Shown here piece after piece: positions 1 through 64,000 of a stretch of 64,000 nt of DNA. The notes beneath the pieces were generated by a model that did not search any database, was not told the origin of the DNA, and worked only from the letters and a program-made list of their open reading frames with translations. Position 1 is the first letter of the stretch. Each line of letters opens with the position of its first letter. This DNA comes from Dehalococcoidia bacterium (lineage in GTDB: Bacteria > Chloroflexota > Dehalococcoidia > Bin125). The stretch spans positions 1,056,001 through 1,120,000 of the forward strand of contig OY820591.1 in NCBI GenBank assembly GCA_963555985.3, read 5' to 3'. A program made the translations under genes and the position numbers.

Positions 1-1139
1 CCGCAGCTATGGTGCTCGCCTGCACTGACTTGGATGAAGCTTCCACCTGGTGGACTCGCTTGTCCGAACTCGTCCAACCCCCAGCATTCGATTGTGCCTA
101 CGTCTGTTACGCCACAGGTGTGGTCGCTGCCTGCGCTGACTTGTATGAAACTTCCATTCGGCGGGGTCGCTTGCCCAGAATCGCCGTACCCCCAACAGAG
201 GACCGCCTCCGCGTCCGTCACTCCGCAACTATGATCCCTGCCTGCGCTGACCTGAGTGAAACGCGCATCTGGAGGACTCGTCCGACCTATTCCGTAATAC
301 CCCCAGCATTCTACTGCTCCTTGGTTCGTGACGCCGCAACTGTGGCCGGTGCCCGCTGCGATCTGAGTAAAGCGTCCGCGTGGTGCGCTCGTTTGACCGT
401 ATCGATCCCACCCCCAGCAGACGATCGTGTCGTCGGTCGTGACGCCGCAATTGTGGTAATCGCCCGCGCTGAGTCGGGAGAAGCGCCCTGCTGGCGGAGT
501 AGCTTGGCCAACTTGATCGCCACCCCAACAGACGGCTGTCCTGTCGGCTGTGAGGCCGCAACTGTGGAGGCCACCTGCGCTGAGCTGAGTGAAGCGTTCT
601 ACTGGTGGAGTCGCTTGGCCAAACCGATCGTTACCCCAACAGACAGCGGTGCCGTCGGCTTTGAGGCCACATGTGTGGTAACCGCCCGTGCTGACTTGGA
701 TGAAGCGTTCTGCTGGTGGAGTCGCTTGGCCAAAGTAATCGTCACCCCAACAGACAACGGTGCCGTCTGCTTTGAGGCCGCATGTGTGATAACCGCCCGT
801 GCTGACTTGGGTGAAGAGTCCTGTTGGCGGAGTCGCTCGGCCATATTGATATTGATCATTGCCCCAACAGGCCACCGCACCGTCGGTCGTGACGCCGCAA
901 CTGCGATAACGTCCTGCGCTAACTTGGATGAAGATACGGCTCGGCGGACTCGCTTGGCCATACTCGTCATTGCCCCAACAGACGACAGCGTTGTCTTCGC
1001 TAACCGCGCAAGTGTGGTTGTATCCTGTGCTCAGCGTCTGACCGGCGAAGTCGGCGCGGGCGCTGTCGCTAGTCATCGTGAGCGCGAAGACGGTTGCGAT
1101 TGCGGCGAACGCTGCCGCGGCGAGCAAGCGAAGAGACAT
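1..1139 (-). CDS. Secreted RCC1/BLIP-II-like beta-propeller repeat protein (3' end runs off window)
   Basis: Absent from the ORF track (no stop in window). Hand translation from ATG at 1139 gives a signal peptide MSLRLLAAAAFAAIATVFALTMTSDSARA, then ~37-aa repeats QVSAGxxHTCGxxxDGxVxCWGxDxYGQAxPP, open to position 1. Confidence 0.9.
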   Translation of the reverse strand, partial: MSLRLLAAAAFAAIATVFALTMTSDSARADFAGQTLSTGYNHTCAVSEDNAVVCWGNDEYGQASPPSRIFIQVSAGRYRSCGVTTDGAVACWGNDQYQYGRATPPTGLFTQVSTGGYHTCGLKADGTVVCWGDDYFGQATPPAERFIQVSTGGYHTCGLKADGTAVCWGNDRFGQATPPVERFTQLSAGGLHSCGLTADRTAVCWGGDQVGQATPPAGRFSRLSAGDYHNCGVTTDDTIVCWGWDRYGQTSAPRGRFTQIAAGTGHSCGVTNQGAVECWGYYGIGRTSPPDARFTQVSAGRDHSCGVTDAEAVLCWGYGDSGQATPPNGSFIQVSAGSDHTCGVTDVGTIECWGLDEFGQASPPGGSFIQVSAGEHHSC

Positions 1140-1188
1140 CGGTTACCTCGTTCCGGTGGTTGGAAAAGGAAATGCCGAGGTACCCGGC

Positions 1189-2160
1189 TCAGTTGCCGAT
1201 CCAGTTGTCATAGAGGTAGTTGACTGGATCGACGGCGTAGGAGTCGGACGCGCCATCGAGGATGTCGCAGGCGGGCGTCCCTGGTCGGGACACCTCAACG
1301 TGGACATGCAACCGGAACGTCACTGCGCCGCCCGCGCCCAGGCCGTCAGTGGTGCCGATTCTCTGGTACTGCTCCACGGAGTCCCCGACGCTGAGATGGC
1401 TGGACCTGACCCCGTGCAGGTAGCGTGTGATGTAGCCGTCGGAGTCCTTGATCGCGATCTGGCCGTAGCTGTCGCGGAGGCAGACGATCGTGCCCTCTGT
1501 CAGCGAATGGAAGCCGTGTTTCCTGGTGCCTTGGCTGTAGCGGTAGGAGTCCCAACCCGAATGCCCGCCTTGGTATCCGGCACGTGCATCGCTCGACTCA
1601 GTGCAGTTCCAACCGTCTGGGCAGTTCCCGTAGTCGTTGTAGGCGTATCGCAACTCTTCGCCGAACTGGTGCAGGGCGACTGCGAGGTCCCAGAGCTTGG
1701 TCGACCTAGCGACTTGGCTGGCGGCGGGGCGGGCGATCTCGATCCACGAACTGACCAGCCACTGGTTGACCGTCGCCCGGCGTGGGAAGTACCTCGCCGG
1801 CGGCAGGATGTCCTGATATCCCTCGACACGGAAGCCGAACTCCACGCGACCGTCGGGTGCACGGCGAGCGATGATTCTGCCCGCGTAGCCGTCGCCGAAG
1901 TCGATTTCAGTGCTCTGTAGCCAGTTGTTGTGATCCGGTCCGACGGCGGGGAAGTACCGCGCAGGCGGTAGGTACTGACGCCCGGCAGCGTCCCGCATCC
2001 CGAATTCGGTTCGCCCGTCGGAATTCCGCCGCGCGATGATGCGGACGGAGATCGTGTCTCCCGACGAGGCCTGCGCCTCCACCCTCGGCGTCAGCGGGCT
2101 GCGGACGCCTTCCGACCCACTCCCAAGCACACTCCATGCGATCGCACCCACCAGGACCAT
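1189..2160 (-). CDS. Secreted M23-family metallopeptidase with two N-terminal copies of an unnamed ~50-aa module; true start probably ATG 2240, across a poly-G tract
   Basis: HxGxD (GHSGWD) and HxH (LHVHVEV) M23 motifs; YLH and VGDSVEQYQRIG pattern; VDPVNYL near the end. Confidence 0.8.
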   Translation of the reverse strand: MVLVGAIAWSVLGSGSEGVRSPLTPRVEAQASSGDTISVRIIARRNSDGRTEFGMRDAAGRQYLPPARYFPAVGPDHNNWLQSTEIDFGDGYAGRIIARRAPDGRVEFGFRVEGYQDILPPARYFPRRATVNQWLVSSWIEIARPAASQVARSTKLWDLAVALHQFGEELRYAYNDYGNCPDGWNCTESSDARAGYQGGHSGWDSYRYSQGTRKHGFHSLTEGTIVCLRDSYGQIAIKDSDGYITRYLHGVRSSHLSVGDSVEQYQRIGTTDGLGAGGAVTFRLHVHVEVSRPGTPACDILDGASDSYAVDPVNYLYDNWIGN

Positions 2161-2194
2161 GGCGGAGAGCGCAATCCCTAGAACAAGGAGGCTA

Positions 2195-2219
2195 CCCCCC
2201 CCCCCCCCCCCCCCCCCCC
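2195..2219. repeat. C25 homopolymer (G25 on the coding strand of the M23 gene)
   Basis: 25 consecutive C counted directly. Confidence 0.9.
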
Positions 2220-2426
2220 ACGAATCTTTGTACTAAACATGTTCGGCTCCTCGTTCATGCCTGCCGCGCGCGGCCTATCCATGCGCGGATCGATCTTCAC
2301 ACGGAGCCCGAAGCCTACGCTATCCGTCAACATAAAGTCCACTGTTTCACTCGCACAGCAAAGCAGCGGGGCGCCCGAGTCCCCCGCGCTACAGTCGCAT
2401 TCACACGCGCGACCATCGAACGCACT

Positions 2427-3983
2427 ATGCCCCCCCAATCTCTCGCCGCCATCCTGACCGGTATCCCTGACGCCGCTGTCGACGGTGATCCGGAGACGCT
2501 TGTCAATGGTGTCGGCCAAGACTCGCGGCGGATTCGGCGCGGCGATCTGTTCGTTGCGGTGCCTGGCTTCTCGGTCGACGGTCACCAGTTCCTCAAAGCG
2601 GCGATCGCCAATGGCGCGAGCGCCCTTGTCGTCCAGGCCAACCGGCGGGAAATCTGGCAGCCGATTGCCGACGCCAATCCCGCGATCGCCGTCGTGAGCG
2701 TCGAAGACACCCGCGCCGCTCTTCCCAAAATCGCCGCCGCCTTCCACGACTACCCCGCCCGCAAGCTCACCGTCATCGGCGTCACTGGCACCGACGGAAA
2801 ATCCACCACCAGCTACCTCACCCACGCCATGCTCAGCGCAGCCGGACACCCCACCGGACTGATCAGCGGCGTCGAATTCCACGTCGGCGGACGCTGGATC
2901 CAAAACGAAACCGGCGAAACCTCACCCGAAGCCGACATCATCCAGTCCCTACTCGCGCAGATGCTCGCCGCAGGCGACACCCACGTGGTGATTGAAGCAA
3001 CCTCCCACGCTCTCGCCCTCCACCGCGTCGACCAATGCAACTTCCACACCGCCGTCTTCACCGGCCTCAGCAGCGACCACCTCGACTTCCACCAAACCCA
3101 AGACGCTTATCTGGACGCGAAGCTCAACCTCTTTCGCTCCCTCGATCAATACCCCCAAAACGATTCCGTCATTCCCGCGAAGGCGGGAATCTCGCCCCCA
3201 CCCACCGCCATCATCCGCGCCGAAGACCCCCACCGCGAAGCCGTCGCCGCCGCCCACAACCAACGCACCATCCTCACAACCGCCGCCAATCAACCCGCCG
3301 ACCTCAGCGTCCAAGCCTTGGCCCAAGACGCCACCGGCGCCGACATCCGCATTGCCACCCCCAGCGGCGCGCTCGCCGCCCGGCTCCCACTCCCGGGCGA
3401 CTTCAACCTCGCCAACGCCGCCCTCGCCGCCGCCGCCGCCTGGACTCATGGCGCACGCCCCGCCGCCCTCCAACACGCCCTCAACACCCTCCGCCCCGTC
3501 CCCGGACGCATGGAACCGATCAACGCCGGACAACCTTTCAGCGTGATCGTCGACGCCGCCGCGACCGGACCCGCCCTCGAACTCGCCCTCAGCGTCATCA
3601 AACCCCACGTCGCCGGCAACCTGATCCTCGTCTTCGGAGTCGCCGGCGAACGCGACCCCGCCCGCCGCACCGGCATGGGACGTGCAGCCGCTATCCACGC
3701 CGACTTCTCCATCATCACCAGCGAAAACCCTCGTTCCGAAGACCCGGCCGCCATCGTCCGAGACATCGCCGACGCCATGCGCGAGCACGGGGCAGTCGAC
3801 CGTCTCCTTGAAGAACCCGATCGTCGCCGCGCCATCCAAATCGCCTTCGAGCGCGCCCGCCCCGGCGATCTCGTGCTGCTCGCCGGCAAGGGAGCCGAAC
3901 CCACCCTCATCTACGCCGACCGCACCGAACCCTGGGACGATCGCCAAGTCGCCCGCGACCTGCTCGCCCACCACTCGCGCTAA
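2427..3983 (+). CDS. murE: UDP-N-acetylmuramoyl-tripeptide synthetase (MurE family Mur ligase)
   Basis: DSRRIRRGDLFVAVPG, GVTGTDGKSTT P-loop, IEATSHAL, DHLDFH, VPGRME, SENPRSEDP, LLAGKG. ATG 2427 chosen as start. Confidence 0.9.
   Translation: MPPQSLAAILTGIPDAAVDGDPETLVNGVGQDSRRIRRGDLFVAVPGFSVDGHQFLKAAIANGASALVVQANRREIWQPIADANPAIAVVSVEDTRAALPKIAAAFHDYPARKLTVIGVTGTDGKSTTSYLTHAMLSAAGHPTGLISGVEFHVGGRWIQNETGETSPEADIIQSLLAQMLAAGDTHVVIEATSHALALHRVDQCNFHTAVFTGLSSDHLDFHQTQDAYLDAKLNLFRSLDQYPQNDSVIPAKAGISPPPTAIIRAEDPHREAVAAAHNQRTILTTAANQPADLSVQALAQDATGADIRIATPSGALAARLPLPGDFNLANAALAAAAAWTHGARPAALQHALNTLRPVPGRMEPINAGQPFSVIVDAAATGPALELALSVIKPHVAGNLILVFGVAGERDPARRTGMGRAAAIHADFSIITSENPRSEDPAAIVRDIADAMREHGAVDRLLEEPDRRRAIQIAFERARPGDLVLLAGKGAEPTLIYADRTEPWDDRQVARDLLAHHSR
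3167..3193 (+). repeat. CGTC-tagged REP-like palindrome inserted in frame within murE
   Basis: CGTCATTCCCGCGAAGGCGGGAATCTC; near-identical copy at ~47573-47599. Confidence 0.85.
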
Positions 3984-4053
3984 CCGCCCGCTATCGCCAC
4001 AGTGGGACAAGCCATACCCTGACCCAACAGCCCCGCCATCACCGGAGACCCCC

Positions 4054-5397
4054 ATGGACGACGCCCAGTACCGAGCACTCGTCGAAGACGACCTCAACCA
4101 TTGGGTCCACCCTCTCTTCCATCCCGACTTCCACCAGGAACCCGTCCTCTTCGAGCGCGGCGAAGGCGTCTACATCTACGGCGCCGACGGCAAGCGCTAC
4201 ATCGACGGCCTCGCCGCGCTCTGGAACGTCGCCGTCGGACACGGACGCGCCGAACTCGGCGAAGCCGCCAAAGCGCAGATGTCCAAGCTCGGCTTCTCCA
4301 ACTCCTACGAGGGCTACACCAACGAACCCGCCATCCGCCTCGCCAAAAAGGTGATCGAACTCGCCTACGACAATATGCAGGCGGTCTACTTCACCAACTC
4401 CGGCTCCGAGTCCAACGAGACCAACGTCAAAGCCGCCCGCTTCTACTGGATTCAGAAGGGCCGCCCCGAAAAGCAGAAGATCATCACCCGCGTCGAGGCC
4501 TACCACGGCAACACCGTCGCCATGACCGCCGCCACCGGCATGCAAATCTTCAAGCCCCAGTTCGGCCGCCCCGTCCCCGACATCATCAACGCCACTACGC
4601 CCGACGCCACGCCCACCGGCGGCGGGCGGATCGACCGCGGCAACCTCATGATCGACAACATCGTCGCCACGATCGAGAAAGAAGGCCCCGACACCGTCGC
4701 CGCCGTGATCGCCGAACCCGTCCAGGGCGCCGGCGGCGTCTACCCGCCGCCCGACGACTACTTCCCCCGCCTCCGCGAAGTCTGCGACCGCTATGAGGTC
4801 CTGCTCGTCGTAGACGAAGTGATCACCGGTTTCGGCCGCACCGGCAAGTGGTTCGCGCTCGAACACTTCGATGTCCAACCCGACATGATGAGCATCGCCA
4901 AAGCCATCACCAGCGGCTACGTCCCCATGGGCGCCGCCGTCTGGTCCAAAGAAGTCCACGAGACCATCACCCACGGCCCCGGCAAGTTCATGCACGCCTA
5001 CACCAACGCCGGCCACCCAACCGCCGCCGCCGTCGGTCTGCGAAACCTCCAAATCTTCGAGGACGAAGACCTCGTAGCAAACGCCGCCGCCAGAGGCGAC
5101 CAACTCCTCAGCGGCCTCCAACGCCTCACCGAACACCCCCACATCGGCAACGTCAGAGGCCTCGGCTTCATGTGCGGCTTCGACATCCTGGAAGATCCGG
5201 AAACGGACACCGCGTTCCCCGCCGATATGGCAATGGGAGCAAAGCTGCTGAAGGCGTGTCAGCGCCGAGGCCTCATCAGTCGAGTCCGCAACGACGGCTA
5301 TCTCCTAGCCCCACCCCTCGTCGCCACAGCGTCCGAGGTAGACGAAATCCTGGAAATCGTGGAGGACGCGGTCCGCGAGGTCACGGCCGGAGTGTAG
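4054..5397 (+). CDS. Class III PLP-dependent aminotransferase
   Basis: YIDGLAALWNVAVGHG, NSGSESNE, AYHGNT, IAEPVQGAGG, DEVITGFGRTG, SIAKAITSGYVPMG. Confidence 0.93.
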   Translation: MDDAQYRALVEDDLNHWVHPLFHPDFHQEPVLFERGEGVYIYGADGKRYIDGLAALWNVAVGHGRAELGEAAKAQMSKLGFSNSYEGYTNEPAIRLAKKVIELAYDNMQAVYFTNSGSESNETNVKAARFYWIQKGRPEKQKIITRVEAYHGNTVAMTAATGMQIFKPQFGRPVPDIINATTPDATPTGGGRIDRGNLMIDNIVATIEKEGPDTVAAVIAEPVQGAGGVYPPPDDYFPRLREVCDRYEVLLVVDEVITGFGRTGKWFALEHFDVQPDMMSIAKAITSGYVPMGAAVWSKEVHETITHGPGKFMHAYTNAGHPTAAAVGLRNLQIFEDEDLVANAAARGDQLLSGLQRLTEHPHIGNVRGLGFMCGFDILEDPETDTAFPADMAMGAKLLKACQRRGLISRVRNDGYLLAPPLVATASEVDEILEIVEDAVREVTAGV

Positions 5398-5428
5398 GAT
5401 CGGCGCGACTGGACAGGAGCGCCGCACC

Positions 5429-5665
5429 ATGACCACGCAACCCACCGACGACGAACGCAAGTCGAGGTTGCAAGAGCTGTTGCGCAGCGGCGAAACCGAC
5501 CTTGATCTCTACGAAGGTCTGCTGCCGGACAACGCGTTCGGGGACATACTCCGCATCACCCTGACGCATCGACGGGAGGACGACGAACGGCGCGACTACA
5601 TCCTCTCGGTTCTGGAAGAGCACGGGATCCGCCCCGACGAAGTACTTCGCCTGTGCCGGCCCTGA
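5429..5665 (+). CDS. Small hypothetical protein (possibly frameshifted near the 3' end)
   Basis: AGGAG SD upstream and GC3-rich codons; no recognisable motif. Confidence 0.55.
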   Translation: MTTQPTDDERKSRLQELLRSGETDLDLYEGLLPDNAFGDILRITLTHRREDDERRDYILSVLEEHGIRPDEVLRLCRP

Positions 5666-5893
5666 TCCACGCGGACTTCCTGAGCGCCAACGCCGGGTTC
5701 CAGCGCCACGGCCTGCGACCGCTCATGGCCTGATCGGAGATGGCGACGACGGCTAGCTGCCGGCACCGTCGTTGGTGGCGTTGGAGTCCGGGGGTGTGAG
5801 GGTGGAGGCAGAGCGCGCCCTTTGCCCAATCGGATACTCGTGTTAGGCTCCTGTGCGGCCCTTGTTTCGGTTGGAATACGGAGGAGGTTCTCG

Positions 5894-8194
5894 ATGTCGA
5901 AGGTGTGGGCAGGACAGCATCTGGCGGTTGTTGCCCTCGTCGCTTTGGCGTCCATTGTCACCTGGATAGTTTCGGGCGGGAGTGTTTGGGCTGGCGAAGC
6001 ATCGTCCGTTCTCACGCAAGAGAATGTGGCAACCCGCCCTTCGTCAAGTGAAATCTGTCAAACGTTCGACATCGACCTAAACCGCAGCATGACAGGGCGG
6101 TTGCCTCGAGAAAATTGCGAACACCACTACTATCTGACCCTCACGTCGCGGACCGCTGTCACGATTGACCTGGAATCCGACGACTTCAATGCGTTCCTGC
6201 GCTTGGATGACAATTGGGGGAACCCGATCACATACGACGACGACAGCGGGTCTGGTTCGAATGCGCGACTCGAATTGACCTTGGAACCTGCGACATATGA
6301 GGTCATTGTGCTCAGCGTCGCAGACAGTGGTTCCTACGAGCTCACCGTTGTAGGCCAAGCTGACGCTTCACCTCCATCCCCACCTCCGGCCCCGACTCCT
6401 GCTCCGTCTCCCACGACTTGGAGTTTGGTTGCTACGGGTAGTCCGTCTGGCGGTGGTCGCGTCGAGCATGCGTGCAACTTGGCCCATTGCAATGACAGGA
6501 TCTTTGGAACGAGCGACTATTTCGATGGCGGGACGGCAACCTTGACCGCCCAGCCCAATTCCGGATACCTATTCTCCCATTGGACTGGGGCCGCGACCGG
6601 GAGTAAGAATCCGACCACAGTCCATATGGACAGCGACAAATCTGTGACTGCAGTGTTCGTGCGCGACCGGGCTACGAGATACACGCTGACCGCGACCGCT
6701 GATCCGGCAGACGGTGCCGGTGGATATGTCGATATCGTGGGTGGGACAAAGGTGCGTGACGGCGTCAAAAGTTTCGCCGCAGGTGAAACCGCCTCAATCG
6801 TTGCCCGTGCAAATGCCGGTTGGCGTTTCGTACGCTGGTCGGGCGACACGACCGGAACTAGCGAGTCATTGAGCGTTGCGATGGACAGAAACAAAAACGT
6901 GAAGGCGATCTTTGAAGTCAACCCTTCGACTCGCAGCACATGCTACTTGTTTGGAGTAACACTACCTCACCAAATCAGCGGAGTGCTTGAGGCTAGTGAT
7001 TGTCAGGATACGCTCAGGAGAAACGGCTACTATGCTGACATATATTTCTTTACCTTGAACAAAAAGACTGAAGTTGTAATTAATCTTACCTCTAGTGTCT
7101 TCGACACCTTTCTCCAATTGCGACGGGCTGATGGTGACCGCGGTCGAGTCGCATACAATGATGACATCGAACGTGGGAACTTGAACTCGCGGATTGGTAC
7201 TGAGCTGGAGCCAGGGCAGTACCAAATTATTGCAAGTAGCTATAAGTCCGGAGCTTCGGGCAGATACCAATTGCAGATGGACTTCGTAGCAACCGCCTCG
7301 TTGGACGATCCAGCGGTTCGCCGAGTAATCGCCGAGAAATATCGACCGATCTTGTGGTTTCACGAAGATGAGAAATATTTCCCGGTTGCAGTTGAGGCAA
7401 TGACCCACTACTCAGTCCTCCATTGCGAGAGTGATTTTGTAACCGGCCCACCGGTTGATCCTGACTTGCTCGGCAAATTGGCAACTCGAGGTCTCTGCAA
7501 CTCTGAGAATGATTACTTAGACATGGGTGAATGGCAGAGGATTGTTATGAGAAACAATTGGTGGTTTGTGTTGGAATCCGATAATCCTGGCATCGGCGAT
7601 CCGGTTGTTTACTATCGCGTTGCAGAGATCGATGGCTGGGTTACAGTTCAATATTGGTTGTTTTATGTGTATAACGATGCCCCTTTCAGTAATCTAGTGT
7701 ATGATGGCGATCACGAAGGTGATTGGGAAGGCATACAACTTTGGTTTGCGCCATATGTTGACATAAGTGATATTGCTCTAGGGACTGTGGAACCCAGCGA
7801 AGTTGGTTTTGCGGCGCACGAGAGGGGGACCTACCCGAGTTGGCTTGTCAGCTACGTGGACGGTTACCGTCCTGAGGTGTATGTTGCCGAGGGTACTCAT
7901 GCGTCATATCACGCGCCAGGGGAATGGGCGATAAGAGCGAAGAAGGAGGTGTTGGGTAAAGATCTGGACTTAGGCGACGTGTGTACGGTAGACGATGAGG
8001 CGCGCCGAGGAGTAAAGCTTGAACAGTATAGGCTTGAATCGGTCGCGAATGCTTCGTGGCTGAGCTGGGACGGTCGCTGGGGGGCCGACGGTGGCCCGCA
8101 AGGCCCAGCCTCCGAGCCTAAGCCGCATTGGGAGAAACGTCCAACCCAGATTGAAGATTGGGTTCCGTTGATCCGTTCGTGCAGGCCGGACTAG
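5894..8194 (+). CDS. Secreted mosaic protein: PPC domains, InlB-B/Flg_new-like repeats, C-terminal Vps62/DUF946-like domain
   Basis: GGAGG SD; signal peptide; DDDSGSGSNARL and NDDIERGNLNSRI (PPC); GYLFSHWTG and GWRFVRWSG repeats; QYWLFYVYND..HEGDWEG..VYVAEGTHASY..GRWG..GP (Vps62-like). Confidence 0.8.
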   Translation: MSKVWAGQHLAVVALVALASIVTWIVSGGSVWAGEASSVLTQENVATRPSSSEICQTFDIDLNRSMTGRLPRENCEHHYYLTLTSRTAVTIDLESDDFNAFLRLDDNWGNPITYDDDSGSGSNARLELTLEPATYEVIVLSVADSGSYELTVVGQADASPPSPPPAPTPAPSPTTWSLVATGSPSGGGRVEHACNLAHCNDRIFGTSDYFDGGTATLTAQPNSGYLFSHWTGAATGSKNPTTVHMDSDKSVTAVFVRDRATRYTLTATADPADGAGGYVDIVGGTKVRDGVKSFAAGETASIVARANAGWRFVRWSGDTTGTSESLSVAMDRNKNVKAIFEVNPSTRSTCYLFGVTLPHQISGVLEASDCQDTLRRNGYYADIYFFTLNKKTEVVINLTSSVFDTFLQLRRADGDRGRVAYNDDIERGNLNSRIGTELEPGQYQIIASSYKSGASGRYQLQMDFVATASLDDPAVRRVIAEKYRPILWFHEDEKYFPVAVEAMTHYSVLHCESDFVTGPPVDPDLLGKLATRGLCNSENDYLDMGEWQRIVMRNNWWFVLESDNPGIGDPVVYYRVAEIDGWVTVQYWLFYVYNDAPFSNLVYDGDHEGDWEGIQLWFAPYVDISDIALGTVEPSEVGFAAHERGTYPSWLVSYVDGYRPEVYVAEGTHASYHAPGEWAIRAKKEVLGKDLDLGDVCTVDDEARRGVKLEQYRLESVANASWLSWDGRWGADGGPQGPASEPKPHWEKRPTQIEDWVPLIRSCRPD

Positions 8195-8250
8195 CGGTTC
8201 TTGGAAAGGGCATTTCGGTGGCCCGGTTAGCCGGGCAAGGAACATGGTCC

Positions 8251-8280
8251 TTGACACCTATTGGCTTTGGGCGTTAGACT
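8251..8280 (+). promoter_or_regulatory. Sigma70-like promoter TTGACA-N18-TAGACT
   Basis: Perfect -35 at 8251-8256; -10-like hexamer at 8275-8280. Confidence 0.6.
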
Positions 8281-8285
8281 GGAGG

Positions 8286-8444
8286 GCAGGAAAGGAGGTG
8301 ATGCAACTTGGGACATAGCCAACTCTCGCCCAGGTATCGACGACGCAGCGCAGTGGAGGTGGGCGCCTCCTAACGCGCTCCAACAACCGTCGCCCGATCC
8401 CTGGGCGAACAACGACGACCCCGAGCCGCCCAGCTCGGGGTCGT
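8286..8444 (+). ncRNA. Candidate structured small RNA or small-peptide mRNA
   Basis: Extended SD AAAGGAGGTGAT; nested stems TCGCCCAGG (8326-8334) / CCTGGGCGA (8400-8408); closing 12-bp hairpin. Confidence 0.45.
8415..8444. terminator. 12-bp GC-rich hairpin (terminator-like, no U tract)
   Basis: ACGACCCCGAGC-cgccca-GCTCGGGGTCGT perfect inverted repeat. Confidence 0.5.
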
Positions 8445-8460
8445 GCCGCTTAACCCGCCC

Positions 8461-8590
8461 AGCCCAACCGAACCTGAGCAGCCTGAACAAACCTGATCGC
8501 CTGAACGCCGTTTTTCCCAGCCGGCACAGGAGATCCGCAAATTCAGCCCGCCGAAAAAAATTCTCCCTGAACAACCTGAACAACCTGAAC
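8461..8590 (+). repeat. Dispersed intergenic element, copy A
   Basis: Core TCCCAGCCGGCACAGGAGATCCGCAA..AAAAAAATTC flanked by CCTGAAC tandem units; related to 23660-23790, 47250-47480 and 62185-62300. Confidence 0.7.
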
Positions 8591-8607
8591 ACCCCTACTC
8601 TGCCCGC

Positions 8608-9420
8608 ATGACCGACCACGACGACCCGCTCCCGCCCGCCCAACGCCTCAACGCCGACGCCGTCCGCTCCCGCCTTACCACTGCCCAGATCGGGCGCCAA
8701 CTCCACTACCTCCGCGTCACCAACTCCACCATGGACGACGCCCGCCGCCTCGCCGAAAGCGGCTGCCCCCACGGAACCACCGTCGTCGCCGACGAGCAGA
8801 CCGCCGGCCGCGGCACCAAAGGCCGCATCTGGGTCTCGCCTCCCGGCCAGAGCATCCACGCCACCCTCGTCGTCCGTCCCTCCGCCGACCAGCTGAAACG
8901 CCTCAGCATCATCACCCCCGTCGCCGCCTGCGAAGCCGTCGCCCGAACTAGCCCGCTCCAACCCACGATCAAGTGGCCCAACGACATCCAAATCGAACAC
9001 CGCAAACTCGGCGGCATCCTGATCGAAGCCGAGTGGGGCCGCAACCAACCCGACTACGCTCTGATCGGCATCGGCCTCAACGTCAACTTCGATCCCGCGC
9101 CCTGGGCAACCCAAATCGACCGCCCCGCTACCAGCCTCATGATCGAACTCGAAGCCCGCCAACAGCGCGAACCCGTCCTCGCCGAACTCCTCAACGCCTT
9201 CGAGACCGCCTACGAAGCCTGGGACAGCGAAGAACTTCACCAAGCCTGGAAATCCCGCCTCAGCACCCTCGGCCGCGACGTCCGCATCATCGGCCCCACC
9301 GGCGACGAGTTCGAAGGCCAAGCCGAAGACGTCAACCGCGACGGCGCCCTCCTCATCCGCAAGCCGGACGGAAATCTAGTCCCAGTCATCGCCGGCGAAG
9401 TCACCCTCCGCGATGCCTAA
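8608..9420 (+). CDS. birA: Biotin--[acetyl-CoA-carboxylase] ligase
   Basis: STMDDA, QTAGRG.KGR.W.SP, IKWPNDI, KLGGIL, GIGLNV; no N-terminal HTH. Confidence 0.95.
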   Translation: MTDHDDPLPPAQRLNADAVRSRLTTAQIGRQLHYLRVTNSTMDDARRLAESGCPHGTTVVADEQTAGRGTKGRIWVSPPGQSIHATLVVRPSADQLKRLSIITPVAACEAVARTSPLQPTIKWPNDIQIEHRKLGGILIEAEWGRNQPDYALIGIGLNVNFDPAPWATQIDRPATSLMIELEARQQREPVLAELLNAFETAYEAWDSEELHQAWKSRLSTLGRDVRIIGPTGDEFEGQAEDVNRDGALLIRKPDGNLVPVIAGEVTLRDA

Positions 9421-12400
9421 TCGAACCCCACAGGCGCAGGCAGCTGCACCGCCGCATCCTCCGCCTCTGGTGGGCGAACAACCCAGAGCACCTGCCCCGC
9501 CTCCAAGACGAGCGGCGGCCCTGGCAGGGCGTAGTAAGACCACGCGCCGTCGCCCCCAATCCACGCCCCTTGCACCGATCCGTCAAGCAACGTGGCCAAC
9601 TCCGACAAGAGCGTGCCCTCCGCGCCCGCAAAGGAAAGCTCGCTCAGGCCAGGACCAAGAACCATCTCAACAGGTTCAATCGCCGCAATCACGAGCAACG
9701 ACGGTCCGCGCAGCCGCACCTGGAGCCCCGTGCCAACCAAGGCAAGCGGGGCTTCGCTCCACTCCTGCGCAAGCAGATCGAAGGCAAAGGCTCGATAAGG
9801 CCCGCTAGCCTCGGGTACCGGAATCCGCACAGTCAACTCGACCGCATGGTCAATCGGCGTGCCGCGGCGATCTGAGACATCGATCCGCCACGCATCGACA
9901 AATCGGTTGCGGCCCTCGCCCGCCCATGCAGTACTCCACGCGCGAGGGAAGAACTCCTCCAGCCGAGCAAACCGCTCAACTCGTTCGACCTGCAGCCGCC
10001 ACATCTCCAGCTTCGATTCCGCCGCCAGATTCGCGTTCAGCCGAACACTCGCGGCGACACCGCCCTGCGCGATCCGCGTTAGTTCTGGTTCATGCTCGAG
10101 TTCCTCATCCGGCCAAGCGATCGCCGCGCTCAGTCCGTCGCCGGACAACTCGCGCAAGAGCTCCCGGCGCAACGCTGCATCGTCGCCCTCCGCCCGCAGC
10201 CGCGCCGCCTCAATCCGCTCTGACCACCCGTCTGCCCGCTCGGTCAGATTCACAACCTCAATTGCCGCCGACTCCATAAGCTTGTCGTCTAAATCTCTGA
10301 CGCCGCTGCCGTCCTCGGGCGCGAGATAGCGCAGCTCAACAGCGTCGAGCGCTGTGATCCGCTCAGCAAGCGTGAGCAGCAAGGCAGACGACCGCCACTC
10401 CAGCGACGACACCTCGAGCCGTCGCCGGCCCGCAATCACTAAGAACTGCTCTGCATCCGTCAGTCCCGGTTCGATTCGCTGATCGAATTCGACCTCAATG
10501 GCGGCGGCATCCGCACTGGCGGACACCATTGAAGGCGGCGTCTGCGTCACGTTGAGCGGCACGATCACGGAGCTTGCCACCCGATGTCCCGCCAAACCTG
10601 CCAAGCCGCCTCTCTCGCGGGCCAGATAGATCAGCGCCGGCTGGTCTTCGTCGCGGAGCGGCTGCGCAAGCTCAAGAAGCACCGTGCTGCCGCCGACAAT
10701 CACTTCGGCGATATCCAACTCCCGATCGTCCCCGAGCGACACAACCCACTGGCTGCGCGTGGAGCCAAGATCGAGCAGCGGCTGATCGAACAGGATCAGC
10801 ACCATCTCACGGCTGCCGTAGGCCGCGGTCATTCGCGGGGCTTGGCCCAACTCGTTGACTGCGACTCGAAATGGGGCGACCGCACCTTCGCTCCCACGCA
10901 GAGCCTCGCCGTCATAATGCAGAACAAGATCGTCGCGCGGCCCTGCCCCGGGAGCAGCCAATCTGAGCGACAAACGCGCACCGCTGATGTTCGTCACCGC
11001 AGTGACGTCCGGTGCGTGGGTCAGCTCGAATGCGCTCGCTTCGGGCAATGGAACAGCGGAGAGCGCCTGATCGAAGACGATGGCCAACTCGCGCAGATTC
11101 ACTGTCGCCGACAGCGGACAAGGAGCGGCTCGGTCGATGAGCCGGTTGAGCGAGAACGCTGCCAAGCCGCCTCCGCCTGTATAAGTGACCGCCACGGCAT
11201 CACCCAAACAGACGACGCGATCGAGGGTCAGCGCGACTCGCCCTTCGTCGATCGAGACGCTCGCAACCGTACCCTCCTCCCCGCCAACAGCGGCATTCCA
11301 GTTCTTCTTCGTCACGCTCGCAGGAGGCGTTTCAAAGTCGAGAAGCAGCTTCTTGCCTTCCGCTCGCAGACAGCTCAATCCCGCCGCCGCTGCAATCAGA
11401 TTGCTGACTCTGATCTCAAACGAGACGACCGCATATCCCTTGCCGTCCAACCATGGCTGCGTTTGAGCACTGCGGTAGACCAAGCGCACTCCAACGCATT
11501 CCGGTATCGGACGATCCAGAAGGAGCGTGAGCGACGAATCATCGACAGCCGCGCTCTGTAGCGCCAGCTCGACCTCACCTGCGTAGACGACGAATGCGCC
11601 CAGCGAGGGCGCACTGCCGCTCGCCAGAGCAGCGTCGAATGTCATGTTGATTTGCCGTCGATTGGATGTATCCACCGCCGCCGATACGGGAGCTGCCGCG
11701 ATCCGGTTGGCGACCGAAAACGCTTCGAATTGCTTTACCCGATTGTGTGATTCCGAAGTGTCGCGCAATTCCCATTCGGGACGCTCTGGCACGTGGGGGC
11801 GAGTGTACGAAGTCGTGATGACCTCGGTGCTGGACGCCTGTCCGGCTAGTGTCAATATGACGGCGCCGCTCTCGATCTCGACCTGCGTCAGCGCAATCCC
11901 CGCTTCTCCTGCGAAGACCTCGAACCATACCGCCGGCTCAGCGATGCCGTCCGGCGCGCAGATCGCGTCATACAGCTCAGCCGGCTCGTTCTCTTTCACC
12001 CACTCACAACTGGGGGGCGGCACGGCCTGTTCATCAAGCGCCTGATCGAACTGAATCGTCAACGTTTGCGCCTGAATCCACGCATGCTCCGCGATCGGTG
12101 CGACGTCAGTCCGATTCTCTACAGCAATCGTGAAGCTCGCGACCAGATTTGGAAGATCGTCGTCCTGGAGACTGTCTGTTTTGGGCGGGTTGTACGCTAG
12201 TGTCACTGCTTCGCCTTCGCGCAAGGGCCGGTCGTTGGTCAGCGTCAGAGTCAAGACGCTGCCGACGATCTCCTGATTGTCGACAACCGCGCCGCCACTG
12301 AGCTCGAATCTGTCGTTCGGCGGCTTCTTGCCCGGATTGAGATCCTGATCGAACACGACCGTGATCTCCGTACCCGTCTCGTTGGAGGCGGCGGCCACCG

Positions 12401-15400
12401 GAAACGGCGCATAGTCGGTCTCATTTTCGATCGAGGCGCTGAAGCCGGCGACGAGATTGCCGGATCCATCCCGAAGGCCATTCGTGTCGGGAACCGTATA
12501 CGTCAGGCTCAGATTGGCGTCTTCCACGACGCTCTGTTCCAGGGAAAGCGTTGCCGCAGCGCCTGCAATCGTCACGCTGTCTACCGCAGGGGCGCCGCTA
12601 CCCAAGTCGAACGCTGCCGTCTCAGGAGTGTGCGCTGTGGACAGCGGCTGGTCGAACGTGACCGTGACCGCCTCTCCATCGGCAACGGCGCCGACGAATA
12701 CGGGTGCGGTGTCGGTCAGATTGCTCAGTTGGTACTGGTCGATCTGGGCGCGATTTTGTCCTGGATCGTCGTCCCGGATCAAAGCAGAACCGTACGAAGG
12801 ATCGTAATCCAGCGAGACGGTATCCAGCTCATGGACAGCTGTGTCCAACGTGATCTGCAACCTGCCTGCGCCGCCCGAAGCGTCGTTCGAAAGCGCAATC
12901 GCGTCCACCGATACGGCTGCGCGGATGCCGCTGATCGTGAAGTGATCCGTTGGAATCGCTCTGGTCTCCAGGTACAGCGACTGGTCGAAGTCGAGTTTGA
13001 TCGCCGTGCCATTCACCGTCCCCGACAGCGGCACTGGCGCGGTGTCGGTGTGATTCTCGAGCTCGATCGCGCTGATGCTGACCGAATTGCCTTCAGGGTC
13101 CGCCATCCGCGTGGATGCTGTGGTTGGTGCGTACGTCAGGGAAAGCTCCTCGTCTTCGGCCAGCGCCGGACTGACTGTCAGCTTGACCACGCCCTGACCA
13201 TTGATGTTTTCGAGGCTCGCGGCGGTGACCTGATGCGCTGACGAACTTGTGCTGAATTCGGATGTGGATGGCTGACGCGCCAGCTCAAGCGTCTGATCGA
13301 AGACCAACCGGACACTCGTCAGCGCAGCCAATGCCTCAATCAGCACTGGAGGCGTGTCCGTCTGATTCGCCACGCTCAGACGGTGTCGCGCATCATCGGA
13401 GTCGAAACCAAGCACGTGGAGCGAATTGGCTCCGCGCAGCCGCGTGTTGCCGTCATCCGCCGGCCGATGCCGAATGCGCACATCAGCGTCTTCGATGAGA
13501 GCGCTATCCAGGGTCAAGGAGACGAGCTGCGACGAGAGCGCCACCGTCAGCGGTGGGGTCGCGTCATCAATCACGAACGAGCTTGTCAGCGGAATAGCCT
13601 CCTGATCGAGCGCGCTGTCGAAGGCGATCGCCAGTTCGCGTCCGTTCGCAGTCGCCGATATTGGCAGAGGAGGACCGGCGTGTTCGGCCTCGAAGGCGGA
13701 GAAACTCGCCGTGAGATTCTCGCTCAGGTCGCGCAAGCCGTAATCGGAGTCTTGCGTATACGTCGCGGTGACGACCTCCCCCCTCCGCGCGACACTCGAC
13801 AACCGCAGCACCACCTGAACTCCACTGACTTTGACTGCGGTCACATCTCGCTCGACGTCGGCGACCGTGACGCTGAAGGCGCTGATCCCGGGATAAACGC
13901 CTTCATTGAGCGTCTGGTCAAAGAAAATCGTGATACCAGCGCCGGAAACTGTAGCCCGCTGAGGCGCCGGAGCCGTATCGGTCTCATTCGTGATCGCCAG
14001 CGTGAATGCCGGGACAGCCGTACCGGTCTGGTCAATCAGATTTCCGGTTCGCGCCGGAGCGTACGCCACAGTAGCCAACTCGGATTCCCGAAAATCAGGT
14101 GATACCTGCACCGAGACGGTTGATCCGCTCACCTCAAGTGATGTCGGGATGGCCGTCGTTCCGCTGAGCGTGAACTGGGCGATGTCCACATCAGCGGTTT
14201 CGTCCAGGGGCTGATCAAATGTCAGCGTCAGCGTCGAGCCATTCGCGGTGGCGCTGGTCGCATTGGTGGGTGTTTCGGTTTCGTTCGTCAGGGAGAGCTT
14301 CGCAATCGTTGCTGCATTCCCTTCCGGATCGACAATCCCCGAATCCCCGGACGGAGTGAAGGTGAGCGTGACCGAAACGCCTTCGCGCACGCTTGCAGAG
14401 AGCCTGAGCACCAACACCCCCCGCGTCGTCTCGCTGTCGTTGGCAAGCGAGACCGATGAAACGCTGCGGCTCGGAACGAGACTGAAACCGGAGGCGTCCG
14501 GCTGTGTATCAAGATCAAGGTCCTGGTCGAAGCGAAGTTCGACTCGGTCTCCGTTGATCTGCGCGGACAGCACTCGCGGCGACGTATCGACCTGATTGTC
14601 AATCGCGCGCTCTGTCCACGCCTCCACCTGAAGCTTGCCCTGATCTAGATCCCTCAGGCGCGCCGCCGTTGGGTCTTTCGGAGGCGTATAGGAGAGCTTG
14701 CCCGCATCTGTTTCGTGCAACGTCGGAGAGAGCGTGAGCGTAACTGCGGAGCCGCTGACCGAGACCTCCGTGGCCGCGGCCTTGGTCCCTGTCAGCGTGA
14801 AGCTCGAAGCCGACGGTGTGCCGGCCGTGTCTTCGCGCAGCGTCTCGGAGAACCGCAGGCTCAGCGAGCCTCCGTCTCCCTCGGCGATCACACTTGTGAG
14901 TCGAGGAGCGTCGTCGGTTTCATTCGTGACGGCGAGCGAAAATGCCGCTAGCGCAGTGCCGGTCGTATCGACCAGTGCGTCAACATTGGGCGGGCTGTAA
15001 CTCACCGTCAGGGCGTCTCCATCAGTAAGCGCTGGTGAGATCGTCAATGTCACTACGGCGCCTTTGATCGCGACAGTTTGGACGGTCGCGGCGGGAACGG
15101 AGACGGTGAACGACGAGGCAGCCGGAACGACTTCTTCGTTGAGGGACTGATCGAACGTGATTCGTATGGCGCCCCCGTTTCCGATAGCGCGAGTAGCGGT
15201 TGTCGGCGTGTCCGTCCGATTCGTGAGCGCGAGGTCTTGGATGCTTGCCGCATTGCCTTCGGGATCGACGATCTGGGAGTCGCCATCTGGGCTGAAGTTC
15301 AGCGTCACTGTGTCGCCCTCTCGGACAGCCTTCGCCAACGTGAGTTCAAGCAGGCCCCGGCTACTCGATCCGCTGTTCGTCAGCGACACGGAGGACATCG

Positions 15401-18179
15401 ATCTGGACGGCGACAAGCTGAACCCTGAGGTTGCCGGCTGCTTCGTGAGGTCCAGATCTTGGTCGAACTCGATCCGTACCGCTGTCCCGTTCACCTCGCC
15501 TGATACGACGCGCGGCGCCGTATCGACCTGATTGTCGATCGTTTCGCCAGTCCAATCTGCAACTGCCAGCGTTCCCTGATCGGCGTCCCGCAGCCGCGGC
15601 GATCCCTGATCGGTCGGCTGTGCATAGCCGATGGACGCGGAGTCCGTCTCGTGCAGCGCCGGGGAGACGGCGAGCACGACTTCCCGACCACTCATCGACA
15701 CACCGCTCACCTGCGCCGCGGTTCCGCTGAGCGTGAAGGTCGTCCCTGCTGGTGTCGACGAGGCGGCCGCGCTCAGTGGTTCGGAGAATCGGAGCGTGAT
15801 CTGCGACCCACTACCCGTCGCGCTCGCGCTGACCAGGCTCGGCGCGTCGTCGGTCTGATTGACGACCGCGACATCGCTGAACGCCGCTACTGCGAGGCCG
15901 TTTTGCCCATTGAGCGGGGCGTCGGACGACGGCGCGAACGTCAAGCTCATGCTGGCCCCGTCGGACACGGCTGCGGCCAACTTGAGTGTGACAGTGCGCG
16001 TCGCAATCGTGAGCTCGGAGACGGACGAATCTGAGCCGTCCACCTTGGCGCTGAACGCGCTCGTTGAGACGGACGAGTTCGAGTCGAGATCAGCATCGAA
16101 GAGGATGCTGAGGGTGTCGCCGTTGACCGTCAGACTGGTGGGAGCCGGGGCGCTGACGGTCAGGTTCGTAACCGCAAAAGCGCTGATGTCCGCCACCTCT
16201 TGTGCGCCGCCGGCGCGTCGCAGCGGCTTGGAGTCGGGCGCGGTGTAGCTCAGAGCAATTGTCTCTCCTTCGACCACGCTGCTTGAGAGAGTCAGCGCCG
16301 CCGTGCGATCGCTGATCGTCAACGAAACGACCGTCGCCTCCGTCCCGGTCAGCGCGAACGCTGTGCTCGCCGGTATCTCCGTGGACTCAAGCGGGCGATC
16401 GAACACCAGGAGCAGGATGTCGCTTGCTACGTTGGCGCTGCTGAGGCGAGGCACGCCGTCGGCGCTATTGGCGACCGCGTAGTCACTCCAGGCCGCCACC
16501 GGATACTGGCCGTCGGCGCTTGAGAGGCGGGCGGCGTTGGCTCCGGTTGCAGGCGTATAGCCAAGCGTGATCACTTCGCCCGTATCGGCCAAGGGGCTGA
16601 GTGTGAGGCTGACTTCGGAACCGGAGACGCTAACACTCGTGATCGTCGCGCTCGTCCCGGTCAGAGTGAATGTGCTTGCCGCCGGCGTGCCGGCGCTGGT
16701 ATCTAGGAGCGAGTCGGAGAAACCCAGTGTGAGCGTGGTCCCCGCCGCGTTGATGCCGGCAGTGCTCAAGGTCGGGGCCGGGTCGGAGGTGTTGTTGACC
16801 ACCGCCTGATTCGAGAACGTCTCCACATCCCTGCTGTTGCGCCCGACCAGTTTGTGCGGGCTCGCTGATGGTTCCGTGTAAGACAGCGTGATCACATCAG
16901 TGTGAGACACCGCTGCGGAGAGCGTCAGCGTGACCACTGCTGCGGTAAACGCTGTTGCGCTCACGCTCAGTCCGCTGACGCCGCTGACCGCGAAGGCGCT
17001 CGCTTCCGCAACCGACCGCAGCGGCAGATCGAACGTTAAGGTCAGGGTGGAGCCGTCCACCGCCGCCGCCGACACTACGGGCGCTGTTTTCGGCGTTTCA
17101 TGGACTACTTCAAGACTGCTGAAGCGGTCCACGCTGTGCGTCTTCTCGCGATCCCGCAGGGACGGCGAATCTCCCGTCGCCTCGAAGTAGAAGAAGAATG
17201 TGTCCACACTGATCGGGACGATTCCGGACAGGCTCAACGTCACCGTTGAACCCTCAATCGACACTCCGGTGACGCTTGGTGGGAAGGTCACCTGATTGCC
17301 GAAACGCCAGGAATCGGTTGTCGGCACACTTGCCGGATCGAGCGCTTGATCGAAAGTGACCGTGATCTGTTCGTAGAGGGCGGTCCCGGCAGTCGCGACA
17401 GGGGCGGTGTCGGTGTGATTCGTGACAGAAAGCTCCGTCCAGCTTGGGACAAGCTGCCTCCCTTGATCGGCATCGCGCAGTTCTTTGTCATAATCCGCAG
17501 AAGAGCGATCGTAGGACAGCAACACCTGCTCTCCTTGCGTCAGTCCCCGTCTCGATTGCAACAGGATCGTGACCGTATCTGAACCGAATCGAACATCGTT
17601 GATGACCGGGTTGCTCTTTGCAGCCTCGATCTCGAACGCATCCACCGAAGACCACCAACTAATCGCTCCCAAGTCCTCGCAGAACGTGATGATGATCCTG
17701 TCACCGGCGGTGTTCGTGACGATGCTCTCAACCGCAGGCGGCAAATCCGTCTGATTCGTAACCGCTTGATCTGAGAATGCAGCCACCGATTCACCGTTTG
17801 CTCCGAGCAGCGGCCGCTGCGCCGGAACCTCGTAACTCACTACCACCGCCGACCGATCGCAATCCGGGTCGGGCGCGCTCTCACTGAGCGTCAGCGTGAC
17901 AGCTGTCCCTGCAACAGCGACGCTGGAGACCGATCTAGCCTCTGTGCCCGCCGCGACGCTGAATGCGCTCGCCGCTGGGATCGAAGAGGTATCCAGCGAG
18001 GCGTCGAAGCTCAGCGTCAGCGATGTTCCTGTAACCGAAGCCGAGGTTACCGACGGTATCGTTGCTGCCTCCGCTTGCTCAACTGTGAGCGAGCACATCG
18101 CGCGTGCCCAGACAAGAACAAGACTGAGGCAGAACAGCCAGGTGAGCGCAGAGGCATTGACCTGGCGAAAGGCAGCCAA
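9417..18179 (-). CDS. Giant (~2900 aa) surface protein with tandem SwmB-type Ig-like repeats
   Basis: Over 20 repeats of ~100 aa (AxVxGxxLTLTFDxxLDxxxxPxxSAFxV..VTLTL..V.LSYTxP..LxDxxGNxxxxF..VTN). Signal-like N-terminus; TTG 18179 chosen as start, just after the upstream gene's stop. Confidence 0.88.
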   Translation of the reverse strand: MAAFRQVNASALTWLFCLSLVLVWARAMCSLTVEQAEAATIPSVTSASVTGTSLTLSFDASLDTSSIPAASAFSVAAGTEARSVSSVAVAGTAVTLTLSESAPDPDCDRSAVVVSYEVPAQRPLLGANGESVAAFSDQAVTNQTDLPPAVESIVTNTAGDRIIITFCEDLGAISWWSSVDAFEIEAAKSNPVINDVRFGSDTVTILLQSRRGLTQGEQVLLSYDRSSADYDKELRDADQGRQLVPSWTELSVTNHTDTAPVATAGTALYEQITVTFDQALDPASVPTTDSWRFGNQVTFPPSVTGVSIEGSTVTLSLSGIVPISVDTFFFYFEATGDSPSLRDREKTHSVDRFSSLEVVHETPKTAPVVSAAAVDGSTLTLTFDLPLRSVAEASAFAVSGVSGLSVSATAFTAAVVTLTLSAAVSHTDVITLSYTEPSASPHKLVGRNSRDVETFSNQAVVNNTSDPAPTLSTAGINAAGTTLTLGFSDSLLDTSAGTPAASTFTLTGTSATITSVSVSGSEVSLTLSPLADTGEVITLGYTPATGANAARLSSADGQYPVAAWSDYAVANSADGVPRLSSANVASDILLLVFDRPLESTEIPASTAFALTGTEATVVSLTISDRTAALTLSSSVVEGETIALSYTAPDSKPLRRAGGAQEVADISAFAVTNLTVSAPAPTSLTVNGDTLSILFDADLDSNSSVSTSAFSAKVDGSDSSVSELTIATRTVTLKLAAAVSDGASMSLTFAPSSDAPLNGQNGLAVAAFSDVAVVNQTDDAPSLVSASATGSGSQITLRFSEPLSAAASSTPAGTTFTLSGTAAQVSGVSMSGREVVLAVSPALHETDSASIGYAQPTDQGSPRLRDADQGTLAVADWTGETIDNQVDTAPRVVSGEVNGTAVRIEFDQDLDLTKQPATSGFSLSPSRSMSSVSLTNSGSSSRGLLELTLAKAVREGDTVTLNFSPDGDSQIVDPEGNAASIQDLALTNRTDTPTTATRAIGNGGAIRITFDQSLNEEVVPAASSFTVSVPAATVQTVAIKGAVVTLTISPALTDGDALTVSYSPPNVDALVDTTGTALAAFSLAVTNETDDAPRLTSVIAEGDGGSLSLRFSETLREDTAGTPSASSFTLTGTKAAATEVSVSGSAVTLTLSPTLHETDAGKLSYTPPKDPTAARLRDLDQGKLQVEAWTERAIDNQVDTSPRVLSAQINGDRVELRFDQDLDLDTQPDASGFSLVPSRSVSSVSLANDSETTRGVLVLRLSASVREGVSVTLTFTPSGDSGIVDPEGNAATIAKLSLTNETETPTNATSATANGSTLTLTFDQPLDETADVDIAQFTLSGTTAIPTSLEVSGSTVSVQVSPDFRESELATVAYAPARTGNLIDQTGTAVPAFTLAITNETDTAPAPQRATVSGAGITIFFDQTLNEGVYPGISAFSVTVADVERDVTAVKVSGVQVVLRLSSVARRGEVVTATYTQDSDYGLRDLSENLTASFSAFEAEHAGPPLPISATANGRELAIAFDSALDQEAIPLTSSFVIDDATPPLTVALSSQLVSLTLDSALIEDADVRIRHRPADDGNTRLRGANSLHVLGFDSDDARHRLSVANQTDTPPVLIEALAALTSVRLVFDQTLELARQPSTSEFSTSSSAHQVTAASLENINGQGVVKLTVSPALAEDEELSLTYAPTTASTRMADPEGNSVSISAIELENHTDTAPVPLSGTVNGTAIKLDFDQSLYLETRAIPTDHFTISGIRAAVSVDAIALSNDASGGAGRLQITLDTAVHELDTVSLDYDPSYGSALIRDDDPGQNRAQIDQYQLSNLTDTAPVFVGAVADGEAVTVTFDQPLSTAHTPETAAFDLGSGAPAVDSVTIAGAAATLSLEQSVVEDANLSLTYTVPDTNGLRDGSGNLVAGFSASIENETDYAPFPVAAASNETGTEITVVFDQDLNPGKKPPNDRFELSGGAVVDNQEIVGSVLTLTLTNDRPLREGEAVTLAYNPPKTDSLQDDDLPNLVASFTIAVENRTDVAPIAEHAWIQAQTLTIQFDQALDEQAVPPPSCEWVKENEPAELYDAICAPDGIAEPAVWFEVFAGEAGIALTQVEIESGAVILTLAGQASSTEVITTSYTRPHVPERPEWELRDTSESHNRVKQFEAFSVANRIAAAPVSAAVDTSNRRQINMTFDAALASGSAPSLGAFVVYAGEVELALQSAAVDDSSLTLLLDRPIPECVGVRLVYRSAQTQPWLDGKGYAVVSFEIRVSNLIAAAAGLSCLRAEGKKLLLDFETPPASVTKKNWNAAVGGEEGTVASVSIDEGRVALTLDRVVCLGDAVAVTYTGGGGLAAFSLNRLIDRAAPCPLSATVNLRELAIVFDQALSAVPLPEASAFELTHAPDVTAVTNISGARLSLRLAAPGAGPRDDLVLHYDGEALRGSEGAVAPFRVAVNELGQAPRMTAAYGSREMVLILFDQPLLDLGSTRSQWVVSLGDDRELDIAEVIVGGSTVLLELAQPLRDEDQPALIYLARERGGLAGLAGHRVASSVIVPLNVTQTPPSMVSASADAAAIEVEFDQRIEPGLTDAEQFLVIAGRRRLEVSSLEWRSSALLLTLAERITALDAVELRYLAPEDGSGVRDLDDKLMESAAIEVVNLTERADGWSERIEAARLRAEGDDAALRRELLRELSGDGLSAAIAWPDEELEHEPELTRIAQGGVAASVRLNANLAAESKLEMWRLQVERVERFARLEEFFPRAWSTAWAGEGRNRFVDAWRIDVSDRRGTPIDHAVELTVRIPVPEASGPYRAFAFDLLAQEWSEAPLALVGTGLQVRLRGPSLLVIAAIEPVEMVLGPGLSELSFAGAEGTLLSELATLLDGSVQGAWIGGDGAWSYYALPGPPLVLEAGQVLWVVRPPEAEDAAVQLPAPVGFD

Positions 18180-18187
18180 TCGCGCCG

Positions 18188-18964
18188 CTAGCGCCCCGAC
18201 CAGTTCGGGGCGCGCTTCTCCACGAACGCGAGCGGCCCTTCTTTGGCGTCCTCGGAGTTGAGCACGACGCGGCTGACCCACTGTCCGGTGCGGTAGGACT
18301 CGTCGATCATCAGTTGCCGCCACTGATGGGCCATGAACTTGGTGCCCTCAACCGCCAGGGGCGCGTTTTCGGCGATCATTTCGGCGATCGCGATCGCTCG
18401 CGGCAGCAGCTGATCGGGTTCGAGGATTTCGCGGATCAGGCCCATGCGCAGGGCTTCTGCGGGCGAAATGCGGTCGGCGGTGAGCATGATGTAGAGCGCG
18501 TCGCCGATCGGCAGCATCCGCGCGAGGTGGTGAATGGCGTAGCCGGGCATGATCCCGCGCTTGACCTCGAACAGTCCGAAGTAGGCTTCCGTCGAAGCGA
18601 TCCGAATGTCGCAATCGAGGGCGCGTTCGAGGCCGCCGGCCAGACAGAGGCCGTTGATGGCGGCGATGAACGGCTTGCGGCAGCGCGCGAAGGGCATCGA
18701 ATCATTCAGATCGAAGCCCATCGTGTCGCGCAGACCATCGCGCGACTGATTCTGCTCGTTCATCTCTTTGAGGTCGGTGCCGGCTGAGAAGGCGCGCCCG
18801 GTACCGGTCAGGATCGCGGCGCGGATCTCCGGGTCGTTCTCCAGATCCTCGACCGCCTCGATCGTCAAGCGGCGCAGATCGCGGCCGAGCGCGTTCAGGC
18901 GGTGGGGACGGTTCATCGTCAGCACGGCGTAGTGGCCGAACTTTTCGTAGATCAGGTCAGGCAT
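18188..18964 (-). CDS. Enoyl-CoA hydratase/isomerase family protein
   Basis: NRPHRLNAL, AFSAGTDL, IAAINGLCLAGGLE, FGLFEVKRGI. Confidence 0.93.
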   Translation of the reverse strand: MPDLIYEKFGHYAVLTMNRPHRLNALGRDLRRLTIEAVEDLENDPEIRAAILTGTGRAFSAGTDLKEMNEQNQSRDGLRDTMGFDLNDSMPFARCRKPFIAAINGLCLAGGLERALDCDIRIASTEAYFGLFEVKRGIMPGYAIHHLARMLPIGDALYIMLTADRISPAEALRMGLIREILEPDQLLPRAIAIAEMIAENAPLAVEGTKFMAHQWRQLMIDESYRTGQWVSRVVLNSEDAKEGPLAFVEKRAPNWSGR

Positions 18965-19011
18965 CGCTCTCGCCTCTCAGGCGCTGCTCGATCGGGCGGC
19001 GGGCCGGCTGC

Positions 19012-19797
19012 CTACAAATCGGCGAGTTCGTCGCGCAGGTCGCGGTCGTCGACGATGTGTCCGGTGAAGCTGGGCGGTTGGCTGGCGATCCAGACGCAGG
19101 CGCGCGCCATCCAGTCCGCCGACTCGAACTCGGTCTGGGGATTATCGGGCGTCGTCAGCGCGTACCAGTGGCCGGGCGTCTTGATTAAGTAGCGCAGAGT
19201 CAACACGTTGCAGGCGATCTGGTCGGCTTGCAGTTCCATCGCCCAACCCTGGGTGATGCGTTCGAGACCGGCCTTGACCATCCCGTAGAACTGTCCGCCC
19301 TCGCGCGGATCGTCATAGGGGCCGGGGCCGGGCATGTCGGCAGCGCCGGAGGAGATGTTGATGATGTCGCCGCCGGACTCTTTCATGTAGGGCAAGGCGG
19401 CCTTGGCCAAGAGCACCGGACCGCGCAGATCGAGCCGCCAGATCAGGTCGATGTGGCGGTCGCGCACCGACTCGAGCGTGCCGGGAACGAGCACAGCGGC
19501 GTTGTTGACGAGGATGTCGAGGCCGCCCAGTTCTGCCGCGGTTCGTTCGACCGCGCGCGAAATCGACTCCGGATCGGATACGTCGAGCGCGACGGGAACG
19601 GCGTGTCCGCCGGACTGCCGAATTTCTTCGGCGACGGTTCGGATCGTGCCGGGCAAGCGAGGGTCGGGCGACGCTTCATCCGATCGCGCCGCTACCGCCA
19701 CCGCTGCGCCATGCGCGGCCAGTCCGCGCGCAATATCGGCCCCGATGCCGCGGCTCGAACCCGTGACCAACGCCTTGCGTCCGTCCAGCAACCCCAT
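19012..19797 (-). CDS. SDR family oxidoreductase
   Basis: VTGSSRGIG, ILVNNAA, YGMVK (YxxxK). Confidence 0.92.
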   Translation of the reverse strand: MGLLDGRKALVTGSSRGIGADIARGLAAHGAAVAVAARSDEASPDPRLPGTIRTVAEEIRQSGGHAVPVALDVSDPESISRAVERTAAELGGLDILVNNAAVLVPGTLESVRDRHIDLIWRLDLRGPVLLAKAALPYMKESGGDIINISSGAADMPGPGPYDDPREGGQFYGMVKAGLERITQGWAMELQADQIACNVLTLRYLIKTPGHWYALTTPDNPQTEFESADWMARACVWIASQPPSFTGHIVDDRDLRDELADL

Positions 19798-19994
19798 TGG
19801 TGTCCTCGCTTCTGTTGCGCCCCCAATAGCGGGAGCGGGAACGCAGTTTAGCAGTACCCCGGCAGTGGTTTGGTACGGCTGGCGCACGCACGTAGGTCGA
19901 GATTCTCCCGCCTGCGCGGGGACAGGCTCTCAAAGGGGGAGAGGGGAGGTCCGGGAAGGAGTGTTGGGTGCAGAGCCGTCGCTAGACTGCCTGC

Positions 19995-20720
19995 ATGACC
20001 CGCGCGATCAGGGCCGCGAGTGAGACCAACAGGGGCGTTGGCGAACTGATCGAACTTCCCGGCGGCGCGTTCACGATGGGCGCCGACCACCAGCGCCGCG
20101 ACGAACGTCCCGCCCACCTCGTCACGCTCTCTCCGTTCCGCGCCGCCTTTCGACCCGTCAGCAACGAACAGTACGCCGAGTTCGCCGAACAGACCGGCGC
20201 TTCTCCGCCGCCTTTCTGGGCACAGGCGAATTTCCGCCTCCCCGCCGCCCCGGTAGTCGGAATCTCCTGGCATGACGCGGTTGACTATTGCGAATGGCTA
20301 TCGACCCAGACCGGTACGCGCTACCGCCTGCCCAGCGAAGCCGAGCGCGAGTACGCCGCCCGAGGCGGTCTCGCCGACGCCGACTGGCCAAAGTCGGACG
20401 AACTCTGGCCGGACGCACCCGAACGCGCCCAAATCGCCGCGCTCGAACATCCGCACATCCCAATCGAGGCCTGCCGCAACGCCTTCGGCCTCTACTGCAT
20501 GGCCGACAACGTGCACGAGTGGTGCTCCGACTGGTACGACCGCAACTTCTACGAGCTCTCGCCGAGCGACGCGCCGAGCGGCCCACTCAGCGGTACGCGC
20601 CGCGCCAGCCGCGGCGGCTCATGGCGGCACCGGATCAAGTTCACGCGGGTCAGCGCTCGCTCCAGTCTCTCGCCCAACTACCGCTATAACGACTACGGTT
20701 TCCGCGTCTACGCGGACTGA
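19995..20720 (+). CDS. FGE-sulfatase (SUMF1/EgtB/PvdO) family protein
   Basis: FTMG..DERPAH, PVVGISWHDA, RLPSEAEREYAARGG, NAFGLYCMADNVHEW, RGGSW, GFR. Confidence 0.9.
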   Translation: MTRAIRAASETNRGVGELIELPGGAFTMGADHQRRDERPAHLVTLSPFRAAFRPVSNEQYAEFAEQTGASPPPFWAQANFRLPAAPVVGISWHDAVDYCEWLSTQTGTRYRLPSEAEREYAARGGLADADWPKSDELWPDAPERAQIAALEHPHIPIEACRNAFGLYCMADNVHEWCSDWYDRNFYELSPSDAPSGPLSGTRRASRGGSWRHRIKFTRVSARSSLSPNYRYNDYGFRVYAD

Positions 20721-20738
20721 ATCGAAAGAGCCGTTGCC

Positions 20739-21737
20739 ATGCCTGTTCGCACCACCGTCGTCGGTTCGTGGCCGATTCCGTTCGGTCAACGGCTCAAGCT
20801 CAAGCGCTACTACGCGGGCGAGTTCTCCGACGAGCAAGCCAACGGCGTCTTGCAGACGGCCGCGCGGATCGCCATGGACGAACAGATCGCGTGCGGGCTC
20901 GATCAGATCATGGGCGGCGAGGTCTTCGCGCCCGATTTCCTGCATCACATCCCGCCGCGTCTTGAGGGTCTGGAGACGCTTGCTCCGCGCGTCACCTCAA
21001 AGGGGCAGCAGGGCATCGGACGCTACCGGGTGATTGGCAAGGTGACCGCGCCTCGCGGCACCGGGCACGCGAAGGCGTGGCGGCGCGAGCGGGAGATTGA
21101 GCCTCGGCTGGACAAGGCGTCGGTACCCTCGCCGCTGACGATCGGCGGCGGCTTCCAGGCCGGCGACGATTCGGCGCACATGAACGACCTGATCCGCGTC
21201 GTCCAGGACGAGATCGCCGACATGGTTGAGCAGGGGCTAAGCGAAATCCAACTCGACGCCCCAGGCGAAGCGATCGGTCTGGTCTCCGAGCGGCAGACGG
21301 TGGACGAATTGCTGCCGCTCGTGCGCGCTCCGCTGGAAGCGGCGGCGGGCATTCGTCGCACGATCCACTTTTGTCTGGGAGACATCGCCCGCAAGCCGTC
21401 GATCGAAGTGCAGAATCTTCACGCCCTACTGCCGCTGATTCAACGGCTCGAAGGCCAAGTTGAGCGCGTGCATGTCGAGTGTTCTTACTCCGGGCAGTGG
21501 GAAGAGCACGGGCTGCTGGCAGAGGTACCGGAGTCGATGGAAGTGATCGCCGGCATCGCCGACGTGAAGTCGAAGCCCGCTCCGGTGACGGAGCTTCGAC
21601 AGAAGATCGAGCAGTTGGTTGAGGTGATCTCGCCGGAGCGCCTGCTGGTCTCGACAAGCTGCGGGGTCGGTCGAGTACCGCACGACGAGGCGATCCGCCT
21701 GATGCGGAATTTGGTCAAGGCAGCGCAGGCGGTCTGA
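20739..21737 (+). CDS. Cobalamin-independent methionine synthase-like protein (single catalytic domain)
   Basis: TTVVGSWP, IQLDAP, HxC (IHFC), E, TSCG zinc ligands. Confidence 0.85.
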   Translation: MPVRTTVVGSWPIPFGQRLKLKRYYAGEFSDEQANGVLQTAARIAMDEQIACGLDQIMGGEVFAPDFLHHIPPRLEGLETLAPRVTSKGQQGIGRYRVIGKVTAPRGTGHAKAWRREREIEPRLDKASVPSPLTIGGGFQAGDDSAHMNDLIRVVQDEIADMVEQGLSEIQLDAPGEAIGLVSERQTVDELLPLVRAPLEAAAGIRRTIHFCLGDIARKPSIEVQNLHALLPLIQRLEGQVERVHVECSYSGQWEEHGLLAEVPESMEVIAGIADVKSKPAPVTELRQKIEQLVEVISPERLLVSTSCGVGRVPHDEAIRLMRNLVKAAQAV

Positions 21738-21749
21738 CAGACGAGCGAC

Positions 21750-22046
21750 GTGAGAATCATCTACCGAACGCGCCAGTTGGAACGCGCTTACAAACGGCAG
21801 CAGGTGGCAGTACGGCGCTGGGGACCGGAGGTCGGCAACCGCTATCGCGAGCGGATCGACCGCATCAGAACCATCTCCACCTGGCCGAATCTGTTCGAGT
21901 ATCGTTCACTCGGGCTGCACCCGCTGCGCGGCCCGCGACAAGGCCAATACGCGATACGGTTGACCGGAAGATGGCGATTGATCGTCCGACAAGGCAGTGA
22001 TCCGGACGAGATCGAAATCGTGGATGTCGAGGACTACCATGACTGA
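21750..22046 (+). CDS. higB: HigB/RelE-family toxin (plasmid maintenance killer type)
   Basis: LHPLRGPRQGQYAIRLTGRWRLIV..EIVDVEDYHD; toxin upstream of antitoxin. Confidence 0.9.
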   Translation: MRIIYRTRQLERAYKRQQVAVRRWGPEVGNRYRERIDRIRTISTWPNLFEYRSLGLHPLRGPRQGQYAIRLTGRWRLIVRQGSDPDEIEIVDVEDYHD

Positions 22047-22335
22047 TTTCAGCTTGGACTCGCTGGCCGATGTTCCGACGCATCCCGGCTTGTTCTTGGC
22101 CGAGGAGATCGAAGCTCGGGAGATCAGCGTCAACGAACTTGCCGAGCTAGCCGATCTGCCGCTCAATACCCTGATTGAGATTGTCGAGCAACGCCGAGTC
22201 ATCGAGCCGCCCGTTGCGCACGCCCTGGAAGCCGCGCTCGATCTTCCGGCGCAAGAATGGTTGAACGCAACCAAGCTCTACAAACTCACAGTCGAGCAAA
22301 TCGAACGCGACACTGCGCTATCAAGAGCAGACTGA
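22039..22335 (+). CDS. higA: HigA-family HTH antitoxin
   Basis: THPGLFLAEE, HTH region, ALDLPAQEWLN; overlaps the higB stop. Confidence 0.88.
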   Translation: MTDFSLDSLADVPTHPGLFLAEEIEAREISVNELAELADLPLNTLIEIVEQRRVIEPPVAHALEAALDLPAQEWLNATKLYKLTVEQIERDTALSRAD

Positions 22336-22349
22336 GCCTTTGCTAAGAC

Positions 22350-23555
22350 CTACGGCGTGAACTCGATCTCGCTGCTGCGCAGCCAGTGCCCGACCGTTGC
22401 GTTCGTGGGGAAGAATCGCGCTTGAGGCAGGATTCGCTCGCCGGAGGCGACGAAGCCGAACTCGATCCGGCCTCCAGCGGTCAGTCTCGCGGCGATCCGG
22501 CCCCAGTCTTCCACGTCACTGCTGAGCAGCCAGACGCCCACGCGCGCGGTTGTGGGGAAGTATCGGCGCGTCGGGAGGATCAGCTCGCCGTCGCTCGTGC
22601 GGAATCCGAACTCCACTCGTCCGTCCGCGCCCAATCGCGCCACGATTCTGCCGACGACCGCCGGGTTTTCGAACGCGACCGCGTCGTCGGGCGAACCCGT
22701 GGGCGGCGGATCGTCCGCCGGCTCTGTGCCTCCCCAGCAGATCGCACCACCCGCGGCAACGACGCCGCAGGACCAGTCGCGGCCGGCGCTGATCTGGGTG
22801 AAGCGCGTCTGCGGCGGCTCGTGCTCGCCCGCGCCCCAACAGGACGCCGTACCGTTCGCGGCCAATGCGCAGGTATGGGACTCGCCCGCGCTGACCGACT
22901 CGAAGCGACCACTCGGCGGCGAGGCTTGGCCGAATGCATTGTCGCCCCAACAGGCGATCCGTCCATTCGTGCGCACGGCGCAGGCGTGCGATGTCGCCGC
23001 GCTGACCGAGGTGAATGTTCCACTTGGGGTTTGCAGCTCGCCGACGCGATCCCAACCCCAGCAGAAGAGCGCGCCGGCCGTGGTCACGCCGCAGCTGTAG
23101 AGGTGTCCCGCGTCGATGCTGCGGTACGTCTCTGCCGGCACCTCGAGGAAGCCCCAGTCGATCCCGCTGCCCCAACAGACGCCCGCGCCGGACTCGCGAA
23201 TGGCGCAGCTATGCGACGCGCCCGCGCCAATCTGGGTGAATCGTCCCGGCGGCGCGTCTATCTGCCGCGATTCGTTCCGCCCCCAGCATCGAATCTCGCT
23301 GTCGTCGGTCAGGGCGCAGGTGAAGTCGTCGCCGACCGCGACCGCGCTGTAGCTGCCGGACGGCACGTTGAGCTGCCCGTATTCGTTGCCGCCCTCGCAC
23401 TCGAGCGAGCCGTCGTCGTAGAGGTAACAGACGTGGCTGTCGCCGGCGCTAACGGCGACGATCGTTCCGTCTGCGTGGGCCGATGATCCCAGCGTCCAGA
23501 TCGCCGACAGCACAACCACTAACACCAACGCCGCGCCAGGAACCCGATGTCGCAT
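22350..23555 (-). CDS. Secreted RCC1/BLIP-II-like repeat protein with two C-terminal copies of the unnamed ~50-aa module
   Basis: Signal peptide; about seven VSAGxxHxC..CWG repeats; Pro linker; two GRIxARLxxxGRxEFGF modules. Confidence 0.88.
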   Translation of the reverse strand: MRHRVPGAALVLVVVLSAIWTLGSSAHADGTIVAVSAGDSHVCYLYDDGSLECEGGNEYGQLNVPSGSYSAVAVGDDFTCALTDDSEIRCWGRNESRQIDAPPGRFTQIGAGASHSCAIRESGAGVCWGSGIDWGFLEVPAETYRSIDAGHLYSCGVTTAGALFCWGWDRVGELQTPSGTFTSVSAATSHACAVRTNGRIACWGDNAFGQASPPSGRFESVSAGESHTCALAANGTASCWGAGEHEPPQTRFTQISAGRDWSCGVVAAGGAICWGGTEPADDPPPTGSPDDAVAFENPAVVGRIVARLGADGRVEFGFRTSDGELILPTRRYFPTTARVGVWLLSSDVEDWGRIAARLTAGGRIEFGFVASGERILPQARFFPTNATVGHWLRSSEIEFTP

Positions 23556-23659
23556 GTGCGCCCCCTCCGATCCGCCCGTGTCGGCTCACGGTAGCAGCGT
23601 GAGGCGAGGATGGGGGATCGTGGCGGCGGCTGCTGTTCGGGGCGGGCGAGAAAAACGAG

Positions 23660-23790
23660 CACGGCGGATTTTCAGGTTTCGGAGAATTTTTTTCCTGAGG
23701 TCGTTGAGGCATGATCTCCAGCTATACGCTGGAGATCGTGATTCAGGTCGTTCAGCTTTTTTCAGGTTTTTTCGGTTCGGAGCGTTCGAT
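23660..23790 (-). repeat. Dispersed intergenic element, copy B (diverged)
   Basis: GATCTCCAGC-tatac-GCTGGAGATC palindrome, AAAAAAATTCTCC and (C)CTGAA tandem units on the minus strand, as in copy A. Confidence 0.55.
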
Positions 23791-24007
23791 TCTGTTCGAT
23801 TCCGTTCGACACGGAGCGGTAGCGAGCGAACAGTTTGGCGCGGCGACGGGGAGGTCCGGCCCCGGATTGATGGGCGTCTCGGTCATCGTGTGCTTTTCGC
23901 TTGCTTCGCTTATATAGATCTTATGTTTTATAATGTCACGTTCCAGGCCGAGGAGGATGACGGGTTGAGATTCAGTAGTGGATGGCGCGCCCGCCGCCGG
24001 CGGCGTT

Positions 24008-24276
24008 CATGTGGAGTGCTCGTGCTCGGGCAGTGGGAGGAACACGGACTGCCGGCTGAACTGCCGGACAGCACGCAGATCATCGCCGGCATCACCGACG
24101 TAACGTCAACACCGGCGTCGGTCACCGAACTACGTGATAGGGTCAAGCGGCTCGTGGAGGTCATTCCACCCGAGCGGCTGCTCGTCTCCAGCAGTTGCGG
24201 CGCCGGCCGCGCGCGCCGCGATGAAGCGATCCGCTTGATGCGCAACCTGTTCAAGGCGGCGGCCCTGGTCGGCTAA
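24008..24276 (+). pseudogene. Duplicated 3' fragment of the MetE-like gene
   Basis: HVECS..GQWEEHGL..EAIRLMRNLxKAA matches 21471-21737 (about 70% aa identity by hand), with a 1-nt frameshift near 24027. Confidence 0.85.
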
Positions 24277-24289
24277 CGGCAAGGAGCGA

Positions 24290-25297
24290 ATGATGGAACT
24301 CAGACCACTCGGACGGACCGGCGTGCAGGTATCGAGCCTCTGCCTCGGCTGTATGATGTTCGGCCGGCGCACCGAACCGGAGGAGTCTTACGCGATCATC
24401 GACCGCGCGCTTGACGCCGGCGTCAACTTCCTTGACACGGCCAACGTCTACGCTTTGGGCCGCAGCGAGGAGATCACGGGCGAGGCGCTGAAGCGCAACG
24501 GACGGCGACAGCACGTCGTCCTTGCGACCAAGGTCCACGGACAAATGGACTCCGAGGACCCCAATGCGCGCGGCAACAGCCGGCGTCACATCGTCGAGCA
24601 GTGCGAGGCCAGCCTGCGCCGTCTGCAGACCGATTACATCGACCTCTATCAGCTCCACCGGCCGCAGCCCGACATCCCAATTGATGAGACCCTGCGCGCG
24701 CTCGACGATCTGATCCGCGACGGCAAGGTGCGCTACATCGGCACCAGCAACTTCGCGGGCTGGGAGTTGGTCGAATCGCTCTGGGTGGCGAAGGAACTGG
24801 GACTCAACCGAGTCGTCTGCGAGCAGCCCGCCTACAACCTGCTCGACCGACGGGTCGAGAGCGAACTGCTGCCCGCCGCCCGCACCTTCGGGATCGCCGT
24901 CATCCCCTGGGGACCGCTCGGCGGCGGCTTGCTGAGCGGTCGGTATCAGCGAGGCGAGCCATTGCCCGCCGATGGCCGCTATGCGTTGACTCCACAGTCG
25001 CAGAATCGGCTCACCGACGGCGTCTTCGACGTGATCGAAGCGCTCTCGCCGATCGCCCAGGAGAAGGGCTGCAGCCTCTCGCAGCTTGCCCTCGCCTGGT
25101 GCGAGCAGCAGCCCGGCGTCACCAGCCCGATCATCGGCCCGAGAACGATGGAGCAGCTCGAGGACAATCTCGGCTCAGCCGACGTCGTCATCACCGACGA
25201 AGACCGCGAGCGCATCGACGCCGTCAACCCACCAGGCTGGACCGTGACGCCCTACTATGAACTCTTCCGCCGCCCACACCAGTATCGGATCCTGTAG
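24290..25297 (+). CDS. Aldo/keto reductase
   Basis: LGRTGVQVS.LCLGCMMFG, DTANVY, LATK, SLRRLQTDYIDLYQLH, GKVRYIGTSN. Confidence 0.95.
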   Translation: MMELRPLGRTGVQVSSLCLGCMMFGRRTEPEESYAIIDRALDAGVNFLDTANVYALGRSEEITGEALKRNGRRQHVVLATKVHGQMDSEDPNARGNSRRHIVEQCEASLRRLQTDYIDLYQLHRPQPDIPIDETLRALDDLIRDGKVRYIGTSNFAGWELVESLWVAKELGLNRVVCEQPAYNLLDRRVESELLPAARTFGIAVIPWGPLGGGLLSGRYQRGEPLPADGRYALTPQSQNRLTDGVFDVIEALSPIAQEKGCSLSQLALAWCEQQPGVTSPIIGPRTMEQLEDNLGSADVVITDEDRERIDAVNPPGWTVTPYYELFRRPHQYRIL

Positions 25298-25312
25298 TCG
25301 CGGCTCTAGCAA

Positions 25313-26098
25313 TTAGTAGTGGATGGCGCGGCCGACGCCGCCGCCGGCGGCGATGGTGTCGCCCGTGATCGCGATTGACTTGGGCGAGGCGAGGAAGGCG
25401 ACGATGTTGGCTATGTCGTCGGAGTCGATGATCGTGCGGACGGAGTTGCCGGACGCCATCCGCGCTTCGGCTTCTTCGAGCGAGATGTCGTTCGACTCGG
25501 CGATCTGGGCGATGCGATCCGGCGTCGCTTCGGTGCGGGTCAGACCGGGATGGACGACGGTGACGTTGATCCCGTCGGGGCCGAGCTCGTCGGCGAGGTT
25601 CTTGGTCATGGCGGCGACGGAGACATTGCGGATCGAGCCGACCGTGTTGCCGCTGCCTCGGGCGGCGAGGCCGGAGACGTTGATGATCCGTCCCCAGCCG
25701 TTCTGCTGCATGTAGGGCGCGGCGGCGCGGGAGCAGCGCAGGTAGCCGAGCACCTTGACCTGGAGGTCGGCGAGGGCGTGGTCGGCGGTGAGGTCGGCGA
25801 GCTTCATCGGACCGTGCACGCTGCCCGGCGAGGCGGCGTTGTTGACCAGGATGTCGAGTCCGCCGAGCGCGTCGGCTGCGCCGCTGACCATCGCTTCGAC
25901 CGACTGATCGTCCGCGGCGTCGTAGGCGAACCAGGCGGTGGCGCCGAGTTCGTCGGCTGCGGCGGCCAATCGTTCGGGGTCGCGTGCCGAGATCGCAACA
26001 TCGCAGCCCTCTTCGATCAGCACGCGGGCGATTGCTTTGCCGATCCCCCGGCTGCCGCCGGTAACTAACGCTCTCTTGCCCTGGAGTTGCAAGTCCAT
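25313..26098 (-). CDS. SDR family oxidoreductase
   Basis: VTGGSRGIG, ILVNNAA, GINVTVVHPG. Confidence 0.92.
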   Translation of the reverse strand: MDLQLQGKRALVTGGSRGIGKAIARVLIEEGCDVAISARDPERLAAAADELGATAWFAYDAADDQSVEAMVSGAADALGGLDILVNNAASPGSVHGPMKLADLTADHALADLQVKVLGYLRCSRAAAPYMQQNGWGRIINVSGLAARGSGNTVGSIRNVSVAAMTKNLADELGPDGINVTVVHPGLTRTEATPDRIAQIAESNDISLEEAEARMASGNSVRTIIDSDDIANIVAFLASPKSIAITGDTIAAGGGVGRAIHY

Positions 26099-26099
26099 C

Positions 26100-26753
26100 T
26101 CAGGCTCCGTTCGGGACGACGCGCTCGTGCGGCGCTTTGAGGAATTCCGCCGGTTCGATGGGGTGGTTGTCGAGCGATGCTGCGACGACCTTGCCGTGTT
26201 CGATGACGACGTGCTGCGGCCGGGTCGGATTGCGATGACCCTCGCTCGGTCCCAGCGCGATGATCTCCGCCTCCAGCCGATGTGGTGTGATCGTCAGGAA
26301 GCCCATCCCCCCGAGTCTGGTCGAGAGGTGGTGCGGCAGCGACGGGCTTCCCGGATTGATCAACAACACGTCGTCCCGATATTCGAGCCGCTCGACATGC
26401 GTGTCGCCGCCGATCAGGACATCTACCCGTTCGTTGCTCAGCGACGCCGCCAGAATCTCCGCGATCGGTCTGGATTCGGGCCGCAGCTCGTGCGCGATGC
26501 CGACGCGGAAGCCTTCGACATCAAGGAAATGAAGCTCTTTCAGGCGGGGATCGTCGAAGATGTCGTTGTTGCCCCGCACCGCCAGCACGGGCGCGAACTG
26601 CTCGCACCAATCGAGCACGGCGGGAACCGTGATGTCGCCGCCGTGCAGGATCAGATCGACGCCTGTCAGCGCTGCTCCCGTTTCGGGGCCGAGGTCGTCC
26701 ATCGAGCGCAGCAGTTGGGGCAGATGGGTGTCGGAAATCAGGCCGATGCGCAT
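26100..26753 (-). CDS. YfcE-like metallophosphoesterase
   Basis: ISDTH, HGGD, VRGNND, GDTH, INPGS. Confidence 0.9.
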   Translation of the reverse strand: MRIGLISDTHLPQLLRSMDDLGPETGAALTGVDLILHGGDITVPAVLDWCEQFAPVLAVRGNNDIFDDPRLKELHFLDVEGFRVGIAHELRPESRPIAEILAASLSNERVDVLIGGDTHVERLEYRDDVLLINPGSPSLPHHLSTRLGGMGFLTITPHRLEAEIIALGPSEGHRNPTRPQHVVIEHGKVVAASLDNHPIEPAEFLKAPHERVVPNGA

Positions 26754-26831
26754 GAGCGCAGGCTACGCCTGAGGCGGGATCGGCGCTAGCCTGTGCCCGT
26801 TCGCGTCTGAACGACGAGGAAAGGTTGTGAG

Positions 26832-28016
26832 ATGGCACAGGAACGATTGGCGGCGATCGCCGGCATCCACGAATATCCGCTGCGGGTCGCGCCGGGCGTC
26901 TCGTCGATGCAGATCAAGGCGGAGTCGATGAAGCGCGCGCTGGAGGACGCCGGCCTCGACTGGGGCGATGTGGACGGACTCTACGACGCGCTCGACGGCG
27001 AAGGCGGCGGCGGACTCGGCTTGGCCGCGTATCTGGGAATCAAGCCCCGGCTGCTCGACACCACCCAGGTCGGCGGCTCGTCCTATGAATTCCACGCTTC
27101 GCACGCTCTCCGCGACATTGCGGCTGGTCGCTGCAATGTTGCCGTGACCACCTACGGATCGACCGCGGCCTCAATGCGCGTGCCGATCGGCACCGGCGGC
27201 ATGGGTCGCGGCGGCGCTTCCTGGCAGCAGAACATGGAAGCCCCCTACGGTTCCACATTGATCGCCAACTACGCCATGGTCGCCCACCGGCACATGCACG
27301 AGTACGGCACGACGACGGAGCAACTGGCGCAGATCTCGGTGGCGACGCGCAAGCACGCGATGCGCAACCCCGAGGCGGTCAAGGCGATGACCGATCTCCA
27401 ATTCGTCAAGGTGGATGAGATCACGGTCGAGGATGTGCTCGAGTCGCGGGTGATCGCCGACCCGCTGCACCTGCTCGAGTGCTGCATGATCTCCGACGGC
27501 GGCGGCGCGGCGGTGTTTGTCTCGCCTGAGATCGCGCGTGACATCAAGAAGAAGCCGGTCTGGATCATCGGCGCAGGCGAAGCGACCAAGTACCGCGAGA
27601 ATGGCGGCGACATCACGACGTCAGCCGGTGCGCAGAGCGCTCCCGCCGCCTACGGACAGGCTGGCGTGACACCGGACGAGATCGACATCGCGATGATCTA
27701 CGACTCGTTCTCGATCACGGTCGCCGTGATGCTGGAAGACCTCGGATTCTGCGGGAAGGGCGAGGTCGGGCAGTTCATCGAGGACGGTCACCTGGCCTTC
27801 GATCAGCCGGGACTGACGCTCAACACCGACGGCGGCGGGCTGTCGTCCAACCATCCGGGGATGCGCGGACTGTTCCTGCTGCTCGAATCGGTGCGCCAGC
27901 TGCGGGGCGAGTCGACCTCGCAGGTCGATGGAGCGAAGCTCGCTGTCGCGCACGGCAACGGCGGATTGCTCGGCGGCACCCACACCGGCGGCACTGTGAT
28001 TCTCGCGGCGGACTAA
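26832..28016 (+). CDS. Thiolase-like (SCP2/lipid-transfer type) protein
   Basis: HMHEYG, PLHLLECCMISDGGGA, IYDSF, NTDGGGLS..HPG, QLRG. Confidence 0.9.
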   Translation: MAQERLAAIAGIHEYPLRVAPGVSSMQIKAESMKRALEDAGLDWGDVDGLYDALDGEGGGGLGLAAYLGIKPRLLDTTQVGGSSYEFHASHALRDIAAGRCNVAVTTYGSTAASMRVPIGTGGMGRGGASWQQNMEAPYGSTLIANYAMVAHRHMHEYGTTTEQLAQISVATRKHAMRNPEAVKAMTDLQFVKVDEITVEDVLESRVIADPLHLLECCMISDGGGAAVFVSPEIARDIKKKPVWIIGAGEATKYRENGGDITTSAGAQSAPAAYGQAGVTPDEIDIAMIYDSFSITVAVMLEDLGFCGKGEVGQFIEDGHLAFDQPGLTLNTDGGGLSSNHPGMRGLFLLLESVRQLRGESTSQVDGAKLAVAHGNGGLLGGTHTGGTVILAAD

Positions 28017-28089
28017 CCAGATGCCGTCATTGCCGAGCTTGGCTCGGCAATCTCGCTGCGTAGGGCAGCAACGTCTGTGCTCGACTCAG

Positions 28090-28120
28090 CGAGATACCCG
28101 CGACAAGCGCGGGTATGACG
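28090..28120 (-). repeat. CGTC-tagged REP-like palindrome
   Basis: Reverse complement CGTCATACCCGCGCTTGTCGCGGGTATCTCG; near-identical to 48624-48655. Confidence 0.85.
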
Positions 28121-28145
28121 AAGAGAGTTGAGAAAGGTTCACAAC

Positions 28146-28559
28146 ATGGCAAACCGACCACAACCGAGCTTCCCCGAGCCGGACACGCAGCATTTCTGGG
28201 ACGGCTGCAAGGCGGGCGAGCTGCGCTACCAGACCGACTCCGACGGCAATGTCGTCTTCTACCCGCGCGGACACTCGACCGTGACCGGCGACCGCGACTT
28301 GACCTGGAACGTCTCGTCGGGCCTGGGTACCGTCTACACCTACTCCGTCGTTCGCCAGAATCGGATGCCCGGCTTCCAGGAGCTGGGCGCGTACGCCGTG
28401 GCCTACATCGATCTTGACGAGGGTTTCCGCATGATGAGCACGGTCGTCGGCGTTGACGATCCGACCACGGATATCCACATCGGCCAGCGCGTCCAGGTCG
28501 AGTTCGAGGAGCAAGCGGGCGACGACGCCTACCCGATTCCGGTCTTCCGTCCGCTCTAG
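28146..28559 (+). CDS. DUF35/OB-fold thiolase partner protein
   Basis: FWDG..GEL, SSGLGTVYTYSVV, AYIDLDEG.RMMS, IGQRVQVEF, PVFRP; follows the thiolase. Confidence 0.88.
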   Translation: MANRPQPSFPEPDTQHFWDGCKAGELRYQTDSDGNVVFYPRGHSTVTGDRDLTWNVSSGLGTVYTYSVVRQNRMPGFQELGAYAVAYIDLDEGFRMMSTVVGVDDPTTDIHIGQRVQVEFEEQAGDDAYPIPVFRPL

Positions 28560-28613
28560 CGGCGGCTGTCCCCAACGAGGTTCTGTTATCTCGGACACAA
28601 GTTCGCGGGCGCG

Positions 28614-28634
28614 CTTATCGATTGACTCGATAAG
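28614..28634. promoter_or_regulatory. Operator-like inverted repeat upstream of the ABC exporter
   Basis: CTTATCGA-ttgac-TCGATAAG. Confidence 0.45.
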
Positions 28635-28643
28635 ATTGCTGAC

Positions 28644-29723
28644 ATGTCCATCCGCAACGAGTCCTCAAACAGCGTTGCGCAGTCGCTGATCGCTTGGCCG
28701 CTCGCGCGTCCGGCGGCGCAGCACCGCTCGGCTGCGCCTCTGGTGATCGAGGCGCACGGCCTGGTCAAGCACTTCGGCGAGATCAAGGCGGTGAACGGGA
28801 TTGACCTGCGCGTACGTCCGGGGCAGGTGTTTGGCTTTCTCGGACAGAACGGCAGCGGCAAGACCACGACTGTGCGCATGTTGACCACGCTGCTGCGTCC
28901 GACCGAGGGCTCGGCGCGAGTCGCGGGCTTTGACATCTACACGCAAGCCCAGCAGATTCGCCGCGTGATCGGCGTGGCGTTGCAGGAAGCGGGCCTCGAC
29001 ATCCTCCAGACCGGCCGCGAGCTGCTGCGACTGCAATCGCGCTTGTACAACGTGCCTCGCGGCCAGATCGAAGATCGAGTCGCCCATCTGCTTGATGTAG
29101 TCGACTTGAGTGAAGATGCCGACCGGCGGATCGGCGGCTACTCCGGGGGGATGCAGCGCCGGCTCGACTTGGCCTCTGCCCTGGTGCATTCACCCTCGAT
29201 CATCTTCCTCGACGAACCGACGACCGGACTCGATCCCGTCTCCCGCCAAAGCTTGTGGGAGTACATCCAGCGGCTGAATCGTGAGGACGGCGTGACTTTT
29301 TTCCTCACCACTCAGTATCTGGAGGAAGCGGATCAGCTCTGCGATGAGATCGCCATCCTCGACGCGGGAGAAGTGGTCCAGCAGGGGACTCCCGACCAGC
29401 TCAAGGCCACGGTCTCGGCAGATGTGATCTACGTGCAGGTGGAGGGAGACGAGCTCCAGCAACAGCGGGCGGTCGGCGCCCTGATTTCGTTGCCGAATGT
29501 CGAGGACGCGCGCTGGGACTTTGACGAGGGCGTCGCGATCTACACCAAGAGCGGACACGACACGCTGCCGCTGGTCGTGCGCACGCTTGACGATCAGGCA
29601 TTGCCGTTCAGCAACCTCCGACTCGCCCGCGCGACGCTCGATGACGTGTTCTTCAAGGCGACGGGGCACAGGATCGATCCGGGGGAGCCGGGCGCACAGA
29701 CCGCGCAAGGGGGTGGGTTGTGA
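28644..29723 (+). CDS. ABC exporter ATP-binding subunit (DrrA family)
   Basis: GQNGSGKTT, YSGGMQRR, IFLDEPTTGLD. Start uncertain. Confidence 0.92.
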   Translation: MSIRNESSNSVAQSLIAWPLARPAAQHRSAAPLVIEAHGLVKHFGEIKAVNGIDLRVRPGQVFGFLGQNGSGKTTTVRMLTTLLRPTEGSARVAGFDIYTQAQQIRRVIGVALQEAGLDILQTGRELLRLQSRLYNVPRGQIEDRVAHLLDVVDLSEDADRRIGGYSGGMQRRLDLASALVHSPSIIFLDEPTTGLDPVSRQSLWEYIQRLNREDGVTFFLTTQYLEEADQLCDEIAILDAGEVVQQGTPDQLKATVSADVIYVQVEGDELQQQRAVGALISLPNVEDARWDFDEGVAIYTKSGHDTLPLVVRTLDDQALPFSNLRLARATLDDVFFKATGHRIDPGEPGAQTAQGGGL

Positions 29724-30610
29724 GTTCGGTCCAGGCCTCCGAGCCTCGAGCGCTATCGGCAGCGCAGGAGCCGGGCCCGCTTGGGGTGCTGCTGCACGCG
29801 CGCTATCTCGCCGGACGCGCCATTCGCGAGTCGCTGCGGCAGCCCGGGGTCGAGATCACCAACGTCTTTATCCCGTTGTTTTTCCTCGCCGTGTCAACAG
29901 GGGCGATCGCTGGTTTCTCCGAGCGCGGCTTCGGGGTGCAAAACTACCTCGCCTTCCAGTTGCCTGTGGCGGTCTTACAGGCCGTCGCGGGATCATCTTC
30001 CGCCTCCGGGATCGCGATCGTGCTCGACATGGAGCGCGGCTACTTCGACAAGCTGCTGCTCACGCCGGCCTCGCGTTGGTCGCTGATCATCGGCCGTGTC
30101 TGGGCCGACGCAGTGCGGGCGATCTTCTTCGCCTCGATCATGCTGATCGCCGCCCTGATCGCCGGTTCCGGTATGGCCTCCGGCGTGGTCGGGGTCGTTG
30201 TGATTCTGGTGATCGCGGGCTTGTTCGGCGGCGCCTACAGCGGGATCGGCATCTTCATTGCCATGCGCACCGGCAATGCCCAGGCGGCGCAGGCTGGTTT
30301 CCTCTTGTTCTTCCCTCTGCTCTTTATGGCGCCGGCCTTCGCGCCGCTGGCCGTCTTCGACGATTGGCTGCGCTGGATCGCGACCGTCAATCCTGTGACC
30401 TACATCATGGAGGGTATGCGCGGGTTGGTGATGGAAGGCTATGGCTGGCCGGTGACTGAAGGCGGTCAGATGGTGATCGGTCCCGATGGCAGACCGCTGA
30501 CCGAGGATCCGCCGGGGCTGCATTGGGCCTTCGTCTCGCTGGCCGGCTTCAGCGTTTTCACCCTGACCATCGCCTCGCTCGCCCTCCGCGCCCGCACCCG
30601 CGCCGACTGA
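29720..30610 (+). CDS. ABC-2 type permease
   Basis: Multiple TM segments; ERGYFDKLLLTP, NPVTY; overlaps the ATPase stop. Confidence 0.9.
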   Translation: MSSVQASEPRALSAAQEPGPLGVLLHARYLAGRAIRESLRQPGVEITNVFIPLFFLAVSTGAIAGFSERGFGVQNYLAFQLPVAVLQAVAGSSSASGIAIVLDMERGYFDKLLLTPASRWSLIIGRVWADAVRAIFFASIMLIAALIAGSGMASGVVGVVVILVIAGLFGGAYSGIGIFIAMRTGNAQAAQAGFLLFFPLLFMAPAFAPLAVFDDWLRWIATVNPVTYIMEGMRGLVMEGYGWPVTEGGQMVIGPDGRPLTEDPPGLHWAFVSLAGFSVFTLTIASLALRARTRAD

Positions 30611-30673
30611 GCGCTGCGTTGATACCATGACGCGCACGAGCGTTGGTATCGAGCAGACGGAGGGCGAGTCACG

Positions 30674-31396
30674 ATGTCGCAACGAGCCAAACTGTTGGGT
30701 GTCGCCGCAATCGGCGTCATTATCGGAGCGGCGGCGCTGGCCGTCGTCGCCGCGATGGGGCATGGATCCGAGGTTGAGATCCAGGCGCGGCGGCACGCCG
30801 ACGGGCGGGTCGAGGTGGCGCTCAAGGACAGCGACGGACAGCGTCATCTGCCGGAACAGCGATTCCTCGCGCCCGACGCGACCGAGGGAGTCTGGCACTC
30901 CAGCACGCCGCTAGAGATCGCCGACTCCGAGGCTGTAGATCCGGCCGCCGTGGGCGCCACCGCGACCGCGCGGATGCACGGCCCCGACGGGACCGAGATG
31001 GGCCAGGTCACGCTGATCCAGGGACCGCGCGGCGTCCTCATCCAGGCGCGGCTGAGCGGCGTGCCGGAGGGTTGGCATGGATTCCACATCCACGAAACGG
31101 GATCCTGCGAGCCGGACTTCTCGGCCGCCGGCGGCCATTACAACCCGATGGGCATCGGCCACGGCGTCCTGCATGAGGACGGGCATCACCCGGGCGACAC
31201 GGTCAACGTCTACGCCCACGCCGACGGCACGGCCAACGCCGACCAGTACACGGTCGATGCGACGCTGGGTTCGGGCGCGACCACACTGTTCGACGCCGAC
31301 GGCTCGGCGATCATCGTCCACGAGGGCCCGGACAGCTACGGCGCAGACCCCGGCGCGGGCGCGCGGATCGCCTGCGGCGTGATCACGCTGAACTGA
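30674..31396 (+). CDS. sodC: Secreted Cu/Zn superoxide dismutase with an N-terminal unnamed ~50-aa module
   Basis: HGFHIHE, GGHYNP, HPGD, IIVHEGPD, GARIACGVI; signal peptide. Confidence 0.9.
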   Translation: MSQRAKLLGVAAIGVIIGAAALAVVAAMGHGSEVEIQARRHADGRVEVALKDSDGQRHLPEQRFLAPDATEGVWHSSTPLEIADSEAVDPAAVGATATARMHGPDGTEMGQVTLIQGPRGVLIQARLSGVPEGWHGFHIHETGSCEPDFSAAGGHYNPMGIGHGVLHEDGHHPGDTVNVYAHADGTANADQYTVDATLGSGATTLFDADGSAIIVHEGPDSYGADPGAGARIACGVITLN

Positions 31397-31460
31397 ACCT
31401 CGGCTAAGATTGATCCGGCAACCATTGCGGCCTTCGCGCCGCGTCCATAAGGAGCATTCG

Positions 31461-31859
31461 ATGACCCTGACCGTCTCCGCCCACTGCGACCTGCCCTGCG
31501 GCGTCTACGACCCCGCTCAGGCCAAAATCGAGGCCATGTCCGTCCTCAAGTCGATGGAGAAGTACAACGACTCCGACGACCACGACTTCAAGGCCCGCTG
31601 CACGATCGTCAAGGAGCAGCGCGCCGAGGAGGTCAAGCACCACCTCTGGGTGCTGTGGACCGACTTCTTCAAGCCGCACCACCTGGAGGCCGACGCCTCG
31701 ATCCACGAGCTGATGTGGAACGCGACCAAGGTCGCGGGCGAGGCCAAGAAGACCAACGACGTGGCCAAGGGCCAGGAGCTGATCGACCTGATCGACCAGA
31801 TCAGCGAAAAGTTCTGGGCCACCGCCGAGGGTCCTGGGGCTGGCGTCTACGCACAGTAG
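31461..31859 (+). CDS. sodN: Nickel superoxide dismutase precursor
   Basis: Ni-hook HCDLPCGVYDP, VLWTDFFK; AAGGAG SD. Confidence 0.95.
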   Translation: MTLTVSAHCDLPCGVYDPAQAKIEAMSVLKSMEKYNDSDDHDFKARCTIVKEQRAEEVKHHLWVLWTDFFKPHHLEADASIHELMWNATKVAGEAKKTNDVAKGQELIDLIDQISEKFWATAEGPGAGVYAQ

Positions 31860-31880
31860 TTCCCTCGACAAGGGAGTCTG

Positions 31881-31905
31881 AGCGGCCCGTCAATGGCGGG
31901 TCGCT
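31881..31905 (+). terminator. Hairpin after sodN
   Basis: AGCGGCCCGTCA/TGGCGGGTCGCT stem with G-U pairs. Confidence 0.45.
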
Positions 31906-31949
31906 TGGCGTGTGCTGTGGCAAATCAGGGCGGGTGACGAGCTGGCCAC

Positions 31950-31977
31950 TTGACACGGACCGAGAGTCTGTTACTCT
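31950..31977 (+). promoter_or_regulatory. Sigma70-like promoter TTGACA-N16-TACTCT with extended TG
   Basis: Perfect -35; TGnTACTCT; predicted +1 coincides with the start of the structured element. Confidence 0.6.
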
Positions 31978-31983
31978 TACACC

Positions 31984-32042
31984 GCGCCCGGGGCGAGACG
32001 CTGAGCGACTCGCATCGGAACTGTGTTTCCGGTCCTGGGCGC
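31984..32042 (+). ncRNA. Three-way-junction RNA upstream of the DUF3800 gene (candidate DUF3800-associated RNA)
   Basis: P1 GCGCCCGGG/CCTGGGCGC, P2 GCGAG(a)CGC/GCG(a)CTCGC, P3 ATCGGAA/TTCCGGT; no unpaired junction bases. Confidence 0.6.
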
Positions 32043-32062
32043 TTTCTCGTGGAAGAAATTAT

Positions 32063-32914
32063 ATGCAACTGTGCTATCTCGATGAATCAGGTACCCCCGA
32101 GCAGCCTGGGAACAGTTCACACTATGTACTTGTTGGCTTGTCAATTCCAGACGAATATTGGAAGCGTCATTTCGACGAGATTGAAGAGATTAAGGGGCGC
32201 TACGACCTGCAGGACAGCGAAATTCACGTCGCTTGGATGATGAGGCCTTACCCCGAACAGATTGCGATCTCAGACTTTGAATCCCTGAGCTTAGATGCGC
32301 GCCGCAGTGAAGTTCGAAAGTACCGAGCTAGCCGGAGATACTCGCGCCAGGAAAAAAGGAACCTCCGAAAGACTGGGCCTTACACTCATCTCACACTCGA
32401 AGAACGACGCCGAGTGGTCCGAGAGTTGGCACAACTCATATCAGGTTGGGGCGTGTCTAGGCTGTTTGCGGAGTGTATCGATAAGACACACTTTGACCAG
32501 GCCATTACAGGCACAACCGTCCACGAGCAAGCGTTCGAGCAGGTGGTTTCCCGTTTTGAACTATACCTACAGAATCGGCAGCAGGGTTTCGGAATCCTCA
32601 TCCATGACAATAACGAAACAGTGGCTAAGAGACACACTGACCTGATGCGGTCGTTCTTGCAGCGAGGCACGTTGTGGACCGAACTCCGCTACGTGATCGA
32701 AACTCCAATGTTCGTCGACAGCGCCCTCACGGGCATGATCCAGATGGCCGATCTTTGCGCCTATGCACTGCGACGGTACTTGGAAAATTCCGAGACGGAG
32801 TTGTTCGATTTGGTGTTCATCAGAGCAGATCGGGTTGGAGAGACTGCTGTCGGAGTCCGGCACTTTACACGCCCGGGATGCGAGTGCAGGATTTGTCAGG
32901 CGCACCGTCAATAG
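32063..32914 (+). CDS. DUF3800 domain protein (RNase H-like)
   Basis: YLDESG, EIH, IHD, IQMADLCAY; C-terminal H..CxCxxC; lower GC than flanks. Confidence 0.88.
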   Translation: MQLCYLDESGTPEQPGNSSHYVLVGLSIPDEYWKRHFDEIEEIKGRYDLQDSEIHVAWMMRPYPEQIAISDFESLSLDARRSEVRKYRASRRYSRQEKRNLRKTGPYTHLTLEERRRVVRELAQLISGWGVSRLFAECIDKTHFDQAITGTTVHEQAFEQVVSRFELYLQNRQQGFGILIHDNNETVAKRHTDLMRSFLQRGTLWTELRYVIETPMFVDSALTGMIQMADLCAYALRRYLENSETELFDLVFIRADRVGETAVGVRHFTRPGCECRICQAHRQ

Positions 32915-32920
32915 GCAACA

Positions 32921-33130
32921 TCAGGGGCTCTTGGGCGACTTGTCCGTGCGCAAGCCAAGCTCCTCGAAGCCGATCGTGGCGTTGATGTAGTCGCGGAGCA
33001 CGATCTTGCCGGTCTCGACGTCCCCGGCGAGCAGGCAAGAAACGCCCTCTTCCAGCAGCGCCTGGCGAAACGCGAGATCGCGCTGGGCGCGAGCCTGCAC
33101 CGTCTCCCTGGAGTCACGAGTGAGCGCCAT
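32921..33130 (-). pseudogene. Truncated addiction-module antidote / transcriptional regulator
   Basis: MALTRD.RETVQAR..RD..FRQALL..LRDYINATIGFEEL...KSPKS, then a premature TGA where homologues continue LMRM..GNP. Confidence 0.7.
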
Positions 33131-33161
33131 CTTCATTCCCCTTGGCAGACGGGGGTGTGTT

Positions 33162-33238
33162 TGGTCCCCCCGGGAGGACTCGAACCTCCAGCCTGCGGAT
33201 TAGAAGTCCGCCGCTCTGTCCGCTTGAGCTACGGGGGG
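33162..33238 (-). tRNA. tRNA-Arg (anticodon TCT)
   Basis: Cloverleaf: CCCCCCG/CGGGGGG acceptor, GCTC/GAGC D-stem, GCGGA-CTTCTAA-TCCGC, GGTTCGAGTCC T-arm, encoded CCA. Confidence 0.97.
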
Positions 33239-33241
33239 CGG

Positions 33242-34603
33242 CTAGCTCTGCGGGCGGCCCGCCTGGTAGGAAGCCGCGCCCTGCTTCTCCAACGATATCG
33301 CGATCGTCCGCTCTTCCACGCGCCCGTCGGGATAGGAAAACTCCAGCGTCAGGAGGCTCCGGTGCAAGCCGGGCGGCGCGCCGCCCGCCGCTGTCTCTAG
33401 ACGCAAGCGCGACGCGATTGGCGCGTGTCCGTAGCTGCTGCCCAGCGCCGCCCCGGCGTGCAGATCGACGCTGAGCCAGCTGGGAAGCTCGAGCACTCGC
33501 CAGGGCAACAAGCCGTCCCCGCCATTTCCGATCTCCAGGACAACCCCGCCAGTGCGCAACGTCGGGCCGAGCTCCACCTCCTCGGTCTCGAACGAGAGCG
33601 TCGGCGCGCCCAATACCAACGCCCGCAGCACGGCGTAGTGCGGCGCGCCTCCCTCGATCACCGGCGCGGTCGGTATGGCCGCGAACGGCAAGTCGAAGCT
33701 CATGGCCGCGAACGGCGCTCCTCCCAGTCCGGCGTACCACTGCTCAAGCCCTTCGTAGTAACGATCGGGTTCGAGCGGCCCGCCCGGCAGCGAGAGTTCA
33801 TCCAGCGGCGGCAGCGCAACCGGCAGCGGCTGCCAAAGCCGAACGCCGTCCACGACCGGCGGATTGATGATGCAGCCCAGCACTAGCTCCTGATACGGAT
33901 AGCCGTTGCGCGCGTCATTGCAGGTGTACGGCTGCGGCCGGAACGGATCGACGTCCGGTCCCAGCGGATGGTTCGAGATCGCCCAGCCGTTGTATCCCCA
34001 GAGGGCGTAGTACCACGACTCGATGTAGGCCGGATCGCTCTGGCCGACCACTGGAAACAGCTCGTCGTCGTTCCACTTCTTGGTCAGAATCTGCGCGCCC
34101 GCAGCGATGTTGTAGGCGAAGTGAGTTCCAACGAGCGCTTCGTAGCGGCTGGGTAGCCCGCCGTCGTTGTTGATGCTGCTGGTCACCTGCATGATCCCGT
34201 AGCCGCAGTCGAACGACAGCAGCGTCGGTCCCAGCGTCCCGTACGCGACGTGGATCTGGGTCTGGTTGATCTTGCTTTCGATCCAACCGATCGCGTGGAG
34301 AATCTGCGCGGGAATCATGGCGCTGGGGTCTTCGGCGCGCGCGCTTCCGGTCTCGAGCGGCGGCAAGGCAAACTCGAGATCAGTCGGGAACAGCTGGTTC
34401 GCGCCGGCTAAGACCTGCGCTTGGAGATAGAGCGCCCGCGATCGGTCCGCCTCGAACGACTGGAACGCGAACGGCGGGCCGCCGCCGCTGTACGGACAGA
34501 CGCTCGGAGCCGCGCTCGCGCGTTGCACGCGGAGCGACTGTCCGGCCTCGAAGCCGGCCAGCAAGAGCGCGCAGCCAAGCAGCGCCCAGATCGCCAGCCT
34601 CAC
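33242..34603 (-). CDS. Secreted lysozyme/SLT-like protein with C-terminal BACON/Ig-like domain
   Basis: AIGWIES, GYGIMQV, NIAAGAQIL, ALWGYNG; NGGDGLLPW..PSWLSV. GTG start overlaps the upstream TGA. Confidence 0.72.
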   Translation of the reverse strand: MRLAIWALLGCALLLAGFEAGQSLRVQRASAAPSVCPYSGGGPPFAFQSFEADRSRALYLQAQVLAGANQLFPTDLEFALPPLETGSARAEDPSAMIPAQILHAIGWIESKINQTQIHVAYGTLGPTLLSFDCGYGIMQVTSSINNDGGLPSRYEALVGTHFAYNIAAGAQILTKKWNDDELFPVVGQSDPAYIESWYYALWGYNGWAISNHPLGPDVDPFRPQPYTCNDARNGYPYQELVLGCIINPPVVDGVRLWQPLPVALPPLDELSLPGGPLEPDRYYEGLEQWYAGLGGAPFAAMSFDLPFAAIPTAPVIEGGAPHYAVLRALVLGAPTLSFETEEVELGPTLRTGGVVLEIGNGGDGLLPWRVLELPSWLSVDLHAGAALGSSYGHAPIASRLRLETAAGGAPPGLHRSLLTLEFSYPDGRVEERTIAISLEKQGAASYQAGRPQS

Positions 34604-35823
34604 TCGTGCCACCAGCCGAACAACCGCAGGTTGGCGTCCTGCGCCGTGATCAGCGCGCCCTCGGGACCGCGTACCGCCGCTCGTTCCCCTCCTGGAGCGC
34701 CGGGACCTGAGCCGCTGAACGACCGCAGCGCCAGCCAGCGCCCGCTTGGATCCCAACTCAGCGGCAGCGTGAACCCTTGCGCGCGATCCAATTCACCGGA
34801 CCACGAGCCGAAGTGCAAGCCTCCATCCGGCCGCCAGACGGGAGCGGCGCTGTTGGGGATGCCGCTGCCGCCGGATACATCCGAAACGGCCATGCGCGCC
34901 GCCGTACCGCTGGCGCTCGACAGCAGCAGCGGCGAATCCGCCGAACTGTCGCTCAAGGCCGTCACCCGCACCGACAATTCCACTCCCTGCTGTTCGCCGA
35001 AGGCCAACAACGTCCCGTCAGGCGAGAGCGCCCAATCGCGCGATCCATGATCTGAGATCCGGGTTCGTTTCTGCACCACTGCACGGCCATCGACTAGGGA
35101 AAGCGCTACCAGCGACGTACCCCAGGCATCGATGGTGGTCGCCCAGACCGTGCTGCCGCGCATCGCCACTGCATACACGCCGCCAACGCCGACCGGAGAC
35201 CACCGCGCCGCCTCCGCGCCGCTCTTTGCCTCTAGCACAAGCAAACTCTGCCCGTGACGCACCAACAGATGCTCGCCGTCGTCGGACCAGAGCACGCCCC
35301 CGCTCAGATCGAGGCCGGTGAGTACGCGCCTCACGCCGCGTTCCGTAATCAGATCGAGCGCCGCCTGAGTCGCTGGTTCCCAACTCCCGGGCGGCAGCGA
35401 GAGCACGGCGGCGACCGATGCGTTGGGAGCCGTTGCCGCTTCGATATCCCAGTCCGGCGCGTGCGGCACATCCGCCAATCGCGTGCGCTCACCTTGTAAA
35501 TCGTCGGCGGGTACCAACCAGAGCGTGGATCGAGTGTCGTGAAACTCGCCTGCAAGCAGTCTGGGCGCGCCGCTCTCGCGTTGGCCGAATTCAAACTCAA
35601 ACGTCGTTGCGGGCGCGAACAGACCCAACAGTAGTCCCACCACCGGCAGTGCGAGGAGCGCCGCCCACGGCAACATCCGACGCCTGGTCAGCGGCCGTCC
35701 GCGCCTACGAGAGAGTCGCCGGAGTTGGAGGAGCATCTGCTGCGTCGGCCCCGCCAGGCCAAGCGCCGCCACTCTATCACGCGGCGCGAATGGCTTCCGC
35801 GCTGCTAGGCTGAGCGTGTTCAA
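34600..35823 (-). CDS. Membrane-anchored beta-propeller-like hypothetical protein (start uncertain)
   Basis: N-terminal TM; WSDDG, LSPDG, WRPDG, WDPSG blade-like motifs. Confidence 0.6.
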   Translation of the reverse strand: MNTLSLAARKPFAPRDRVAALGLAGPTQQMLLQLRRLSRRRGRPLTRRRMLPWAALLALPVVGLLLGLFAPATTFEFEFGQRESGAPRLLAGEFHDTRSTLWLVPADDLQGERTRLADVPHAPDWDIEAATAPNASVAAVLSLPPGSWEPATQAALDLITERGVRRVLTGLDLSGGVLWSDDGEHLLVRHGQSLLVLEAKSGAEAARWSPVGVGGVYAVAMRGSTVWATTIDAWGTSLVALSLVDGRAVVQKRTRISDHGSRDWALSPDGTLLAFGEQQGVELSVRVTALSDSSADSPLLLSSASGTAARMAVSDVSGGSGIPNSAAPVWRPDGGLHFGSWSGELDRAQGFTLPLSWDPSGRWLALRSFSGSGPGAPGGERAAVRGPEGALITAQDANLRLFGWWHE

Positions 35824-35856
35824 CCCGCAATCTCCCCCTCAGCTCGGAGGCGGCCT

Positions 35857-36882
35857 GTGGCCCGAATCACGATCATCGGTCTCGGATATATCGGCGGCTC
35901 GATCGGCCTCGGATTGCGCCAGGCCAACCTCAAGAACACCGACATCGTCGGCTTTGACGACTGGCGCCGTGCTCGCAACGCCGCCAACAAGCAGAACGTC
36001 GTCGACCAGACGGCCGGCTCACTGCGTGAGGCGGTGGATGGCGCTGGCCTGGTTGTGCTCGCGACGCCGCCCGCAGCGACCGAGGAGATACTGAGAGAAA
36101 TCGCCCCGTATCTCGGTCGCGGAGCGGCCGTGACCGACACCGCTGCCTCAAAGGCGCAAGTGCTGCGCTGGGCCAAGCAGGAACTGCCCGCCGGCGTCTC
36201 CTTCATCGGAGGACATCCAATGGCCGGCGACGCGGCTGCCTTTGGCATCGAGAATGCCTCTGCCACCTTGTTTCAGGGCAAGCGCTGGTTCGTCAGCCCC
36301 TCAGCCGACGCCTCCGACGCCGCCGTGAAATCCGTCCTCGGCATGATCCGCGAGTTGGGCGCCACGCCGCATTTCCTCTCCGACGAAGAGCACGACTACG
36401 TCGTCGCGGGCGCATCGCATCTCCCCCTGATCGTTTCGACCGCCCTTTTCACGCTCTTGCGCGGATCGGACGGCTGGCCCGATTTCGGTCGCGGCGCCGG
36501 CGACACCTTCCGCAAAATGACCGAGTTCAACAACGGCGACCCCTCACTCACGACCGAGATCGCCGTCACCAACCGTGAGCAGTTGCAACACTGGATCGAC
36601 CGCTTCGTGCTCGAACTGCATCGCGTCCGCAACCTGCTCGACAGCGACGAAGAAGAGATCTTCCGGGAGTACTCCACCGCCCAGATCAACTACGCCAAGT
36701 TCCTCTCCGGCGACGATCTCGATCCCGACCAGGCGCATCAGCAGGACATCCCCGACGCCACTTCCCAAATGGCCGCCTTGCTTGTCAGCCAGCGGGTGTA
36801 TGACCGCGTGCGCGACATGACCAAGCGCTCCGAAGCGCGCGAGAAGGAGCAGCGCCGCGGGCGCTTCGGACGCTCACGGTGA
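35857..36882 (+). CDS. tyrA: Prephenate/arogenate dehydrogenase
   Basis: IIGLGYIGGS, DTAASK, GGHPMAG, EHD...SHLP. Confidence 0.9.
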   Translation: MARITIIGLGYIGGSIGLGLRQANLKNTDIVGFDDWRRARNAANKQNVVDQTAGSLREAVDGAGLVVLATPPAATEEILREIAPYLGRGAAVTDTAASKAQVLRWAKQELPAGVSFIGGHPMAGDAAAFGIENASATLFQGKRWFVSPSADASDAAVKSVLGMIRELGATPHFLSDEEHDYVVAGASHLPLIVSTALFTLLRGSDGWPDFGRGAGDTFRKMTEFNNGDPSLTTEIAVTNREQLQHWIDRFVLELHRVRNLLDSDEEEIFREYSTAQINYAKFLSGDDLDPDQAHQQDIPDATSQMAALLVSQRVYDRVRDMTKRSEAREKEQRRGRFGRSR

Positions 36883-38225
36883 CGCGATCCGGCGACGAGA
36901 GCATGAGCACCAGGCGTCAACTTCGGAGCTCAGGCCCCCTGCGCGGAACGCTGCGCGTTCCCGGCGACAAGTCGATCTCGCATCGCACCCTGATCTGCAA
37001 CGCGCTCGCCGCCGGGGACGCACGCATCTCCAATCTGCTCGACAGCGCCGACTGCCGCTCAACCATGGCCTGCCTCGAACAGTGGGGCGTGCGCTTTGAA
37101 CATGACGGCAACGAGCTCATCGTCCGCAGTCCGGGCCAGGCCGCCTTCCATGAGCCGGCCTCAGTCCTCGACTGCGGCAACAGCGGTACCTCAATGCGAC
37201 TGCTCGCAGGCGTGGCGGCGGGACTGCCGTTCGAGAGCCGCTTCGACGGCGACGATTCGTTGCGCCGCCGCCCGATGGACCGAGTGCTGGACCCGCTCGC
37301 GCAGATGGGCGCGCAAGTGGACGGCGCCCACGACGCGACTCGCGCTCCGTTCGTCGTGTCCGGCGGGAACGGACTCCGATCCGGTTTTGAGGGCGAACTC
37401 GCGGTCGCCAGCGCCCAAGTCAAGAGCTGCATCATTCTGGCCTCCCTGCGCGCGAATCGAATCAGTCGTGTGATCGAACCCGGCCCAACCCGCGACCACA
37501 CCGAGCGGATGCTCACCGCGATGGGGGCAGCGATCGAGGTGGACGGAGCCGAAATCACGATCCGTCCAGGATCGGCGTTGCGGCCGCAGGACGTAGATGT
37601 GCCCGGCGACATCAGCGCCGCAGCCTTCTGGATCATTGCTGCCGCCATCGTGCCCGGCTCGAAACTGCGCCTGCCCGAGGTCGGCGTGAATCCGCGGCGC
37701 ACGGGAGTCATTGACGTGCTGCGCCAAATGGGCGCGCAGATCGAACTGAACAACCTGCGCGACGTCTCCGGCGAACCGGTGGCGGACATCGCCGTTCGCG
37801 GCTCCGAACTGCATGGCACGGTGATCGACGGCGATCTCATTGTCCGTGCGCTCGATGAACTGCCTGCCCTCGCCGTCGCCGCCGCATCCGCTGACGGCGT
37901 CACCGAGATCCGCGACGCAGCCGAACTGCGCGTCAAGGAGTCCGACCGAATCGCCACCACCAGCGCACTCCTGACCGGAATGGGCGGCGATCCGGAGCTG
38001 CCGGTTCGCGTCGAAGAACGCGCCGACGGTATGCGCATCGTCGGCGGCCGGCTTCGCGGCGGCGCAGTCCAGTCATTCGGCGATCACCGCTTGGCCATGG
38101 CCGCCGCCGTCGCATCGTTGGCCGCCGAAGGACCGACCGAGCTTCACGGCGCGGAGGCCGTATCAATCTCATATCCCGAGTTCTGGACACACCTGGATCA
38201 GATTCGCAATGTCCCAGCGGTCTGA
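36879..38225 (+). CDS. aroA: EPSP synthase
   Basis: PGDKSISHR, DCGNSGTSMRL, SAQVKS, RDHTE, LRVKESDR, GDHRLAM. Confidence 0.97.
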   Translation: MTRSGDESMSTRRQLRSSGPLRGTLRVPGDKSISHRTLICNALAAGDARISNLLDSADCRSTMACLEQWGVRFEHDGNELIVRSPGQAAFHEPASVLDCGNSGTSMRLLAGVAAGLPFESRFDGDDSLRRRPMDRVLDPLAQMGAQVDGAHDATRAPFVVSGGNGLRSGFEGELAVASAQVKSCIILASLRANRISRVIEPGPTRDHTERMLTAMGAAIEVDGAEITIRPGSALRPQDVDVPGDISAAAFWIIAAAIVPGSKLRLPEVGVNPRRTGVIDVLRQMGAQIELNNLRDVSGEPVADIAVRGSELHGTVIDGDLIVRALDELPALAVAAASADGVTEIRDAAELRVKESDRIATTSALLTGMGGDPELPVRVEERADGMRIVGGRLRGGAVQSFGDHRLAMAAAVASLAAEGPTELHGAEAVSISYPEFWTHLDQIRNVPAV

Positions 38226-38811
38226 CGAAATTCCGCTCACCGTCGTCCTCTCCGGCCCCTCAGGAGCGGGCAAAGACACGGTCTTACGCGCCGCCCTCGC
38301 ACTGGACTCCTCTCTCGCAACGGTCGCAACCGTCAAAACCCGCCCACCCCGGCCGGGCGAGATCGACGGTGTGCACCAAGTCTTCCTCAGCGAGCAAGAA
38401 TTCGATCAGTGGCTGGCCGAGGACGCCTTCCTTGAGCACGCGGTCGTCTATGGACACCGCAGCGGCGTCCCCCGCGCAGCAGTCGACCAGCTCCACCGCG
38501 AAGGCAAGTGCGTGATCTTGCGCACCGACGTGCAAGGCGCACGTACCTTGCGTGAACGCCTCACCGCGCCGCTGTTGGCGTTTGTCACCGCTCCCGACCT
38601 TGCCACGCTCGAACGCCGCATTCGCAGTCGCGGCGCGGAGTCTGAGTCCGACATCGCCCGGCGCCTCGCCGAAGTTGAGGCGGAATTGACCGAAGCAGAG
38701 TGGTTTGACCGCGTGATCATCAACGCGGACGATGAGCACGACCGCGCCGCGCGTGAACTGGTTGACTGGATCAACGCCGAACGTATCCAGCGCGCGCGGG
38801 AACACGATTGA
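38209..38811 (+). CDS. gmk: Guanylate kinase
   Basis: SGPSGAGKDT, TRPPRPGEIDG, FLEHA.VYG, DVQGA. Confidence 0.93.
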   Translation: MSQRSDEIPLTVVLSGPSGAGKDTVLRAALALDSSLATVATVKTRPPRPGEIDGVHQVFLSEQEFDQWLAEDAFLEHAVVYGHRSGVPRAAVDQLHREGKCVILRTDVQGARTLRERLTAPLLAFVTAPDLATLERRIRSRGAESESDIARRLAEVEAELTEAEWFDRVIINADDEHDRAARELVDWINAERIQRAREHD

Positions 38812-38835
38812 CAGCGCCGGCGGCTGTTCTAACAT
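38808..38835 (+). promoter_or_regulatory. Putative trp operon promoter TTGACA-N16-TAACAT
   Basis: Consensus -35 overlapping the gmk stop. Confidence 0.55.
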
Positions 38836-38878
38836 GCAATTCGGTACGCAAGCGCCAGTGCCGAACTTGAGGAACGTG

Positions 38879-38953
38879 ATGAGTGAAACGTTGCGGCGGC
38901 CCCTGGCGCATTGCCGAACCTCGGGCGGAGTAGGGGCTTGGCGACGCGAGTAG
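38879..38953 (+). CDS. trpL: Putative trp leader peptide (24 aa, single Trp near the C-terminus)
   Basis: GAGG SD; MSETLRRPLAHCRTSGGVGAWRRE*; followed by alternative hairpins before trpE. Confidence 0.55.
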   Translation: MSETLRRPLAHCRTSGGVGAWRRE

Positions 38954-39032
38954 CTGCTCGTGTCCGCCGCGCGGAGCGGGTCGCCGAATCGGATCGACCT
39001 TACGCCGCGCCCATCCCCCTGGAGTCCCTCCC

Positions 39033-40541
39033 ATGCCGTTGACCGGTGAACTCACGCCGAGCTTGGACGAATTCAAAGCGCTCGCCCGCGACGCCTCCCG
39101 CAATGGAAGCGGCAACTGGGCGCCTCTCTACCGCGAAGTCCTGGCTGATCTCGAAACCCCCGTTTCCGCCTTCCTCAAGGTCAAGCGCGGACCCTACTCG
39201 TTCCTACTCGAATCAGTCGAAGGCGGCGAACGCCCCGGACGCTACTCCTTCATTGGCACTGAGCCCTACCGCGTACTGCGCGCTCCGTCCGGCGGCGCTG
39301 AAGATCCACTCCACTTAGTCGAAGCCGAACTGGAGCGCTTCCAGCTCGTGCCGAATCCTGATCTGCCCCCGTTCGGCGGCGGCGCGGTCGGCTATCTCAG
39401 CTATGAAGCGATCCGACACTTCGAGCCGCGCGTGCAGCCGGCCGAGCTCGATCCCCACGGTTTGCCCGAAGCGCTCTTCCAGTTCGTCGATACGGTGCTC
39501 GTCTTCGACCATCTCAAGCACGTGATCAAAGTCGTCACCCACGCCCGCCTTGATGGCGATCTCGACGCTGCTTACCGCCAGGCCGAGTTCCGCATCAACG
39601 AACTGGTCGACCGCTTGCAGGACGCCGCCCCGATCCCGCCGGTGGACGCGCCGATCCCTTCGAGCCATTCCACCCGCATCCGCTCGAATATGGAGCGCGA
39701 GGCCTACTTCTCCGACGTCAAGCAGATCCAGGATTACGTGATCGCGGGCGACATCATCCAGTGTGTCTACTCGCAGCGCTTCTCCCGTGAGACGTTCGTG
39801 CATCCCTTCAACGTCTACCGAACCCTGCGCACCGTCAATCCGTCCCCCTACACCTACTACCTGGAGATGGATGATCACCAGATCGTCGGTACTTCACCGG
39901 AGCTGTTGGTGATCGTCGAAAACGGTCAGGTTGCCACGCACCCGATCGCTGGCACGCGCCGCCGCGGTGCGAACGAAGCCGAGGATGCTGCCCTCGAAGC
40001 CGAACTTCGCGCCGATGAGAAAGAGATCGCGGAACATGTCATGCTGCTCGATCTCGGCCGCAACGACATTGGCCGGGTCGCACGGCCCGGCACGGTCCGC
40101 GTGACTCAAGAGTTGGATGTGGAGCGCTACAGCCACGTCATGCACCTGGTCTCCCACGTCGAAGCCGACCTCGATCACGGGCGCACAGCCTTTGACGCGG
40201 TTCGTGCGACCTTCCCCGCAGGCACAGTCTCCGGCGCGCCCAAGATCCGCGCGATGGAAATCATCTCGGAGCTGGAGGAAGACCAACGCGGCCCCTACGC
40301 CGGCGCGCTCGGCTACTTCGGCTTCGGCGGCAACATGGAGACCGCCATCACGATCCGCACGATCATCATGCAGGACGGCGTCGCCTCCGTGCAGGCCGGC
40401 GGCGGCATCGTCTACGACTCCAGACCGACGACAGAGTTCGAGGAAACCGTCAACAAGGCGATGGGCATGTTCACTGCCCTCGACCTGGCTGAAGAACGCT
40501 CCCGCGCCAGCGCGGGTATGCGCGGATCACGCGGATACTGA
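39033..40541 (+). CDS. trpE: Anthranilate synthase component I
   Basis: DLETPVS, LLESVEGGE, NPSPY, PIAGTRRRG, EHVMLLDLGRND, FPAGTVSGAPK. Confidence 0.97.
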   Translation: MPLTGELTPSLDEFKALARDASRNGSGNWAPLYREVLADLETPVSAFLKVKRGPYSFLLESVEGGERPGRYSFIGTEPYRVLRAPSGGAEDPLHLVEAELERFQLVPNPDLPPFGGGAVGYLSYEAIRHFEPRVQPAELDPHGLPEALFQFVDTVLVFDHLKHVIKVVTHARLDGDLDAAYRQAEFRINELVDRLQDAAPIPPVDAPIPSSHSTRIRSNMEREAYFSDVKQIQDYVIAGDIIQCVYSQRFSRETFVHPFNVYRTLRTVNPSPYTYYLEMDDHQIVGTSPELLVIVENGQVATHPIAGTRRRGANEAEDAALEAELRADEKEIAEHVMLLDLGRNDIGRVARPGTVRVTQELDVERYSHVMHLVSHVEADLDHGRTAFDAVRATFPAGTVSGAPKIRAMEIISELEEDQRGPYAGALGYFGFGGNMETAITIRTIIMQDGVASVQAGGGIVYDSRPTTEFEETVNKAMGMFTALDLAEERSRASAGMRGSRGY

Positions 40542-40542
40542 C

Positions 40543-41817
40543 GTGGCCGACGCACTGATCCTCGGCTACGGCATCCTTTTCGACGACGCCGACCGCGTCC
40601 TGCTCTTGCACCGGCGGGCCGCTGAAACACTCTGGCCCGAACGCTGGTGGCTTCCCGGCGATGTGACTCCTCTAGACGAAGAGCCCGACGCCACCGTCCC
40701 CAGAATCTTCGCGCATCTCCTCCGCCAGCAGGTTCGCGCCGACTACCTGGAAACCGTCTACGGATCAGAGCCGCAGAGCGGTCGCCACACCGTCCACAAC
40801 GCCTACTTCGTCACCGTCCTTGAGCCGCTCGATCCAAGACCGGAAGACGAGACCAACCCGTTCGACGCCATGCAGTGGTTCGAGCCAGCCGTCGCAATGA
40901 CGGAACTGCCGGAGGAGCAAGCCGCATTGCTCGCGGCCGCCCTGCAACGGCGAGCCGTAGGTTGGACGCCCGAAGAAGACATCACGCTCGATTCGCTCTT
41001 CAACGACGAGCCGGAACCGGTCAAGGCCGACTCGCCTACAGTCACCCACGACCAACGCCGCAGCGCCGGCGCCGAACTCTTGGCCGAGGTCACAGGCCAA
41101 CCGGAGATCGCAGCGTCGCTCCAACGGAGTCTCGGTCCGTTCGGCGACTACCTGATCGATCACGTCTGGGGCGACGTCTGGCAGGACGGCCTGCTCTCCC
41201 GCCGAGACCGCAGCCTTGCCGCCTGCGCCGCCGCCGGTGCTCTGCGCCAGCACGACGGCTTCGCCTTCAACGCCCGCATCGCCGAGCACCACGGCGTCAC
41301 TCGCGACGAACTGGTCGAGCTTTGCCTCCAACTCGCCGTCGAATGCGGCTTCCCCTACGGCAACGAAGCGCTCACCAGACTCCTGATCGATTGGCGCAAG
41401 ACCGATCCCGACTACGCTCCCGTTCCCGCAGTCGGCAAAGATGACGATCAGCGCCGCGTTGACGCCACAGCAGTCGCCTCGCGTCTGCTAGGCCGTGAGT
41501 TCCCGTCCGAAACGATCGCCGCCGATGCCCAACAGCAGCTTGGACAGATCGGCCGCCTGACGGTCCATTGGGCCTGGGGCGACATCTGGAGCCGTCCCCA
41601 GCTCGCTCCGCGCGATCGCGCACTCGCGGTCGCCGTGATCCACATCGCCATTGGACATGACCGTGAGTTGGAAGCAGATCTTCAGACGGCGCTGCGGCTG
41701 GGCGCGACCCTCGACGAACTCGAGGGCGCAATCAGCATTGCGTCTGTGTTCTGTGGCCTGCCGCGTGCGTCGGACGCCGCCCGGATCCTCCAACGCCTGC
41801 GCCGTGAACGTGGCTAG
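40543..41817 (+). CDS. Degenerate Nudix domain fused to two carboxymuconolactone decarboxylase (CMD) domains
   Basis: VLLLHR..WWLPG (Nudix fold, REUXEE missing); [26 protein letters not shown] twice. GTG 1 nt after the trpE stop. Confidence 0.78.
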   Translation: MADALILGYGILFDDADRVLLLHRRAAETLWPERWWLPGDVTPLDEEPDATVPRIFAHLLRQQVRADYLETVYGSEPQSGRHTVHNAYFVTVLEPLDPRPEDETNPFDAMQWFEPAVAMTELPEEQAALLAAALQRRAVGWTPEEDITLDSLFNDEPEPVKADSPTVTHDQRRSAGAELLAEVTGQPEIAASLQRSLGPFGDYLIDHVWGDVWQDGLLSRRDRSLAACAAAGALRQHDGFAFNARIAEHHGVTRDELVELCLQLAVECGFPYGNEALTRLLIDWRKTDPDYAPVPAVGKDDDQRRVDATAVASRLLGREFPSETIAADAQQQLGQIGRLTVHWAWGDIWSRPQLAPRDRALAVAVIHIAIGHDRELEADLQTALRLGATLDELEGAISIASVFCGLPRASDAARILQRLRRERG

Positions 41818-41861
41818 CGCCTCCCTAGAATGCCGCTAGCTGACGACAAAGGAGATGAGAA

Positions 41862-42662
41862 ATGGCCACCCACGCCGAACGACGACGCGCCGGCAGCGAA
41901 CTGCTCGCTGAAATGACCGGCAACCCCGCCGGATTCGCGGCCGCCGAACAACGCTTGGGCGCATTCGGCAGCTACGTGATCGACTACGTCTTCGGGCAGA
42001 TGTGGCAGGGCGAGGAACTCAACCGCCGCGACCGCAACCTGGTCGCGCTGGCGCTGCTCGGCTCGCTGGATCGCTTCGACGCCGTGCGCGTCCACGCCGG
42101 ATTCGGACCCGCGAACGGACTCACACGCGAGGAAATGGTCGAAGTCGCCCTCCAGATCGCCGGCTACTCCGGCTTCCCCGCCGGCAGCGAGATGGTCGCC
42201 ACGCTCGTCGGTCTCTGGAGCGAGCAGGATGGCGAGCCCTATCGAATCCCGCCCGCCGAGTACAAGGACGACGACCAGCGCCACCGCGACGCCGTCGACG
42301 TGATGCGCACCCTCAACGGGCGCGAAGAGGCTCAAGACCCCGCCGAAGCGCTCGCTGGCATGGAGCGCATCGGCCCCGTCGGCAAGCTCGCCTTCGAGTT
42401 CGCTTTCGGCGATCTCTGGTCGCGCACGCAACTCTCACGCCGAGACCGTTCGCTGGTCGTGGTGGCCATCCTCGTCGCCCTCAACAAGCCCGACGAGCTC
42501 CAGTTCCACATCCCCGGCGCGCTCAATCACGGCGTCACTGAGACCGAACTCCAAGGCGTCATGGCCACCGCCGCCCCCTACTGCGGCTTCCCCCGCGCCG
42601 TCGAAGGCTTCCGCACGCTCCAACGCATCCTGCGCGAGCGCGAAGCCGCCAACGGAGACTGA
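41862..42662 (+). CDS. Double-domain CMD (PcaC-like) family protein
   Basis: [18 protein letters not shown]; [33 protein letters not shown]. Confidence 0.85.
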
Positions 42663-42664
42663 CC

Positions 42665-43270
42665 GTGCTCGACACCCTCCTGATCGACAACTACGACTCC
42701 TTCACCTACAACCTCTACCAGTACCTCTGCGAGCTCGGCGCGGACGTGCAAGTCCACCGCAACGACCAGATCACGCTCGAAGAGATCGCCGCGCTCAACC
42801 CACGCCGCATCGTGATCTCACCCGGCCCCAAGACCCCGCGTGAGGCCGGCGTGAGCGTTCCCGCCATTCAGCACTTCGGCCCCACGATCCCAACACTGGG
42901 CGTCTGCCTGGGACATCAGGCAATCGGAGCCGCGTTCGGAGCGACCGTGGGCCCTGCCGGTGAAATCCGCCACGGCAAAGTCTCCGCCATCGAACACGAC
43001 GGCGAAGGCGTCTTCGCCGGTCTGCCCAACCCGATCGAGGCGACCCGCTACCACTCCCTGATCGTGGAACCCGACACCCTCCCCGATACGCTCAAACCCA
43101 CCGCCTGGACCGAGCGAGCCGACGGCTCCGGGCGCGTCCTCATGGGCGTCCGCCACACCGAGTACCCAATCGAGGGCGTCCAGTTCCACCCCGAGTCGAT
43201 CATGACCAAGACCGGGCACGCCATCCTGCGCAACTTCCTGCAACAGTCGGAGCGCGCCGGTGAACGCTGA
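42665..43270 (+). CDS. trpG: Anthranilate synthase component II
   Basis: [33 protein letters not shown]. Confidence 0.95.
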
Positions 43271-44294
43271 AGCCGATCTATCAGCCGCGCTTGCCGCCCT
43301 GATCGACGAGCGCCGCAGCCTCACTGACCAAGAAGCGTCAGCTGCGATGGACGCGCTGATGTCCGGTCAAGCCGACCTCGCTCAAGCCGGAGCACTCCTC
43401 ACCGCATTGCGAATGAAAGGCGAGACGCCCGAAGAAGTCGTCGGCCTCGCCGGCGCCATGCGCGCTCACGCGCTCGCCGTCGACCTCTCCGACCTGCCCC
43501 GCCTCGCCGACACCGCCGGTACCGGCGGCGATGGCTCCGACACCTTCAACGCCAGCACCGCCGCCGCCTTCGTGATGGCCGGCTGCGGCGTGCCGGTCGC
43601 CAAACACGGCAACCGCGCCATGTCCTCCAACTGCGGCAGCGCCGATGTGCTTGAAGCCCTGGGAGCCAACATCAACTTGACCCCTGATCAGGTGGCAAAC
43701 TGCGTCCGCTCGGTCGGATTCTCCTTCATGTTCGCCCAAGCCTTCCACCCCGCCATGAGACACGTCGCCCCGATCCGCCGAACCCTCGGCGTCCGTACCG
43801 TGTTCAACATCCTCGGTCCGCTCACCAATCCAGCCCGCGCCACCCACCAACTGATCGGAGTCGCCCGCCCCGAGCTGGGCCCGCTCATGGCCGCCGCCCT
43901 CGGACAGCTAGGCGTCCAACGCGGCATCGTCGTCCACGGCCGCGAGGGTCTGGACGAAGTCTCGCCAACCGGCGAGACCCTCTGCTGGAACGTCCAGAAC
44001 AGTGAAGTCGCCGAGTTCAGCGTCCGTCCCGAGGACTTCCAGATCCGCCCGGTGCCGCTGAGCGCCGTGCGAGGCGGTGACACTGCCGAAGCGTCGGCAC
44101 GGCAAATGCGAGAAGTTCTCGGCGGAACCACCTCCGCCCTCACCGGATTCGTCACTCTCAACGCCGCCGCTGGTCTACTCGCCGCCGACGAAGTCCCCAC
44201 CTTCGCCGAAGGCGTCAGCCGCGCCGCCGAGTGCATCGACGACCAACGCGCCCTGCGCAAGCTCGAACTCTACGTCGAGGCCTCAAACTCATGA
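43260..44294 (+). CDS. trpD: Anthranilate phosphoribosyltransferase
   Basis: [34 protein letters not shown]. Confidence 0.96.
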
Positions 44295-45076
44295 CCTCCG
44301 TCCTTGAACAGATCGTGATCGACACCCGCGCCCGCATCGCGGAACGCAAGCAACGAGCTTCCCTCGAAGACCTCCGCTGGCGCGCGGCGGAGCGAACATC
44401 GCCGAACGATTTCGTCGCCGCCCTCCGCCAACCCGGAGTCGGAGTCATCGCCGAAATCAAGCGCGGCTCTCCCTCCAAAGGCGTCTTCGCGCCCGATCTG
44501 GTGCCCTCAGAACTCGCCTGCACCTACCACCAAATCGGCGCGATCGCGGTCTCCGTACTCACATCCCCCGCCTTCTTCGCCACCGACGACGATCTCGCCG
44601 CCGCTGCGCACGCGCTCAACGGCAGCCAACTCCCGCTCCTGCGCAAAGAGTTCCATATCGACCCCTACCAAATCGCCGAAGCCGCCGCGCTCGGCGCAGA
44701 CGCCTATCTCCTGATCGCCAAAACCCTCTCAGCAAGTGAACTCGCAGAGCTAGTCGAAGCAGGATCAGAATTCCACCTGCCCGCCTTCATCGAAGTCACC
44801 GACGCAGCCGAGGTCGAAATGGCCCTCGATGCCGGCGCGCCCGCAATCGGCATCAATAACCGCAACCTCCACAACTTCAGCGAAGACCTCTCCACCACCG
44901 AGCGCCTCCGCGCACAAATTCCACCACACATCCCCGTCGTCGCCGCCAGCGGCGTCCGCACCCGCGACGATATGCGCCGAATGGAAGCATCGGGCGTGGA
45001 CGCCGTCTTGATCGGCGAAGCGCTGGCCAGCGCTCCCGACCCCGCCGCCAAAATGCGTGAATTGCGTGGATCATGA
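44291..45076 (+). CDS. trpC: Indole-3-glycerol phosphate synthase
   Basis: IAEIKRGSPSKG, LLRKEF, GINNRNL, LIGEAL. Confidence 0.95.
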   Translation: MTSVLEQIVIDTRARIAERKQRASLEDLRWRAAERTSPNDFVAALRQPGVGVIAEIKRGSPSKGVFAPDLVPSELACTYHQIGAIAVSVLTSPAFFATDDDLAAAAHALNGSQLPLLRKEFHIDPYQIAEAAALGADAYLLIAKTLSASELAELVEAGSEFHLPAFIEVTDAAEVEMALDAGAPAIGINNRNLHNFSEDLSTTERLRAQIPPHIPVVAASGVRTRDDMRRMEASGVDAVLIGEALASAPDPAAKMRELRGS

Positions 45077-45771
45077 CCCCAGACACGCCCCCATTGGTGA
45101 AAATCTGCTCCGTTCGCGCGATCGAACATGCAGTTTGGGCGCGCGAAGCAGGCGCAGACTGGATCGGCATGATCTTCGCCGACGCTCCCAGACGGATCGA
45201 TCTCGCCATCGCAAAAGCCATCCGCCGCGAAATCGGCGACCGCGTGACCATCGCCGAGTCCTCAGCAGAAGCAGTCCAACGCGAGGGCGCAGAAGCCGGA
45301 CAACCACTCCTCGTCGGCGTCTTCGCCCGCCAAACGCCCGACCAGATCGGCCGTGTCCTCGATCAAGTCGACCTCGATCTCGTCCAACTCAGCGGCGGCG
45401 AACATCCCGCCCTCGCCGGAAGAATCCCCCGAGCAGTCATCCGCGCCGTCCACGTCAGCGAGGACATGACCGCCGACCAAGTGTTGCGCGAAGCGACCCG
45501 AACACCGCCAACCGTGACCATGCTCGATGCCAAGTCGAAACAAGGTGGCGGAACAGGCCAACGCATTGACTGGTCAGTCGCTGCAACGGTCGCCCGGCAG
45601 CGTCCAATCGTGTTGGCGGGCGGACTTTCGCCCGAGAACGTCGCTGAGGCGGTTGCAGCGGTAACACCCTGGGTCGTAGACGTTTCTTCCGGCGTCGAAA
45701 CCGACGGTGCCAAAGATCGCGAAAAAATCCGCGCATTCATCCGCGCGGCCAAGGGCGGAGTACCCGCATGA
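45073..45771 (+). CDS. trpF: Phosphoribosylanthranilate isomerase
   Basis: [31 protein letters not shown]. Confidence 0.95.
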
Positions 45772-46964
45772 CGACAGCCGCACCCGAGACCGGAGCGTTC
45801 GGACCCTTCGGCGGCCAATTCGCGCCCGAAACCCTCATGCCCGCGCTCGCCGAACTCGAAGCCGCCTGGCACGACGCCCGGCGCGATCCCGAGTTTCAGC
45901 GCCAACTGCAAGACCTCCTGCGCGAATACGTCGGCCGCGAAACCCCGCTCACCTACGCCGAGCGACTGTCGGATCAGCTCGGCGGCGCGCGCATCTACCT
46001 CAAGCGCGAAGACCTCGCCCACACCGGCGCCCACAAGATCAACAACGCCATCGGTCAGGTCCTGCTCGCTCAGCGCATGGGCAAACCCCGCATCATCGCC
46101 GAAACCGGTGCCGGTCAGCACGGTGTCGCCACCGCCACCGCCTGCGCCCGCTTCGGCATCGAGTGCATCGTCTACATGGGCGCGGAAGACATCCGCCGCC
46201 AGGCCCTCAACGTCTTCCGCATGAACCTGCTCGGCGCGACCGTGGTACCCGTCGACTCTGGCTCCCGCACCCTCAAAGACGCCATCAACGAAGCCATCCG
46301 CGATTGGGTCACCAATGTCCGCACGACCCACTACCTGATCGGCAGCGCCATCGGCCCGCACCCCTATCCCGTGATCGTCCGCGAGTTGCAGTCCTGCATC
46401 GGCCGGGAGTCGAAAGACCAGCTACAGGCGAAGATTGGCAAACTGCCCGACGTCGCAATCGCCTGCGTCGGCGGCGGCAGCAACGCGATCGGCCTCTTCC
46501 ACCCCCTCGTGAACGATCCCGTCCGGCTGATCGGCGTCGAAGCCGCCGGCGAGGGCCTCCACGCGCGTCACGCCGCCACGCTCTCAGCTGGTTCCCCGGG
46601 CGTTCTCCACGGCACCCGCACCTACGTCCTCCAGGACGAACACGGACAAATCACCGAGGCCCACAGCATCTCCGCCGGCCTCGACTACCCCGGCGTCGGA
46701 CCCGAACACGCCTGGCTCATGCTCACCGAACGCGCCGAGTACGTCTCCGTCACCGACGATGAAGCCCTGGACGGCCTCAAGCTCCTCTCCGAAACCGAAG
46801 GCATCATCCCCGCCCTCGAAACCGCCCACGCCATCGCCTACGCCGCCAAAATCGCCCCGCAAATGAACCCCGACCAGATCATCCTGATCGGACTCTCAGG
46901 CCGCGGCGACAAAGACGTAGAAATCGTCCGCGACGCCCTCGCCCAAAGAGGAGCCAATCCCTAG
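45768..46964 (+). CDS. trpB: Tryptophan synthase beta subunit
   Basis: [39 protein letters not shown]. Confidence 0.98.
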
Positions 46965-46986
46965 ACGCGATGCCCGTCCGATACTT

Positions 46987-47079
46987 CTCTCCCCCCGCAC
47001 TGCCGAGAGACGTCGCGCAGCGGATCCCACTCTCCCCCCGCACTGCGGGGGGAGATGTCCCGTAGGGACAGAGGGGGGT
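46987..47079 (+). repeat. CIR-like double-hairpin repeat (one partial and one full copy)
   Basis: CTCTCCCCCCGCACTGCGGGGGGAGATGTCCCGTAGGGACAGAGGGGGG; inverted homologue at 63368-63420. Confidence 0.75.
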
Positions 47080-47139
47080 CTGAACCAAGGCTAGATGTCA
47101 CCTCCGACACACCCGCCCCAACTCCAATCAACTACCCTA

Positions 47140-47480
47140 GACAGAACACCAGTCCGCTATACCGAAAAACACGCCGATGCCCGAATCTTCCACCCTGCCC
47201 CGCCGCCCCCGAGTGCTTTGTCGCTCGAACAAGCTTCCCAATCCACCCGAACATATCCAGATGGATCTGGAGATTTCCGAATGTCCGAAAATCGATTCTC
47301 CCATCCAGAACAGGAAAAACGCAAATTGCACCCCGAAACATTCCCTGTTCGAATCTGGACATAACGTGAGTCCCGCTCGCGCGAACACCCCCAAACCAAC
47401 CCGAACCCTCTGCGAACAGGCTCGAACGTCCCCGAACAAAATGAAACAAAATGAAACAAGGTGCAACAAAATCAAACACC
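47140..47480 (+). repeat. Dispersed intergenic element, copy C
   Basis: GAAC-acca-GTCC box, core ATTCTCCCATCCAGAACAGGAAAAACGCAA (47295-47324), tandem ATGAAACAAA units. Confidence 0.65.
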
Positions 47481-47529
47481 CCGCGAACGATTCATCTCCA
47501 AATTCGGAGCCCATGACAAAGGCCCATTT

Positions 47530-47600
47530 CCCTCATTTCCGCGCCCCCTTCCGTCATTCCCGCGCCCCCTTCCGTCATTCCCGCGCAGGCGGGAATCTCG
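47530..47600 (+). repeat. CGTC REP-like palindrome preceded by two 21-bp half copies
   Basis: (CGTCATTCCCGCGCCCCCTTC)n then CGTCATTCCCGCGCAGGCGGGAATCTCG. Confidence 0.8.
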
Positions 47601-47747
47601 AACCTCTCAAGTCCGAAGCCGCCTCCACATCTGGTCGGACCGCCAACCTCACATCGCGCGATCCGCTTTCCCAAGCGGAAATCCACGCGGAGAATCCGCT
47701 CCCATCTGGATCCCCAAGCCCCAACCCATCCTGCCGGGAACACCTTG

Positions 47748-48548
47748 ATGACTGAAGAACTGCGCCTACATGACGCCAGTGAACCTCGGCCCCTCAGCGG
47801 ACTCGGAGTCATCGCCTGGGGACTCGTCTGTACCGCTGCCTGGCTCATCATCATCCTGATCGCCGCCGAGATCTCCTCACAGTTCGAAGACAGACCCTGC
47901 ATCACTTCGGAAACAGAATCACTCGTCACCGAGATCTCCGCACAGCTCGAAGACAGCCTCTGCATCACTTCGGAAACGGGATTACTCGTCTTTATCGCCG
48001 GCCAAGCGATTGCCGGAATCGTCGGCTGGTTCCTGATTCCCCGCATTGTCCTGCGCCGCCGCAACCTGAATCACTTAGTCAGTTGGAGCCGACCGAAATT
48101 CCGCGACTTCGCCTGGGCCGCCGCCGGACTCGTCGCCGTCTACCTCTCGCTCTTCATCTACGTCGCCATCGTCGAGGCGTTCGGCCAAGATCAACTCACG
48201 CCCGAATCCACCATCGACGACGACAGCCTCTATCAACACACCAGCGTCATCATCGCGCTGGGAGTCTTGGTCATCCTCGCCGCCCCAATCTACGAAGAGA
48301 CCTTCGCCCGCGGCTTCGTCCTCGGCGGTCTCCGCCCCGCTTGGGGCATCCTCCCCTCCTTCTTGATCAGCGCCGCCGTCTTCTCCGCATTGCACGCCGA
48401 TCTCGGCAGCCTGATCCCCTTTGCCATCGCCGGCATCATCCTGGGCATCCTCTATCTACGCACCGACTCGTTGACCTCCCCCACGATCGCACACATCGGC
48501 TTCAACATCATCGGCTACACCGCCACCCTCCTACAGCAGCTGGCCTGA
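47748..48548 (+). CDS. CPBP (CAAX/Abi) family intramembrane glutamic endopeptidase
   Basis: APIYEETFARG (xExxxR), FSALH, AHIGFN; multiple TMs. Confidence 0.88.
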   Translation: MTEELRLHDASEPRPLSGLGVIAWGLVCTAAWLIIILIAAEISSQFEDRPCITSETESLVTEISAQLEDSLCITSETGLLVFIAGQAIAGIVGWFLIPRIVLRRRNLNHLVSWSRPKFRDFAWAAAGLVAVYLSLFIYVAIVEAFGQDQLTPESTIDDDSLYQHTSVIIALGVLVILAAPIYEETFARGFVLGGLRPAWGILPSFLISAAVFSALHADLGSLIPFAIAGIILGILYLRTDSLTSPTIAHIGFNIIGYTATLLQQLA

Positions 48549-48589
48549 GCAGAGCCTGCCGCGCAAACCCAACTCCCATCCTGCCCACA

Positions 48590-48750
48590 CCCCCACTCCC
48601 GTCATACCCGCGTCCCCAAATTCCGTCATACCCGCGCTCCGTCGCGGGTATCTCGCCGTAAACAGCACCGAGCCACAACCGACTCCGTCCCCCACTCCCG
48701 TCATACCCGCGCTCCGTCGCGGGTATCTCGCCGTGAGCAGCACCAAGCCC
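48590..48750 (+). repeat. Cluster of CGTC REP-like palindromes (one half and two full copies, 75-bp period)
   Basis: CGTCATACCCGCGCTCCGTCGCGGGTATCTCGCCGT at 48624 and 48699. Confidence 0.85.
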
Positions 48751-48847
48751 CCCGAGGATTCCGAGCCCCCCAACATCCACTCTCCGATAATCTGAGCAAG
48801 CCCCGACAAGTCGCAGCGTCCGGTGCCGCCGGATGGTAGGGGGATGG

Positions 48848-49726
48848 ATGAACCGCTACCAACAAGCCTTCGACCGCGCCCAACTCGATCACGCCGCACA
48901 CCCACTGGTCTTCCCCTTTCTCACCGCAGGCTTCCCCACACCAGACGAGACCAATGGCCTGATCGCCGCCGCCCTCAACGGCGGCGCCGCCGGACTCGAA
49001 ATCGGCGTCCCCTTCAGCGATCCTCTCGCTGATGGCCCCACTCACCAGCGCGCCTACACCGTCGCACTCGCCAACGGCGCGAACCTCGACACTGCCCTTG
49101 AAGCCGCGCGCCACGCCCGCGCCCTCAAACCCGACGCCGCCATCACGCTGATGGGCTATCTCAATCCCTTCCTTGCCTACGGCGCGTCGCTTGAACAAGC
49201 AGCGTCCGCCAAGCTCAGCCAGTCCACCGCGCAATCGGTGGGACAGCCGCTCGAACCGCTCGCCCGCGCCGCCGCCGAGGCCGGCGTCGACGGCGTCATC
49301 ATCGTCGACCTCCCGGTCGACGAGTCCGATCACGCCCGCGAAGTGCTGGCCGCGCACGGCATCGCCATGATCTATCTGCTTGCGCCCACGAGCACGCCGG
49401 AGCGGATCACCGCCGTCGCCGAACGCGCCGCCGGATTCATCTATCTGGTCAGTGTCACCGGCGTCACCGGCGCACGCGATCAACTGGCGGCCGATCTCGC
49501 TGCGGTCGCCTCCCGCGTCCGCGAAGCGACCGATGTCCCGCTCGGTATCGGATTTGGCATTACCAATCGCGCGCACGTGGAACAAGTCGGAGAATTCGCA
49601 CAGGCTGCTATCATCGGCTCAGCGCTCACGGCGACGATCGCCGATGCGCCCGCCGGCGGCCGCGAAGCCGCCGTGCAGCAATACCTCGAGGTGGTCACCG
49701 GCCGCCGGAGAGACGAGTCGGCATAA
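48848..49726 (+). CDS. trpA: Tryptophan synthase alpha subunit
   Basis: LEIGVPFSDPLADGP, LMGYLNP, DLP, LLAPTS, VSVTGVTG, GFGI, IIGSA. Confidence 0.96.
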   Translation: MNRYQQAFDRAQLDHAAHPLVFPFLTAGFPTPDETNGLIAAALNGGAAGLEIGVPFSDPLADGPTHQRAYTVALANGANLDTALEAARHARALKPDAAITLMGYLNPFLAYGASLEQAASAKLSQSTAQSVGQPLEPLARAAAEAGVDGVIIVDLPVDESDHAREVLAAHGIAMIYLLAPTSTPERITAVAERAAGFIYLVSVTGVTGARDQLAADLAAVASRVREATDVPLGIGFGITNRAHVEQVGEFAQAAIIGSALTATIADAPAGGREAAVQQYLEVVTGRRRDESA

Positions 49727-49910
49727 TGCAGGCCGCGAACCGAACCATCACCCGCGACCGCATTCAGATCCACGCTGGACAACCCGCGTTCGGATATCCC
49801 GGCTATGCCTCCGCGGCTGGCGTCTTTGTCGTTGGCCGCTGATCGCCGCTGCGATCCCAACACCCTGATCCAACTCCGACGACACGCTCCCAACGACCGA
49901 GACTCGACGC

Positions 49911-50306
49911 ATGGGTGAATCCGAAACAGAACCTGTCTGGCGCTTGCGGGGCATCCGCGGCGCCACCACCGTCGAAGCCAACACCCCCGACGCGATCTGC
50001 GATGCAACCGAAGAGTTGCTCCGCGAACTGGTCGCGCGCAATCGCATCGACGGCGAAGACGTAGCCTCGGTCTGGTTCACCACTACGCCCGATCTCAACG
50101 CCGAGTTCCCCGCCGTCGTCGCCCGCCGCAGCTTCCACTGGACCGCTGCCGCGCTCATGTGCGGTCACGAAATGACTGTGCCCGGATCGTTGCCGGCCTG
50201 CCTCCGCATCCTGCTCCACGTCAACACCACCCTCAGACAGGACGAAGTCGAACACGTCTACCTGCGCGGCGCAATCGCGCTGCGCCCAGACCTCAGTCGC
50301 TGCTAA
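49911..50306 (+). CDS. aroH: Chorismate mutase, AroH class
   Basis: [43 protein letters not shown]. Confidence 0.95.
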
Positions 50307-50338
50307 CGCGGCTCCCCGCACAGAAAGGACCCATCCCC

Positions 50339-51388
50339 ATGCTGATTGTCATGAGCTCCGACGCCACCGACGACGACGTCCAGGGCGTCCTCGCCCGGCT
50401 CCGCAGCGAGAACCTCGAAGGCCACCTTTCCAGGGGCCACCACCAGACCGTGATCGGGGCGGTCGGCGAGGTGATCGACCCCGACATCCGCAGCGCCATG
50501 TCGCGCATGTCCGGCGTCGATGAAGTCATCGCCATCTCCCGCCCCTACAAGCTCACCGGGCGCGACTTCCACCCGCGCGACACCATCATCGAGGTCGGCG
50601 GCGTCAAGATCGGCGACGGCAACATGGTCGTCATGGCCGGCCCCTGCTCGATCGAAAACGAAGAGCACATGGTCAGCACCGCCCGCGCGGTCGCCGCGCA
50701 AGGCGCCCAGATTCTGCGCGGCGGAGCCTTCAAGCCCCGCACCTCCCCCTACGCCTTCCGCGGTCTCGGCGAGGAAGGCCTGCGCCACCTGGCGACCGCG
50801 CGCGACGAAACCGGCCTGCCCGTGATCACCGAGGTCATGGAAACCCGCGATGTCGAACTCGTCGCCCGCTACGCCGACATCCTCCAGATCGGTACCCGCA
50901 ACATGCAGAACTTCATGTTGCTCGATGAGGTTGGCCTGACCCGCAAGCCGGTCATGCTCAAGCGCGGACTCTCCGCCACCATTGACGAGTGGCTGCTCGC
51001 CGCCGAGTACATCATGTCCAAGGGCAACCACGAGGTCATCCTCTGCGAACGCGGTATCCGCACCTACGAAACCGCCACCCGCAACACCCTCGACCTCTCC
51101 GCCATCCCGGTCGTCAAGCGCCTCAGCCACCTCCCCATCGTCAGCGACCCGTCGCACGGCACCGGTCACTGGTACTTGGTCGAGCCAATGGCCCGCGCCT
51201 CCATGGCCGTCGGCGCCGACGGACTCATGGTCGAGGTCCACGACAACCCCGACCATGCCCTTTCCGATGGCCCCCAGTCGCTCACCTTCGAGAACTTCGG
51301 CCGCCTGATGGAGTCGCTTGAGCGAGTCGGCGAGGCCGTTGGCCATCGCCTGGCGCCGCGACCTCAGGTTGCTGCTGTCGCCGACTGA
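50339..51388 (+). CDS. aroF: DAHP synthase (class I beta, N-terminal regulatory domain)
   Basis: [44 protein letters not shown]. Confidence 0.95.
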
Positions 51389-51437
51389 TCCACCCGTCGG
51401 ACCTTTCGCCCGGAGACCACGCTCCGTCGCCGCTGAA

Positions 51438-52046
51438 CTAGCTGCCCGTGAGGGCCTGCTCAGCGGCGGCGGCTCGTTCGTCCACGGCGTAGGACTCTTC
51501 GGTCTGACTCAGCTTGCTCTCCAGTTCAAGCACGGCCGAGCCGACCGAACTCTGCATCGAGCGCAGTTGCTCGTTCAGACGCCGCAGCATCTCCAGCGAG
51601 TACCGATCAGCGGCCAGCGCCTGCTCCATCGCCGCAGTCGTCGCCTCGCCCCGCATCGCGGCCGACTCTTGAATCGCCCGCTCACGCATCGCCGTCGATT
51701 CGCGCCGCGCGCGTTCGAGTGTGTCGTCCGCCCTCGCCTGCGCCGCCAGCGACACCTCATGCGATGCGATCATCGCATCCGCGTCCATCCGCGCCTGCCG
51801 GATCAGAATCGCCGCCTCTTCTTGCGCCTGCTCCAACAACTCCTCGCGTTCGCCGACCAGCCGCCGCGCCTGTTCCGACGATGCCGGCGCAGCCATCCGC
51901 AGCCGGTCGATCAAATCGAGCAGCTCGTCCCGATCCACGCTCCAGCCCCCGCCGAAGCGGCTGCGCCGCCCGCCGAGTACGGCGGCCTCGATCTGGTCAA
52001 TGATCTCAAGCAGGTCGATCGTCGGGCTCCTCCCGCGCTGCCCCAA
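51438..52046 (-). CDS. Coiled-coil protein commonly found downstream of coaD
   Basis: VDRDELLDLIDRLR..P..ARR...EREELLEQA heptad pattern; position after coaD. Confidence 0.7.
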   Translation of the reverse strand: MGQRGRSPTIDLLEIIDQIEAAVLGGRRSRFGGGWSVDRDELLDLIDRLRMAAPASSEQARRLVGEREELLEQAQEEAAILIRQARMDADAMIASHEVSLAAQARADDTLERARRESTAMRERAIQESAAMRGEATTAAMEQALAADRYSLEMLRRLNEQLRSMQSSVGSAVLELESKLSQTEESYAVDERAAAAEQALTGS

Positions 52047-52115
52047 CGCTGAGGCACAATTCGACTCTAACGCGCTGCGGCGTCATGGCGAACGCAAGCG
52101 GCGCCCCGAATCTCG

Positions 52116-52601
52116 CTAGCGGCTAGCTGGCGGCCCGAACTTCTCTGCCAGCGCCGCCGCCACGTTCGCCGGTACCAGGTCGTCAACCGGATGATGCAGC
52201 GCCGCCAGCTCCCGAATCCGGCTCGCCGAAATGAAGAGATGCTCGTGTCCGGTCATCAGGAACACCGACTCGATGTGCGGCGCCATCTTCTTGTTCATCA
52301 ACGCCATGTCGAACTCGGTCTCGAAGTCGGTCATTGCCCGAATCCCACGCACCAACACACTCGCGCCCATTTCGTCGGCGTAGTTGACGACCAGCCCCTC
52401 AAAGTAGTTGGCGCGCACATTCGGGCAGTGCTTCGTCGCCTCAACGATCAGCGCCAGCCGCTCCTCAACCGTGAACAGCTCGCGACTGCGCCCGTAGATT
52501 GCCATCACCACCTCGTCGAACATCCCCGCCGCCCGCTGGACGATGTCAAGGTGCCCGTTCGTAATCGGATCAAACCCTCCCGGGTACAACGCGATCGTCA
52601 T
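52116..52601 (-). CDS. coaD: Phosphopantetheine adenylyltransferase
   Basis: YPGGFDPITNGHLDI, VRGIR..DFETE, ISAS. Confidence 0.96.
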   Translation of the reverse strand: MTIALYPGGFDPITNGHLDIVQRAAGMFDEVVMAIYGRSRELFTVEERLALIVEATKHCPNVRANYFEGLVVNYADEMGASVLVRGIRAMTDFETEFDMALMNKKMAPHIESVFLMTGHEHLFISASRIRELAALHHPVDDLVPANVAAALAEKFGPPASR

Positions 52602-52619
52602 CCTGCCGCTCCCTCCGAG

Positions 52620-53189
52620 CTAGGCATGGCGGTATGCATCGATTGCGCCGTCACCATAGCGCCGCTGGTCGATCCGCACTAGCCCGCCGATCCGCTCCGG
52701 CGGCGGTGTCGGCCCGGGACTACCGATCCGCCGCCGCCAGATCAAGATCGCGCCGACGTCCAGCATCCCCCGCTCATCCAGCTCTTCGACAACCGCTCGC
52801 GCATCTACCCCGTACGGCGGATCGACGAAAGCGAGATCAGCCCCGCTCACGATCCGTGAGAAACAGCGTTCCACCGGCATCCGATGCACGCGCCCGCGCC
52901 GGGTCAGCTCCAATTCGGCCAGGTTGCGCCGGATCACTGCACAGGCCGAGCCCGCGCGCTCAACAAAGTCCACCCACTCCGCTCCCCGACTGAGCGCCTC
53001 GATCCCCAGATATCCAGCTCCGGCGTAGAGATCGAGGATCGTGCCGCCCTCAACCCGCTCGCGCACTTCCGGGCGATCAAAGATCGCGCCTCGAATGATC
53101 GCCGTCGCCGGTCGAGTGCCGGCCGCCGGACTGCGCAACCGCCGCCCCGCCAGTTCGCCCCCGACCACTCGCGCCGATGATCGCGCCAC
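52620..53189 (-). CDS. rsmD: 16S rRNA m2G966 methyltransferase family
   Basis: GRRL, TRP, LDLYAGAG.LGIEALSRGA, DPPY, RRYG. Confidence 0.9.
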   Translation of the reverse strand: MARSSARVVGGELAGRRLRSPAAGTRPATAIIRGAIFDRPEVRERVEGGTILDLYAGAGYLGIEALSRGAEWVDFVERAGSACAVIRRNLAELELTRRGRVHRMPVERCFSRIVSGADLAFVDPPYGVDARAVVEELDERGMLDVGAILIWRRRIGSPGPTPPPERIGGLVRIDQRRYGDGAIDAYRHA

Positions 53190-53193
53190 CGAA

Positions 53194-54981
53194 TTATTCT
53201 CCCCCCTCTACCGGCACGTTGATCGCATGACCCACCCGCACATCGCCGTCGCTTACGATCAACCTCGCCTCGTAGTTGCCCGCCGCTCGCGGCAGCTCCC
53301 ACAACTGCCAGCCCGTACCGCTCGCGCCCGACAACGTGCCCGCCTCCACCTCGAACACCGGCGTAAACAGAATCGGGTTGGGCAGACGCAGATCCGCCCG
53401 TCCCGATTCAAAGAAGGCGGCAAGCGCAGGCCAGAGATTTGCGTTTGCGGGATCGGCTGAGGCGTTGCTCAGATACACCCCGCCGAGTTGCCATTGCTCA
53501 ACGACACGCAAACGGAACGCCGCGCTGAATCGATTCTCAATCCAGATCGTGACCGCGCTTCCGGTCTGATCCGCGAATGAGAACGTGACCACATGGTTGA
53601 CTTGATCCCAGCGCAAGCCGCTCGAGGCGTTGTCCAGCATCACCGACTCGCCCTGCAAGGTCACCCGCGTGCCCGGCCGAAACGGTCCTGGTTCGCGAAT
53701 ACTCAGAGCCGATGCGATTCCCAGAGCGGCCCGCTGAGAAATCTCGCTCAGCCCGTCGGCGCTGCGCATCACTGCGTTGGAACGCAACGCCAGCAATACC
53801 CGCTCGCGTTCCACCCGTTCCAGCAGCGTAGGCACTGATGCGGCGATTGCCGCCTCGTAGACCGTCGGATCCAAGGGCGGCTCAATCACGATGAAATCGG
53901 CTGCCGCGCCAAGCAGCGCCAAGTCGTACGCGCCCTCGCCGAACCCTCCCGATGCCGTCAGCGGGATATGCACGGCCAGTCCGCGATCATCACGGTGGAG
54001 CAGATCGGCAAGCTCGGTGATGAACGCCGTGAACTGGCTGCGCAGCGCCGGCGAGACCTGGAGGTAGTGAATATCAACCCCGTCGTAGCGCCCATTCTGA
54101 ATCGAGAACTGGATGTTCCGTATGTGCTGCTGCCGCAGGGTGTCCGAGGCCAGGATGTCGTTCACGACCTCTGCGCTGTCCTCATCGGCATACAGCGTCG
54201 GCCACACGCTCTGCGTAATCGAAGGCGCGACGAGATTGACGCCTCCCAAGAGCGACGCATCTGCGCTCGGCGTCCAACCGTCCGGGTGGACGACCGTCAG
54301 CGAGCCGGCTATATCCGCCTGCGGCTCTTCGCCTCGAGGTACCCGTCCCGCGATCACGTCGCGGAACTGAAGCCGGCGCAGAATTGCGATATTCGGCGGC
54401 GTACTGGTCAGTGTGATTCGGGCGGCAACGCCGTCGCTGGTGAGCTGCGCGGGCCCCAGCCGCACCCAGTTCTCGCCGTCCCAGGTGTAGGCGCCCAAAT
54501 TGCGCGCGTCCTGCGTCGGCGTGGAGAGACGAATCGTGAACTCAAACGGTCCGACGCGACCTGCCGGCGCCTGAAGCTCCAGAATTGGAGAGACCGCCCC
54601 GAGCACGTCGGGAATTGGAGGCAGTTCCTGTCGCAGCGTGGCTTCAAACGAGATCGGCAAGGCCACCGCAGAAGCGTCCGCCGGCGCTGCCGCCTCTGCT
54701 TCAGCTTCGGTGTCCGAGCTTTGGAGCGCGTCGAGCTCGATTAACCCCGGCTCGACAAACAGAACCACGATCGCCGCCGCGAGCAGTACGCCCAAGAGGA
54801 GCATGAGCCATACGCCGACTCCGCCGCCGCGTCGCGGACCCTCACTGCGCTGTCTCCTCGGCGGGCGCGGCGGCGGCGTGGCGGCTCGTTCCGGCCCCGG
54901 CTCAAACGGTGCTGGAGCGCTGGGGGCCTCACCCACCCGCCGAATTGGACGCGGTTCGTAACCGCCTCCCAGACGACTCAC
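53194..54981 (-). CDS. Membrane-anchored GH18-like protein, catalytic motif degenerate
   Basis: TM segment; YDGVDIHYL, AYDLALLGAAADF, TIWIEN..S...RL, LGGVYL. Confidence 0.7.
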   Translation of the reverse strand: MSRLGGGYEPRPIRRVGEAPSAPAPFEPGPERAATPPPRPPRRQRSEGPRRGGGVGVWLMLLLGVLLAAAIVVLFVEPGLIELDALQSSDTEAEAEAAAPADASAVALPISFEATLRQELPPIPDVLGAVSPILELQAPAGRVGPFEFTIRLSTPTQDARNLGAYTWDGENWVRLGPAQLTSDGVAARITLTSTPPNIAILRRLQFRDVIAGRVPRGEEPQADIAGSLTVVHPDGWTPSADASLLGGVNLVAPSITQSVWPTLYADEDSAEVVNDILASDTLRQQHIRNIQFSIQNGRYDGVDIHYLQVSPALRSQFTAFITELADLLHRDDRGLAVHIPLTASGGFGEGAYDLALLGAAADFIVIEPPLDPTVYEAAIAASVPTLLERVERERVLLALRSNAVMRSADGLSEISQRAALGIASALSIREPGPFRPGTRVTLQGESVMLDNASSGLRWDQVNHVVTFSFADQTGSAVTIWIENRFSAAFRLRVVEQWQLGGVYLSNASADPANANLWPALAAFFESGRADLRLPNPILFTPVFEVEAGTLSGASGTGWQLWELPRAAGNYEARLIVSDGDVRVGHAINVPVEGGE

Positions 54982-56171
54982 GGCTCCCGCAAGTCGGGCG
55001 CGATCATCAGCGTCCGCTCCTCGCCAAACCGATGCACCCGAACCCGCACCGGCACGTTCGGCTCCAACCTTGCCAGCACGTTGACGAATGGGTTCTCGGC
55101 ATTCACTTGCACCCCGGCCAACTCACGAATCACATCGCCCGGCCGTATCCCCGCCCGAGCAAACGCCCCGTTGCGCTTCAGCTCGATCAGGAACGATCCC
55201 TCCGTCACTTCCAAATTCAACTGTACCGCCGCCGCCGGTGTGAGCAGACGCTCGTCTACTACCCCAAAGGTCGGGCGCGGGTAGTAGCCGTCCCTGGCAA
55301 TGCCCCGCGCCACGTCTAGGACTGAATCGATCTGGATCGCGAAGCCGACGCCATCAACGAAATCGCCGTCCTTCGTCTCTCTGGCGATCACCGCGGTCAT
55401 CCCGACCACCTCTCCGTCCAATGAGACTAACGCGCCTCCGGAGTTGCCGTGATTGAGCGCGGCGTCGGTCTGAATCAGTCGTTCCTGAATCAACCGCTCG
55501 CGGAAAAACGTCGTGTCGGGGTCACTCACGATGCCCATCGTCATCGCAAGTTCCTGTCCGAGCAGAATGTTGCCAATCGCCAGCACGGTTTGTCCGACTT
55601 TCAGGTCGGCAGAGCGGCCGAACGGCGCGGCAATCAAACCGGTTGGATCCGTGCGCAGCACCGCGACATCGCTGAAGGGTTGGTCGTGGCTCACGAGCTC
55701 CGCCAAACGCCGCTCACCGTCGGCGGTAATGATCTGAATCGTTGTCATACCTTCCAGCACGTGAGCGACCGTCACGATATGTCCCGCGTTGTCCAGCACG
55801 AAGCCGCTCCCTAGCGCAGCCGGGGCGACGATCACACCGTCCTCCCGGGTTCGCTCGGGTCCTTCGGCGTCAATGATCACGATTGAGGGCGCAACCCGAG
55901 CATACGCAGCGACGATCCGATCACTGTCGCCCACGATCCCGGCCGCCATCGCTTCCGCGACGGTGGCTTCGATCATCGCTTCCGTCTCGGTTGCCGAAAG
56001 CGTTGCCTGGTACCGATCTTCCAGCGCCGCCTCCACGATCGGGCGTATGACCGCTCGCAGCGCATCCTCGTCAAGGGCCGGTTCACCGGCGCTGCTCAGC
56101 CATCCGGCGACCGCGCCGGCAAGGGCTCCCGCCACCACTGCCGTCACCGCAATCAGTAACACATGACGCAC
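54978..56171 (-). CDS. HtrA/DegP-like serine protease with PDZ domain
   Basis: GSGFV, TVAHV, DVAVL, IQTDAALNHGNSGGAL, AGIRPGDVI. Confidence 0.93.
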   Translation of the reverse strand: MRHVLLIAVTAVVAGALAGAVAGWLSSAGEPALDEDALRAVIRPIVEAALEDRYQATLSATETEAMIEATVAEAMAAGIVGDSDRIVAAYARVAPSIVIIDAEGPERTREDGVIVAPAALGSGFVLDNAGHIVTVAHVLEGMTTIQIITADGERRLAELVSHDQPFSDVAVLRTDPTGLIAAPFGRSADLKVGQTVLAIGNILLGQELAMTMGIVSDPDTTFFRERLIQERLIQTDAALNHGNSGGALVSLDGEVVGMTAVIARETKDGDFVDGVGFAIQIDSVLDVARGIARDGYYPRPTFGVVDERLLTPAAAVQLNLEVTEGSFLIELKRNGAFARAGIRPGDVIRELAGVQVNAENPFVNVLARLEPNVPVRVRVHRFGEERTLMIAPDLREP

Positions 56172-56267
56172 AGCACCCCCTGAGGCACAGAATCAGCGGC
56201 TCAATATGGTATCGTACCCGCCTGTCTGATGTCGCGCCGATGGCGCACTGCTGGTCAGGACACTCCC

Positions 56268-56747
56268 GTGGTTGTCCGACGTTCGATCCCAATCACTGCA
56301 CAGGGGTTGGAACGCCTGCACGCGGAACTCGCCGAGCTCAAGGAGCGCCGCCGCACCGCTGCACAGCAAATCCAGCAAGTGCGCGAAGATTCGCCGGGCG
56401 CGCGTGACGAGGGCGAAGGCGAAGAGACCAAGATCGAACAGGCCTTTATCGAAGGCCGCATCCGCGAAATCGAAGCCGTCATCGACAGCGCCGAGCTGAT
56501 CGACGAAGAGAAGGCCCACCAGTCCGACATCGTGCGCCTCGGCTCGACCGTCACCGTCCGCCCCAGCCGTCGCCGCAAAGACTTCACCTACACCATCGTC
56601 GGACCCACTGAAGTCGACCCCGCCAACGGTCGCGTCTCCGATGAGTCTCCGGTTGGGCAGGCGCTGCTTGGCGCAAAAGTCGGCGACACTGTCGAAGTCA
56701 ATGCCCCGAACGGCCTGCTCAAACTCAAGGTCAAGGCGATCGAGTAG
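56268..56747 (+). CDS. greA: GreA/GreB family transcription elongation factor
   Basis: ITAQGLERL..EL, EQAFIEGRI, VRLGSTV, YTIVG..E, SDESPVGQALLG; upstream of lysS. Confidence 0.88.
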   Translation: MVVRRSIPITAQGLERLHAELAELKERRRTAAQQIQQVREDSPGARDEGEGEETKIEQAFIEGRIREIEAVIDSAELIDEEKAHQSDIVRLGSTVTVRPSRRRKDFTYTIVGPTEVDPANGRVSDESPVGQALLGAKVGDTVEVNAPNGLLKLKVKAIE

Positions 56748-56795
56748 TCGTGCGCGGTCTCCGGCTCAGCGGCGGGAGGCCGCAGCCTGAGAAAC

Positions 56796-58310
56796 GTGTC
56801 CACGATGAACGACTCCCAGCCAACCGGTTCCGACACGCGCTATCTGCGTGAGATCATCAACGAACGGATCGCCAAGTCCGAGGCGCTGCGCGACTCGGGC
56901 CACGATCCCTACCCGCCAAGAACCAGCCGCAGCCACACGCTCGCCCAAGCCCGCGCCAAGTTCGAGGCGCATGAACAAGTCGGCGCCGAGAGCGATGGGC
57001 CGGAGGTGATCGTCGCTGGACGCATCACCGGCCTGCGCAACATGGGCCGCATTGCCTTCCTCGATCTGGAAGACGACAGCGGCGAGCTTCAGGTCATGGC
57101 CGGCAAGCGAGCGCTCGGCGAGAGCTGGCCCTTGCTCGATCAGCTAGACCTCGGTGATTTCATCGAGGCGCAAGGCCCGACCATTCGCTCGCGCCGCGGC
57201 GAAGTCTCGGTTCAGGCGCAGTCGCTGGGTGTGCTGGTCAAATCGCTTCGCCCCCCGCCCGAGAAGTATCACGGCCTACAAGACATTGAAGTCCGCTACC
57301 GCCAGCGCTACCTCGACCTGATCGCTAACGAGGATGCAAAGCAAGTGCTGCGCACGCGCTCGCGGATCGTCTCCGCGATGCGTCGTTTCATGGACGAGCG
57401 CGGTTTCCTCGAAGTTGAGACGCCGGTGCTCCAGTCAGAGGCCGGGGGAGCGGCGGCGAGACCGTTCCTGACCCATTTCAACGCTCTCGACGAGCCACGC
57501 CAGCTTCGGATTGCGCTGGAGTTGCACCTCAAGAGGCTCATCGTCGGCGGCTTCGACAAGGTCTATGAGATTGGCCGGATCTTCCGCAACGAGGGCTTCG
57601 GTAACCGCTGGAACCCCGAGTTCACAATGCTCGAGAGCTACGAGGCCTACACCGACTACCACGGCGTCGCCGAGATGCTCGAAGCGGCGCTGTCGTCCAT
57701 CGCAACCGAAGTCACCGGTTCGACTCGCGCGCCTTGGCGGGACGGCGAGATCGATTTCAGCCCGCCGTTCGCGCGGGTGACGATGGTTGATGCCGTCAAG
57801 GAGCACGTGGGCGTTGACTTCCGCGACTATCCGACGATCGAGGCGATGGAGGGTTTGCTGCGCGACAACGGCGTGGCGATCCCGCCCGACGCGGGCTGGG
57901 GCAAGCTGTTCGACGAGTTGGTTTCGGAGCGCGTCGAGCCGCACTTGCAGCAGCCGACCTTCCTGCTTGACTACCCACTCGCCATCTCGCCGCTGGCCAA
58001 GCGCACCGAGTATGACGACACGCTCGTCGAACGCTTCGAGCTTTTCGTCGGCGGCTGGGAACTGGCCAACGCCTACACCGAACTCAACGATCCCGTCGAT
58101 CAGCGACAGAGATTCGAGGAACAACTCCGCCTCAAAGCCGCCGGGGACGACGAAGCCGAGCTGCTCGACGAGGATTTCATCATCGCGCTCGAGCACGGGA
58201 TGCCCCCTACCGGCGGGCTCGGCATGGGCATGGATCGCCTGGCCATGCTGCTGACCAACTCTCAGTCGATCCGCGACGTGATCCTCTTCCCGCAGATGCG
58301 GAAGCTCTGA
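56796..58310 (+). CDS. lysS: Lysine--tRNA ligase (class II)
   Basis: VAGRI, RYRQRYLDLI, EVETPVL, GGAAARPF, FRNEG, ELANAYTELNDP, GMPPTGGLGMGMDRL. Confidence 0.97.
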   Translation: MSTMNDSQPTGSDTRYLREIINERIAKSEALRDSGHDPYPPRTSRSHTLAQARAKFEAHEQVGAESDGPEVIVAGRITGLRNMGRIAFLDLEDDSGELQVMAGKRALGESWPLLDQLDLGDFIEAQGPTIRSRRGEVSVQAQSLGVLVKSLRPPPEKYHGLQDIEVRYRQRYLDLIANEDAKQVLRTRSRIVSAMRRFMDERGFLEVETPVLQSEAGGAAARPFLTHFNALDEPRQLRIALELHLKRLIVGGFDKVYEIGRIFRNEGFGNRWNPEFTMLESYEAYTDYHGVAEMLEAALSSIATEVTGSTRAPWRDGEIDFSPPFARVTMVDAVKEHVGVDFRDYPTIEAMEGLLRDNGVAIPPDAGWGKLFDELVSERVEPHLQQPTFLLDYPLAISPLAKRTEYDDTLVERFELFVGGWELANAYTELNDPVDQRQRFEEQLRLKAAGDDEAELLDEDFIIALEHGMPPTGGLGMGMDRLAMLLTNSQSIRDVILFPQMRKL

Positions 58311-58345
58311 TTGAATAGGAGGACGCTCCGATTCGCGCGGAATCG

Positions 58346-59620
58346 CTACTCGGGCAAGGCGTCGCGAGTGACGCCGCTCTCGATCAAGCCGTCTACCTGC
58401 CCACCGTCGAATCCGAGTTCCGTAAGCAGCGCCCGCGTCTCGCTGGCGAAGGGAGCGGTCGCAGACGGCGGACGGAAGCCGTCCTCATCCAGCACGACCG
58501 GCGGTGCGAGCACGCGGATTGGCCCAGCGGCTGGATGCTCCATGTCGTAGAGCATCGAGTTGGCCTCGACTTGAGGATCGTCGAGCAACTCGAATGGGAG
58601 CAAGACTCGGGAGACGGGCACGCCGGCGTCTGCGAGCAGTGCTTCCCAGTGGGCGGTCGGCTGGCTCAAGATGATCTGCTCGGCGGCCAGGCGCAGACGC
58701 TCGTAGTGCTCTTCGTGGTTATTCGGGTCGTCGCCGGTGTAGTCGTCCTCGAGCCCGATTGCGAGACAGAAGGCTGCACGCAATCGGGTGCTGCCGCAGG
58801 CGACTGCGAGCCAACCATCGGCGGTGGTGTACGTGCGAAAGTAGATGTCGGCCATCAGCCGCGCGCGGGCGGACGGCTGCGCCATCCGCTGTTCCGCGTA
58901 GGGAGCGCCCCGCTCGCGCAACTGCGCCAATTCTCGTCGGGATTCTGCATGAATCGGCCCGTCCAGCGACTCCACGCGAAGCATCTGGTTGTTGTTCAAG
59001 TTCATCGCGGCCTGCATCAAGGAGGCATGCACTATGCCGCCTTCGCCGGTGATGGTGCGCCGCAGCAGCGCCGACGCGACTCCGAACGCGAGCGTCATTG
59101 CGCACATGTAGTCCGCCGCCACCGGATCGCCGCTCGCGGGGCGGTCTTCCGTCGTGCGGCCATTCGCCACCATCAGACCGGAGCGCGCCTGCACCACGAT
59201 GTCCATGCCGGCCAAACCGGCGTCGGGACCGTAGCGTCCGAACGGGGTCACCTGCGCGATGATCAGGCGCGGATATCTGGTGCGCAGCGTCGTTGGATCG
59301 AGTCCGAGCTGTTCGGCGAGACCGGGGCGGAAGTTCATCAAGGCGACGTCCGCGTCCTTGAGCAGCGCGTCGATTACCTGGCCCGCATCGGGATGACGGA
59401 GATGCAGCGGCAGCGAGCGTTTGCCTCGATTGCGGGAGAGATAGGTCCGCGACTCCATCGGCGCAATCTGCGCGAGACGGCGGGTGGGGTCGCCTTCGAG
59501 CGACTCGATCTTGATCACCTCGGCGCCGCCTTCGGCCAGCAATTGGGCACAGAAGGGTACTGCGACAAACTGTCCAAACTCGATCACCCGAATGCCGTCA
59601 AATGGCTGCTCAGTGACCAA
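58346..59620 (-). CDS. Family III (CaiB/BaiF) CoA transferase
   Basis: GAEVIKIE..GDPTR, NRGKRS, NFRPG, QARSGLM, conserved Asp in AADY. Confidence 0.92.
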   Translation of the reverse strand: MVTEQPFDGIRVIEFGQFVAVPFCAQLLAEGGAEVIKIESLEGDPTRRLAQIAPMESRTYLSRNRGKRSLPLHLRHPDAGQVIDALLKDADVALMNFRPGLAEQLGLDPTTLRTRYPRLIIAQVTPFGRYGPDAGLAGMDIVVQARSGLMVANGRTTEDRPASGDPVAADYMCAMTLAFGVASALLRRTITGEGGIVHASLMQAAMNLNNNQMLRVESLDGPIHAESRRELAQLRERGAPYAEQRMAQPSARARLMADIYFRTYTTADGWLAVACGSTRLRAAFCLAIGLEDDYTGDDPNNHEEHYERLRLAAEQIILSQPTAHWEALLADAGVPVSRVLLPFELLDDPQVEANSMLYDMEHPAAGPIRVLAPPVVLDEDGFRPPSATAPFASETRALLTELGFDGGQVDGLIESGVTRDALPE

Positions 59621-59700
59621 TGTCCTGCTCCTTACCGCTGCGTTTCACGCATCGCTGCGATCGCAGCGACGCTACCAGAGCGTCGGCTCGGTGCATCGTC

Positions 59701-62151
59701 ATGACCCTCTATGCACGAGTTGCGGTGCTTTCCGGGTCTCCCCTGCGCGGCCCATTCACGTACTCCGTTCCCGAATCGCTTGAGCTTCGAAGGGGCCATG
59801 CGGTGATCGTGCCCTGGCGCTCGCAGTATGCGCTTGGCATCATCCTCGCCATTGAGAGTGACTCCGATTACGAGAATCCACGCCCGGTTGAGCGGATACT
59901 CGACGCCGAGCCGCTGCTTGATGCGCGGCAACTGGCTCTCGCTGAGTGGATCGCGGAGCGCTATCTCGCCCCGATCGCCGATTGCGTGGCGTTGTTCCTG
60001 CCGCCCGGTACGCCGCGCCGCCCAAAGCGTTCGGCGTCCGGCTTTCGCCCAGTCATTCCCAAGCCGCGTCTGGCTCCAGTCCAGTTGGGCCGCGCGTTGG
60101 ACGCTGAGCGACATGCCCGGCTGATCGACGAGTGGCCTCAGAGCCGCCGCTCCCGTCCTGCTGCCCTGCTTGACGCCTTGCGCGACGGCCCGCTCGATTA
60201 CGCGGACGCGGCGCGTCTCTTTGGCGGCGCGGCAAACTTGGCGCGTTGGCTGTCGCGGACGACGCTGGCGGCTTCGGACGGCGAGCAGGTTCACTTGGTT
60301 GTCGGAGAAGATGAAGCCGGTGAAGCTGCGGCTGCGTTGCGCCGAACGGCGGCGGAGCGGAGACAGCTGCGGCTCCTGCGCGCGGTAGCTGCCGGTGAGG
60401 TCGATGAAGCCGACGCTTGCCGAGCCACCGGCGCTACGCGCGCCGATGTCCGACTGCTTGAGCGGCTCGGCTACTTGACTCGTTCGTCGGTTCCCTTTGC
60501 GGCGAACGTACTTGTGGAGGCCGAACCGCCCCCCGAGCTCACGGATGCGCAGGGGGCGGCGGTGGAGGCGCTTCGAGGCTCGCTCTTTGCAGACGACGGC
60601 TCGATTCATCTGCTTCACGGCGTCACCGGCAGCGGCAAGACCGAGGTATATCTCGCTGCGACCGCCGACGCTCTGGCTGGCGGCGGCGGCGTGATCGTGC
60701 TGGTACCTGAGATCGCATTGGCTCCGCAGACCGTCGCCCGCTTTGAGGCCCGCTTCCCCGGACAAGTTGCGGTTCAGCATTCTGAACTCAAGCCTGCCGA
60801 TGCGCGTGAGCAATGGCGGCAGTTGCGCAGCGGCGCAAAGCGCATCCTGGTCGGCGCGCGCTCGGCGTTGTTCGGGCCGGTGCAGAAGCTTGCGCTGGTG
60901 ATTCTGGACGAGGAACACGAGTGGACGTACAAGCAGACCGACCCCCAGCCGCGATATCAGGCGCGAGCCGTCGCTCAGCGGATGGCCCAGGAATGGGAGG
61001 TGGTCACGCTGCTCGGCTCGGCCACGCCCGATCTGGTCAGCATGGCCGATGCGCGCGCGGGACACGCGGGTCTGCTGATCTTGCCCGAGCGGATCGAGAG
61101 TGGACGCGCAGGGCCCCACGCGCTGATCCCGCCGCCGGTAGTCGAAGTGGTGGATATGCGCGAAGAGCTGGAGGCGGGGGTCCGATCGGTCTTCAGCCGG
61201 GCGCTTGACGCCGCCATCTCCGAGACGCTCGCAAGCAACGCGCAGCTCATCCTCTTCCTGAATCGGCGCGGACTTTCCGGGCTGGTCTGCCGCAACTGCG
61301 GCGAGACCGTTCAGTGCAGCCGCTGCGCGATTGCCTTGACGCTTCACCGTCCGGGGCCGCTGCTCCGGTGTCACGAGTGCGGACTGCGCGAGCCGCCGCC
61401 GACCCTGTGCCCAAGCTGCGGCGACGCTCGGATTCGGGCGATGAGCTTCGGCTCGGATCGTCTGGTGGATGAAGTCCGCCGCCGCTGGGGAGACGTAGGC
61501 ATCACCCGTTGGGATCGGGACAGCGCGCGCCGGATTGGACACGCCGAAATCCTGCGCGAGTTTGCCGAGGGTCGAGCTCAAATCCTGATCGGCACGCAGA
61601 TGATCGCGAAGGGACTTGATCTCCCGCGGGTCACGCTTGCGGGAGTTGTGAATGCAGATCTGTCGCTGCGCGAGGCGGATTACACGGCTGCGGAGCGGAC
61701 CTTTCAGCTGCTGACCCAAGTCGCCGGTCGCGCCGGCCGGGGCGGCACCGGCGGCCGCGTGATCATTCAGACCTACGCGCCGGACCACTACGCTGTCGCC
61801 GCTGCCGCCGCTCACGACTACGACGCTTTCTACGAGACCGAGCTTCGTCTCCGCTCGGCGCTTGATTATCCCCCCTTCGGGCGGCTCGCCCGTCTCACCG
61901 TTTCGCGGACGAGCGCGGCCGAAGCGGCTGCAGAAGCGGATCGGGTGGCCGCCTTGCTTCAGGAGCGGCGCATGAGGCATGAGCGCTCCGCAACTGAAAT
62001 CATTGGCCCCGCTCCGGCCTGGCCCGAACGCAGACGCGGGCAGCATCGGCGTCAAATTCTGCTGCGCGGTTCCGATCCCGCCGAGCTGCTGCGTGAGATC
62101 GACTTCCCGCGCGGCTGGTCGATCGACATCGATCCGGTGGGGAGTCACTAG
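59701..62151 (+). CDS. priA: Primosomal protein N' helicase
   Basis: HGVTGSGKTEVY, LVPEIAL, GARSA, DEEHE, GSATP, LNRRG, four CxxC pairs, GTQMIAKG, QVAGRAGR, DIDP. Confidence 0.97.
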   Translation: MTLYARVAVLSGSPLRGPFTYSVPESLELRRGHAVIVPWRSQYALGIILAIESDSDYENPRPVERILDAEPLLDARQLALAEWIAERYLAPIADCVALFLPPGTPRRPKRSASGFRPVIPKPRLAPVQLGRALDAERHARLIDEWPQSRRSRPAALLDALRDGPLDYADAARLFGGAANLARWLSRTTLAASDGEQVHLVVGEDEAGEAAAALRRTAAERRQLRLLRAVAAGEVDEADACRATGATRADVRLLERLGYLTRSSVPFAANVLVEAEPPPELTDAQGAAVEALRGSLFADDGSIHLLHGVTGSGKTEVYLAATADALAGGGGVIVLVPEIALAPQTVARFEARFPGQVAVQHSELKPADAREQWRQLRSGAKRILVGARSALFGPVQKLALVILDEEHEWTYKQTDPQPRYQARAVAQRMAQEWEVVTLLGSATPDLVSMADARAGHAGLLILPERIESGRAGPHALIPPPVVEVVDMREELEAGVRSVFSRALDAAISETLASNAQLILFLNRRGLSGLVCRNCGETVQCSRCAIALTLHRPGPLLRCHECGLREPPPTLCPSCGDARIRAMSFGSDRLVDEVRRRWGDVGITRWDRDSARRIGHAEILREFAEGRAQILIGTQMIAKGLDLPRVTLAGVVNADLSLREADYTAAERTFQLLTQVAGRAGRGGTGGRVIIQTYAPDHYAVAAAAAHDYDAFYETELRLRSALDYPPFGRLARLTVSRTSAAEAAAEADRVAALLQERRMRHERSATEIIGPAPAWPERRRGQHRRQILLRGSDPAELLREIDFPRGWSIDIDPVGSH

Positions 62152-62184
62152 AAAAAATCTCTGGGCGGCCGGGAAAAGGGGCGA

Positions 62185-62420
62185 GCGGCGTTCAGCCTTG
62201 AATTTTTTCTGACCGCGCAGATTGCGGATCTCCTGTACTGGCTGGGAGAATCGCTGTTTGAGGTGGTTGGTGATGGAAAGTTTTGAGTAGTTTTGATCGA
62301 TCTGGTGGAGAGGAATGGTTCCTGTTGGCAGGGGCGGCGGGCATTGAGTGTGCGTCGTCGATTTGCGGGGATGTGCATAGGGGCATCCTTCTGGGGTGTG
62401 CCGTGTACTGATGTTCTGAT
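62185..62420 (-). repeat. Dispersed intergenic element, copy D
   Basis: Minus-strand core ATTCTCCCAGCCAGTACAGGAGATCCGCAA (62222-62251)..AAAAAATTC..CTGAAC; upstream GAAC-atca-GTAC box (62405-62416). Confidence 0.7.
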
Positions 62421-62506
62421 TAGAGTAGCCGATCTTGGATGGGAGTGGTTGTGGCGTGGGTGACAGATGGGAGTTCCGCGCAGGGCTTCGCAGGGTGCGG
62501 CTGGGT

Positions 62507-63319
62507 TTAGAACACTTCGAACGCTACGCGCGCTGCGACGGCGAACATGCCGAGCGCTAGCAGTCGGGCTAGCCCTGACTCGCCGACGCGCTCGGTGACT
62601 CGCAATCCGATTGGATTCGAGATCAGCGCCCCGATCAGCAGCGGCGGTACATCCTCCAGGGGGTCGCCGAATTGCTGCGTTGCGGTGTGATAGACCACGA
62701 CGGCGATCGCGATGCAGACGACGATGGCGTGCGAGGCCGGGATCGCAAGCCAGACGGGCAGGCGCATGACCCGGACGGCGAGAAAGCTGAAGAACAGTCC
62801 GCCGCCGATTCCGGCGAGCGCCGTCACGGCCGCGGTCAGGCCTGTTGAGGCGAGCGTGCGTCGGACCGGTATCCAATAGAGCCAAAGCTGGCCGTAGCTG
62901 TCTCGCTTCATTCGGCGCCAGCCACGCCGCCCGACGGTGCCCGCGTTGCCCGTCGGTCTCCAGATCAGATAGAGCGCCAGCGCGACTAACAAGACTGTGA
63001 GGCCAGCGGCGAAGACTTCGCGCGGCAGGCGTGCAGTGCCGGTTGCGCCAATCAGTCCGGCGGGTACTGCGATCGCGGCAACCAGCCCCACCGCGCGGTA
63101 ATCGATCCGGCCCGCTCGTGCGAGCCGCAGGGTCGAGAGGCCGCTTAGCCCGATCACGAGGCACATTGAGGCGAGCGCGATCTCGGCGGGCTGGGCTTCG
63201 CCGTGTCGGGCGAGGAGCACCGGCGTGAAGAGGAAGCCGCCGCCTGCGCCGACGGCGGTTGCGTAGACGCCGATCGCGAGGCCGAGGCCGATCAGGGCGA
63301 GGAACTCAACCCAGTCCAT
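62507..63319 (-). CDS. TauE/SafE (sulfite exporter) family membrane protein
   Basis: VGAGGGFLFTP and AGIGGG repeated motifs; about 8 TMs. Confidence 0.88.
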   Translation of the reverse strand: MDWVEFLALIGLGLAIGVYATAVGAGGGFLFTPVLLARHGEAQPAEIALASMCLVIGLSGLSTLRLARAGRIDYRAVGLVAAIAVPAGLIGATGTARLPREVFAAGLTVLLVALALYLIWRPTGNAGTVGRRGWRRMKRDSYGQLWLYWIPVRRTLASTGLTAAVTALAGIGGGLFFSFLAVRVMRLPVWLAIPASHAIVVCIAIAVVVYHTATQQFGDPLEDVPPLLIGALISNPIGLRVTERVGESGLARLLALGMFAVAARVAFEVF

Positions 63320-63367
63320 GGGCTGGGCGTCCTGACCGGCGCGCAGTCGTGGTTGGTGTGCGGCCGG

Positions 63368-63420
63368 ACCCCCCTCTGTCACTCCGTGACATCTCCTTCC
63401 GCGATGCGGGGGGAGGGGGG
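63368..63420 (-). repeat. CIR-like double-hairpin repeat
   Basis: Reverse complement CTCCCCCCGCATCGCGGAAGGAGATGTCACGGAGTGACAGAGGGGGG, homologous to 47030-47079. Confidence 0.75.
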
Positions 63421-63488
63421 ATCCGGATTTTGCAAGGCTCTCCGTTCGCGGGCATGAGGCGGATCGTGTTCAGCCGATGGGGATGGGT

Positions 63489-64000
63489 CTAGCTTCGGTT
63501 TGGGATTTTTGGGATCAGCCAACTGAGGAAGGCGTCTTGGCTTCGGGTCTGCATGTAGAAGCGTCCTGGGCCTTCGACTTTGCAGACGAGGCCTTCACCG
63601 GAGAACAGGGTCGTTTTCCAGCCACCGGATCGGGAGACGGAGTAGTGCATGGTCTCGTCGAAAGCGACCATGTGACCGGTATCGACGGTGTAGCGCTCGC
63701 CAGCGCGCAGTTCTTTGAGATGGATCGCGCCGTAGCTGGAAATGAAGAGGGTGCCATAGCCGCTGCAACGGAGCAGGATCAGACCCTCGCCGGAGAAGAA
63801 GCTCTTTGCCCCGCCCCAGCTGGTATCGACCTTGATGTCCGGGGTGGCGGCCAGGAACGAGCCTGACTGGACCAGCACGGAGCCGCCGTTCAGTTCGAGC
63901 GCTTCCACATCGCCCGGCAAGCTGGGCGCGATCGTGACCTCGCCGGTCTGCTCGGCGGTGAAGGTGTTGATGAAAAAGCTCTCTCCACCCAAGACTGAGC
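63489..64000 (-). CDS. AIM24/TIGR00266 family protein (5' end off window)
   Basis: GGESFF.N, PGD, FFSGEGL, SSYGAI, VDTGH.VAF, GPG....QTR. Confidence 0.9.
   Translation of the reverse strand, partial: SVLGGESFFINTFTAEQTGEVTIAPSLPGDVEALELNGGSVLVQSGSFLAATPDIKVDTSWGGAKSFFSGEGLILLRCSGYGTLFISSYGAIHLKELRAGERYTVDTGHMVAFDETMHYSVSRSGGWKTTLFSGEGLVCKVEGPGRFYMQTRSQDAFLSWLIPKIPNRS

Follow-up and report, generated by a model that had tools for sequence, protein, structure and literature searches.

A short protein module that recurs in the 64,000-nucleotide stretch of DNA analysed here (the window) probably keeps proteins attached to the surface of the cell in a manner so far undescribed. This role is probable because the module sits where relatives of its carrier proteins use a lipid or sortase anchor, and the sequence patterns make it likely, in our judgement, that it acts as a non-covalent cell-envelope retention domain. 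The module has the features of the surface-display class: it occurs on exported proteins, on unrelated cargo and near chain termini.

An earlier note on this DNA had named five copies of a ~50-aa module on an M23 peptidase, an RCC1-like protein and a Cu/Zn superoxide dismutase (SOD). A coordinate check and a profile search confirm all five copies on these three proteins (Table 1) and make them part of a larger set of all-beta modules, which are longer than the note had stated (~57 aa, about 55–59 aa). The cargo domains are unrelated, as had been claimed: Pfam assigns them to Peptidase_M23 (E 4e-6, just under its Pfam cut-off), RCC1_2 and Sod_Cu. A second RCC1-like gene, a 687-aa ORF at C1:1055082-1057142, enters the window with its 5′ part, and its two C-terminal modules lie just outside, before the window start.

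Table 1. Module copies, cargo genes and an associated homopolymer run in the window.
Feature	Position	Strand	Basis or remark
Second RCC1-like cargo gene, 5′ part	3..1139	-	Pfam, profile search
M23-family peptidase gene (cargo); domain at residues 217-295, ~nt 1276-1512	1189..2160	-	Pfam
Module copy 2, in tandem with copy 1	1729..1890	-	Profile search
Module copy 1, N-terminal in the M23 protein	1891..2055	-	Profile search
25-base G run upstream of the M23 gene	2195..2219	-	Putative slippage switch
RCC1-like beta-propeller protein gene, with signal peptide	22350..23555	-	Pfam
Module copy 4, RCC1-like protein, ends at the stop codon	22353..22511	-	Profile search
Module copy 3, first of the C-terminal tandem in the RCC1-like protein	22500..22661	-	Profile search
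Cu/Zn superoxide dismutase gene (cargo)	30674..31396	+	Pfam Sod_Cu
Module copy 5, single, directly behind the Cu/Zn SOD signal peptide	30764..30925	+	Profile search

Iterated from the five copies, an HMM converged on 47 copies in 36 ORFs of contig C1; two duplicates lie on small contigs. The weakest of these ORFs scored E 2e-7 and the next match E 0.03, and the best of 46,485 reversed decoy ORFs reached E 0.1, which places the module far above chance. Of the 36 ORFs, one is a remnant of 48 aa that follows a frameshifted gene, and another is frameshifted from its signal peptide. Position counts were made with an alignment and profile of 46 copies (A1) that covers 35 ORFs. The module comes first after the hydrophobic N-terminus in 30 of the 35, is C-terminal in four and internal in one, and two ORFs carry an extra internal copy; the claim that it always lies at a terminus thus holds for most carriers rather than for all. 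Signal peptides were assessed from hydropathy and AxA motifs, with cleavage read from motifs only. An N-terminal hydrophobic segment is present in 34 of the 35 ORFs, the 35th being the one frameshifted from it, and no membrane segment lies inside the module. Six module positions (R5, E17, P35, R38, W49 and S52) are conserved at 90–98% among 852 public copies. These public copies have a median net charge of +2, and the corresponding value outside the module in their proteins is −3.4 per 57 aa; modules of this genome are not basic on balance (net charge −7 to +5).

The same profile retrieves 1,721 public protein clusters at 50% identity. Among the best 150 of the 1,721 representatives, 127 have an N-terminal hydrophobic segment, 147 carry the module near a terminus, one has a lipobox-like motif and none has an LPxTG tail. 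The module is thus not limited to the three first-named genes, and its carriers are mostly exported proteins with diverse cargo. By Pfam, module cargo on C1 comprises 16 Peripla_BP_4 proteins and one iron-type and one branched-chain-type binding protein, together with a Cache protein, a trypsin, an AhpC/TSA protein, two RCC1 proteins, the SOD, the M23 peptidase and several orphans. For most of the 16 Peripla_BP_4 cargoes, the regions listed contain no permease. Cargo in 54 of the best 150 public representatives, scanned by Pfam, includes RCC1, LRR, FN3, cadherin, CAP, trypsin, thioredoxin and SLH.

The strongest indication of what the module does comes from families in which it alternates with a covalent anchor. 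In homologues of three families the module and covalent anchors are mutually exclusive, with one exception in this genome, where C1:3053073 combines a typical lipobox with a weak module; two further module proteins of the genome fit a loosely defined lipobox. All 41 family genomes encode the iron-ABC binding protein in a single copy, and here it shares an operon with a permease and an ATPase. In 34 of the 41 genomes (32 by regex, two by eye) a cysteine ends its hydrophobic stretch and there is no module; in the other seven, including this genome, it has two modules, a cleavable-looking signal with an AxA-Q site and no such cysteine; none of the 41 has both. The module form falls among the lipoproteins (1–2 changes). 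The binding protein of a monoderm importer must stay by its permease and is commonly a lipoprotein, as SBPs of Gram-positive bacteria commonly are, according to PMC7530257. The domain is present where the anchor disappears, so envelope retention is the simplest job for the module.

The Cu/Zn SODs repeat this pattern: among 23 homologues, ten carry the module without a lipobox and eight a lipobox without the module, the rest being four with a bare N-terminal membrane segment and one fragment. The module-form SODs are one clade. The third family consists of small secreted proteins with a PPPHxFxG beta-domain; 17 of its 35 distinct members end in two modules, 15 in an LPxTG-like motif followed by a membrane segment and a basic tail, three in other ways and none in both. 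These sorting tails weakly resemble NCBIfam GVDTG_CTERM, below its cut-off. Members with the LPxTG tail and those with modules belong to paralogous subfamilies that occur together, and this genome has three paralogues with sorting-like tails. Together, the swaps represent only about 3–4 independent evolutionary events. Two other families largely keep their lipid anchor: SBP_bac_5 proteins on C1 have a lipobox in 27 of 28 cases and a module in none (two small-contig matches left out), and six of the seven Peripla_BP_6 proteins of this genome are lipoproteins without a module, the seventh carrying one. A sortase is present in 40 of the 41 genomes. A count of LPxTG tails as the simple inverse of the module count proved not clean; 33 of the 41 genomes match it, and genus g7 has both.

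Several observations adjoin these families. The 28 SBP_bac_5 genes on C1 are a large expansion, mostly of Tat-type lipoprotein peptide-binding proteins with long Gln/Ala-rich linkers, and several lie in a tandem array near C1:2606000-2622000. One genome (G024) has 19 matches to the LPxTG-type tail, mostly on ~210–250-aa proteins, an expansion of sortase substrates in its own right; the remaining 40 genomes have 0–6. Another (G507) encodes a bacterial alpha-2-macroglobulin with an N-terminal module pair (L159:14770-18000). Bacterial alpha-2-macroglobulins are often lipoproteins, and this pair may therefore be a further swap. By a crude census, many apparently secreted proteins of the present genome have neither module nor lipobox.

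The earlier note had proposed that the module tethers enzymes to the envelope or to a scaffold such as a giant repeat protein. The tethering idea draws sequence-based support from the anchor swaps in three families. The giant repeat protein was rejected as the scaffold: it has no module, nothing was found in favour of the idea, and its SWM-repeat relatives P0005 and P0015 carry four modules as cargo. In the window this giant SWM/Big_5 repeat protein (9417-18323) looks secreted, as does a PPC / InlB-B-repeat / Vps62 protein (5822-8194), which likewise lacks the module. A sorting role, also raised in the note, is unlikely, since the module serves at either terminus.

The swaps could have another meaning if the module were not an anchor at all, with uncleaved N-terminal hydrophobic segments acting as the tether and the module as a spacer, pairing or export-assisting domain. 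The four SOD homologues with a bare membrane segment fit such an arrangement, as do some Peripla_BP_4 and SOD signals that lack a crisp cleavage site. We regard it as very improbable, given that the module-bearing iron-binding proteins show clear AxA-Q sites and that PPPH-family members with a sortase tail and those with a module tail start with one kind of signal, the modules lying at the C-terminus, far from it. The module's position at either end also speaks against a sorting signal.

The module is undescribed in the libraries and literature searched. It has no significant match in Pfam, NCBIfam, PHROGs or PDB sequences; the best stray matches are E 0.049 in Pfam and E 0.027 in PHROGs (one member each) and E 0.71 against PDB sequences. 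Pfam and NCBIfam place no LysM, choline-binding, CWB2, SH3b/GW, ChW, LGFP or dockerin family on the module region. In Pfam, no A1 member matches SLH, CWB2, choline-binding, LysM, SH3b/GW, ChW or LGFP at E up to 10, and the SLH profile (PF00395) in particular matches 0 of 46 modules. Searched plasmids, and viral contigs searched with P0080, gave no match, and no RNA holder is listed for the module. A first ESM Atlas search returned no usable match and a second only matches (under 0.9) to ~110–130-aa hypothetical clusters, one with CarboxypepD_reg in 12% of its members, probably as an N-terminal domain. A literature search, mostly of open-access papers, found no description of the module, which supplement tables of sponge MAGs could carry unnamed.

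An AlphaFold2 model of copy 2 (pLDDT 93) predicts a beta hairpin with short strands and no helix. Its best matches are not significant (Foldseek PDB E 0.86; BFVD E 0.32), nor is the best VIA match (Z 3.6, rmsd 3.3, 52 aligned), and SH3 and chromodomain rows appear only at E > 2. No SLH entry is listed in the fold searches, which by the tool's own note leaves SLH possible. A second prediction, from a single sequence without an alignment, was weak (pLDDT 57). By the tools' own notes, blank fold searches do not make a predicted fold new. The claim that the module matches no recognised family is borne out by the sequence searches, with no confident hit to a characterised Pfam domain. Should the fold be new, it would add a structural solution to wall anchoring.

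By analogy, the module most likely works like SLH, CWB2 or CBM37 and is a member of none of these. SLH is a non-covalent wall anchor with a helical three-prong fold, usually in three copies, and it binds a pyruvylated secondary wall polymer. Like SLH (PF00395), the module is short, repeated and placed at either end of exported proteins with unrelated cargo; unlike SLH, it lacks the sequence match, is modelled free of helices and usually occurs in one or two copies. CWB2 (PF04122), choline-binding repeats, LysM, SH3b/GW, ChW, LGFP and CBM37 are lineage-expanded surface-display modules, and the present module resembles them in being shuffled onto enzymes, adhesins and binding proteins, but has no Pfam match to them at E up to 10 and no significant fold match. 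It occupies the role of lipoprotein (Lgt/Lsp) and sortase LPxTG anchors in close homologues; whereas these are covalent and bound to one fixed terminus, the module is a folded domain used at either end. T9SS CTD, PEP-CTERM and LPxTG signals are strictly C-terminal, unlike the module with its N-terminal place in 30 of 35 ORFs and its lack of a membrane segment. Dockerin and cohesin offer the likeness of a small, often duplicated terminal module on diverse cargo, but the module has neither their Pfam match nor an EF-hand-like motif.

Surface protein retention in monoderm Chloroflexota is poorly known, and no SLH domain was found in 31 genomes of this family (controls positive); elsewhere, four proteins carry SLH and the module on the same chain. 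The present genome encodes Lgt, four penicillin-binding proteins (PBPs) and a sortase. PMC10284905 describes Dehalococcoidia as monoderm, with peptidoglycan ancestral, retained in some orders and lost in others. Genomes with at least six module matches occur only in the PBP-positive lineages f1, f109 and f16. The module is not expanded in the PBP-positive lineages f101, f44 and f80, so that expansion is seen in three of six PBP-positive versus none of four PBP-less lineages, numbers too few for a test. Eighteen module-positive genomes in four families have no PBP match and hold two copies each, one of them four. In the seven of these 18 that were checked, the pair is carried by an ~860-aa PPC protein, with an additional cargo in one genome; the low-copy genomes with PBPs that were examined likewise have it at the end of this protein. 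The expanded use of the module, as read from these genomes, fits a wall-linked ligand, yet the module is kept without peptidoglycan. Peptidoglycan alone is doubtful as the ligand because the 18 PBP-less genomes keep two to four copies, nearly all of them on a single protein family in those checked. The PBP pattern, the non-expanding lineages and the charge data lead us to favour as candidate ligand a surface polymer, either peptidoglycan-linked or another glycan.

On these grounds we propose the following sequence of events. The protein would be exported by Sec and its signal peptide cut, as the AxA motifs suggest. The folded module would then bind an outer polymer of the monoderm cell, most likely peptidoglycan-linked or another surface glycan, through its conserved Arg/Glu/Trp/Pro surface, with tandem pairs often binding jointly. 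In so doing it would take the place of a lipid anchor or sortase tail, a replacement seen as a genomic pattern, and would hold binding proteins, SOD, proteases and proteins with eukaryote-like repeats (RCC1, LRR, FN3, cadherin) to the cell surface. Horizontal transfer may have carried the module between Chloroflexota and Acidimicrobiia that live together, probably in association with an animal (sponge), and domain shuffling may have multiplied it in some walled lineages. As a soluble, well-predicted domain of 57 aa, it is a potential direct probe of the ligand and envelope chemistry of uncultured, probably sponge-associated Dehalococcoidia and Acidimicrobiia, and its profile would mark their surface-displayed proteome, including many eukaryote-like repeat proteins thought to be host-facing.

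Protein–protein docking is an alternative to polymer binding that we consider unlikely. Here the module would bind a cell-attached partner or other modules, in a cohesin–dockerin-like manner or as a self-assembling coat, and candidate partners are a two-TM protein, an S-layer protein or the conserved PPPH-domain protein of ~250 aa. Of the 23 genomes in genera g1, g7 and g8, 22 encode the two-TM protein, each with a single strong match, and the ~250-aa PPPH protein is matched in 25 of 25 genomes of four high-copy genera. Docking is also consistent with the presence of at least two copies in 421 of 454 public module proteins (a sample biased to multi-copy matches), with the best fold matches of the low-confidence single-sequence model, which cover both modules as one unit (Z ≤ 6.1, not significant), and with the persistence of the module in PBP-less genomes. 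However, the two-TM protein was not found with the query used in the high-copy genus g3 (0/2), a protein receptor would need to travel with the module across phyla, and no Ca-binding, dockerin-like or EF-hand-like motif was seen in the module.

The two-TM protein (G000:C1:1981531-1982115; L015:3532-4116) is 195 aa long, with two membrane segments around a degenerate module pair, and has a diverged neighbour paralogue in some genomes. Its possible roles are those of a receptor or, provided the module binds the wall, of a membrane-to-wall tether. An adjacent pair of ~250-aa secreted proteins (G000:C1:649748-651388; L002) each combines a beta domain with two modules, and a 575-aa family of Acidimicrobiia type also occurs as adjacent paralogues (OXI26_00500/00505). 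Both sets are possible structural coat proteins.

The earlier note's description of the module as lineage-specific was too narrow, given that it occurs in Chloroflexota of several classes and in proteins labelled Acidimicrobiia. Within the family, 18 of 24 other genomes have a match, with 21–69 matches per genome in genera g3, g7 and g8 and 2–9 in g5 and g9; none was found in g2, g4, g6 and g10 in the family genome search. Across the class, where no more than 21 candidates per genome were scored, 44 of 301 genomes have a match, and 26 of these belong to seven other families. A phylum sample of 401 genomes added seven strong matches from two further families and two marginal ones, giving a patchy distribution over at least eight Dehalococcoidia families and two families of other Chloroflexota classes. 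Three proteins labelled Acidimicrobiia by NCBI, with labels that come from MAG records, carry a C-terminal module pair, and 96 of 101 newly listed homologues of this protein type have the module. One metagenome locus of the type has no diagnostic taxonomic marker, and its neighbours are 25–48% identical to proteins of the present genome. A tree of 145 modules has too few columns to give a direction of transfer. The ~860-aa secreted PPC-domain protein with its C-terminal module pair is common to eight Chloroflexota families across classes (L032-L036, L039, L173-L182), lineages without PBPs included. It is 40–63% identical between most families or classes (~75% between f101 and f6) and, with this identity and no shared neighbours, looks horizontally spread.

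A patchy distribution across phyla would also be expected if the module stuck proteins to a polymer of an animal host, such as collagen or glycan of the sponge mesohyl, or to a communal biofilm matrix, rather than to the cell's own wall. Modules of the Acidimicrobiia-labelled proteins are 52–58% and those of SLH-bearing proteins 58–68% identical to the best family-f1 copy, and the module is found together with SLH and persists in genomes that lack PBPs. Much of the cargo consists of eukaryote-like repeats, and the genome has four matches to GPP34, a family mainly found in sponge and coral symbionts according to PMC11706023; together these suggest a sponge or coral symbiont. We nevertheless find matrix binding quite improbable. 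An ABC-importer binding protein on a host matrix could not feed its permease, yet it is such a protein that swapped its lipid anchor for the module. The module also replaces a sortase tail, and the habitat itself is deduced from the genome. Retention on the cell's own envelope thus stays the preferred reading.

A bolder extension of envelope retention, which we hold to be doubtful, is that the module is a cross-phylum surface plug of an animal-associated community, with a fold unmatched in the PDB searches and with a common glycan, or the module itself, as its ligand on unrelated co-dwelling bacteria, walled or not. If so, enzymes, binding proteins and eukaryote-like repeat proteins, or their genes, would be displayable by different species of the community.

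The M23 gene departs from the general presence of signal peptides that had been claimed for all three first-named proteins. Read from its ATG at 2160, the ORF has only a truncated signal without the basic n-region, and its hydrophobic stretch continues in frame further upstream, behind the 25-base G run. An upstream ATG at 2240, which GGAG precedes by 7 bases, does not share the M23 signal frame as assembled. The contigs of three runs have no listed differences, a comparison that cannot test the G run. C1 has 14 G/C runs of at least 9 bases, and three of them are located in module genes, at the 5′ end (C1:1058195, 2017496 and 3097255), and runs at these places suggest slippage switching of surface proteins.
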